A DNA stretch of 32,000 nt from Candidatus Baldrarchaeota archaeon (GTDB lineage: Archaea; Asgardarchaeota; Baldrarchaeia; Baldrarchaeales; DXJG01), in the NCBI GenBank assembly GCA_019056805.1, contig DXJG01000007.1, positions 1-32,000 on the forward strand, in the 5' to 3' direction. Below are positions 1-32,000 of this stretch, piece by piece; position 1 is the stretch's first letter, and each line of letters opens with the position of its first letter. A model generated the notes under the pieces. The model did no database searches and had not been told where the DNA came from. It was given only the letters and a program-made list of their open reading frames with translations. The translations under genes were made by a program, and so were the position numbers.

Positions 1-854
1 TATTCTGGAGGAGTAACATCAAAAGCCGGATTACGTATACTTAAGTTTGGAAAGTCTTTTATAAATTCTTTTGGTGCTACTAAGGTTGGATCTCGTTCCT
101 CGATTTCTATTAGTTCTCCTAGCATTGTTTCTTGGCTGAACTTGTAGGTTCCAGCTGTTACGAAAACTCTAACTCTAGCTTCATGTGCAGCTAGTGCTAT
201 AAGAGATGATCCGATTTTGTTTATTACTGCTCCGTTTGCTGCTATTGCTTCTGCCCCTAAAATAACTTTATCGACGTCTTTCATGAAGAATCTAGCTGCT
301 GAATCTACTATTAGAGTTGTAGGTATATTTATTTCATTTAGTTTATTTGCCATTATTCTTCCTTGAAACTCTGGTCTTGTCTCTGTAACAATTACTTTGA
401 TGTTCCTGTCTTTTGCTGCTCTTTCTATTACTTTGAAAACTGTTGTGCTAAACCCGTGTGTAAATATTATGTCTCCATCTTCTATTCTACGTGAAGTTAT
501 CTCGGCTATTTTTTCAATGGATGTTTTGATACGTTCTCTAAATTGTAAAATCTCTTCGTACACTTTTTTCTTAGCTTCCTCAATTTCTACTCCTTCTTCT
601 TCAGCCTTTTTTATTCTATAGAGAGCAAAGCGTATTCCGTTCGCTAACAACATCGTTGTTGGACGAGCCTTAACTAATATCTTACCGGAATTTAGTACCT
701 CATCATAGAGTTCACTTAGAGATCTAACTTTTGAATTTATAATCGCATTGGCTAAAGCTTTTAGAGCTATTATGGTTACTCCGGTGGCTCCATGTATTTT
801 TCTCTTTTTTATTTCCTCTGCTGCCTCAAATATTTCAGGAAATATACTAACCAC
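1..854 (-). CDS. eIF-2B alpha/beta/delta family protein, ribose-1,5-bisphosphate isomerase-like (3' end runs off the window; absent from the ORF track)
   Basis: Manual translation from GTG at 854 (SD GGTGA at 861-865): MVSIFPEIFEAAEEIKKRKIHGATG...ARPTTMLLANG...EDGDIIFTHGFS...VTETRPEFQG...IVDSAARFFMKDVDKVILGAEAIAANGAVINKIGS...TYKF...ELIEIEERDP...RNPAFDVTPPE, which are the hallmark motifs of the IF-2B family. Confidence 0.92.
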   Translation of the reverse strand, partial: MVSIFPEIFEAAEEIKKRKIHGATGVTIIALKALANAIINSKVRSLSELYDEVLNSGKILVKARPTTMLLANGIRFALYRIKKAEEEGVEIEEAKKKVYEEILQFRERIKTSIEKIAEITSRRIEDGDIIFTHGFSTTVFKVIERAAKDRNIKVIVTETRPEFQGRIMANKLNEINIPTTLIVDSAARFFMKDVDKVILGAEAIAANGAVINKIGSSLIALAAHEARVRVFVTAGTYKFSQETMLGELIEIEERDPTLVAPKEFIKDFPNLSIRNPAFDVTPPE

Positions 855-1067
855 CTTTAATCACCACAGCTCTCACAATATCCGAAACCCTACGTAAAGT
901 ATCTAAGTGTTGTAAGCTAATGAACCTTTTAAATAATACTCCAAATTAACATACTTTACATATTTGTACTGTTAATTACCATTATTCTTCTCCTTTAACA
1001 TATGGATAATCTTCTTATGGATTAGAAATGTACTATATCTTGCAAAGATTTTATTGTCGGGGATCTT

Positions 1068-2237
1068 ATGGAGTTAAAAAATTTGAAGGTTGAACTTATT
1101 TGGTTTGATAGTATGGGTGCTAAGAGTAGTTGTATCTTTATTGAAACACCAGATGTTCGTATACTTGTAGATCCTGGTGCTTCTGGAATGCAACCAAGCT
1201 ATCCCCTTCCAGATCTTCTTAAACGCTACTATAATTTGAAAGCTCATAAGGAGATTGAGAAAGCAGGGCGAAAAGCAGACATAACGATAATTACTCATTA
1301 CCACTATGATCATCATACTCTGCCTTCAAGTAGAATGCTTGATGCGGATGCTCTCTACAGGAAAAAGAAGATTCTTGTGAAAAATCCTAATATGTATATA
1401 AATAGTTCGCAATGGGAACGGGCAAGATTCTTCTTTAACGAAATGCTTGAAAAATATGGAAAGAAGGAACTTGATAAGAGTCTTGCAGACCCGGGAAACA
1501 TGAGCTTCCCTGATCCAATGGAGGAACTTCCACTTGCCTCTAAAAAGGACTATGGAGACTATAATGCTCGTAAAAAAGAACTTATTGAAAAGGGTAGAAA
1601 GTGGTTTAGAAAGCTTTGTGATATGTGGATTTCGAATCCATGGGTTCCTGAAATTAAGCTTCAAGATGTGGAAGTAGAGTTTGCTGATGGAAAAACTTTC
1701 AAGTTTAATGACACAATTGTAAGATTTACGAATCCTTTGTTTCATGGAGTAGAGTTTGATAGAGTTGGCTGGGTAATAGCTTTCACTGTTGAATACGGTG
1801 GAGAGAAAGTTTTGTTTTCCTCTGATTTACAAGGTCCTGAGATAGAGGATTATGCTGCATGGATAATAGATGAAAACCCAGATTTCCTAATCCTTGATGG
1901 TCCGCCCACTTATCTTTTCGGATACATGTTGAATCGAATAAATTTGAATAGAGCTGTAGAAAATCTTTGTTGGATAATTTCAGAAACAAAAACTCCTACA
2001 ATAATTTATGATCATCATTTGTTAAGAGATGCAAAATATCGTGAAAGAGTAAGCAAAGTGTATGATGTAGCAAAAAGAGAAGATAAATATGTTTTAACAG
2101 CAGCTGAGTTTTTGGGCGAAGAACCCATGATAATTAAAGCTATTAAATGGAAAGAAAACGAAGAAGAACTCGAAGAATATATAAAAATGGCTCAAAAAGA
2201 AATGGAAAGTTTCATACGAAAAACTAAACAAAAATAA
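1068..2237 (+). CDS. Metallo-beta-lactamase-fold hydrolase (UPF0282-like)
   Basis: 389-aa ORF. N-terminal DSMGAKSSCIFIETPDVRILVDPG, THYHYDHH (HxHxDH) metal motif, FHG, SSD and YDHHLLRD motifs match the archaeal UPF0282 family as I recall it. Confidence 0.8.
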   Translation: MELKNLKVELIWFDSMGAKSSCIFIETPDVRILVDPGASGMQPSYPLPDLLKRYYNLKAHKEIEKAGRKADITIITHYHYDHHTLPSSRMLDADALYRKKKILVKNPNMYINSSQWERARFFFNEMLEKYGKKELDKSLADPGNMSFPDPMEELPLASKKDYGDYNARKKELIEKGRKWFRKLCDMWISNPWVPEIKLQDVEVEFADGKTFKFNDTIVRFTNPLFHGVEFDRVGWVIAFTVEYGGEKVLFSSDLQGPEIEDYAAWIIDENPDFLILDGPPTYLFGYMLNRINLNRAVENLCWIISETKTPTIIYDHHLLRDAKYRERVSKVYDVAKREDKYVLTAAEFLGEEPMIIKAIKWKENEEELEEYIKMAQKEMESFIRKTKQK

Positions 2238-2240
2238 AAA
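2219..2240 (-). terminator. Putative oligo-T terminator of the giant surface-protein gene
   Basis: Minus strand reads TTTTATTTTTGTTTAGTTTTT just after the stop at 2249 and overlaps the 3' end of the convergent MBL gene. T-rich tracts act as archaeal terminators. Confidence 0.35.
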
Positions 2241-2248
2241 GGGTTGGG

Positions 2249-5200
2249 TTATTGTTTTGAGGGTTTAACTAGACTTTTTTCCATTGCTGCTCGCTTTCTT
2301 TTGCGCATAATTACTATAGCTACACCGATTATTGCCACAGCAATTATTACGAGGTACATTAATGGTATTTCTCTTGGTGGTGGTGCTTCTTCTCCTGGTT
2401 TACCTATTGTTGGTATCCAGCCAGCCAAGAATTCTGCTAATGAGCTTACTATTGTTTTCTTTTGTTTGCCGGAGTATACTACTACTTCAGGGTCTTCGTA
2501 GACGAAGTATCCGTCCCATTTCGGAAATCCTACGCTTAGGAAGTACATGGTACTTTGGAATGTCCATCCGCCAACGCTTGTTTCAGATTCGTAGTCTGTG
2601 TACGTTGCAACGAAGGTGCTTAGCGGAATTGTGTGAGTTGAAACGTTGCAAACCATGCTTAGGTTTCCGCCCCAGATGTATGTGTCACCCATGTTTACCT
2701 CTGCAAACTTTAATCCACTAGTGTCTAGTGAAATTCTTGATGCTTCTACAATTTCATCTGGGGTTATTGGTGTTCCATCTTCACTTACTACTTCCCAGCT
2801 TCCACTTGTTTCTGCGTAGATGTAATAGTTGAGTGATAAGCTTAGGTTTTCTAAAACGGCTATGCCCGTTGGTAGGTCTAGATCCCAGTTTCCTATATGT
2901 TGGTCTATCTTTATGCGAGCCTCTGTACTATTTGTTGCTGTTGAGTTTTCTACGTAGAAGTGTAGTTTGAAGGATAGTTCTTCAAGTGAAGCGTCTACCG
3001 GGCGTTCTTGGAATGTGCGGAGATCTGTGCCATAAATTTCTTCACCATACCATGCGTAGTAGCTTCTTCCAAACGGGAACATTGTACCATTAATGTCAAG
3101 ATATGAAACACCGAATTCTACGCTTTCGTTTATTGGAAGTGTTAACATTCCGGTTTCATTGTAGATGCCAAAGGCTTCTCCGGGAGTAACGAATATTACA
3201 TTGCCTACAGCTTCAGGTATGAAGTAATGAGTAGCCTCGTCTTCATCCATGATCAGATTGTCATTTGTATCGTTGTAGATAAATATACCTGCGTATTCGT
3301 ATCTAAGATCTACATGGTAGGATTGGAAGGTTTCATTTTCTCCTGTTGAAACCCAGTATGATTGTTGGAAGCCGAACCAGAGCCATGTCCAAGTGACTTC
3401 TTCTTTAACCCAGTCCCAACCTTCTTCTTCAGCCTTTTTGAGGTAGTCTTCCCATGTCATGTTTCTTGCCATTCTTGCAATGTCCCAGTATCCTGATTTA
3501 GGAGCATTTCTCTCGGTGTCCCAGAGAGTTTCATTTATTATGGCCATCGTCTCTGGTGAAACTGGTGTCATGTTTGTGTAGAACCAGTAGTATGTTTCAT
3601 TCCATCTGTTCCAATAGGTATTGGTGGATGTTCCCATCCAAGCATTTACAATTAATTCATCGCCGGGTATTACTGGGTTTGGATCGTACACTATATTAAC
3701 GTCAAGGCCATTTACTGTTTCATTCCAGCCGAATTCTCCAACATATACCCTCTTAACATAGAATTGATCATCTGTTGTACTTAGATCTCCATCTAAGTCT
3801 AGTGCACCAGTTGTAGGATCTATTGTCCACTTTCTGTAACCCCAAAGACCCCATTCAGGGGATCCAACAATTACATCCCAAACTTCGTACCTGTAGGAAA
3901 CATCGCCCCACCGAAGTTCTTCAAGATGCCAAGTCACGGGGTAACCCCAAGAGAGACGAGCTACCTTGATATGCTCAACATATAGATTTGTTGTGTAATT
4001 TACACCATTTACCGTTATATTGTATATTGGGAATTCATATTCGTAAGAGTAGAGGTCATTATAGTATCTTGGCGGTATAGTGTACCACCATTCTGGGTGC
4101 AGAAGCCAGTTGATCGGTATTAGATCGTACCATGCACCTGACACTGTGTAAATACGGTAGTAGTCATACATTAGATTTATTGATCTATACTCGTTTATCC
4201 ATACTGTTGTATTGTAGGTTTCACCGTTCCATGTGAAGGTTTCTGGTCCAGGATATTCATATCCGCCTAGTTCTACGGTCACTATTCCTATAAACTCGTA
4301 GTCTTCTAAGCTTTCCAGATCTATTCTGGAACCGTTAAGCAGATACAAAACATAAGTATTGTTTTCCCAGTCATATTCTGGTTCAGGGATAACTGTGTAA
4401 TATATGGTACCACTTACGTTTACTTCAAAAAAGACAACCCTTAGATGACGGGATACATCTAGGAGTGTTCCATTAAACAGAGTAACATTACCAGATTCAG
4501 TGGTGGAATCGTAGGTGAAATAGTCAACATATAATTTTATTAGGCTTTCTCTATCGTATGATCCCTGGTTTGTCAGATTTCCTATGAATATTGCAAATCC
4601 TATTTCTTCGATATCCCAACAATCTATTCCAGATACCTTCGTGTATAAGCCTTGTCCCTTTGTAATGCTATAGGTCACACCATCTACGATAATGTATCCT
4701 GTCGTAGCACCCTCATAATCGTAATGAATAAGGTACAAGGAACCATTTACTAAGGCGTAATCGTCTTCAGGAACTGCTCCACCCTCGCTCTTTGGCTGCT
4801 GTAGGCACCACCATGAAAGCCATTCGTACTCGTCACTTACACCTTCATATGGAAGCTCTACTCTTTCTTCTCCCACTAAGGTGTAATACCAAGATCTTTT
4901 GAACCATTCGGGTACAATTATGGACTTTCCATTGTATTCCCCGACATAATATGCTGATGGATATTCGATGTAGTATCTTTTACCATTTCTTTCAAAGTAA
5001 TACATGTACATATAGTCGTAGTCATACCTTACGTAAATCTTTGTTCCGTTTTCAAGTAGAATATAGTATTCCTGTGCTATGTAGTCCCAGTCTATCCACC
5101 CCTTTGTAAGGTTAACCCATGTGGTTCCATTGATAACGGTAAAGTAACCACCAAACTCGACTGGTACTCTGCCGATCTTCTCAACGTTTAAACAATAATT

Positions 5201-8200
5201 GTAGTCTGCTAACCATATAATTTCTCCATCTAGAGTAATTATGAAGTAGGCTTCTTCAAAAATACTCCACCATGGCGAACTCATATACGTTGTAATGTTG
5301 TAAGTCTCGCCAGTAGTTTCGTCGTAGATTGTTGCATTATATATGAATGCATGGTATGCTTCATATACGTAAATCTTTGTTCCGTTTTCTAATATGTAGT
5401 AGCGTTTGTATTCGTAGGTTGTTGGATCCCATTCTTCACGTAGCAATCTGTATTCGTATTCGTATCCGTTCCAGAACTTTATTTCTTTTAACGGTAGTTT
5501 TTCGCCGTTTATTAATATGTAGGGCTTACTTAAGATGAGATATTTCTTGCCATTTGATGTTTCTGCATAGTATCTTGTCTCTGGGTTGGGTATGTATACT
5601 TCAACGCTTCCATTATTAATGGTATAGACTTTGCTGTATGCCCAGTCTTCTAAAATATGTTCTCCCCATGGTTCAGTATAATCTGGACCATATGTCCAGT
5701 TAAGCAAGTTAACACTAAAACTGTATCTTTGGTCATTGGCGTATTCGGTGAAACTCATATTCACTTGAATGAGATACTTTCCATCTTCTGTGGCGAAAGC
5801 ACTATAATTGTTTACAATAATATAGGTTTCGTTTACGACTGTGTCTTTGTGATGCCAGTCTAGCCACATATTTATCCATTCACCAGAAGTCTGGTTGAAA
5901 GAGTAGTGTTCCCAATGCCATCCTTCAACTTCTTCCATCGTACCTGTGGTCTCATTCCATATTTCGTACGTACCATACTCGTAGACCTCTTTGTTAGTTT
6001 GATTGTAAACTATTATTTCTGTGGTGTTTTCTCTTAGATTTATTGTTGCAATTATTTCCAAGTTGCTCCATATAGTTTCATTTTCGCTCCAATAGTAATT
6101 CCAACAGTTGAATCTAACTCTTATTCCATCGACATCGGTTACAAGCTGACTGCCACCTTCCATTTCTACTTCAACTATAAACCATTGGCCAGGATTAGTC
6201 GCAAAATACCAAGTTCCAGAAGTTGCTCCTTCTTGATCTCTAATTCTAACATTAATTACTGGTTTCTCTACGGAAAGTTGATGTGCATTTTCATATATCC
6301 ACTCCCAGTCTCTTGGCCATATCCTCCACTGACTACTATATACGTAGTAGTCTATCCATAGGTTTGGCCCAGGATTTCCTATGAACTTCCCTTCAAATTC
6401 TAATATGATTTTATTATCTTCAACGGTTTTTGTGCCGCTTATTAGCTCGTAGAGCCGTAATTCAGAGGGTACCTCCTCGATTTTCCAACCTTCCACATAG
6501 TCAATGTATTGTCCCCATTCATCCTCTTTTAGTGTTTCATTCCAGTATTGGTAGAGCAGATAATAGTTAAAAGTACCGTCTGTATTATTGTAGAAGAGAA
6601 GCAAATTGGGTGAAGCCCAGTCTGTTGTTTCTACCTCATAATATTCTCCTGTTGTTTCGTCCCAGTAAACTCTTGTTACATTTATTTCTTTAGCAATAGT
6701 TACCCATTGCTCCATTAGATATGGTCCAAACACCCACTCCCTTGTTATTATTGTGGCATTTGGATCCCAAACATATGTGTCTAGGGTTTCATTGTATACC
6801 CAGCCTCCATGATATACCCTGTATTCTTCATGCCACCCCGTCACATTAACATAGGTCCTCAAGCTATATGGAAGACGAATTACTATGCTGGCGTTTCTAA
6901 AATCAGCATCAGATATCCCGGTTATGTTTAGTCTTATGATAAATGTTTGGTTGATTCCAACACTACGGATTAATTCATAGTCTGTGTTTAATATTTCTGC
7001 TAGGTACGTACCACCATACATCATGTCAAAGTATACTGCTACTTCGTCCCATGGACCGCCTATGGCGACCTCTTTGTATAAGCTTAGTTCACTGTCCCAA
7101 TAATAGTACGAGGATGTACTAATGTAATTGCTTTCATTGTCAAAGATGTTTAGATAGACATTGTATATTCCTTTTGGAGTTAGGTCGTTAAACTGGCCTG
7201 TTATTACGAAGTTATATTGATCTGGGGTTTCAATTAGGGTTGTTTGACTTTGATTCAATGTAAAGAACTCACCCGTAGTACTGCCGTATGGGTCTGAATA
7301 GTTATAAATAGAGGTCCATGTAGACCAATCATTCGATGAGTAATCGTAGTAAATTGATAGATAGGCGGATATATTTACGGCCCACATATTCCAAGATAGA
7401 TCTATTGTTCCAAGTTCGGTGCCTTCTTCAAATAGGAGTTTGGGAATTGTTATGTTTATCATTACAGGTGCGTTTAATTCAATCCATGTGTCTGGTGTAA
7501 CCAAATACCAGGTTTCGGTTGTTGTGTTGTAGCAGAATATGTCGTAATGTGCTTTGGGGCCAAACTCCCAGCTTATGTCTCGGTATGTCCAGTTCCATCC
7601 CCATGTTTCGTTGTATAGTCTCCACCATACTCTTATCTCGGGTGGTAAATTCATTACTGATGGGTCGACATAAATTGCGTCTTCAGTTTCATAGTATAGT
7701 AGCTCACTGAAGAACGGTATGATATGCAAGGTATACGTTGTATCAGCTAGCCAATTTCCTATGATTATTTTGAATCCTACAAAGTTTAAGCTGGCATTTC
7801 TTGCTCTTTCTATAGCGTCTCTTGCGTCAAAAGGCACTGAGCATTCTGGGGTCCCAAAGTCATATGACTGATAGGGTTCAACAGGGTTAAGTTCATCATT
7901 ATAAAAGTCTATAAGTACTGATTCGATTGTCGCTCCGTTGTCTATGGAGGCATTAAATCCAGTTAAAAATTCAATTGCTCTTAGTTCTGCTATTATTAAG
8001 ATTTCTACAGTACCGCTATCCGCGCTTGTGTTGGAGAATGTTATAAATAGTTCTCCTTCGATGAAAGAAGCATTAAAGAAGGCTAAAACTCCTAATTCCT
8101 CATTGTAGAATATATATACATTTGGCTCTCCTTCTTCTCCTTCTTCTGGTGGTGGATATTCTGCTCCGCCTGCTTCTACTCTAAAGTGGTGCTCTGTGTT

Positions 8201-8701
8201 TTCAGTCCAGTCTCTTATGGTTACCGTAAACTTAACACAAGTTGCTCCAATGTCAGTTGCTCTTACAGCTATTTCTTCACCGTTTATACTTATGGTTGTT
8301 CGATCTGTGCCTATGTTGGTGACTGCATAAGTATCTAAAACGTTAAATGCATCATCACAAAGATGTATACTTAATGAATCAATTATGGCGCCGCCGTCGA
8401 TGCTTAGTGACAGTTCTTGTAGTCCCCTTACACCGTCAAGTGTGACGTAAATTAATAAATCTACAGTTTCACTGTCTTTTGAACTATTTTGAAAAGTGAT
8501 TTCAAGCCCGTTTTCAATTAATGTATAATTGAAATAGTCTAGTGGTTTTCCTTCAGCATAATAGTCTACCATTATTACGGGGCTTTCTCCTTCCTGTTTT
8601 GGTATCATTGCCGAACTTAAGTTAATACTCGAAAGAACTATTAGTACACAAAGTATCACTGAAAAAAGAGGCTTAAAACCTATTTTATTTACCATTTTCA
8701 T
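2249..8701 (-). CDS. Giant secreted, C-terminally membrane-anchored glycoprotein (S-layer/cell-envelope or adhesin-like), 2150 aa
   Basis: N-terminal signal peptide (KIGFKPLFSVILCVLIVLSSINLSSA), SD GGAGG upstream, C-terminal TM (LMYLVIIAVAIIGVAIVIM) followed by RKRKR, about 60 N-x-S/T sequons by manual count, Y/W/E/T-rich beta-type composition, DLDGD Ca-binding-like motif. Confidence 0.85.
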   Translation of the reverse strand: MKMVNKIGFKPLFSVILCVLIVLSSINLSSAMIPKQEGESPVIMVDYYAEGKPLDYFNYTLIENGLEITFQNSSKDSETVDLLIYVTLDGVRGLQELSLSIDGGAIIDSLSIHLCDDAFNVLDTYAVTNIGTDRTTISINGEEIAVRATDIGATCVKFTVTIRDWTENTEHHFRVEAGGAEYPPPEEGEEGEPNVYIFYNEELGVLAFFNASFIEGELFITFSNTSADSGTVEILIIAELRAIEFLTGFNASIDNGATIESVLIDFYNDELNPVEPYQSYDFGTPECSVPFDARDAIERARNASLNFVGFKIIIGNWLADTTYTLHIIPFFSELLYYETEDAIYVDPSVMNLPPEIRVWWRLYNETWGWNWTYRDISWEFGPKAHYDIFCYNTTTETWYLVTPDTWIELNAPVMINITIPKLLFEEGTELGTIDLSWNMWAVNISAYLSIYYDYSSNDWSTWTSIYNYSDPYGSTTGEFFTLNQSQTTLIETPDQYNFVITGQFNDLTPKGIYNVYLNIFDNESNYISTSSYYYWDSELSLYKEVAIGGPWDEVAVYFDMMYGGTYLAEILNTDYELIRSVGINQTFIIRLNITGISDADFRNASIVIRLPYSLRTYVNVTGWHEEYRVYHGGWVYNETLDTYVWDPNATIITREWVFGPYLMEQWVTIAKEINVTRVYWDETTGEYYEVETTDWASPNLLLFYNNTDGTFNYYLLYQYWNETLKEDEWGQYIDYVEGWKIEEVPSELRLYELISGTKTVEDNKIILEFEGKFIGNPGPNLWIDYYVYSSQWRIWPRDWEWIYENAHQLSVEKPVINVRIRDQEGATSGTWYFATNPGQWFIVEVEMEGGSQLVTDVDGIRVRFNCWNYYWSENETIWSNLEIIATINLRENTTEIIVYNQTNKEVYEYGTYEIWNETTGTMEEVEGWHWEHYSFNQTSGEWINMWLDWHHKDTVVNETYIIVNNYSAFATEDGKYLIQVNMSFTEYANDQRYSFSVNLLNWTYGPDYTEPWGEHILEDWAYSKVYTINNGSVEVYIPNPETRYYAETSNGKKYLILSKPYILINGEKLPLKEIKFWNGYEYEYRLLREEWDPTTYEYKRYYILENGTKIYVYEAYHAFIYNATIYDETTGETYNITTYMSSPWWSIFEEAYFIITLDGEIIWLADYNYCLNVEKIGRVPVEFGGYFTVINGTTWVNLTKGWIDWDYIAQEYYILLENGTKIYVRYDYDYMYMYYFERNGKRYYIEYPSAYYVGEYNGKSIIVPEWFKRSWYYTLVGEERVELPYEGVSDEYEWLSWWCLQQPKSEGGAVPEDDYALVNGSLYLIHYDYEGATTGYIIVDGVTYSITKGQGLYTKVSGIDCWDIEEIGFAIFIGNLTNQGSYDRESLIKLYVDYFTYDSTTESGNVTLFNGTLLDVSRHLRVVFFEVNVSGTIYYTVIPEPEYDWENNTYVLYLLNGSRIDLESLEDYEFIGIVTVELGGYEYPGPETFTWNGETYNTTVWINEYRSINLMYDYYRIYTVSGAWYDLIPINWLLHPEWWYTIPPRYYNDLYSYEYEFPIYNITVNGVNYTTNLYVEHIKVARLSWGYPVTWHLEELRWGDVSYRYEVWDVIVGSPEWGLWGYRKWTIDPTTGALDLDGDLSTTDDQFYVKRVYVGEFGWNETVNGLDVNIVYDPNPVIPGDELIVNAWMGTSTNTYWNRWNETYYWFYTNMTPVSPETMAIINETLWDTERNAPKSGYWDIARMARNMTWEDYLKKAEEEGWDWVKEEVTWTWLWFGFQQSYWVSTGENETFQSYHVDLRYEYAGIFIYNDTNDNLIMDEDEATHYFIPEAVGNVIFVTPGEAFGIYNETGMLTLPINESVEFGVSYLDINGTMFPFGRSYYAWYGEEIYGTDLRTFQERPVDASLEELSFKLHFYVENSTATNSTEARIKIDQHIGNWDLDLPTGIAVLENLSLSLNYYIYAETSGSWEVVSEDGTPITPDEIVEASRISLDTSGLKFAEVNMGDTYIWGGNLSMVCNVSTHTIPLSTFVATYTDYESETSVGGWTFQSTMYFLSVGFPKWDGYFVYEDPEVVVYSGKQKKTIVSSLAEFLAGWIPTIGKPGEEAPPPREIPLMYLVIIAVAIIGVAIVIMRKRKRAAMEKSLVKPSKQ
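5030..5389. repeat. Two identical 24-nt copies inside the giant gene (5030-5053 and 5366-5389)
   Basis: TACGTAAATCTTTGTTCCGTTTTC occurs twice and encodes ENGTKIYV on the minus strand. Confidence 0.9.
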
Positions 8702-8797
8702 TACTTTTCCTCCAAAGTCATAACATTTATTATTACCTATTGTTGTATTATCTACTACTATAATTTAATTCTGGTAATGAAAATGTACTAGTTTGTA

Positions 8798-8805
8798 TAT
8801 ATAAA
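8798..8805 (-). promoter_or_regulatory. TATA box of the giant surface-protein gene
   Basis: Minus strand AAAAATTT-TTTATATA about 100 nt upstream of ATG 8701 fits the archaeal TATA consensus. Confidence 0.5.
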
Positions 8806-8934
8806 AATTTTTGCAACGCGATGTTTTAGTAACATGTTATAACAAAAAGTTATCCTAGTAGTCAATGTAAGTCCGAAAACCACTCAAGAAATTAATAAAT
8901 AATAATTCACAATTTACTGTTCATAAATCGAAAC

Positions 8935-8943
8935 CTTATTATA
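8935..8943 (+). promoter_or_regulatory. BRE/TATA of the membrane-longin gene
   Basis: CGAAAC-CTTATTATA about 80 nt upstream of ATG 9023. Confidence 0.45.
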
Positions 8944-8983
8944 ATATGTATTACCACAAGTCTATATCTTAGTGAAAAATAAG

Positions 8984-9013
8984 TCAATTCACTTGAAATC
9001 CCGAGTGAATTGA
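8984..9013. promoter_or_regulatory. Perfect 10-bp inverted repeat (operator or 5'-UTR hairpin) abutting the SD of the 9023 gene
   Basis: TCAATTCACT (8984-8993), 10-nt spacer, AGTGAATTGA (9004-9013). SD GAGGGA begins at 9012. Confidence 0.55.
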
Positions 9014-9022
9014 GGGATAAAA

Positions 9023-11185
9023 ATGAATGAAATATTAATTTCAGCTGTTTTGATCCTTTTACCTAATATTTTAATAGCTTTGATTGTCCTTTTGATGAGA
9101 TATACTCGTTTTAAAGAAATTGCATTGCGTACAGGAATAGCCTTCTCTGCGTTTTGGCTAATATATTGTATTGGCTCAAGTATAGTTTTCAATTTGATCG
9201 GAGTTGAACCGAACTTAGTTTATTCTTCCCGAGATTTTTCAATATCAAACTTAAAGACTCTTGCAACTTATGTAGTATCTCTAGCAATATACTCTCTCAC
9301 TTTGACAATCACTTACCCGGTTTTCATGTTCCCATTTGTTTTCTTCCTTGCTCCTATAATAGCCGTTTTAATTCTACTTTACGCCGTTAGAGGAAGAGGA
9401 ATAAAAGAAATAACTTTTTGGATCGATTTAAAACCCAAAAGATTGATGGGGTGGGATGAAGAAAAAGAGGTTTTGAAACTTTTAATAGCTCTTCTACCTG
9501 TTTCTCTATATTTCTTAACATCATTACTACGAATATTGAAATACGAGGAAGATCCGCTTTCGGTTGGTAGTACCTTGTTGGGCTGGGTACTTGAAATTTA
9601 TATGCTTTTTCTTTTATCTTTCATAGTGGCGGTGAATCTTCTTTATACTTCTCGTGTTTATCACGGAAACAGGTTTGTAGGTGAAACTATTAGAAGAAAT
9701 ACCTTCAATAATCTCTTATCTATAAGTATTGTGCTTTCGTCCGTAAGTCTTATACTTTTTGTACAAATTTTCAAGGGAATCATCTACGTTTTCATATACT
9801 TCTCACTATATTACATTGCGATAACTATTATTTTCCTTTCATTCTTCAAAGTAATGGAACCAACTTCCGTGTATATCTTTGCTAAAATTCTAACTTTTAT
9901 GAGAGATGAAAATAAATTCCAAAGAATATTTGAAAAAAGAACGCTTGTACTAGGCATTATAGTTGGTATAGTGGTTACTTTAGCTTCTCTTTTCTGCACA
10001 TACGCTTTTATATCGGTTTATTGGAGCTACGTGAATATAGATCTAGATGCCCTTTTAGGTGAATGTTCTTTAGATAGCAGCCCCTCCCTGGAAATTTTGG
10101 AAATTTTAAACATACTTATTTCTTTAGGATCTTTACAAAGATTTTTTGAAATAGCAATTATAATGTTTCTTATCTATGCGCTCAGAAATATGGTTAAAAT
10201 AAAATTTTTCATAGCTGGCATATATGTAGGCATATTTAAGGTATTTGCTGACTATCCCCTTTTACAGCGCGCAACTAAAGCTTGGACTACAACTGTATTT
10301 TCAAGTGCGAACATTGGTTTCGTCAACATTTTAGTTCCAAGGTTTGCCTATCTAGGATTGACAACTTCTTATCTGGGTTCATCTGTCTATCAATTTATAG
10401 TCATACCTATACTTCTCCTTAAACTTTTAGCAACACTCTTAGTTTTTACTGTTTTAGTTTACTTAAAATTTGGTAAACTTGTTCAGTTTATCGATGTTGA
10501 AGCTGGACATCAAATAAAATATATATGTGAAGTTGAACCTGACTATATTACTCCTAACTCGTTGATAAAACTGAAAATAGCAAAAATATTTGAAGAAAAA
10601 ATTCCAGAAGATCTTTTACAGATCGTAGAATTCTTTAAGACAAAAACATACACTTTTCAAGAATTAAAAGAAAAATTAGGCATGCCTGATGAAAAATTAA
10701 AGAAAATTCTCCGATATCTGCATGAAAATTACATTATTGACATTTACGACTGCGAATTTAAAATAGTTACACCAGCACCAGTGATAGAAGGAATATATAT
10801 TGTGAATACAGACGGTATAGCTCTGTACAGTAAGTCATTTGGTGAAGTAAAAGTCGAACCTTTATTGATTTCAGGTATGCTTTCAGCAATAACTAGCTTC
10901 GTTAAAGAAACAACAAGAAGTCAACAATATTTGCAAGCTATTGATCACGGTGATGTCGTTCTCATGATAGAATATGGAGATGGATTTTTCGTCACCCTTT
11001 TGGCGAACAGAGAAACCCCTGAAATTCGTATGAAATTAAGGGAATTTGTTAGGCGATTCCAAGAAAAATACGGTGAAATTCTCAAACGATGGAGTGGAGA
11101 TCCCGGTGAATTTGAAAATGTTGAAAAATTAGTCAATGAAGTTTTTGAAATCACATCTACTAGTGAAGAAATAACCACTACCTAG
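9023..11185 (+). CDS. Polytopic membrane protein (~12 TM) with cytoplasmic winged-helix and C-terminal longin/roadblock-like domain
   Basis: About 480 aa of closely spaced hydrophobic helices, then LLQIVEFFKTKTYTFQELKEKLGMPDEKLKKILRYLHENYIID (wHTH pattern), then IEGIYIVNTDGIALYS...LISGMLSAITSFVKE...IDHGDVVLMIEYG...LREFVRRFQEKY...WSGD, the pattern of Asgard longin-like domains. Confidence 0.8.
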   Translation: MNEILISAVLILLPNILIALIVLLMRYTRFKEIALRTGIAFSAFWLIYCIGSSIVFNLIGVEPNLVYSSRDFSISNLKTLATYVVSLAIYSLTLTITYPVFMFPFVFFLAPIIAVLILLYAVRGRGIKEITFWIDLKPKRLMGWDEEKEVLKLLIALLPVSLYFLTSLLRILKYEEDPLSVGSTLLGWVLEIYMLFLLSFIVAVNLLYTSRVYHGNRFVGETIRRNTFNNLLSISIVLSSVSLILFVQIFKGIIYVFIYFSLYYIAITIIFLSFFKVMEPTSVYIFAKILTFMRDENKFQRIFEKRTLVLGIIVGIVVTLASLFCTYAFISVYWSYVNIDLDALLGECSLDSSPSLEILEILNILISLGSLQRFFEIAIIMFLIYALRNMVKIKFFIAGIYVGIFKVFADYPLLQRATKAWTTTVFSSANIGFVNILVPRFAYLGLTTSYLGSSVYQFIVIPILLLKLLATLLVFTVLVYLKFGKLVQFIDVEAGHQIKYICEVEPDYITPNSLIKLKIAKIFEEKIPEDLLQIVEFFKTKTYTFQELKEKLGMPDEKLKKILRYLHENYIIDIYDCEFKIVTPAPVIEGIYIVNTDGIALYSKSFGEVKVEPLLISGMLSAITSFVKETTRSQQYLQAIDHGDVVLMIEYGDGFFVTLLANRETPEIRMKLREFVRRFQEKYGEILKRWSGDPGEFENVEKLVNEVFEITSTSEEITTT

Positions 11186-11251
11186 CTTAAATCAACACAT
11201 ATTATTTTGTTAAGTTTTTGTAGAAATTTGGTGTCATCTTATTTCAAAAGA

Positions 11252-11258
11252 TTTATAA
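11252..11258 (+). promoter_or_regulatory. TATA box of the DEAD-box helicase gene
   Basis: CAAAAGA-TTTATAA about 70 nt upstream of TTG 11325. Confidence 0.5.
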
Positions 11259-11324
11259 GACATTTGAAGGATGTTGATTCCTCTCCTTTTGTTAAAAGGC
11301 GAGAAAATTTGGAGTTGAGGCATT

Positions 11325-12455
11325 TTGGGTTTTAAAGAATTAAATATTGGAGACAATGTTCTATCAGCAATTTACACGATGGGCTATGAAGAACCATCAC
11401 CTATACAAAAAGAGACAATACCATTGATTTTATCTGGAAGAGACGTAATAGGACAGGCGAGGAGTGGAAGTGGAAAAACAGCGGCTTTCGGTATACCTTT
11501 AGTAGAAATGACAGACCTAGCGGATCATAATGTTCAAGCTTTAATACTTACACCAACAAGAGAACTGGCAGAGCAAGTATCGAGGGAAATAGCTAACATC
11601 GGAAGAAAAAGAAGAGTAAAAGTATATGCCATTTATGGTGGCGTACCCATTGGACCTCAAATGGAAAAATTACGGAGAGGAATACATATACTTGTTGGGA
11701 CTCCTGGACGTTTACTTGATCATTTACGGAGAAGGACATTAAATCTTCGAAATGTTAGAGTGGTTGTTTTAGATGAGGCTGATAGAATGCTTGATATGGG
11801 CTTTATAGACGATATTTCAACAATTCTTTTCCATGCAAAAAACAGAAAACAAACGTTATTATTTTCTGCGACTATGCCTTACGAGGTAATAGAATTATCA
11901 AGAAAGTATATGAAGAACCCTATAGCTGTAAAAATTTCTCGAGACGAGTTAATTGTTGAACATATAGACCAATATTATGTTGAGACAAGTCGAAAAAATA
12001 AGTTAGAAGTTTTAATGAGAATCTTAGATGAACATCATGGGAAGAAGATCATGGTTTTCTGTGCAACAAAGAGAAAGACAACGCATGTCGCTTGGAAACT
12101 GAGAAAATCAAGATACTCTACACTTTGTTTGAATGGAGATATGACTCAAGGTCAAAGAAACTGGTCAATGGCAGTCTTTAGAGAACCAGGTAGCAAAATA
12201 CTTGTAGCGACCGACGTAGCTTCCAGAGGAATAGATGTACCCACGACAGATTTGGTGATAAACTTCGATATTCCAAGGAATTTGAAAGATTATGTTCATA
12301 GAATAGGTCGAGCAGGAAGATTTGACAGAAGAGGAAAATCTATAACACTAATAACACAAGAAGATCACTCATTCTTAAGAAGAATACTTAGATCTAACAA
12401 AATGGAAAAATACTATTTCAGCGGTAAACGTAAATTTGATAAACGTAGATTTTAA
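11325..12455 (+). CDS. DEAD-box ATP-dependent RNA helicase (CshA/DeaD-like core)
   Basis: Q motif GYEEPSPIQ, SGSGKT, PTRELA, GG, TPGR, DEAD, SAT, RGID, HRIGRAGR. TTG start with SD GGAG/GAGG. Confidence 0.96.
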   Translation: MGFKELNIGDNVLSAIYTMGYEEPSPIQKETIPLILSGRDVIGQARSGSGKTAAFGIPLVEMTDLADHNVQALILTPTRELAEQVSREIANIGRKRRVKVYAIYGGVPIGPQMEKLRRGIHILVGTPGRLLDHLRRRTLNLRNVRVVVLDEADRMLDMGFIDDISTILFHAKNRKQTLLFSATMPYEVIELSRKYMKNPIAVKISRDELIVEHIDQYYVETSRKNKLEVLMRILDEHHGKKIMVFCATKRKTTHVAWKLRKSRYSTLCLNGDMTQGQRNWSMAVFREPGSKILVATDVASRGIDVPTTDLVINFDIPRNLKDYVHRIGRAGRFDRRGKSITLITQEDHSFLRRILRSNKMEKYYFSGKRKFDKRRF

Positions 12456-12772
12456 ACACGTATTTTCGCTTAATTTTAGCCATGCGAAGGGTAGATCGTG
12501 AAGAACTATCCTTTGTATTTTAGCTAAACTTTATTTTATAATTTGGTGGAGATGACACATTTTTAATTTAAATGCAACCATATTTTGTCTTTGTGATTAA
12601 AAATGGGTAATTTGGTATTCTTAACATATTTGGTAAGACGAAAGAAATTGAAGATTCTGTAACTTTTACATTGTGATATTTAAGAAAGTCGCAATTTTAT
12701 CAAAAAATTTAAGTATTATCGCATTAAAATTTTTATGCATCTCCAGATATTTAGTTCTTGGAGATGTGAGAC

Positions 12773-15700
12773 GTGTTTCACCCTGATTTTAACAAGAAGG
12801 CTTCTCCAACAACTAAATTAATATCTATGCTTCTGCTTTTAGCTCTTCTCTTAACCTACTGCTACTATCCAGCGACATTGTTTACGAATACAAACTATCC
12901 GCAAACTACCTCCCTACTAATTTATAGAGACAATGAAACCACTGATAGCTTGACAAAGGTATCTTACGATGACGAAAATTTACAAGAATGGTTAAGTTCA
13001 CTTAGAAGCTTAGAGGTTCCAGCAGGATCTCCAATGGATATTTATCCCGTTAGGGAGAGCATAGCTGTTGATTTATGGCCGGGAATCTATTTTCCGGAGG
13101 ATGTTGAAATTTATAAGCCTCTTATAGAGGATCTTCATGCTCAAGGAATAAAATATATGATTTATAGGAATTTTTACATGGTTACTGATGTAAACTACAC
13201 TTACCTATGTGAGTATTATCCTGGTTTCAATGCATCGAATGCTGGTTTTATAGATTTAGATGGAAACCCGTATATAGTAGATTATGATCCCTACGGTACA
13301 CCAATATTTAGAGCTTCAACAAATAGACCTTATTGGCAAAGTTTTCTCATAAATTCAACGAAATTAGCTATCGATGCTGGTGTAGATGCTGTTGTTTTTG
13401 ATGTTGGATTTGGACATTATCCTCCAAATGAGTTAAATTTTGATCCAGATAGCATTAAAGATTTTAGAGAATACCTAGCAGAAAAATATACTTCAGAAGA
13501 ATTGGCTTCAAAATTTAATATTTCTGACATTTCTACATTCGATTTTGGGCAGTATCTTAGAGATCTAGGATATAATGCTAGTAGTTTAAGGGAAGCTTTA
13601 ACGCAAGGAACATCATTGGGATACTATGCTGATTTGTTATGGTCGGAGTGGTGTGAATTTCATCTTAAAGTTTTGGTGGAGTTTTATAAGAGACTTTATA
13701 CCGAGGTAAAAGAATATGCTCAAAGTAAAGGACGAGATTTCTATGTTTTCTCCAATATTTATCATGGTCTTGATCCCCAGTACAATATACTCTATTTGAT
13801 TAATTATGTGGATGGTATCTATGCAGAAATTTTCTTTGATGATTTACAGTATCCAAATAGAACTCCAGCAACAGTTTATAAGGTAGCTTATAGTTTAGGG
13901 AAACATTATATCCCTATGACTTCTCCATCCAACGATTCGGAACTATATCCATTATATATTGCAGAGCTTTTTGCATGTGGCAGCTGGACGGGTGGAGCAG
14001 GAAACTATACTCCATATTTCCTTTTTGTTAACTCGCATCCTGAACTATTCAGTAAGGAACAGGACGGTGAAATAGGACTTGTTTACTCTTTAGCTTCAAG
14101 TGAAAACTATAGTTCATTTGAGGGTGCCTTTTACCTTCTCTCTGATACCCAGCGTAGTTTTGATGTTATTGTTTTTGGAGATAATAAGTGGTTTAATGAA
14201 AGCTTGACATTAAATGACTTGTTAAAGTATAGAGCAATTTTACTACCTAATACTGGTTATCTTACAGATGAACAAGTTGAATTGCTTCTGAACTATGCTG
14301 AACAAGGTGGTATTCTAATAGGCATTGGAAGTGTTGGAACACGAAATGAAACCGGGGAAATTGTCAACTCAGAGACTCGAACAACGTTTATCAGCCTTTT
14401 TAATGGTAGCATAGTTTCTTATGGAAGTGGAACAGTTATTTCATGGACCAGTGATATAGCTTTACAGTACTTATTGCAGAGAAATACAACACTTTTAGAA
14501 GAATTTGAAAATAGATTAAGTGAAGTGTTTTCTCCCGAAATCATAACAAGCTTTACCCACAATACCACTATATTTCAATACTGGGATCCTGAATCTAATG
14601 CTATGATCTTTCATTTCTTAAATCGTGAATATGACTCCAAAAACGATGTAATAACACCTCAACACGATGTGAGCTTTAAGTTTACTTTAAGACCTGAATT
14701 GGACGGTCTTCCTCTTGAAATAAGATTTTATTCACCGAATGACTATTTCGAAGGAATAGAGTTGACTTACAGCTCAGATCCTAATGGATATGTGGAAGTA
14801 ACAATTCCGAAAGTACATATATGGGGTATTTTGCGTGTGGAAGCTAAGAAAAAAGCAGTACAAGAAGATTTAGTAATTAACAGTCCAACCGTGCTTAAGG
14901 ATCAAGTTATAGTTTTGAACGGTAACCTATTAGTTAACTCAAAGTTGACATTGGAGAATGTTATTTTAAAGATGAATAGTTCCCTTGACAGGGTGTTTCG
15001 AATAGAAGTTTATGAAGGAGGAGAACTTGTTATCAAAGACTCTGTCATTACTGCGTATGATCCAAAGTATCACTATTATGTTAAGGTGAATAAGGGCAGT
15101 CGGTTCTATATGGAGAATAGTGAGTTAAGCCATGCTGGTGTTTGGGGACCTATGTATGCTGGAGGGCTGTGGATAAACACGGATGATGTCATAATCTTAA
15201 ACTGTACAATACATAGTAATTATGACTATGGAATACATGTATATAATGCTTCATACGTCGAGATAATAAACTGTAAAATTTACGGCAACAATATAGGAAT
15301 ATACTTGCTCAATTCATCTTTCGTAACCATCTCTAAATGTAACATTTACGATAATTCAATTGGTATCTACGAAAAGGGAAGCTACTATTCTACAATCAAA
15401 CACAGTCATATCTCAAATAATTTATACTGGGGAATAACAATTTGGGACTCTCTATTCCCATTAATATCTGATAGTACCATTCATGATAGTGTCCATGATG
15501 GAATTATCATTTGGTACTCGTTTTTCGCAAAAATTTACAACTGCAAAGCTTACAGTAATGAAAATGGTTTTAACATACGATACACGCCTTTAGTGACAGT
15601 TTCAAGTAGCGAAGTGTATAACAATGAGGAGGCAGGCTTGTTTTTCTTCCATGTTGAGCTTCTGTATGGTCATCCGTTGGCAATTCTTGATTCTCTTGGC

Positions 15701-17095
15701 ACTATAGTTGCTAACAGTTTTTACAATAACACATATGGCATATACATGTTGGAAAGTGAAAAAACTAAGATTGAAGCTTGCAATATACTTGATAACACGT
15801 GGGGAATATATGTTGAAGGAACTACTCAATGCACTTTCATTTTCCGTTCAAACTTCATTGATAACACCGATCACATTTATGTTGATGAAAAGGCTCAAGG
15901 AAAAATTCAATTTGACAACATAACAATTGGAAACTACTGGGATGACCACAGTGGAGAAGATGCTGATGGTGATGGTATTATTGATACACCTTATACTATT
16001 AACTCGGTAGATAAAGACTATAAGCCGCTAGCTAATCCAGTTACTATCGTAAAAATAGAAGATATATATGGGCCTATGATCACGGACATTCAAGTCGTGA
16101 AAGAAGAGGGAAATGAAAATTACAATTTAACAATATCTGTTAATGTCACTGATGATTCTTGGTTAAGTTGGGTTTTAATGAACGGAACAATACATAATTT
16201 GCCGGGTGGAGAAAACTATCCTTTGATGCGTATAATGGTATATTTCTACGATCCCTTTGCTACTATCTTAGGCTATGATAGGTCAAACTTCAATCTTCTT
16301 CCATCAGAAGGATATCCTCTCAAAACATGTACAGCTTCAACTCAGTTCACTTTTCCTCTTAGCTATAAGCCTCATTTCAAGATTTTTGCTGTGGATACCT
16401 ATGGGAACTGGGCTGAAAATGACTCTACAACTCCTCATATAACTGGTATATTTTGGGATCCAAGTAGTCCTGAATATGATGAAGAGGTAACTGTGTTTGT
16501 TCATGTATTTGATCAAAGCAGGATATCTGAATGTTTACTAAGTTACTTTAATGGAACAGAGTGGAATAACGTTTCAATGATATATAATGAGGAAACAAAT
16601 GCAATGGTTGGAAGCATTCCAAAACAACCATATGGAGTTACAGTAGAATTCAAGGTAATTGTTAAAGATACTATGAACAATATAGCTGTAAGTGCAACTT
16701 ATTCTTACACTGTTAAAGATACTACTCCGCCAATATTGAGAATAATTCAGCCAAGTGGCGGAGAAACAATTTCTAATGATGTTAATGTTACTTGGGAGTC
16801 CTATGATGAAGGTTCGGGGTTAAAAGAATTCAAAATTTATTTAAATGGAACATTAAAAGCTACTTTGCCCCCTACAACATCCTGTTATCTTCTATCTAAC
16901 TTAACACCAGGTTCTTACAATGTTACAGTTGAAGCTGTGGATAATGCTGGCAACCGTGCAACTGCATCAATAGTTTTCAAGTATGTCTCTGAAGAAGGTG
17001 GATTACCTAACTCTCTCATACTCATGGGAGGAACAATAGCCGGTGTTGTAATTATAGTTACAGTGTTTTTAATGAGAAAGAAACTAAAAGATTGA
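12773..17095 (+). CDS. Membrane-anchored multidomain carbohydrate-active protein: GH-like TIM barrel + beta-galactosidase-trimerisation-like domain + right-handed beta-helix (NosD/PbH1) + Ig/FN3 domains
   Basis: N-terminal hydrophobic signal; NRPYWQSFLINSTKLAIDAGVDAVVFD and DGIYAE (TIM barrel); FDVI...KYRAILLPNTGYLTDEQVELLLNYAEQGGILIGIG (GATase-like trimerisation domain); many GIY/NNxxGI repeats; GNYWDD..DADGDGIIDTPY; DTTPP...YNVTVEAVDNAGN (FN3/Ig); C-terminal TM plus RKKLK. Confidence 0.8.
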   Translation: MFHPDFNKKASPTTKLISMLLLLALLLTYCYYPATLFTNTNYPQTTSLLIYRDNETTDSLTKVSYDDENLQEWLSSLRSLEVPAGSPMDIYPVRESIAVDLWPGIYFPEDVEIYKPLIEDLHAQGIKYMIYRNFYMVTDVNYTYLCEYYPGFNASNAGFIDLDGNPYIVDYDPYGTPIFRASTNRPYWQSFLINSTKLAIDAGVDAVVFDVGFGHYPPNELNFDPDSIKDFREYLAEKYTSEELASKFNISDISTFDFGQYLRDLGYNASSLREALTQGTSLGYYADLLWSEWCEFHLKVLVEFYKRLYTEVKEYAQSKGRDFYVFSNIYHGLDPQYNILYLINYVDGIYAEIFFDDLQYPNRTPATVYKVAYSLGKHYIPMTSPSNDSELYPLYIAELFACGSWTGGAGNYTPYFLFVNSHPELFSKEQDGEIGLVYSLASSENYSSFEGAFYLLSDTQRSFDVIVFGDNKWFNESLTLNDLLKYRAILLPNTGYLTDEQVELLLNYAEQGGILIGIGSVGTRNETGEIVNSETRTTFISLFNGSIVSYGSGTVISWTSDIALQYLLQRNTTLLEEFENRLSEVFSPEIITSFTHNTTIFQYWDPESNAMIFHFLNREYDSKNDVITPQHDVSFKFTLRPELDGLPLEIRFYSPNDYFEGIELTYSSDPNGYVEVTIPKVHIWGILRVEAKKKAVQEDLVINSPTVLKDQVIVLNGNLLVNSKLTLENVILKMNSSLDRVFRIEVYEGGELVIKDSVITAYDPKYHYYVKVNKGSRFYMENSELSHAGVWGPMYAGGLWINTDDVIILNCTIHSNYDYGIHVYNASYVEIINCKIYGNNIGIYLLNSSFVTISKCNIYDNSIGIYEKGSYYSTIKHSHISNNLYWGITIWDSLFPLISDSTIHDSVHDGIIIWYSFFAKIYNCKAYSNENGFNIRYTPLVTVSSSEVYNNEEAGLFFFHVELLYGHPLAILDSLGTIVANSFYNNTYGIYMLESEKTKIEACNILDNTWGIYVEGTTQCTFIFRSNFIDNTDHIYVDEKAQGKIQFDNITIGNYWDDHSGEDADGDGIIDTPYTINSVDKDYKPLANPVTIVKIEDIYGPMITDIQVVKEEGNENYNLTISVNVTDDSWLSWVLMNGTIHNLPGGENYPLMRIMVYFYDPFATILGYDRSNFNLLPSEGYPLKTCTASTQFTFPLSYKPHFKIFAVDTYGNWAENDSTTPHITGIFWDPSSPEYDEEVTVFVHVFDQSRISECLLSYFNGTEWNNVSMIYNEETNAMVGSIPKQPYGVTVEFKVIVKDTMNNIAVSATYSYTVKDTTPPILRIIQPSGGETISNDVNVTWESYDEGSGLKEFKIYLNGTLKATLPPTTSCYLLSNLTPGSYNVTVEAVDNAGNRATASIVFKYVSEEGGLPNSLILMGGTIAGVVIIVTVFLMRKKLKD

Positions 17096-17251
17096 TCGTC
17101 ATGCGAAATAAAAGAAACATTTGTGTGAACTGTGTTAGATGTAAGTATTTAGAATTTGTAACGATTTTAGGTAATGGATTAAACGCCTTTATAATCATAA
17201 ATAAGATAAAACTCAGATGAAGCTACTTATAGGGGACAGGAATTGGAGATG

Positions 17252-17259
17252 TTTAAATA
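17252..17259 (+). promoter_or_regulatory. TATA box of paralogue 1 (equivalent boxes at 18643-18650 and 20160-20167 precede paralogues 2 and 3)
   Basis: TTTAAATA, CTTAAATA and TTTAAATA lie about 40-70 nt upstream of the three starts. Confidence 0.45.
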
Positions 17260-17324
17260 TCGTTGCACTACAGTAAGTATGCTGTCACAGAGCTTAATTT
17301 GAAGAAGTTTATTGGTGGTGTAGA

Positions 17325-18551
17325 TTGCAGTTTGGAGCTTTCTTTGGTATTTGGCTGATTTTCTTAATATTTATATTTATGCTAGCTGCTGAAGAAAGTC
17401 AAAGGAGAAAAGAAACTTTTCAGAAAATATATTCATGGTTAAAACAGAAATCTAAAAAGATATATTATGAAAAAGGCGGCTTTTTGAAAAGACCTAGAAT
17501 TATTGCAGAATTGAAACCAGAAATGGAATTGGAACGAGTTGAAGTTACAACATTTACTGTTCACCACGGGTATTATACAGGTACACATTACGCTTCACAT
17601 GCAAGAACTTATCTTAGAATCTTGGGTACGAGTGAGGAAGGTACTTTTGTAAACATCACTATAAGAGATGAAGGTCTTTTTGATAAACTTGCTATAGGGC
17701 TAGGACTTACAAAAGATATAGATTCAGGAGACCCCATATTTGATCAAACACATAGAATTAAAAGTGGAACACCTGAAATCGCCCTTAAACTCCTAAAGGA
17801 TAAACAATTTAGAGATTATGTATCAATGATTCGTGATTTAAGGAAGTTTGAAATTAGAGGAGGAAAACATTTACATTTTATAGTTGAGTGTAATTATGAC
17901 GTTTCATCTGCTGTGAATGCTATTTTAGCTATGGAAAGAACTGCAGAAGTTTTAGCGCCAGAGATTGAAAGAAAACCAGTAAAGGTTGAAAAAGCAAGAC
18001 CCGTAACCCCGAAAGTAGAGCCTCGCAGAGCCGTAAGTTCCGAGGTAACGTTGAAATTGAAGAAAGAGTTTGAAAAATTGTCAATTTCTGTTTCTAAATT
18101 AGAATTTAAACCTTCAGAAGAAAACTTCACTAGGGTGATCATTACACCTTTACTAGGCGAATTCGATTACGTGCAATATGAAATCACTGAAAAATTGAAG
18201 GTAAGAGCTTTGGATAATCTTGAGAAACCTGCAAGTAAAACAATTACGATTCAGATATACCCCAAAGATATGAAAACAACCTCAACTCAAAAACCTACCT
18301 CTATTGAGGAAATCAAGACATTATTTGATATTAGGTGTGAGGATCAAGAAGTTTTAAGAAGAATTTCCGAAGCATACATACTTTTTGAAGTATTAAGCGA
18401 GATTAAAGAATTGTCTAACTTCAATGTAAAACTGCAAGGCCAAACAATGGAAATATACTTAGAATGTGGCTTAAATCCAGAGAATATTAGGAGAGCTTAT
18501 GAAGTAATCAGAGAAGCTGCATGGTGGACAAAATTCTATATACTAATTTAA
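17325..18551 (+). CDS. N-terminally membrane-anchored hypothetical protein, tandem paralogue 1 (two-domain)
   Basis: TTG start with SD GGTGGTG, single N-terminal TM, clear colinear similarity to 18714-19946 (GDPxFD, ECNYD, FDIRCEDQEVL). Confidence 0.85.
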   Translation: MQFGAFFGIWLIFLIFIFMLAAEESQRRKETFQKIYSWLKQKSKKIYYEKGGFLKRPRIIAELKPEMELERVEVTTFTVHHGYYTGTHYASHARTYLRILGTSEEGTFVNITIRDEGLFDKLAIGLGLTKDIDSGDPIFDQTHRIKSGTPEIALKLLKDKQFRDYVSMIRDLRKFEIRGGKHLHFIVECNYDVSSAVNAILAMERTAEVLAPEIERKPVKVEKARPVTPKVEPRRAVSSEVTLKLKKEFEKLSISVSKLEFKPSEENFTRVIITPLLGEFDYVQYEITEKLKVRALDNLEKPASKTITIQIYPKDMKTTSTQKPTSIEEIKTLFDIRCEDQEVLRRISEAYILFEVLSEIKELSNFNVKLQGQTMEIYLECGLNPENIRRAYEVIREAAWWTKFYILI

Positions 18552-19783
18552 ATCTGAACACTTTGTCTTTATTATTAATCTGTTTTAATTCTCCGGCTTT
18601 AATTTCTTTTTAGAAATACATAGAAGCATGAAAATGAAAATACTTAAATAAATGTACTTGATTTTAACTTATGAGTAATTATAGAAAGCTATCTTGAGGG
18701 GGAATAATATAGGTTGTACTCTTTATGGTTTATATGCTTGTGGTTTGCATGTTCAACGTTGGTAATTATATTAGCTATTTGGTTTGAAAAAATAAGAAAA
18801 GCAAGAATAACAGAAATCTTTCAGGAAATTTTCTTTTGGTTAAAAGAGAAATCTGAAAGAATACGTTATGAAAATCATAAAAACCCTAGAATTACAGCTG
18901 AGTTAAAACCAGAATGGCAATTAGATCAGGTTGAAGTTACAACGTTTATTGATAAATATGAACACTATTACGACTACTATATGTTACGTGCATCTGAAAG
19001 ATTTAATCTTAGGATTTTAGGTGTAGGTGAGGGGAAACATTTTGTAAGTCTTGCTATAAAAGATAAAGTCCCTTTTGATAGAAGTGTTTTAGGATCAGGG
19101 TTTGCAGAATATGTAAAATCTGGAGATCCAGTATTTGATCATTGGCATATCATTAGGAGTAAAACACCTCAAGCCGCTCTCAAACTTTTAAAAGACGATA
19201 AATTTAGAAGCTACATCAGTAATATACACAAATTAAGAATTTTCAAAATTGAGGGAGATGGAACTCTAAGTTTTACTGTTGAATGTAACTATGATCCAAT
19301 ATCTGCTAAAAATGCCATTTTGGCTATGAAAAGAGTATTAGAAGTTCTATCACCAAAAACTAAGGAAAAAACTGCCGTTAGTGAAAGGGTTAAACCCGCT
19401 GTTTTAAAAGCTGAACCTCAGAAAATTATAGATCCCGAATTACTTTTAAACTTAAGAAAAGAATTTGAAAAATTATCGACCCATGTTTCTAAGTTAGAGT
19501 TTAAACCCTTGGAGGAAAATTTCTCTAGAGTGATCATTACTCCTTTACTAGGCGAATTCGATTACGTGCAATATGAAATTGCTGAAAAATTGAAAGTAGA
19601 AGCAATAGACGACCTTAAGAAAACTGTAGAAAAACCCATTACAATTGAAATACGTCCTAAAGAAGTAACGTTATCATTAGGTCAAAAAATAGCTTTTATT
19701 GAGGAAATCAAGACATTATTTGATATTAGGTGTGAGGATCAAGAAGTTTTAAGAAGAATTTCCGAAGCATACATACTTTTTGA
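18302..19783 (+). repeat. Exact/near-exact DNA patches shared by paralogues: 87 bp (18302-18388 = 19697-19783) and 50 bp with 1 mismatch (18135-18184 vs 19530-19579)
   Basis: Direct base-by-base comparison. Flanking codons differ at many synonymous and non-synonymous sites. Confidence 0.9.
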
Positions 19784-19946
19784 TTCTTTGAGCAAAATCA
19801 AAGAATTGTCTATCTTCAGCATAAAGTTGCAAGATTCAACGTTGAAAATATGTTTAGAATGTAGTGTCGATCCTGAAAACATCAGAAAAGCTTATGAAGC
19901 AGTTAAAGAAGCTGTCAATCTGGTTAAATTCCACCTATTAATCTAG
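18714..19946 (+). CDS. N-terminally membrane-anchored hypothetical protein, tandem paralogue 2 (two-domain)
   Basis: TTG start with SD GAGGGG, N-terminal TM, colinear with paralogue 1. Confidence 0.85.
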   Translation: MYSLWFICLWFACSTLVIILAIWFEKIRKARITEIFQEIFFWLKEKSERIRYENHKNPRITAELKPEWQLDQVEVTTFIDKYEHYYDYYMLRASERFNLRILGVGEGKHFVSLAIKDKVPFDRSVLGSGFAEYVKSGDPVFDHWHIIRSKTPQAALKLLKDDKFRSYISNIHKLRIFKIEGDGTLSFTVECNYDPISAKNAILAMKRVLEVLSPKTKEKTAVSERVKPAVLKAEPQKIIDPELLLNLRKEFEKLSTHVSKLEFKPLEENFSRVIITPLLGEFDYVQYEIAEKLKVEAIDDLKKTVEKPITIEIRPKEVTLSLGQKIAFIEEIKTLFDIRCEDQEVLRRISEAYILFDSLSKIKELSIFSIKLQDSTLKICLECSVDPENIRKAYEAVKEAVNLVKFHLLI

Positions 19947-20449
19947 GACTCGAAATATCTCATAACCATATACATCTAGTTATTTTCCGACATATATTGC
20001 GGTTGGAAGAAAAAATTTGCTTAAATGGATATATGTTGCTCTTCGAATTTTAGGTAGATACTGGTTTTGAATTCGTGTATTTTGAGGTTTCAAATGTGGA
20101 AGAAATGATACATCAATCGTCATTATTATCCTTTGTAAAAATAAAAACTACGACAAATATTTAAATAAGGTAAATTGAATAAATAGTTAAGAAGGTGGGG
20201 ATTAGATGCAGTTTGGTTCCTATTTTTTGCTTTGGTTAATTGTTATAACTCTACCGATAATTTTGGCACCTATTTTCCTAATATTTCTAGAGAAAAAGAA
20301 GATAAAAGAAACTTTACAGCAAACTTACTCTTGGTTAAAAGAAAAATCTCCAAAAAATATACATTGATAAGGTTCATACAAAGAATCCCAAGATCATAGC
20401 CGAGATAAAACCAGAATGGCAATTAGATCAGGTTGAAGTTACAACGTTT
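18904..20449 (+). repeat. 44-bp identical patch shared by paralogues 2 and 3 (18904-18947 = 20406-20449)
   Basis: TAAAACCAGAATGGCAATTAGATCAGGTTGAAGTTACAACGTTT is present in both. Confidence 0.9.
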
Positions 20450-20866
20450 CCTATAGGTGCTTTTACATCTCCCAGGCGCGGTCTGTTTTTCTTCTTTCCA
20501 AGAAACTACTTTAGTATCTCAGGTATAAAGGAAATAGAATCGCCTATAAAATTTGTAGTAACGGGAAGAGATCCTTTGTCTGTAACCATTGCCAGATCGG
20601 AGTTTAAACATGATTTTGAGACAGGAGATCCCGTATTTGACCGAAGATACATGGTTAAGGGTGAAGACTCTGAAGCGATTCCCAAGATTCTAAGTGATTC
20701 TAAGTTTAGAAGCTACATATTGGGAATATACGATCTGATAAAGTTTGAAGTCAGAGGAAATAAACATGTAAGTTTCATAGCTGAGTGCAACCCTGATATT
20801 AAATCTGTAGAAAACAGCATTTTAGCAATGAAAAGAATAATAGAAATTTTATCAGAAACCATCTAA
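20206..20866 (+). pseudogene. Tandem paralogue 3 (single-domain), split by one extra base in an A6 run
   Basis: ATG 20206 MQFGSYFLLW...WLKEKSPKNIH* stops at 20365-20367. Removing one A from 20352-20357 gives ...SPKIYIDKVHTKNPKIIAEIKPEWQLDQVEVTTF..., open to 20866 and colinear with the N-domain of paralogues 1 and 2. The ORF-track entry 20576-20866 is its 3' part. Confidence 0.8.
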
Positions 20867-21062
20867 ATCTTACGATAATGTATCTACAATATCAGAACTT
20901 GTGGATATTATTTTCACATTTATTATAATGTTGGATTAGGGTTTAGTAAGGCATATATAGTTAAGTGTTTCATCGTTCTTTTACCATGAATTAATTTTGA
21001 ATTTAAATTATGATTTAGTTTGTAGGGAAGATGATGGGCTACGTTATTAGGAGGAGAAAGTT

Positions 21063-21383
21063 GTGAACAGTACTCAGCATGGAAATAGGCAGAGCTCTAT
21101 AAGGATTCAAGTGAAGTTCTTGGCGTCGTTAAAACATATTTTGGGAGTTAAAAATGTTGATTTGGAAATTTCTCAGCCAATGAAGTTGATAGAAGTTTTA
21201 AATTTACTTGTAGAAAAATATGGAGAAAAATTCAGGGAAGCTGTGTTTGATGAAGAAGGAAAAGTTAGAAATGAGCTTCTTATCTTGGTGAATGATGCGG
21301 AAATCTCTGTGCTTAACGGATTAGATACTAAAATATCTGATGGAGATACAATAACTCTACTACCTACAGTGCATGGAGGATAA
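21063..21383 (+). CDS. MoaD/ThiS/SAMP/Urm1-family ubiquitin-like protein
   Basis: Beta-grasp pattern (IQVKFLASLK...LILVND...LDTKISDGDTITLLPTVHGG) with C-terminal HGG. GTG start with SD GGAGGAG. Confidence 0.92.
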   Translation: MNSTQHGNRQSSIRIQVKFLASLKHILGVKNVDLEISQPMKLIEVLNLLVEKYGEKFREAVFDEEGKVRNELLILVNDAEISVLNGLDTKISDGDTITLLPTVHGG

Positions 21384-21447
21384 ACCTAGTTTCACATCTT
21401 CATAGGTCTTTACTTAACATTAACATGATTTTGTGGAGGAATAAATT

Positions 21448-22323
21448 ATGAGATTTTCTGGTATGTTAAGAATAGGGGTTGTGCAATTTGAGATCAGAGA
21501 AATAAATAGTTTTGATGATTTTAAGCAACATGTCACTAAACTTGTTGAATCAGCCGCAGAACAAAAAGTAAATTTACTGGTTTTTCCAGAACTTTTTACC
21601 CTTGAACTTTTAAGCATAAAAAATATTTTTGAATCAAATGAAGTAGCAAAATCTTTAGCTGAGTATTACGAAGATTATTTTAACCTATTTTCGGAACTAA
21701 CTGTAAAATATGGTTTTCTTATACTTGCTGGTTCAACTGCCACGGAAAGAAGTGGAAAATATTTCAACACAGCTCACCTATTTTTACCGAGTCGAGAAGT
21801 GATAAAATATGATAAAATTCATTTACATCATATTGATAAAACTTTAGGGTTTTCACCGGGGTTAAAACCTGTTATAGCAGATGTAATATTTGGCAAAGTT
21901 GGTTTAATGATTTGTTACGATGTTGGTTTCCCAGAACTTGCACGAATACTCGCACTCAAAGGTTCCTATATTCTTTTAGTGCCAAGTGCGGCACCTGGTA
22001 AATCTGCGTGGAACTGGTTAAGGTATTGTTGCCATGCTAGGGCAATAGAAAACCAAGCAATTGTAGTACACTCATGTCTTATAGGTAAATTTGGGGAATT
22101 AATGTTTAAAGGAAAATCTGCAGTAATTTCTTCAACAGACTATGAGAAAAGTGGAATTATAGTTGAAAGCGAGTATGATAAAGAAACTTTAACAATTGGA
22201 AATATTGATTTAAAGCGGTTTTGGAAAATTAGGGAAAAAACAAGAGCACCTGTACTCAAAGATTTAATACCAAGCATTTACAAACAGTTATGTGAAATAA
22301 ATTGGAAAATGCAAACAGAGTAA
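21448..22323 (+). CDS. Carbon-nitrogen hydrolase (nitrilase superfamily)
   Basis: Catalytic triad motifs VFPE, YDKIHL and ICYD, plus RAIENQ. Confidence 0.93.
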   Translation: MRFSGMLRIGVVQFEIREINSFDDFKQHVTKLVESAAEQKVNLLVFPELFTLELLSIKNIFESNEVAKSLAEYYEDYFNLFSELTVKYGFLILAGSTATERSGKYFNTAHLFLPSREVIKYDKIHLHHIDKTLGFSPGLKPVIADVIFGKVGLMICYDVGFPELARILALKGSYILLVPSAAPGKSAWNWLRYCCHARAIENQAIVVHSCLIGKFGELMFKGKSAVISSTDYEKSGIIVESEYDKETLTIGNIDLKRFWKIREKTRAPVLKDLIPSIYKQLCEINWKMQTE

Positions 22324-22360
22324 ATTTCTCAAAAACAATAGTGGATGCATCATTATTGTT

Positions 22361-22972
22361 TTACTCATATTGTAGTTGTTTTAGTCTTTGATGAAGTTTC
22401 GTGACTAATTTCTCTGCTTCTTCTAAATTGCCTTCTGAAACTTTTGTAAGTGCCTTTTCAATGTCATCGGTATGTTCATCCTGATTATAACCTGAAATTT
22501 TTAAATGAAGTTGCGCACGTATACCTGATTTTCTGCAGTTTTCATTAATTAACTCAAGTATAGAAAGTTTTGATGATACTTCTCTTGCAAACCTTAAGTC
22601 TTCAAGTAATAGGTCAAGAATCCTCTTGTATTCTGGAAGAATAAGAGCCTGTACTTGTTCAGAAGTAGCTTTTAAATCATCATTTATCATATCAATGGTT
22701 TTTAGAATACCCATTATCGTGTTATACAGTTGCATTCGAACTTGAAACCATAGTTTTAACCTTTCTGTTAGATTTAAATACTCTTTAAAATAGGTTTCCG
22801 CGGATGGAAAATAGGTTTCTAGATGCTTAGACCTCGTAGAGATATTATCCGGATATTCGCTTAAAACTGTTTCAACAATTTTCTTAATTATATCTGAAAT
22901 ATTTTTTAATAATTGACTCGGTGATTTTTTAGCCTGATCCAACGTCTTTCCCTCGCTCAAAACAATAACCAT
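22361..22972 (-). CDS. Hypothetical alpha-helical protein, 203 aa
   Basis: Long ORF filling an otherwise empty interval, with protein-like amphipathic helical composition. No motif recognised. Confidence 0.7.
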   Translation of the reverse strand: MVIVLSEGKTLDQAKKSPSQLLKNISDIIKKIVETVLSEYPDNISTRSKHLETYFPSAETYFKEYLNLTERLKLWFQVRMQLYNTIMGILKTIDMINDDLKATSEQVQALILPEYKRILDLLLEDLRFAREVSSKLSILELINENCRKSGIRAQLHLKISGYNQDEHTDDIEKALTKVSEGNLEEAEKLVTKLHQRLKQLQYE

Positions 22973-23380
22973 GTATCTCTATGATCATATATTGTTGTTA
23001 CAACTACAACTACTAAGTTATGTCAATCTACCATATAAGCTTATTGATCATGAAGATAGGAAGTTCTACTACTAAAACTTCACAATTTTACCTATAATAC
23101 CAGAATTTCATTAAAATTCTTAGATAAAACAATTGACATCCTTAAACTGCCAAGAAAAACATAAAACACAAAAATAAGTGAACAAACTATTTATTGAAGT
23201 TTCGGATTCAAAAGTTGTTCTAAAAGCAATATTTCCAAGAACCAATAACTAGAGTTGTCTGCTTTTCAATCATAATTAAGATGTTTGAAAGAATTTAGAA
23301 AAACAATTTATTTGTTCCTTAATTTTGTTATATCTCGCCACAAAAACTAAATTTCATAATAATATTTGAATAGGGTGTGA

Positions 23381-23659
23381 ATGTTTAATACTAAAAGGGT
23401 TTTAGTTTCCTTAATATTTGTGATATCATTTATTGCTACCTCATTTCTAAATTTGGCGGTTGCAGCAGAAAATTCTTCTTTTATGGGAATCGAAGATAAA
23501 CAAAAATATTTGCCAAAATATACTAGAATTATTCATTTTAGCGAGGTAGAGGTAATAGGTGCTGAGGTTGCTTTTCTTTACGCTGTTTGGACAGTTGCAG
23601 AAATATTAGATTGTTATAATTTCCTCTATTTTTATATTTCTTTTAGACAGTTCCTCTAA
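23381..23659 (+). CDS. Possible small secreted protein or gene remnant, 92 aa
   Basis: SD-like GGGTG before ATG and a convincing signal peptide (MFNTKRVLVSLIFVISFIATSFLNLAVAA), but the 3' end overlaps the convergent dehydrogenase by 54 nt. Confidence 0.3.
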   Translation: MFNTKRVLVSLIFVISFIATSFLNLAVAAENSSFMGIEDKQKYLPKYTRIIHFSEVEVIGAEVAFLYAVWTVAEILDCYNFLYFYISFRQFL

Positions 23660-24772
23660 AATCGTTTTGAAAATTCTGTGGTCTGTTCCTATTTTCTCTG
23701 GAGGAAATATCCCGGTTCCATTGATTTCTTTTTGACCGACTAATTGAGTTACAATAGATGCAATGTAGGATGTAGTACGTGCCATGGAAGTTATTTTTTC
23801 TTTTTCGTCATAGTAATCTATGAGATTATAGATGTATTCTACACTTCTTCCTCTTTCTTCTCCCACAATCTTTATTCTCATTACTGTAAGATCCTTTTCT
23901 TCTCCTAGTTGAAGTCGAGGTGTTAAAAGTTTTGTTAGAAATTCTCTGGGAGGAATTTTTACGGATTTTATTTCTATCGGTTCTGTATCTAAGAGTCCAC
24001 ATTCTATTAGGGTTTTTATTTTTTGAACATGCCCGGGGTATCTTATTGTTTTTTCACACATCTCTTCTACATCTCTCAGGGAAGAAAACTCTCTATATGT
24101 AAATAGAAGTGAAGCTAAACCGTCCGTGTAAAAACATTCTAATCCGCCTATTTCTGATACGTACATTTCTTCAAGTCCAGAAAGTGCTTCAACCTCTACT
24201 ATTTTACCGTTTTTTACGATTCTGGCTTTTTCAGTATATTCTTGCCAGACACTTTCAAGGTTAAAAACAATTCTATACTCTAATGGTGGTTTAGGCTTCT
24301 GTGGAAGCCCACCAACCATGATTTTAACCATTTTTGCCTTTTCTAATCTACTAGCAACGTGACCTACTAACATATTGCTAAGTCCAGGAGCCACGCCACA
24401 TCCTGGAACAATAATTATACCCTTTTCTTGTGCAATTTTATGTAGGGACATGTATTCGTCTTCAAAAGTTAAATCAACAACGTTAACTCCTTCATTCACT
24501 TCTGTTTTGAGCGCATGAAAACTTATTTCGTGTGGAAGAGCGTTAACGACAACGTCAACATTTTCACGTCTTAATAGATTGCTTAAAGCTGTTGAATTTG
24601 TTACATCAACTACAACGGTTGATAATTTATCGCTTTTAATTTTTTGAAGAACTTTTTCAACTTCTTCTTTAAATTTGCTAGTTAAAATAACTTCTGAAAC
24701 TATGTTACTTTTAACTAGGTCCATGGCCACTACAGATCCCATCATTCCAGCGCCTAATACCATTACTTTCAT
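23606..24772 (-). CDS. Saccharopine dehydrogenase / lysine 6-dehydrogenase family oxidoreductase
   Basis: Rossmann MKVMVLGAGMMG, NALP, GCGVAPGLSN, VGGLPQKPKPPLEY, KTIRYPGH, MARTT. Start reassigned to ATG 24772 (SD GGAGGAAGGGG) rather than 24793. Confidence 0.9.
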   Translation of the reverse strand: MKVMVLGAGMMGSVVAMDLVKSNIVSEVILTSKFKEEVEKVLQKIKSDKLSTVVVDVTNSTALSNLLRRENVDVVVNALPHEISFHALKTEVNEGVNVVDLTFEDEYMSLHKIAQEKGIIIVPGCGVAPGLSNMLVGHVASRLEKAKMVKIMVGGLPQKPKPPLEYRIVFNLESVWQEYTEKARIVKNGKIVEVEALSGLEEMYVSEIGGLECFYTDGLASLLFTYREFSSLRDVEEMCEKTIRYPGHVQKIKTLIECGLLDTEPIEIKSVKIPPREFLTKLLTPRLQLGEEKDLTVMRIKIVGEERGRSVEYIYNLIDYYDEKEKITSMARTTSYIASIVTQLVGQKEINGTGIFPPEKIGTDHRIFKTILEELSKRNIKIEEIITI

Positions 24773-24897
24773 CTTGTTGTCCCCTTCCTCCAATAAGTAG
24801 GGTTTTGAATAATAATGTTAAGTCTCTATCTCGATATAAAAATAAATCACATTATTCTATAACAATATATTGTAACTTGAAGGGGAGAAGATGATAA

Positions 24898-25605
24898 GTG
24901 AATATTAGTTTTAGGAAGATTGAAGATGTTCTACAGAACTTATCAGAGGTTGAAGAGGTCTTTAAAGAAATTAAAAGCGTAATTAAAGAACTGGTCAACG
25001 TTAAAACGGAAAATGAACAATTAAAAGGCGAAATAGTCAATTTAAAAGCCGAGTTAAGAATATTGAAAGAGAAATCACATAAACTTGAGAAAGAAAACAC
25101 GGAGTTAAAAAACACTTTAGAAACAAGAGAAAATGAAATAAACCAATTAAATGAAGCAATTTCCTCTTTAACAAGTGAAAATAAGAAGCTTAAAGAGGAT
25201 TTAGAGATTGCTGAGAAAAAATTCTCAGAATTAGATGAGTATAAAGAAAGAACTGAGGAAGAAAACAAAAAATTGAAAAACGAATTAGATAAGATTTCTG
25301 AACAGTTTGAGAAGATATCTCAAATGTATAGGGAGATTGCTGGTGAAAGAGAAAGAGTTGAAGACATAAAAGAACTTTTAACAATATATGTAACGTTGCT
25401 TGAGACTGTTTTTGCAGGTATGCCTCATGCAAAAGTACTGTGGTTGTTACATGGGGTTCCAAAAATGAAAAGAAGTGAAATAACGAAAACAGCGGGATTT
25501 AAGCCTGCAATCATACTTAAAAGCATACATGACTTGGAAAGAGCAAAACTAGTTGAATATGAGAGAGAAAAAGATGAAGTACGCATACTAAGAAGACTAT
25601 ACTAA
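24898..25605 (+). CDS. Long coiled-coil protein with C-terminal winged-helix domain
   Basis: About 150 aa of E/K/L heptads, then PHAKVLWLLHG...KRSEITKTAGFKPAIILKSIHDLERAKLVEY (wHTH pattern). Confidence 0.8.
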   Translation: MNISFRKIEDVLQNLSEVEEVFKEIKSVIKELVNVKTENEQLKGEIVNLKAELRILKEKSHKLEKENTELKNTLETRENEINQLNEAISSLTSENKKLKEDLEIAEKKFSELDEYKERTEEENKKLKNELDKISEQFEKISQMYREIAGERERVEDIKELLTIYVTLLETVFAGMPHAKVLWLLHGVPKMKRSEITKTAGFKPAIILKSIHDLERAKLVEYEREKDEVRILRRLY

Positions 25606-25734
25606 TGTCTCAACTATTAACATTGATCGTATTCTAAATTGGCAGTAAAGAAAACTAAGTAAATGAAGTTCCTAAACAGCCAAGATAATTTTACGTTTTT
25701 ATAAGTTGCTTATTCCTGGCGAATCTCGACGATT

Positions 25735-25938
25735 TTAAATTTCAAATGTACCCGGTACATCAGGATGTGGTGGGATTCTAGGTTTTCCCGGTTTCCCAGG
25801 TTTTATCGGTGGTGTTGGTCTCTTAATTCTAGCAAGGTCTAATTCAAACTTTGTTGAACATTGAGCACAGTAGATTTCACCGTTTACTGTAACTTTGAAA
25901 AGTTCACTTCCACATTTAAAGCATTTAGCCCATTCCAA
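25735..25938 (-). CDS. Small Zn-ribbon protein with proline-rich C-terminal tail
   Basis: CFKC-x14-CAQC followed by PTPPIKPGKPGKPRIPPHPDVP. Likely TTG start at 25938 after SD GGTGAG (the ORF track starts at 25962). Confidence 0.7.
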   Translation of the reverse strand: MEWAKCFKCGSELFKVTVNGEIYCAQCSTKFELDLARIKRPTPPIKPGKPGKPRIPPHPDVPGTFEI

Positions 25939-26049
25939 CAAACTCACCAACAAACATAACATGCACCGACATAAAAATCTATCTGAAAAAACTAAAGTAA
26001 AAACAAAGTAATTGTAAAATCAATATGTGAAAACTTGGATTATATGGTT

Positions 26050-28389
26050 TTAGAGGCCTTTATCTAACATATTAAGGATAGAAGTTCTAACATTTACCAG
26101 AGTTCTCTCATTTATGTCACATTCAAAATAAGTTCCATTAGCTGCCTGAACAATTTTCCAAGCAAACATAGAAGAAATATTTTTGAATATTCCCCCACCA
26201 GCGACAGGATTAATTAATATGAATGGTATTTGCTCTCTTCTAATAATTTTAGCAACTTCTATAGCGTCTTTAAGAGCTGTCACCGACTTACCCCATCTAA
26301 GTTTTCTTAAGGGTACATTTGCAGCTGCATCAGAAATAACTATTATAGCTGGTATAACCTCCCTATCTCTAATCTTCTCTTCCTTTGCAACTTCTAAAGC
26401 TCTAAGCATTCCCAAGGCAAGAGGCGTATACCCACTTGCTTTCAATCTCATAATTAGATCGATAATTTTCCTGAAATTTGACGTTGGACGTTGAAGAACA
26501 TAAGCAGAATCTCCTCTAAAGACAATGAGTCCAACTTTATCTCTATGTCTATAAGCTTCCCCGTAAAGAGATATTACAGCATTGCCTACAGCGTCTTGCC
26601 AAGCGGCCATAGACCCGCTCATGTCTAAAACAAGGATAAGGGATAAGGGAGCCTTATATACCCTGACTTTCTCTCTAATATCTCGAGGTAAAACCTTGAT
26701 TGCTAATTGTCCATGAGAACTGTTTTTCATAAGTATTCCCTGAGTTACTGCTGCGGATCTAATTGTGGCAGGCCAATGAATATCTACGTGATCTAATTGT
26801 CGAGGGACTGTGTAACTAATACATTTGCCTTTATGTCTAGTTGTTAATGTTAAAACACGTTTTCCCACAGCTTTTCTAGTAAGTTGGACATCTTGCTTAC
26901 TGGGCTTTATTCTAACAATTTTCCTGAAAAATCCCTTAATTTTTTCAGGTAATGGTAGAGAACCATCAAATAAACTGGAATCCAAATAAGATCTGGAATA
27001 TATAGTTAAAGGAAGTATTTCGATTCCTTTAGTCTTCTTTTTCTTCCCTCTTTTTATTTTAATAAAGTCTACTATTTTTATTAAATGAGATTTCACTTTA
27101 CTAAAAGGTTTTTTCCGATATTTAGAGTAAACAATCTCGTTAATAACATCGTCTTTGATAGGACCCTTTTTACTTTTAAGTGAAAAAGGTTTTCCTTTCT
27201 TTTCAGATTTTCCCTCCATGAGTATAAATCTTTTCTTTTTCTTAGTTTCGTTATTTTTCAATTTTTTTGGATTTACTTTTTTACTTTTGGTTTTCCCCTT
27301 AATTTCTTCAATAGGTTTAATTTCGGTTTTTATTTCTTTTTTAACGGTCTGTAAGGCATTTTTAAAGGCTTCATCTATTTCTCTTGGCGTTGCAGGTTCT
27401 TCTCGACCCTTATTTCGTGTTCTGTGACTTAATGCAAGTCTAGCAGCTATCCTGATATCTTCAGGAATAACTTCAGTTCTTTCATGAAAAGCTGCAATAG
27501 CTTTAGCTGCTTCACAAATTACAATATCTGGTCTATGACCATCAACGTTTAAAGTAAGTGAAATTTTCGCGGCAACATACATTAACCATTCCGAAATCTT
27601 GACTTTTGGAAGAATTTCTCTAGCTCGTATAATTTTTTCTCTAAGTTCTTTTTGAAATGGTTCCCATTTTTTCCTAAATTCTTTAGGATTTTCTTTAAAC
27701 TCTAAATTACGCTTGATAATTTCAACTCTTTCATGAATATCCTTAATGCTTTCAATTTTTACATGTAAAGCAAATCTATCGAGGAGTTGTGGTCTTAATG
27801 AACCTTCTTCTGGGTTCATTGTACCAACTAAAATGAATTTTGAGGGATGTGACACTGATATGCCTTCACGTTCAACAATGTTGACTCCCATTGCAGCAGC
27901 ATCAAGCAAATCGTCCACTAAATGATCAGGTAGCAAATTTACTTCATCAACATAAAGAATGTTTTGATTTGCTTCTGCAAGAATACCTGGTTCTAAAGCT
28001 TTAACTCCCTCCTTTATAGCTCTCTCAATGTCCAAGGAACCTACTAGACGATCCTCTGTTGCACCTAAAGGCAATGTCACGACCTTCATCTTTCTTTTGA
28101 CGACAGGTAGTTTGTCACCTGATTCGTATCTTTTTCTACATTCTTCACACATAGCAGAGGGATCGTGAGGATTACAGTCAAAGGGACAATCTGCAACAAC
28201 CTCAACTTCTGGAAGTAAGTCTGCAAGTGCCCTAACAGCTGTACTTTTTCCAGAACCCTTTTCGCCAGAAATTAGCACACCACCAATGGCTGGATTAATA
28301 GCATTTAGAATCAAAGCTAGTTTAAGTTCCTCTTGACCGACAATAGCTACGAAAGGGAAAACAAAGTCCTCAAACAAGCTACACGTCAC
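26050..28389 (-). CDS. Magnesium/cobalt chelatase ChlI-type AAA+ ATPase fused to a vWA domain (ChlD-like)
   Basis: [13 protein letters not shown], Walker [49 protein letters not shown]; vWA MIDAS DMSGSM, TPLA, ISD. Confidence 0.93.
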
Positions 28390-28647
28390 CTGTCATATAG
28401 CTCGTTATACTGTTAGCTGATTATGATCATGACAAAACACATTATATTTCTTTCCTAGTATTAGAGTTTCCAATCAAAACCTTGACTACTATTTTGTTTT
28501 CAGATTTACATATATTTCTAAAATTATTGAAATGTTTACTCTCAAGAAGAAAAACTGTGTTAATGTAAAAGATTAAGGGTGTATAATGGGTGGATAAGTA
28601 TTCTCATAATCAGTTTGTTAGTACTAGAATTCGGTGCAGTGTTGTAC

Positions 28648-29430
28648 TTAAAGCAGTTTCAGAATCATTGCTATAATGAATGGAGAATTCGCACAAAAAT
28701 GTATGATACACCCTGGCAGTATGGATTTTGTTCTAAATCTTATTTCCCCAAGGAAAATGCCTGTAATAGATGCACCTAAGATAGTTGTCCAAAGTTTGCT
28801 GTAAACCTTGAATATGTTTTCGTTAAAATAGATTAGTATAATTGGAGTTGGGAGATGCCATAAACCGAAAGAAATCCCTGTGAAAATCGATGCAACAGAT
28901 ATTTGGAAACCATGTAAATTTAATGTTTCAGAGTGGAAAGTTTCTTGGCTCCTTTTGAATAAATATCCTCTAAAAAGAAGTTCTTCAAACACGGGGCCAA
29001 ATGTAAGAGTGAAAATAGCTGTAATAAGTAGTCTTGTTAAGGTTACTTCTCCCTTTATTTCTGTCGGAAAGAAAAACTCAATAGTTAAAGCTACAAGGTA
29101 AAAGAAAAAGATGAAGATAAAAATCGCTTTCCATTGCTTTGAGGAGACAGTTTTAGTAGTTAGTCCCAAATCCTCTGCATTATAACTAAAGAAAAATTGG
29201 CTGTTTATCCAGATCCAAAATAATAAGAGAATTACTAGAAAAACGCCAACCTTGGCTATTGATTTTGCATATGTAGTTGTAGCGAAGTAACTAGAAGCAT
29301 TAAAGGCTATCAAAATTAGTAGTGTTTCGCAAATTAAAATCAATGTGGCAAAATTTTTCGACGTTGTGTCATGATTCTGACCTTTAGGGCTGGATGTTAC
29401 CTTTCCCGCTTTACTGTCTTCGAGAGACAT
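28648..29430 (-). CDS. CPBP-family (Abi/CAAX, Rce1-like) intramembrane glutamic protease
   Basis: Multiple TMs with PVFEELLFRG, FGLWH and HFCAN motifs. Confidence 0.92.
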   Translation of the reverse strand: MSLEDSKAGKVTSSPKGQNHDTTSKNFATLILICETLLILIAFNASSYFATTTYAKSIAKVGVFLVILLLFWIWINSQFFFSYNAEDLGLTTKTVSSKQWKAIFIFIFFFYLVALTIEFFFPTEIKGEVTLTRLLITAIFTLTFGPVFEELLFRGYLFKRSQETFHSETLNLHGFQISVASIFTGISFGLWHLPTPIILIYFNENIFKVYSKLWTTILGASITGIFLGEIRFRTKSILPGCIIHFCANSPFIIAMILKLL

Positions 29431-29442
29431 TGGAAACCGCTC

Positions 29443-29853
29443 TCATCTACTTTCATCTAAGGCTTCTCTTATTGTTCTCTCTCTTTCAAGGATATATTTT
29501 CTATATTTTTCATCTTTTTGCAATATTTTTCTAGTCGCCATTTTATCTATAAGATGAATCAGTAGGTCTTGGTAGGTTTTAGTACTAAAGGTCATTCCCC
29601 TCACTCTTTGTTCGATTTTTATTAGTCCCATTTCCTCTAGGTTTTTTATCGCAATATCTATCATTTTGGGGTTTATTATTTCGGGTTCTCCAAGAGTTTT
29701 ATAGAACTTAATTAAATCTTGAGAAATTTCTGTTTTCCATAAAACTCCATGAAACACTGACAAAATTCTTAGTATGTCGAGCATTAGGCTTGAAACATCA
29801 TCTTCACTAGCTTTAATAAAAAGATTTGAAACTTTTTCTTCTATTTCTGACAA
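29443..29853 (-). CDS. Hypothetical winged-helix protein
   Basis: TTG start with SD GAGGAGG; pattern LWKTEISQDL...IDIAIKNLEEMGLIKIE resembles a wHTH. Ends 12 nt before the CPBP start. Confidence 0.7.
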   Translation of the reverse strand: MSEIEEKVSNLFIKASEDDVSSLMLDILRILSVFHGVLWKTEISQDLIKFYKTLGEPEIINPKMIDIAIKNLEEMGLIKIEQRVRGMTFSTKTYQDLLIHLIDKMATRKILQKDEKYRKYILERERTIREALDESR

Positions 29854-29953
29854 TTTTTCCTCCTCACATTAAACGATTATATAAGTTTATTTTAACGGTT
29901 TAGGTTTTAAATGTTTATAAACAATGTACATGTAAGATTTAGAGGTGATAAGC

Positions 29954-30487
29954 ATGCCTATTTATAAACTTGGAAATAAGATTCCGAAAATTAGTGAATC
30001 TGCCTATGTTCATCCTGATGCCGTAATTATTGGGGATGTAGAAATTGGAGAGAGGGTTTTTATAGCGCCCGGTGCTGTACTGCGTGGAGATAATAACAAA
30101 ATTATAATTGGAGACTACTCAAATGTCCAGGATAATGCTGTGATCCACACTGAGCCAGAATTTGAAACTATAATTGGAAGATATGTGAATATTGGACATG
30201 GAGCAATGATACATGCTCATATAATCGAGGATTATGCAGCAATAGGAATGAATGCAGTATTAGACTATAGGAGTATAATTAGGAGAGGAGCAATTGTAGG
30301 AAACGGCGCCGTTGTACCGGGATTTAAAGAGGTTCCAGAGAATACCATAGTGGTTGGAATACCAGCAAAGCCGTTGAGAAAAGTAGAGGGAAAAGATGAT
30401 CCAGCTAGAAAAAGAATAGACGGTTTTCTAAGTCGATATAGAAAATTTACAACGCTTTATCGTGAAGAACTTCAAAGAATAGAATAG
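29954..30487 (+). CDS. Gamma-carbonic-anhydrase family (YrdA/CaiE/PaaY-like) left-handed beta-helix protein
   Basis: Hexapeptide repeats; LRGD, NVQDNAVIH and IGHGAMIH carry the three Zn-ligand His. Start reassigned to ATG 29954 (SD GAGGTGA). Confidence 0.93.
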   Translation: MPIYKLGNKIPKISESAYVHPDAVIIGDVEIGERVFIAPGAVLRGDNNKIIIGDYSNVQDNAVIHTEPEFETIIGRYVNIGHGAMIHAHIIEDYAAIGMNAVLDYRSIIRRGAIVGNGAVVPGFKEVPENTIVVGIPAKPLRKVEGKDDPARKRIDGFLSRYRKFTTLYREELQRIE

Positions 30488-30584
30488 TCTCATGTAAATA
30501 TCCTTGATTTATCATTCCATTAGTTCTTCAATTTTCATTTATTTGTTAGTTAGGATGTTTTGAGTTATTTGAAGATTAGAAAGA

Positions 30585-30592
30585 TTTAAGTT
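30585..30592 (+). promoter_or_regulatory. BRE/TATA of cdc48
   Basis: GAAAGA-TTTAAGTT about 65 nt upstream of ATG 30654. Confidence 0.45.
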
Positions 30593-30620
30593 TTTATGTT
30601 TTCATGCTATTTGCGGTTCG

Positions 30621-30654
30621 TTTCAGCCTTCCCTTAAAAGAGGGTGGGCTGAAA
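30621..30654 (+). promoter_or_regulatory. 5'-UTR hairpin covering the cdc48 ribosome-binding site
   Basis: TTTCAGCCTTCCCTT-AAAA-GAGGGTGGGCTGAAA: 14 pairs (2 G-U) plus one U-U mismatch. The 3' arm contains the purine-rich SD and the A of ATG. Confidence 0.6.
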
Positions 30655-32000
30655 TGAGTACAAAGATTAGGTTGAGAGTTGAGGAAGCTAGGCAGATAGA
30701 TTTTGGTAGATGTATTGTTAGGATAGATGTTAAAAGTATGGAGGAGTTGGGTGTTAGCTCCGGTGACACTGTTTTGATAACTGGTTCTAAGCAGATTGGC
30801 GCAATTGTTATGCCTGCTTATCGTTCTGATGAAGGTAAAGGAATCATTAGAATGGATGGATTGTTGAGAAAGAATGCTGGTGTTAGTATAGGTGATTATG
30901 TTACTGTTGAGAAAGCATTTTTTAAAGAGGCTAGGAGAGTTGTTTTTGCCCCAGCTAGGAAAGATATTCAGATAGTTCCAACAGCTGAAACAGCTGAAAC
31001 ATTGAAAGAGAATCTTTTGAATAGACCTGTTAAAACTGGTGATATAGTTAGTACAACGGCTTCTGTATCTACAAGAATGCATTCTGATTTTGGCAGCATC
31101 TTTGATAGTTTCTTTGGTATTAGAGAGGTTTCTTTTGGGCTTGGAGAAGTTCGCTTTGTAGTTGTAGACACCGTTCCGAAAGGTATTGTTAGAATAGGGT
31201 TTGAAACAGAGGTTGAGATGCTTCCAAAGGCACCTGAAACAATAAAAGAAGCCCCAAGAGTGACATACGAGGATATAGGTGGGTTAAAAGAAGCTATACA
31301 GCGGATTAGAGAAATGGTTGAATTACCATTAAAACATCCAGAGCTTTTCGATAGATTAGGGATAGAACCGCCAAAGGGTGTCCTCCTATATGGTCCACCA
31401 GGATGCGGAAAAACTTTGCTGGCTAAAGCTGTTGCAAATGAGTCCGATGCAAACTTTTATGCGATAAATGGCCCTGAGATAATGAGTAAGTTTTATGGAG
31501 AATCAGAAAAGAAGCTTAGAGATATTTTTGAAGATGCTAGGAAAAATGCTCCAAGTATAATTTTCATTGACGAGGTAGATTCTATTGCTCCTAAGAGGGA
31601 AGAAGTTACTGGGGAAGTTGAGCGAAGGGTTGTTTCGCAATTGTTGACTTTGATGGACGGTCTTGAAGCTCGTGGGAAAGTGGTTGTTATCGCGGCGACT
31701 AATCGACCTAACGCTATAGATCCAGCTTTGAGAAGGCCTGGAAGATTTGATAGGGAGATTGAAATTGGTCCGCCCGATAAAGATGCTAGAAAAGAGATAC
31801 TTCAGATACATACTCGTGGTATGCCTTTAGCAGATAATGTAGATTTAGATGAGATAGCGGTTAAAACTCATGGTTTTGTTGGGGCAGATCTAGCTGCCCT
31901 TTGTAAAGAAGCGGCTATGTATGCTTTAAGAAGAATTTTGCCGAAAATAGACTTAAACAAACCTGTACCCAAAGAGATTTTATCGGAGTTAAAGGTTAGA
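30654..32000 (+). CDS. cdc48: CDC48/VCP (VAT) family AAA+ ATPase, N-domain and D1 ring (3' end runs off the window; absent from the ORF track)
   Basis: Manual translation from ATG 30654: [25 protein letters not shown]...[20 protein letters not shown]...VTYEDIGGL...[13 protein letters not shown]...[22 protein letters not shown]...[15 protein letters not shown]...[25 protein letters not shown]. Confidence 0.97.

What the first reader, a model, noticed from the sequence alone, without database searches (positions are those of the whole stretch)
1..854. R15P-isomerase-like protein with both catalytic residues replaced in the direction of eukaryotic eIF2B-alpha
Seen: THGFS at 447-461, GAEAIAANG (GAE at 249-257) and IHGA near the N-terminus. 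Established: active archaeal ribose-1,5-bisphosphate isomerases use a catalytic Cys (THCxS) and Asp (GAD) and an RGA phosphate-binding motif, whereas the eukaryotic regulatory subunit eIF2B-alpha has THAYS and GAE, is non-catalytic and binds sugar phosphates. Inference: this may be a catalytically dead, sugar-phosphate-sensing subunit, a possible archaeal bridge between the NMP-salvage enzyme and the eIF2B regulatory core.
Basis: partly seen in the sequence, partly recalled or inferred. Interest (0 to 1): 0.6.

Follow-up and report, generated by a model that had tools for sequence, protein, structure and literature searches.

The report
Cys-less partner of ribose-bisphosphate isomerase
This Asgard archaeon keeps, under strong selection, a copy of the sugar-phosphate isomerase R15Pi that has lost its catalytic cysteine but kept its ligand pocket; copies like it sit beside a normal R15Pi gene in many archaea, so it is probably a non-catalytic partner subunit, a parallel to (but not a shown ancestor of) the eIF2B regulatory subunits.

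Summary
Window 3..854 (minus strand) encodes an R15P-isomerase homologue with IHGA, THGFS and GAE in place of RGA, THC-S and GAD. The gene is not truncated in vivo: contig C15 abuts C16 through a 7-nt overlap inside a 43-nt repeat, giving an intact 320-aa protein directly upstream of Prs, a canonical R15Pi and form III RuBisCO. dN/dS is 0.05. It belongs to a family (about 95 of 265 sampled clusters) that never has the catalytic Cys yet keeps the sugar-phosphate pocket. In 16 of 20 species-representative loci the family member lies next to a canonical R15Pi gene (15 tandem, with starts and stops abutting or overlapping). Head-to-head versions occur in three other Asgard families. A heterodimer model scores 0.81 against 0.00 for controls, but similar complexes are solved. 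The pocket matches human eIF2B-alpha's sugar-phosphate contacts at five of seven positions. The 'bridge to eIF2B' idea is not established: eIF2B-delta groups with the family at 99/99 support, but this collapses when active-site columns are removed, and an AU test does not reject delta outside (p 0.29). Best reading: a non-catalytic, ligand-binding partner subunit of R15Pi. No paper describing it was found. Other first-stage readers of this scan flagged similar pairs on other DNA.

The parts
1..854 (-). First 284 codons (of 320) of the Cys-less R15Pi paralogue. GTG start at 852-854. The last 36 codons and the stop lie on contig C16 (L002 nt 8-116).
786..797 (-). IHGA: the RGA 1-phosphate motif with Arg22 (PH0208 numbering) replaced by His21.
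447..461 (-). THGFS: catalytic Cys135 replaced by Gly134. Phe135 sits where eIF2B-alpha has Tyr130. Ser136 (5-phosphate contact) is kept.
   Evidence: PMC5789824; PMC8187479
249..257 (-). GAE: catalytic and sugar-binding Asp204 replaced by Glu202, equivalent to eIF2B-alpha G196-x-E198.
   Evidence: PMC8187479
663..665 (-). Arg64 (PH0208 Arg65, 1-phosphate contact), kept.
363..365 (-). Gln164 (PH0208 Gln166, 1-phosphate contact), kept here. It is Glu in 76% of the family.
216..221 (-). Asn212-Lys213 (PH0208 Asn214-Lys215, sugar and 1-phosphate contacts), kept.
141..143 (-). Lys238 (PH0208 Lys240, 5-phosphate contact), kept.
486..488 (-). Arg123 (PH0208 Arg124, AMP-activator site at the hexamer interface), kept. 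Arg188 (window 291-293) and Lys192 (window 279-281) of the same site are also kept.
   Evidence: PMC5789824
1..25 (-). First 25 nt of a 43-nt exact repeat (gene nt 830-872) shared with the canonical R15Pi gene on C16. The contig break falls inside it.

Best explanation
The ORF is the larger part of an intact 320-codon gene for a paralogue of ribose-1,5-bisphosphate isomerase (R15Pi). The paralogue cannot perform the known Cys/Asp chemistry but still has a constrained sugar-phosphate pocket. It heads the cluster variant - Prs - canonical R15Pi - form III RuBisCO of a Baldrarchaeia (Asgard) genome. It belongs to a widespread archaeal family of Cys-less second IF-2B genes, found in contigs labelled Bathyarchaeia, Thermoprotei and several Asgard families, that are nearly always encoded beside a canonical R15Pi.

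Most likely mechanism: the protein pairs with the catalytic R15Pi through the conserved two-fold C-terminal-domain interface to give a mixed hexamer, as eIF2B beta-delta and alpha2 do. It binds a pentose or hexose phosphate or a nucleotide in the former active site without turning it over, and so tunes R15P to RuBP flux into RuBisCO.

Shown: the gene is intact; it is under purifying selection; Cys is absent family-wide; the pocket is conserved; the adjacency and overlap with a canonical gene are conserved.

Inferred: lack of catalysis (from PH0208 mutants), hetero-oligomer formation, a regulatory role and the identity of the ligand.
For: 1. Intact and selected. The join of C15 and C16 gives 320 aa. 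dN/dS is 0.050 and 0.055 against orthologues at dS 0.42 and 1.08, the same range as the neighbouring canonical R15Pi (0.025-0.057) and Prs (0.065-0.089).
2. Catalytic residues. In 95 family rows the Cys position is G 52%, S 36%, A 4%, T 3% and never C; Asp is E 57%, D 33%. All 63 canonical neighbours are R/C/D. PH0208 C135S is inactive (PMC5789824).
3. Pocket kept. S137 97%, K240 98%, K215 96%, R65 91%, N214 80%, AMP-site R124 89%. The Gly/aromatic/Glu/Asn/Lys set equals the eIF2B-alpha F6P contacts (PMC8187479).
4. Context. The same cluster appears in seven contigs at 50-95% identity. In 16 of 20 species-representative loci with a variant, a canonical gene is adjacent; two more are cut by contig ends. 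In 15 of 15 tandem pairs the variant stop lies -38 to +14 nt from the canonical start. Head-to-head pairs occur in 18 further Asgard genomes.
5. Canonical partners form their own clade (96/92, and 99/96 without pocket columns), so the variants are old paralogues rather than recent copies.
6. The heterodimer model of the natural pair from L005 scores 0.81, best of 3 controls 0.00. This mark was reached by 58 of 80 solved complexes and 2 of 110 mismatched pairs. Runs agree in at least 99% of contacts and partner pLDDT is at least 86. The interface is symmetric, at residues about 157-190, 213-225 and 259-279 of both chains. Like complexes are solved, so this may show only likeness.
Against: There is no biochemical datum for any family member. 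The complex model cannot tell a heterodimer from a homodimer, because both proteins resemble solved homodimers. In this lineage Prs lies between the two genes, with a spacer of about 150 nt, so translational coupling is not seen here. Two loci (L034, L040) have a variant with no canonical gene within 6 kb. Glu, His and the intact 1-phosphate site could support some other chemistry. One subclade (FRGP/CYGYS/GAD) has a Cys two residues upstream and keeps Asp, and two Asgard types keep Cys, so not all members need be inactive. Monophyly of the family rests largely on active-site columns.
Confidence: 0.5

Rival explanations
1. Neofunctionalised enzyme. The paralogue still catalyses a reaction on a related pentose phosphate of the same pathway (for example ribose-1-phosphate, ribose-5-phosphate or PRPP), using Glu202 and/or His21 or other residues instead of Cys/Asp. 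It works as its own homo-oligomer.
For: The pocket is strongly conserved, including most 1-phosphate and 5-phosphate contacts. The purifying selection is as strong as for true enzymes. It always lies in a pentose-bisphosphate gene cluster. Glu can act as a general base. The CYGYS/GAD subclade has a nearby Cys plus Asp.
Against: The residue at the Cys position varies (G, S, A, T) and the Asp position varies (E, D, I, V) within the family, which is unusual for catalytic residues. PH0208 C135S and D204N are inactive, and C135A loses R15P binding (PMC5789824). No known IF-2B-fold enzyme works without the Cys/Asp pair. The near-obligate adjacency and overlap with a canonical copy suggest a subunit more than a separate pathway step.
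Confidence: 0.2
2. First reader's reading. It is an archaeal eIF2B-alpha-like regulatory protein that senses sugar phosphates and acts on aIF2, and it represents the lineage from which the eukaryotic eIF2B regulatory subunits arose.
For: The organism is an Asgard archaeon. In the best ML tree eIF2B-delta joins the family at 99/99. The family profile scores 5-21 bits higher than the canonical profile on eIF2B beta, human delta and human and yeast alpha, while scoring 65-88 bits lower on R15Pi and MtnA. The pocket residues equal those of eIF2B-alpha (PMC8187479). This genome has no PH0440-type aIF2B.
Against: The delta-plus-variant grouping collapses to a polytomy when 67 active-site residues are dropped. 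AU does not reject delta outside all prokaryotic rows (p 0.288; p 0.82 on the larger set). By raw score delta is nearest to canonical R15Pi. Delta has His or Ala, not Glu, at the Asp site. The H/G/E type occurs in only one Asgard genus, and its nearest relatives are contigs labelled Bathyarchaeia. The context is metabolic with no aIF2 gene nearby. Only delta could be sampled; no alpha or beta sequence was available.
Confidence: 0.12
3. Stand-alone homo-oligomeric metabolite sensor or buffer. It binds R15P, RuBP or a nucleotide but does not contact the canonical isomerase.
For: The pocket and the AMP-site residues are kept. IF-2B proteins generally form homodimers (PMC4787765). In this lineage the gene is separated from the canonical one by Prs.
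Against: It does not explain overlapping tandem genes in 15 of 15 pairs, nor why the family is nearly always next to a canonical copy.
Confidence: 0.12
4. Decaying duplicate (pseudogene in the making) with no function.
For: It has lost both catalytic residues.
Against: dN/dS is 0.05 at dS up to 1.08. The frame is intact. The family is conserved across phyla with an invariant pocket.
Confidence: 0.01

Closest known systems
Ribose-1,5-bisphosphate isomerase (R15Pi, e2b2; TK0185, PH0208; TIGR00511)
   Same: Full-length homology (254-293 bits). Same two-domain IF-2B fold by sequence. Same phosphate, sugar and AMP-site residues except Arg22. Same gene neighbourhood (RuBisCO, Prs; AMP phosphorylase elsewhere in the genome). 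Full-length orthologues even pass the curated TIGR00511 cut-off (328-351 vs 314.1).
   Different: Catalytic Cys135 is Gly, Asp204 is Glu and Arg22 is His. The family forms a clade apart from the canonical genes and co-exists with them in the same cluster.
Eukaryotic eIF2B regulatory subunits, especially eIF2B-alpha (sugar-phosphate sensor; PMC8187479, PMC4787765)
   Same: A non-catalytic derivative of an R15Pi-like enzyme. The Cys is replaced by Gly or Ala, followed by an aromatic residue. The Gly-x-Glu, Asn and Lys of the sugar-phosphate pocket are kept. It is predicted to pair through the canonical dimer interface with a paralogue, as beta-delta do.
   Different: It keeps most 1-phosphate contacts, which eIF2B-alpha has lost (PMC5789824). 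It lacks the counterpart of R132. It is embedded in a metabolic operon, and no gamma or epsilon partner is known. Common descent is not shown.
PH0440-type archaeal aIF2B (NF006210; PDB 1vb5; binds aIF2-alpha according to Dev et al. 2009, as cited in PMC4787765)
   Same: An archaeal IF-2B protein without the catalytic Cys.
   Different: It scores 123-162 bits against a 339-bit cut-off. The PH0440-like clade (THSYS/GAD, about 275-305 aa) is separate at 100/99 and sits with the Q-type group. That clade keeps Asp.
Enzyme/pseudoenzyme paralogue pairs in general
   Same: An inactive paralogue is retained next to, and co-expressed with, the active enzyme, with the interface conserved.
   Different: No such pair has been described for R15Pi in the papers searched.

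Membership tests
R15P isomerase (EC 5.3.1.29, TIGR00511) | Whole-length sequence similarity above the curated cut-off | tested here: met
   The window fragment scores 283.9 against 314.1 because it is truncated. The full-length 96% and 88% orthologues score 327.8 and 338.2.
R15P isomerase (EC 5.3.1.29, TIGR00511) | Catalytic Cys (PH0208 Cys135, TK0185 Cys133) | tested here: not met
   Gly134. The position is never Cys in 95 family rows.
R15P isomerase (EC 5.3.1.29, TIGR00511) | Catalytic Asp (Asp204/Asp202) | tested here: not met
   Glu202.
R15P isomerase (EC 5.3.1.29, TIGR00511) | 1-phosphate and 5-phosphate contacts (R22, R65, Q166, K215; S137, K240) | tested here: inconclusive
   Five of six are kept; R22 is His.
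R15P isomerase (EC 5.3.1.29, TIGR00511) | Isomerase activity on R15P | not testable with these tools
   Needs an enzyme assay.
PH0440-type aIF2B (NF006210) | Score above the curated cut-off and clade membership | tested here: not met
   123-141 bits against 339. The clades are separate at 100/99.
PH0440-type aIF2B (NF006210) | Binds aIF2-alpha | not testable with these tools
   Needs a pull-down.
eIF2B regulatory subunits (alpha/beta/delta) | Loss of the catalytic Cys with a retained sugar-phosphate pocket (A/G, Y, G-x-E, N, K) | tested here: met
   G134, F135, G200, E202, N212 and K238 correspond to A129, Y130, G196, E198, N208 and K234 (PMC8187479).
eIF2B regulatory subunits (alpha/beta/delta) | Loss of the 1-phosphate contacts (eIF2B-alpha) | tested here: not met
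   R64, Q164 and K213 are kept (PMC5789824).
eIF2B regulatory subunits (alpha/beta/delta) | Specific phylogenetic grouping with the eukaryotic subunits | tested here: inconclusive
   99/99 with delta, lost without active-site columns, AU p 0.288. Alpha and beta were not sampled.
eIF2B regulatory subunits (alpha/beta/delta) | Partnership with gamma/epsilon (W2 domain) | tested here: inconclusive
   No W2 match, but no control genome matched either.
Cys-less tandem partner family of R15Pi (defined here) | No Cys at the catalytic position; adjacent to a canonical R/C/D gene; higher score on the variant HMM than on the canonical HMM | tested here: met
   (+88 bits).

The most novel reading that the evidence does not exclude
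The Cys-less protein and the neighbouring canonical R15Pi form a mixed enzyme/pseudoenzyme hexamer. This heteromeric, metabolite-sensing form, present in Asgard and TACK archaea, would be the surviving intermediate between the homohexameric isomerase and the alpha2(beta-delta)2 regulatory core of eukaryotic eIF2B.
Probability: 0.12. Interest if true: 0.85.

Novelty: new variant of a known kind. Interest (0 to 1): 0.6.

Why it matters
R15Pi is described as a homohexameric, AMP-activated enzyme. A conserved inactive partner subunit would change how flux through the archaeal pentose-bisphosphate/RuBisCO pathway is thought to be controlled.

It would also give an experimentally tractable prokaryotic analogue of eIF2B's regulatory core. 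Kuhle et al. (PMC4787765) proposed that this core evolved from an R15Pi-like hexamer. A natural enzyme/pseudoenzyme hexamer would make the step 'lose catalysis, keep ligand sensing, diversify subunits' directly testable.

There is a practical consequence too. Most full-length members tested pass the curated R15Pi equivalog cut-off and are named 'ribose 1,5-bisphosphate isomerase' (for example both genes of Bathyarchaeota BA1). Genome-based counts of R15Pi are therefore inflated, and metabolic reconstructions overlook the difference.

Tried and rejected
- W2 (eIF2B-epsilon) and profilin searches of the genome found nothing, but no control genome matched either, so both are uninformative.
- No RNA holder was listed for the stretch, so there is no statement on expression.
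- Laying DNA contigs did not bridge the C15/C16 junction. Contigs of X1 and X3 stop about 5 nt past window position 1. The join rests instead on the 7-nt overlap, frame continuity and orthologue identity.
- The first AU test on 99 rows compared against a short-search free tree. I first over-read it as 'delta outside is better'. It shows only non-rejection.
- The eIF2B-delta slice of P0273 was not the IF-2B domain and was dropped.
- No eukaryotic alpha or beta sequences could be obtained with the tools, so only delta was placed in trees.
- The 'longer' search found no fused form of the variant.
- Alignment A1 was too diverse for the locus scan; A2 was used instead.
- Dev et al. 2009 (PMC2937263) is not held, so its aIF2B grouping is cited only through PMC4787765.
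- Structure prediction and fold search of the monomer were not run. They would only have returned R15Pi.
- Pseudogene reading: rejected.

Full report
**1. Observation**

Window 3..854 on the minus strand is an open frame of 284 codons. It starts at GTG 852-854 and runs off the window edge. It is an IF-2B family protein (Pfam PF01008, 253 bits). It aligns end to end with the solved ribose-1,5-bisphosphate isomerases PH0208 (254 bits) and TK0185 (242 bits).

In the alignment they replace Arg22, catalytic Cys135 and catalytic Asp204 of PH0208.

**2. The gene is whole and sits in a pathway cluster**

The window begins at the end of contig C15 of a 1.92-Mb, 18-contig genome. The reverse complement of window 1-7 overlaps the first 7 nt of contig C16. 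C16 then reads on in frame for 36 codons to a double stop. These codons are identical to the C-terminus of the 96%-identical orthologue P0001 and unlike the C-terminus of the canonical paralogue.

The break lies inside a 43-nt exact repeat shared by this gene (nt 830-872) and the canonical R15Pi gene on C16. The surrounding DNA is only about 76% identical. That explains why independent assemblies also stop there.

The full gene is therefore 320 codons. Downstream on the same strand come a ribose-phosphate pyrophosphokinase (Prs, the only one in the genome), a canonical R15Pi (RGAG/THCNS/GADA) and a form III RuBisCO.

The genome also has the following:
- an MtnA-like protein;
- a second canonical R15Pi next to a nucleoside phosphorylase;
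- an AMP phosphorylase.

**3. Organism**

The canonical R15Pi of this genome shares a 90%-identity cluster with four NCBI MAG proteins labelled Candidatus Baldrarchaeia or Baldrarchaeota. That lineage belongs to Promethearchaeati, i.e. Asgard. The best named locus for the variant itself (88% identity) carries the same label. Two tandem Snf7 genes above the Pfam cut-off fit an Asgard genome.

**4. It is a family, not a one-off**

Of the 120 closest database clusters, 15 share the His/Gly(Ala)/Glu state; one of them reads THAYS. Other groups read MRGG/THSYS/GAE or FRGP/CYGYS/GAD.

In a 265-row tree, all Cys-less near relatives (95 rows) form one clade. It is sister to the 63-row canonical clade, which is uniformly R/C/D.

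Residue states in the family:

| PH0208 site | Role | State in the 95 variant rows |
|---|---|---|
| Cys135 | catalytic | G 52%, S 36%, A 4%, T 3%, never C |
| Asp204 | catalytic, sugar | E 57%, D 33% |
| Ser137 | 5-phosphate | kept 97% |
| Lys240 | 5-phosphate | kept 98% |
| Lys215 | 1-phosphate, sugar | kept 96% |
| Arg65 | 1-phosphate | kept 91% |
| Asn214 | sugar | kept 80% |
| Arg124 | AMP site | kept 89% |

Our protein changes only Arg22, Cys135 and Asp204.

dN/dS is 0.050 (dS 0.42) and 0.055 (dS 1.08) against two orthologues. That is the same range as the adjacent canonical R15Pi and Prs. In PH0208, C135S is inactive but still binds R15P, and C135A loses R15P binding while still binding RuBP weakly (PMC5789824).

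**5. Neighbourhood**

The order variant - Prs - canonical - RuBisCO, or variant - canonical - Prs - RuBisCO, recurs in contigs whose variant is 95%, 88%, 57%, 54%, 50%, 47% and 48% identical to ours. These cover all three motif types.

In a scan of species-representative genomes, 20 of the best 80 loci carry a Cys-less gene:
- In 16 of them a canonical gene is adjacent.
- Two are cut by contig ends.
- Two have no neighbour within 6 kb.

In all 15 tandem pairs the variant's stop lies -38 to +14 nt from the canonical gene's extrapolated start. The loci are labelled Bathyarchaeia, Thermoprotei, Desulfurococcales, Thermofilales and Thermoproteales, plus two bacterial MAG labels that are probably mis-binned.

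Among 400 Asgard genomes the H/G/E type is confined to this genus, but three other families have head-to-head pairs with a canonical gene:

| Asgard family | Variant motifs | Genomes |
|---|---|---|
| f4 (Atabeyarchaeia-type) | ISTA/THCYS/GAE | 3 |
| f12 | IASA/TLCRS/GGE | 14 |
| f29 | ISAA/THSSS/GAE | 1 |

These partners score 24-29 bits better on the variant HMM than on the canonical HMM. Ours scores +88, and canonical genes score -57 to -102.

**6. Hetero-oligomer test**

I modelled the natural pair from contig L005 with family alignments. The score was 0.81, with the best of 3 controls at 0.00. This mark was reached by 58 of 80 solved complexes and 2 of 110 mismatched pairs. The runs agree in at least 99% of contacts, and partner pLDDT is at least 86.

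The interface is the symmetric canonical dimer interface. R15Pi homodimers and eIF2B dimers are solved, so this pass may reflect likeness only. It cannot separate a hetero-dimer from a homo-dimer.

**7. Relation to eIF2B**

Human eIF2B-alpha binds fructose-6-phosphate through A129, Y130, G196, E198 and N208 (sugar) and R132 and K234 (phosphate). E198K lowers affinity 11-fold (PMC8187479). The equivalents here are G134, F135 (Tyr in 67% of the family), G200, E202, N212, T137 and K238. Five of the seven positions match or are conservative.

Unlike eIF2B-alpha, the 1-phosphate contacts are largely kept (PMC5789824).

Profile scores against PDB chains (single sequences agree):

| PDB target | Variant profile (bits) | Canonical profile (bits) |
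|---|---|---|
| PH0208 (R15Pi) | 389 | 477 |
| MtnA (1t5o) | 178 | 247 |
| PH0440 (1vb5) | 181 | 207 |
| human eIF2B-delta | 196 | 184 |
| human eIF2B-alpha | 169 | 163 |
| human eIF2B-beta | 162 | 151 |
| *S. pombe* eIF2B-beta | 159 | 138 |

A careful 61-row tree (LG+C20+F+G4 PMSF) puts four eukaryotic delta sequences with the family at 99/99. It places a PH0440-like clade elsewhere at 100/99.

Three controls argue against reading this as ancestry:
- An AU test does not reject delta outside all prokaryotic rows (delta-lnL 9.85, p 0.288).
- After removing 67 active-site and pocket residues, delta falls into a polytomy with variant and canonical R15Pi (98/90 for the 39-row clade). The variant family itself is then no longer resolved.
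- By raw score delta is nearest to canonical R15Pi, and it carries His or Ala rather than Glu at the Asp site.

The signal is thus concentrated where convergence after loss of catalysis is expected. Alpha and beta could not be sampled.

**8. Comparison with the known non-catalytic archaeal group**

PH0440-type aIF2B proteins have lost catalytic residues and bind aIF2-alpha (Dev et al. 2009, as cited in PMC4787765). The present family is not that group. It scores 123-162 bits against a cut-off of 339 for NF006210, and it forms a separate clade. Most full-length members tested do pass the R15Pi equivalog cut-off, so they are annotated as active isomerases.

**9. Literature and earlier notes**

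Full-text searches found no description of a Cys-less partner of R15Pi. Other first-stage readers of this scan flagged tandem or head-to-head active/dead IF-2B pairs in other genomes. Those notes are unchecked and were seen after my own locus survey. They agree with it.

**10. Verdict**

The 'dead, ligand-sensing subunit' reading is the best-supported one, with a likely partner identified: the neighbouring canonical R15Pi. The 'bridge to eIF2B' remains an attractive but unproven possibility, most simply explained by convergence.

Noticed in passing
window 1-25 and L002 (C16) 1-18; L002 2010-2052: A 43-nt exact repeat is shared by the variant gene and the canonical R15Pi gene (nt 830-872 of each) in a region that is otherwise about 76% identical. 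It coincides with the contig break. It may reflect gene conversion or extreme constraint on the FDVTPPEYIDLIIT segment.
   Followed up: partly
L019 8001-14390: The contig of the 88% orthologue shows variant - Prs - a 320-aa canonical-like IF-2B - a second Prs with identical divergence statistics - a 333-aa canonical IF-2B - RuBisCO. This is either a real tandem duplication or an assembly repeat.
   Followed up: no
P0016-P0080 group; L018 6001-6963; L021: The FRGP/CYGYS/GADA subclade has Gly at the catalytic Cys position but a Cys two residues upstream, and it keeps Asp. It might retain activity through a relocated Cys.
   Followed up: no
P0180, P0200, P0207, P0231, P0251: PH0440-like (THSYS/GADS) proteins of 441-450 aa carry an N-terminal extension of about 140 aa. 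Haloferax HVO_1934 is described as a NUDIX/eIF-2B fusion (PMC8576121), so these may be the same architecture.
   Followed up: no
L003 (C9:604663-608502) 571-2403: A second canonical R15Pi (RGAT/THCNS/GADT) lies divergently next to a purine/uridine-type nucleoside phosphorylase. This suggests a nucleoside-fed branch separate from the RuBisCO cluster.
   Followed up: no
L039, L041: Two contigs carrying the MRGG-type variant/canonical pair are labelled as bacterial MAGs (Acidiferrales, Methylomirabilota). This is probably mis-binning, or else lateral transfer.
   Followed up: no
P0009 and P0031 (Bathyarchaeota BA1, LIHJ01000032.1); Most full-length Cys-less members tested pass the TIGR00511 equivalog cut-off, and both BA1 genes are named 'Ribose 1,5-bisphosphate isomerase'. 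This is a systematic annotation error.
   Followed up: yes
window 2249-8701 (-), 12773-17095 (+), 17325-19946 (+): There is a 2150-aa protein rich in N-x-S/T sequons with a C-terminal membrane anchor, a 1440-aa beta-helix/NosD protein, and two adjacent ORFs of about 410 aa without any Pfam match.
   Followed up: no
window 1068-2237 (+): A metallo-beta-lactamase-fold gene is divergent from the variant gene. The pairing is conserved in the 88-95% relatives (L005, L019) but not in more distant ones.
   Followed up: partly

Follow-up and report, generated by a model that had tools for sequence, protein, structure and literature searches.

The P0001 Gene and Its Neighborhood

The window, that is, the whole stretch of 32,000 nucleotides that was analyzed, carries on its forward strand an open reading frame at 9023..11185 that starts with ATG, has no internal stop and encodes a protein of 720 amino acids, referred to here as P0001. 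Alignments with its orthologues (26–79% identity) begin at residue 1; the gene is intact, and its source is an Asgard archaeon of the Baldrarchaeia type. The following features were annotated, all on the forward strand:

8985..9012, +, inverted repeat (arms of 9 bp), probably within the 5' leader (found by inspection of the sequence)
9023..11185, +, complete gene of the membrane/winged-helix-like/longin protein P0001, 720 aa (open reading frame listing, translation, full-length Asgard orthologues)
9023..10492, +, polytopic membrane domain, residues 1–490, with 11–12 transmembrane (TM) helices (hydropathy, AlphaFold2 model)
9455..9904, +, most conserved membrane core, residues 145–294, comprising TM5–TM8 and the cytoplasmic loops between them (alignments, per-segment conservation)
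10280..10357, +, long beta-hairpin, residues 420–445, between TM11 and TM12 (DSSP of the AlphaFold2 model, conservation)
10595..10759, +, winged-helix-like linker unit, residues ~525–579 (secondary structure of the tail model, weak eS25 match, sub-threshold MarR/TrmB matches)
10781..11158, +, longin domain, residues 587–712 (AlphaFold2 model, Foldseek against PDB, VIA-align, profile match at the same coordinates)

The inverted repeat reaches to 10 nt upstream of the ATG and into a Shine-Dalgarno-like GAGG motif (9012–9015). Judged from the sequence, the gene looks monocistronic, because a 321-bp spacer separates it from a divergent gene upstream and a T-rich stretch follows the stop codon. A comparison of gene neighborhoods shows that the neighbors of P0001 orthologues vary between lineages. 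In Hod/Thor-type genomes a conserved block of histone-deacetylase-family, profilin-like, cyclase-family, amidohydrolase and ABC genes surrounds the orthologue; we rejected this block as an operon because the flanking genes are oppositely oriented and neither the Baldr nor the Loki loci have it. The orthologue of Baldrarchaeum yapensis is closely packed on one strand with housekeeping genes of no evident relation to it (DUF2095, deoxyhypusine synthase and a sugar nucleotidyltransferase), a setting that gives no functional clue.

A Membrane Domain with No Relative among the Folds Searched

Hydropathy places about 12 hydrophobic segments within residues 1–490, and the AlphaFold2 model of residues 1–500 (pLDDT 89.5, pTM 0.90) contains 11 long helices and a 24-residue beta-hairpin at 420–445. 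Because helix 74–122 contains two hydrophobic segments, the number of TM helices is given as 11–12, in agreement with the count of about 12 in an earlier note on this DNA. The distribution of Lys and Arg in the loops (positive-inside counting) suggests that the N-terminus lies outside and the C-terminus inside. The hairpin, in which W421 and R440 are conserved, is predicted from the model to be on the outer face. Conservation by segment is highest in TM5–TM8 and the cytoplasmic loops; in the orthologue alignments, the core of residues 145–294 has invariant P159, G187, G220 and E279 and near-invariant E147, W188, E191, Y263, S282 and K288. The outer loops are the least conserved segments of the membrane part, and we found no support for the membrane sensor that the earlier note had proposed.

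The same note had recognized no transporter motif in the TM part. Likewise, no transporter, enzyme or receptor family was matched in PDB, AFDB, the ESM Atlas or Pfam. The best Foldseek hit in PDB had an E value of 0.17, with TM-scores of 0.08–0.20, and the best VIA-align score against 48,161 chains was Z 9.0 over 95 residues, representing helical hairpins only. AFDB clusters returned uncharacterized relatives but no named family, and the ESM Atlas gave TM-scores of 0.27 or less, its feature search likewise yielding no known fold or named family. No Pfam family was matched in any of 40 members of the P0001 family, and Pfam together with NCBIfam gave nothing usable for the whole protein, the tail unit or these 40 members. 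Weak AFDB rows over residues 27–300 (TM 0.24–0.32) named zinc-ribbon and GDPD-membrane-domain proteins and were not counted as evidence. As modeled with confidence, the membrane domain would be a fold without relative among those searched (PDB, AFDB clusters, ESM Atlas).

It is conceivable that this domain is the working part of P0001, being a transporter, channel or enzyme of an undescribed fold, and that the winged-helix-longin tail is only a regulatory or oligomerization appendage. Cytoplasmic regulatory domains occur on many transporters. Such a role would agree with the compact and confident membrane model, and also with polar and charged residues that vary hardly or not at all and are located inside the helices of TM5–TM8 or at their ends (E147, E191, the serine ladder S235/S239/S242, Y263, E279 and K288). 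Moreover, many Asgard lineages possess an orthologous, single-copy member of the P0001 family, and the N-terminal module of ~300 residues is found also in shorter proteins that lack the tail. However, these shorter proteins may be fragments of metagenome contigs, no solved transporter, channel or enzyme fold was similar in Foldseek or VIA-align, and the 40 members again offer no Pfam family. Internal sequence repeats are common in secondary transporters, but none was found when parts of the membrane domain were compared by hhalign. Furthermore, nowhere in the protein is conservation in the orthologue alignment higher than in the longin domain, which argues against a dispensable appendage. We consider this explanation somewhat unlikely.

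A Longin Fold at the C-Terminus

In the AlphaFold2 model of the tail (pLDDT 89.4), residues 587–712 adopt the topology beta-beta-alpha-beta-beta-beta-alpha-alpha with no helix ahead of the first strand (DSSP, in tail-model numbering: strands 89–96, 101–106, 140–142, 147–153 and 156–162; helices 114–132, 167–189 and 195–209). A Foldseek search of PDB with the tail model gave 79 matches at E ≤ 0.001, with a probability of 1.00 for the top 50. The highest VIA-align score is to TRAPPC4 (Z 14.4; 122 residues, 2.4 Å; model range 86–213), and the superposition on longin structures spans the whole domain including the C-terminal helices in both VIA-align and Foldseek, whereas roadblock structures align over only ~100 residues (Z 11–12) and omit both of these helices. 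The Robl_LC7 profile (PF03259), which matches 10 other loci of the same genome, has no match in P0001, nor does P0001 show the alpha-beta-beta-alpha-beta-beta-beta topology with an N-terminal helix that is typical of roadblocks. The structural comparison of the model thus confirms the C-terminal domain as a true eukaryote-type longin fold, and the longin-like domain that had been placed at 10784–11145 stands with slightly wider borders and as longin rather than roadblock.

At the sequence level, P0001 has no match to the Pfam longin families Longin (PF13774), Fuz_longin_1 (PF19036) and Sybindin (PF04099), and PDB searches with the tail sequence and its profile gave chance-level rows only. Among P0001 paralogues, the sub-threshold Pfam matches are Longin (E 0.0015), Fuz_longin_1 (E 0.013) and Sybindin (E 0.035). 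The family has its own signature, consisting of S-G-M-x-S-A-I-T-S-F in the first helix, an I-D-H-G-D turn and a W-x-G-D-x-x-x-F tail. A homodimer prediction with two copies of the domain scored 0.32 against a mark of 0.42, a value that speaks neither for nor against self-pairing.

Comparison with Known Longin Systems

Longin-based GEF/GAP complexes (TRAPP, Mon1-Ccz1, CPLANE, GATOR1, FLCN-FNIP) alter the nucleotide state of small GTPases, usually as a longin heterodimer. Over ~120 residues the P0001 longin domain shares fold and topology with TRAPPC4/Trs23 (2j3t_D, 2zmv), Fuzzy of CPLANE (9rs8, 7q3d; Z 13.0–13.6, the higher value for its longin 1) and Mon1-Ccz1 (5ldd, 9rs7; Z 11.3–11.9), at 2.4–3.6 Å for the three systems, but the sequence identity is only 10–17%. 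Moreover, these longins belong to soluble multi-subunit complexes, whereas that of P0001 forms the C-terminal end of a membrane protein with many passes. Closer in this respect are the longin SNAREs Sec22b (1ifq, Z 13.0), VAMP7 (4afi, Z 12.6) and Ykt6 (3bw6, Z 11.5) and the SRX domain of SRP receptor alpha (7obq_y, 6frk_y; Z 11.2), which are membrane-held, as is P0001. The SNAREs and SRX, however, carry the longin domain at the N-terminus and are anchored by a single C-terminal helix or through a partner protein, and P0001 has neither a SNARE motif nor the GTPase domain of the SRP receptor. SRX binds the membrane-anchored Arf-like GTPase SR-beta, and this pair sets a precedent for contact at a membrane between a longin-type domain and a small GTPase.

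There is also a conceptual likeness to SLC38A9-Ragulator-Rag (6wj2), in which, as might apply to P0001, a multi-pass protein is connected with a small-GTPase platform of roadblock/longin type; the LAMTOR subunits match the core of the P0001 longin domain at Z 11–12 in VIA-align. SLC38A9 belongs to a known amino-acid transporter family, and its N-terminal tail binds Ragulator-Rag non-covalently. In P0001, by contrast, the platform is fused and is a longin rather than a roadblock, the membrane fold matched no transporter, and the gene has no linked Rag-like GTPase. Within the literature and databases searched, we found no characterized protein with the architecture of P0001, as the earlier note had stated.

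Membrane-Proximal Longin Domains across Asgard Archaea

To the survey of this architecture that had been called for, the answer is an Asgard-only distribution: the P0001 family occurs in 89 of 301 genomes searched, mostly in single copy, and an orthologue is present in the cultured Lokiarchaeum ossiferum (CP104013.1). The longin domain itself is far more abundant, being found in 40 of 41 Asgard genomes with 4–58 copies each (7 in the source genome). Its carriers include surface proteins and multi-pass membrane proteins, and in 48 of 104 carriers that are not orthologues of P0001 no more than 45 residues, in most cases 5–30, separate the last TM helix from the start of the domain. Other fusion partners of the domain are Arf/Rag/Ras-like GTPases, HerA, KaiC-like ATPases and an MIT-like domain. 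It is thus an Asgard-wide family of membrane-proximal longin domains with GTPase and ATPase fusions.

As a class, longin fusions of Asgard archaea are known from the literature, in which many lineage-specific ones have been reported (Liu et al. 2020/2021, bioRxiv 10.1101/2020.10.19.343400; Tran et al. 2024, PMC10933270). The word "transmembrane" occurs in neither of these two texts, and no transmembrane longin fusion is mentioned in them. The Asgard longin-GTPase fusions belong to the same sequence family as the P0001 longin domain.

Links to Small GTPases

The earlier note had suggested small-GTPase signaling. In four closed genomes, 7 of 75 domain matches lie within 1 kb of a Ras-family match (1.3 expected; only 1 of 5000 shuffles was as high), and 6 of these 7 pairs are longin-GTPase fusions in the same open reading frame; with fusions removed, the excess of GTPase genes at 1–5 kb from a longin domain is not significant. 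One fusion of 298 aa, which bears an Arf/Rag domain, passes Pfam Fuz_longin_1 (27.8 bits against a cut-off of 26.1), and its longin domain aligns end to end with that of P0001 (27% identity, E 1e-13) and has both signature motifs in common with it. Furthermore, on a Hodarchaeota contig the gene of a single-pass receptor whose longin domain is juxtamembrane is immediately preceded, on the same strand, by a Rag-like GTPase gene, and a 990-aa receptor of similar kind in the source genome has a Rag-like GTPase at a distance of 1.4 kb. A 314-aa longin protein of the source genome, considered as a further fusion, was rejected, its C-terminal part being HTH-like and without G motifs.

For P0001 itself the picture differs. 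None of the 12 small-GTPase genes of the source genome is near the P0001 gene, the closest being 44 kb away, and neither is any of its 10 Robl_LC7 genes; no GTPase domain was found among the 163 nearest homologues of P0001. In a weakly resolved domain tree, the only domains that group with the P0001 longin domain are those of its orthologues, and the GTPase-fused clade is separate. Longin domains also work without GTPases, for example in SNARE regulation and as adaptor cores. The GTPase connection is therefore supported for the longin domain family but not for P0001, because P0001 has no GTPase neighbor, falls in a separate longin clade and in one lineage neighbors a HerA-longin gene.

This last neighbor raises another explanation, that P0001 serves a ring ATPase as its stator or membrane anchor, the two docking through matching longin domains; the ATPase would be of HerA type in that lineage (f21, Hodarchaeales-type) and a different one here. 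At all five f21 loci the orthologue (853–882 aa) is convergent with a HerA-longin gene at a distance of 7–83 bp. The HerA-longin protein (~875 aa; Pfam DUF87, E 1e-19) bears the same longin domain at residues ~505–655 and is present in full length in all 21 f21 genomes, and the tail-to-tail arrangement fits longin-longin pairing. Other carriers have a KaiC-like ATPase directly after the domain. However, the full-length HerA-longin protein is found in f21 only, the f21 orthologues differ by an insertion of ~100–150 residues after the first TM helices, and genes in convergent orientation are not co-transcribed. In addition, the source genome has only ordinary HerA genes (~540 aa), and none of its 7 longin carriers is an ATPase. 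An ATPase anchor is quite improbable for P0001.

The Winged-Helix-Like Unit

Between the membrane part and the longin domain, the tail model shows a helix-strand-helix-helix-strand unit at residues ~525–579, at much the same place as the winged helix that had been put at 10604–10750. The assignment to this fold is only partly verified: besides the secondary-structure pattern, it has a weak eS25 match in the PDB sequence/profile search of the tail and sub-threshold Pfam matches to MarR/TrmB (E 0.02–0.13) in 2 of 10 orthologues, with none for P0001 and no Pfam HTH family reaching threshold. DNA-binding winged helices of the MarR/TrmB/ArsR type have an above-threshold profile match and a basic contact surface; neither was found here, the unit being acidic (pI 5.0 in P0001 and below 6.2 in 21 of 30 orthologues) and the least conserved soluble part of the protein in the orthologue alignment. 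That P0001 is a membrane-tethered transcription regulator whose winged helix binds DNA while the longin domain senses a ligand or partner, as the HTH-like unit and its sub-threshold matches might hint, is hardly probable at all against an acidic, poorly conserved unit that no HTH profile matches.

A Candidate Docking Platform at the Membrane

We infer, with a probability of roughly 45%, that the longin tail of P0001 is a docking platform at the membrane for a GTPase or for a longin/roadblock partner, and that the membrane core is coupled to the tail. The true longin domain on its inner tail makes P0001 a testable candidate for a membrane site at which small GTPases or further longin proteins dock. 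The domain of 11–12 helices would hold the acidic winged-helix-like spacer and the longin domain at the cytoplasmic face; the longin domain would pair with a soluble partner, whose activity would thereby be tethered to the membrane. The likeliest partner would be a small Ras/Arf/Rag-like GTPase, or a longin/roadblock protein that itself handles a GTPase or ATPase. Any coupling between the membrane domain's state and the tail would likely take place in the conserved polar core of TM5–TM8 and the adjoining cytoplasmic loops.

Asgard genomes are rich in small GTPases and longin/roadblock proteins that resemble those of eukaryotes. These proteins lack eukaryotic lipid anchors, and those tested in human cells stayed diffuse (PMC10933270). 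As a conserved single-copy membrane protein with a longin domain predicted at the inner face, P0001 is a clonable candidate for the missing membrane link, and the orthologue in the cultured L. ossiferum makes pull-downs and localization feasible. The juxtamembrane longin tail, common on Asgard surface proteins, moreover offers a rule whose validity can be checked phylum-wide. In a bolder form, which we regard as unlikely, P0001 would be a receptor or transporter of new fold whose state reaches a small GTPase, or a HerA-type ATPase in some lineages, via the longin domain fused to it, as part of a general juxtamembrane-longin output system of Asgard archaea. If this were true, dozens of surface and multi-pass proteins per Asgard genome would share the juxtamembrane longin domain as their cytoplasmic output, and the system would be a prokaryotic forerunner of the membrane-anchored longin/roadblock platforms in eukaryotes, such as SR-alpha/SR-beta and Ragulator-Rag.

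The protein and its gene

For P0001, the 720-residue product of ORF 9023-11185 (+), the best-supported mechanism is that of a membrane-embedded longin docking platform for a soluble partner (probability roughly 0.45), in which the membrane domain would display the longin domain at the inner face and the partner would dock on it. The ORF is intact (ORF listing and translation) and belongs to a 1.92-Mb assembly that is 91% complete, in whose coordinates the window is C15:1-32000; in homologue searches the nearest relatives carry the labels Baldrarchaeia or Baldrarchaeota. The ATG start is supported because the orthologues (26-79% identity) align from residue 1 onward. Upstream, across a 321-bp spacer, lies a divergent gene for a 2150-aa surface protein, and a T-rich tract follows the stop, with a DEAD-box helicase gene 139 bp beyond; from the spacer and the tract, the gene therefore looks monocistronic. 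A TATA-like AT-rich stretch lies ~75 nt upstream of the ATG, and two further features adjoin the gene:

8985-9012: inverted repeat with 9-bp arms and one mismatch beyond them, 10 nt 5' of the ATG, overlapping a GAGG motif
11325-12455: DEAD-box RNA helicase (CshA/DbpA-like; Pfam DEAD, E 2.7e-52), directly downstream of P0001

The inverted repeat could occlude translation initiation. In a second Baldrarchaeota contig (L026), too, the orthologue has the helicase gene as its neighbour; in other lineages it does not.

An exhaustive HMMER search returned 36 representatives at E<=1e-30, mostly full-length relatives of P0001. The membrane-domain profile has matches in 89 of the 301 Asgard genomes searched, in most of them a single one, and is sharply split by family (e.g. 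48/68, 20/21 and 6/7 vs 0/76, 0/29 and 0/19). When two longin-domain motifs were used to seed a scan of 185,579 species genomes, every record returned was Asgard, from Baldr-, Hod-, Hermod- and Thorarchaeota, Lokiarchaeum ossiferum and Harpocratesius. All named database entries read 'hypothetical protein', with no Pfam domain.

The membrane domain

Hydropathy shows ~12 hydrophobic segments in residues 1-490. The AlphaFold2 model of residues 1-500 (alignment of 40 sequences; pLDDT 89.5, pTM 0.90) has 11 long helices, one of which (74-122) contains two hydrophobic segments, and a beta-hairpin of 24 residues (420-445) between the last two. Lys/Arg-rich loops (28-36, 123-147, 210-226, 276-304 and 389-394) alternate with acidic or variable loops, a distribution compatible with an N-out, C-in topology that would place the tail in the cytoplasm. 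Pfam and NCBIfam gave no family match for P0001 or any of 40 relatives. With the membrane model as query, the best Foldseek match in the PDB had E 0.17 (TM-scores 0.08-0.20), and VIA-align against 48,161 chains found only helical hairpins, its best Z of 9.0 over 95 residues being inside the tool's stated noise for helical models. AFDB clusters held uncharacterised relatives only, the ESM Atlas gave no match, and no internal sequence repeat was detected. The earlier note had described about 12 TM helices with no recognised transporter motif, and this description is borne out by the hydropathy and in these searches.

In alignments of the P0001 family, conservation is highest in TM5-TM8 and the intervening cytoplasmic loops, with P159, G187, G220 and E279 invariant and E147, W188, E191, Y263, S282 and K288 nearly so, and variability is greatest in the outer loops and TM9-TM12. 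Such a pattern is not what an extracellular ligand sensor would lead one to expect, and the idea of the same note that P0001 could couple a transmembrane stimulus to a GTPase is not supported for its sensing part. In the main rival to the docking platform, the membrane domain would do the work as a transporter or an enzyme, and the tail would only regulate it; we consider this possible but rather unlikely.

The C-terminal longin domain and its family

The tail model (residues 500-720, alignment of 79 sequences; pLDDT 89.4) consists of a helix-strand-helix-helix-strand unit at residues ~525-579 followed by a beta-beta-alpha-beta-beta-beta-alpha-alpha domain at residues 587-712. Foldseek gave 79 PDB matches for the tail at E<=0.001, every one longin or roadblock. 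In VIA-align, longin domains superpose over 114-122 residues, C-terminal helices included (Z 14.4 and 2.4 A for TRAPPC4, 13.6 for Fuzzy, 13.0 for Sec22b, 12.7 for zeta-COP and 12.6 for VAMP7), and roadblock proteins (MglB, LAMTOR and Asgard Rb3) align over ~100 residues with Z 11-12. The Robl_LC7 profile has no match in P0001 and matches ten other loci of the same genome. The fuller longin superposition and the missing Robl_LC7 match mark the domain as longin and not roadblock, which narrows the longin/roadblock-like assignment made previously to the longin fold.

The exhaustive HMMER search also returned 1297 representatives at E<=0.001, most of which match residues ~588-712 only, and the longin-domain profile has matches in 40 of 41 Asgard genomes, with 4-58 copies each. 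The host genome has seven carriers, P0001 and the following:

single-pass surface protein, 1272 aa
C15:50954-53926 (-): single-pass Ig-domain surface protein with juxtamembrane longin domain, 990 aa (locus L011)
6-TM protein, 450 aa
C6:163274-163957 (-): soluble MIT-like + longin protein, 227 aa (locus L008:5275-5958; N-terminal Pfam MIT match, E 0.001, below threshold)
longin + HTH-like protein, 314 aa
203-aa protein

Among 104 non-orthologous carriers, 48 have a longin domain beginning <=45 residues, mostly 5-30, after the last membrane helix; ~65, ~220 (KaiC-like ATPase) or ~277 residues lie downstream of such membrane-proximal domains. In four single-pass metagenomic proteins (P0097, P0100, P0105 and P0107), a KaiC/RecA-like ATPase domain comes straight after the juxtamembrane longin domain (KaiC-type Pfam match in P0105, E 4e-21). 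Among Asgard membrane proteins, then, the longin domain is a standard module, placed close to the membrane on its cytoplasmic side.

Six giant longin proteins (P0052, P0068, P0082, P0120, P0129 and P0154; 1600-2400 aa), mostly with no predicted TM helices and with no Pfam annotation, have two or three domain copies ~500 residues apart. Several small Asgard genomes have orthologues of the MIT-like + longin protein (227-245 aa); in some of these genomes the gene shares a contig with the membrane-longin gene, at a distance of 12-20 kb. Through this protein the longin family may be connected with ESCRT-III-type filaments.

Gene context and partners in other lineages

In Baldrarchaeia-type loci the orthologue is flanked by a surface protein and a DEAD-box helicase, and in Hod/Thor-type loci a conserved block of unrelated opposite-strand genes lies near it. 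In the Hod/Thor-type loci L029-L047, a histone-deacetylase-family gene and a profilin-like gene (~135 aa; Pfam Profilin, E 2.7e-4) are kept just upstream of the orthologue on alternating strands; this arrangement probably reflects synteny between related genomes and not an operon.

In f21, a Hodarchaeales-type lineage, the 853-882-aa orthologue has an insertion beyond its first helices and in 5/5 loci (L058-L062) is convergent, tail-to-tail, with a HerA (DUF87) ATPase 7-83 bp away. This ATPase (~875 aa) carries the same longin domain at residues ~505-655, and the full-length HerA-longin protein is present in 21/21 f21 genomes; none of the other families searched has it. The pairing suggests that P0001 could serve as an ATPase anchor; no HerA-longin protein was found in the host genome of P0001, and for that genome we think this role improbable.

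The wHTH reported in the earlier note survives as a winged-helix reading of the unit modelled at residues ~525-579, on the secondary-structure pattern and weak matches to eS25, MarR and TrmB. This unit shows little conservation and is acidic (pI 5.0 in P0001, <6.2 in 21/30 orthologues), and a role in spacing or protein contact is preferred to one in DNA binding; that P0001 is a membrane-tethered transcription factor is very improbable.

GTPase link of the longin family

No GTPase domain was found among the 163 closest homologues. In four closed genomes, two of which are close kin so that the fusion cases are not all independent, 75 domain hits were compared with 97 Ras-family hits: 7/75 lie <=1 kb from a GTPase hit vs 1.3 expected (1/5000 shuffles as high). 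In six of these seven, one ORF of 282-352 aa encodes both a longin domain, at the N-terminus, and an Arf/Rag/Ras-like domain, at the C-terminus; with fusions set aside, the excess of GTPases 1-5 kb from a longin domain is not significant in these genomes. One fusion passes Pfam Fuz_longin_1 and aligns over its whole length with the P0001 domain (27% identity, E 1e-13), with both signature motifs in common. In a quick, weakly resolved maximum-likelihood tree of 132 domains, the P0001 orthologues form one group (SH-aLRT 93) and the GTPase fusions sit in a separate clade with other N-terminal-longin proteins. The GTPase link is thus a property of the longin family, and may or may not extend to P0001's branch.

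GTPase genes also occur near an orthologue at one locus, and Rag-like GTPases beside single-pass longin receptors in two neighbourhoods:

L055 (G001:C1:119000-131000), closed 1.4-Mb Asgard genome of a small-genome lineage: orthologue of 735 aa, with a 364-aa protein containing a central Arf-like GTPase domain 0.8 kb upstream, a 187-aa Ras-family GTPase 2 kb upstream, and an opposite-strand HD-domain gene between the GTPase genes and the orthologue
L054, Hodarchaeota contig: Rag-like GTPase, 77-aa ORF and 799-aa longin receptor, closely spaced in one same-strand run
C15:55320-56246 (-), host genome, locus L011: 308-aa Rag-like GTPase (Pfam Gtr1_RagA, E 3.7e-27), 1.4 kb from the 990-aa receptor, with two opposite-strand genes intervening

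Published work already describes Asgard longin/roadblock expansions, longin-GTPase fusions and numerous longin architectures specific to single lineages (10.1101/2020.10.19.343400; PMC10933270; PMC11188069); as far as the searchable text of this literature goes, no mention of a transmembrane longin fusion was found. Asgard longin fusions are thus known as a class, and P0001 is a variant whose membrane domain matches no known fold in the searches made. Because of what the longin domain family is fused to, the soluble partner docking on P0001 would most likely be a small GTPase or another longin or roadblock protein.
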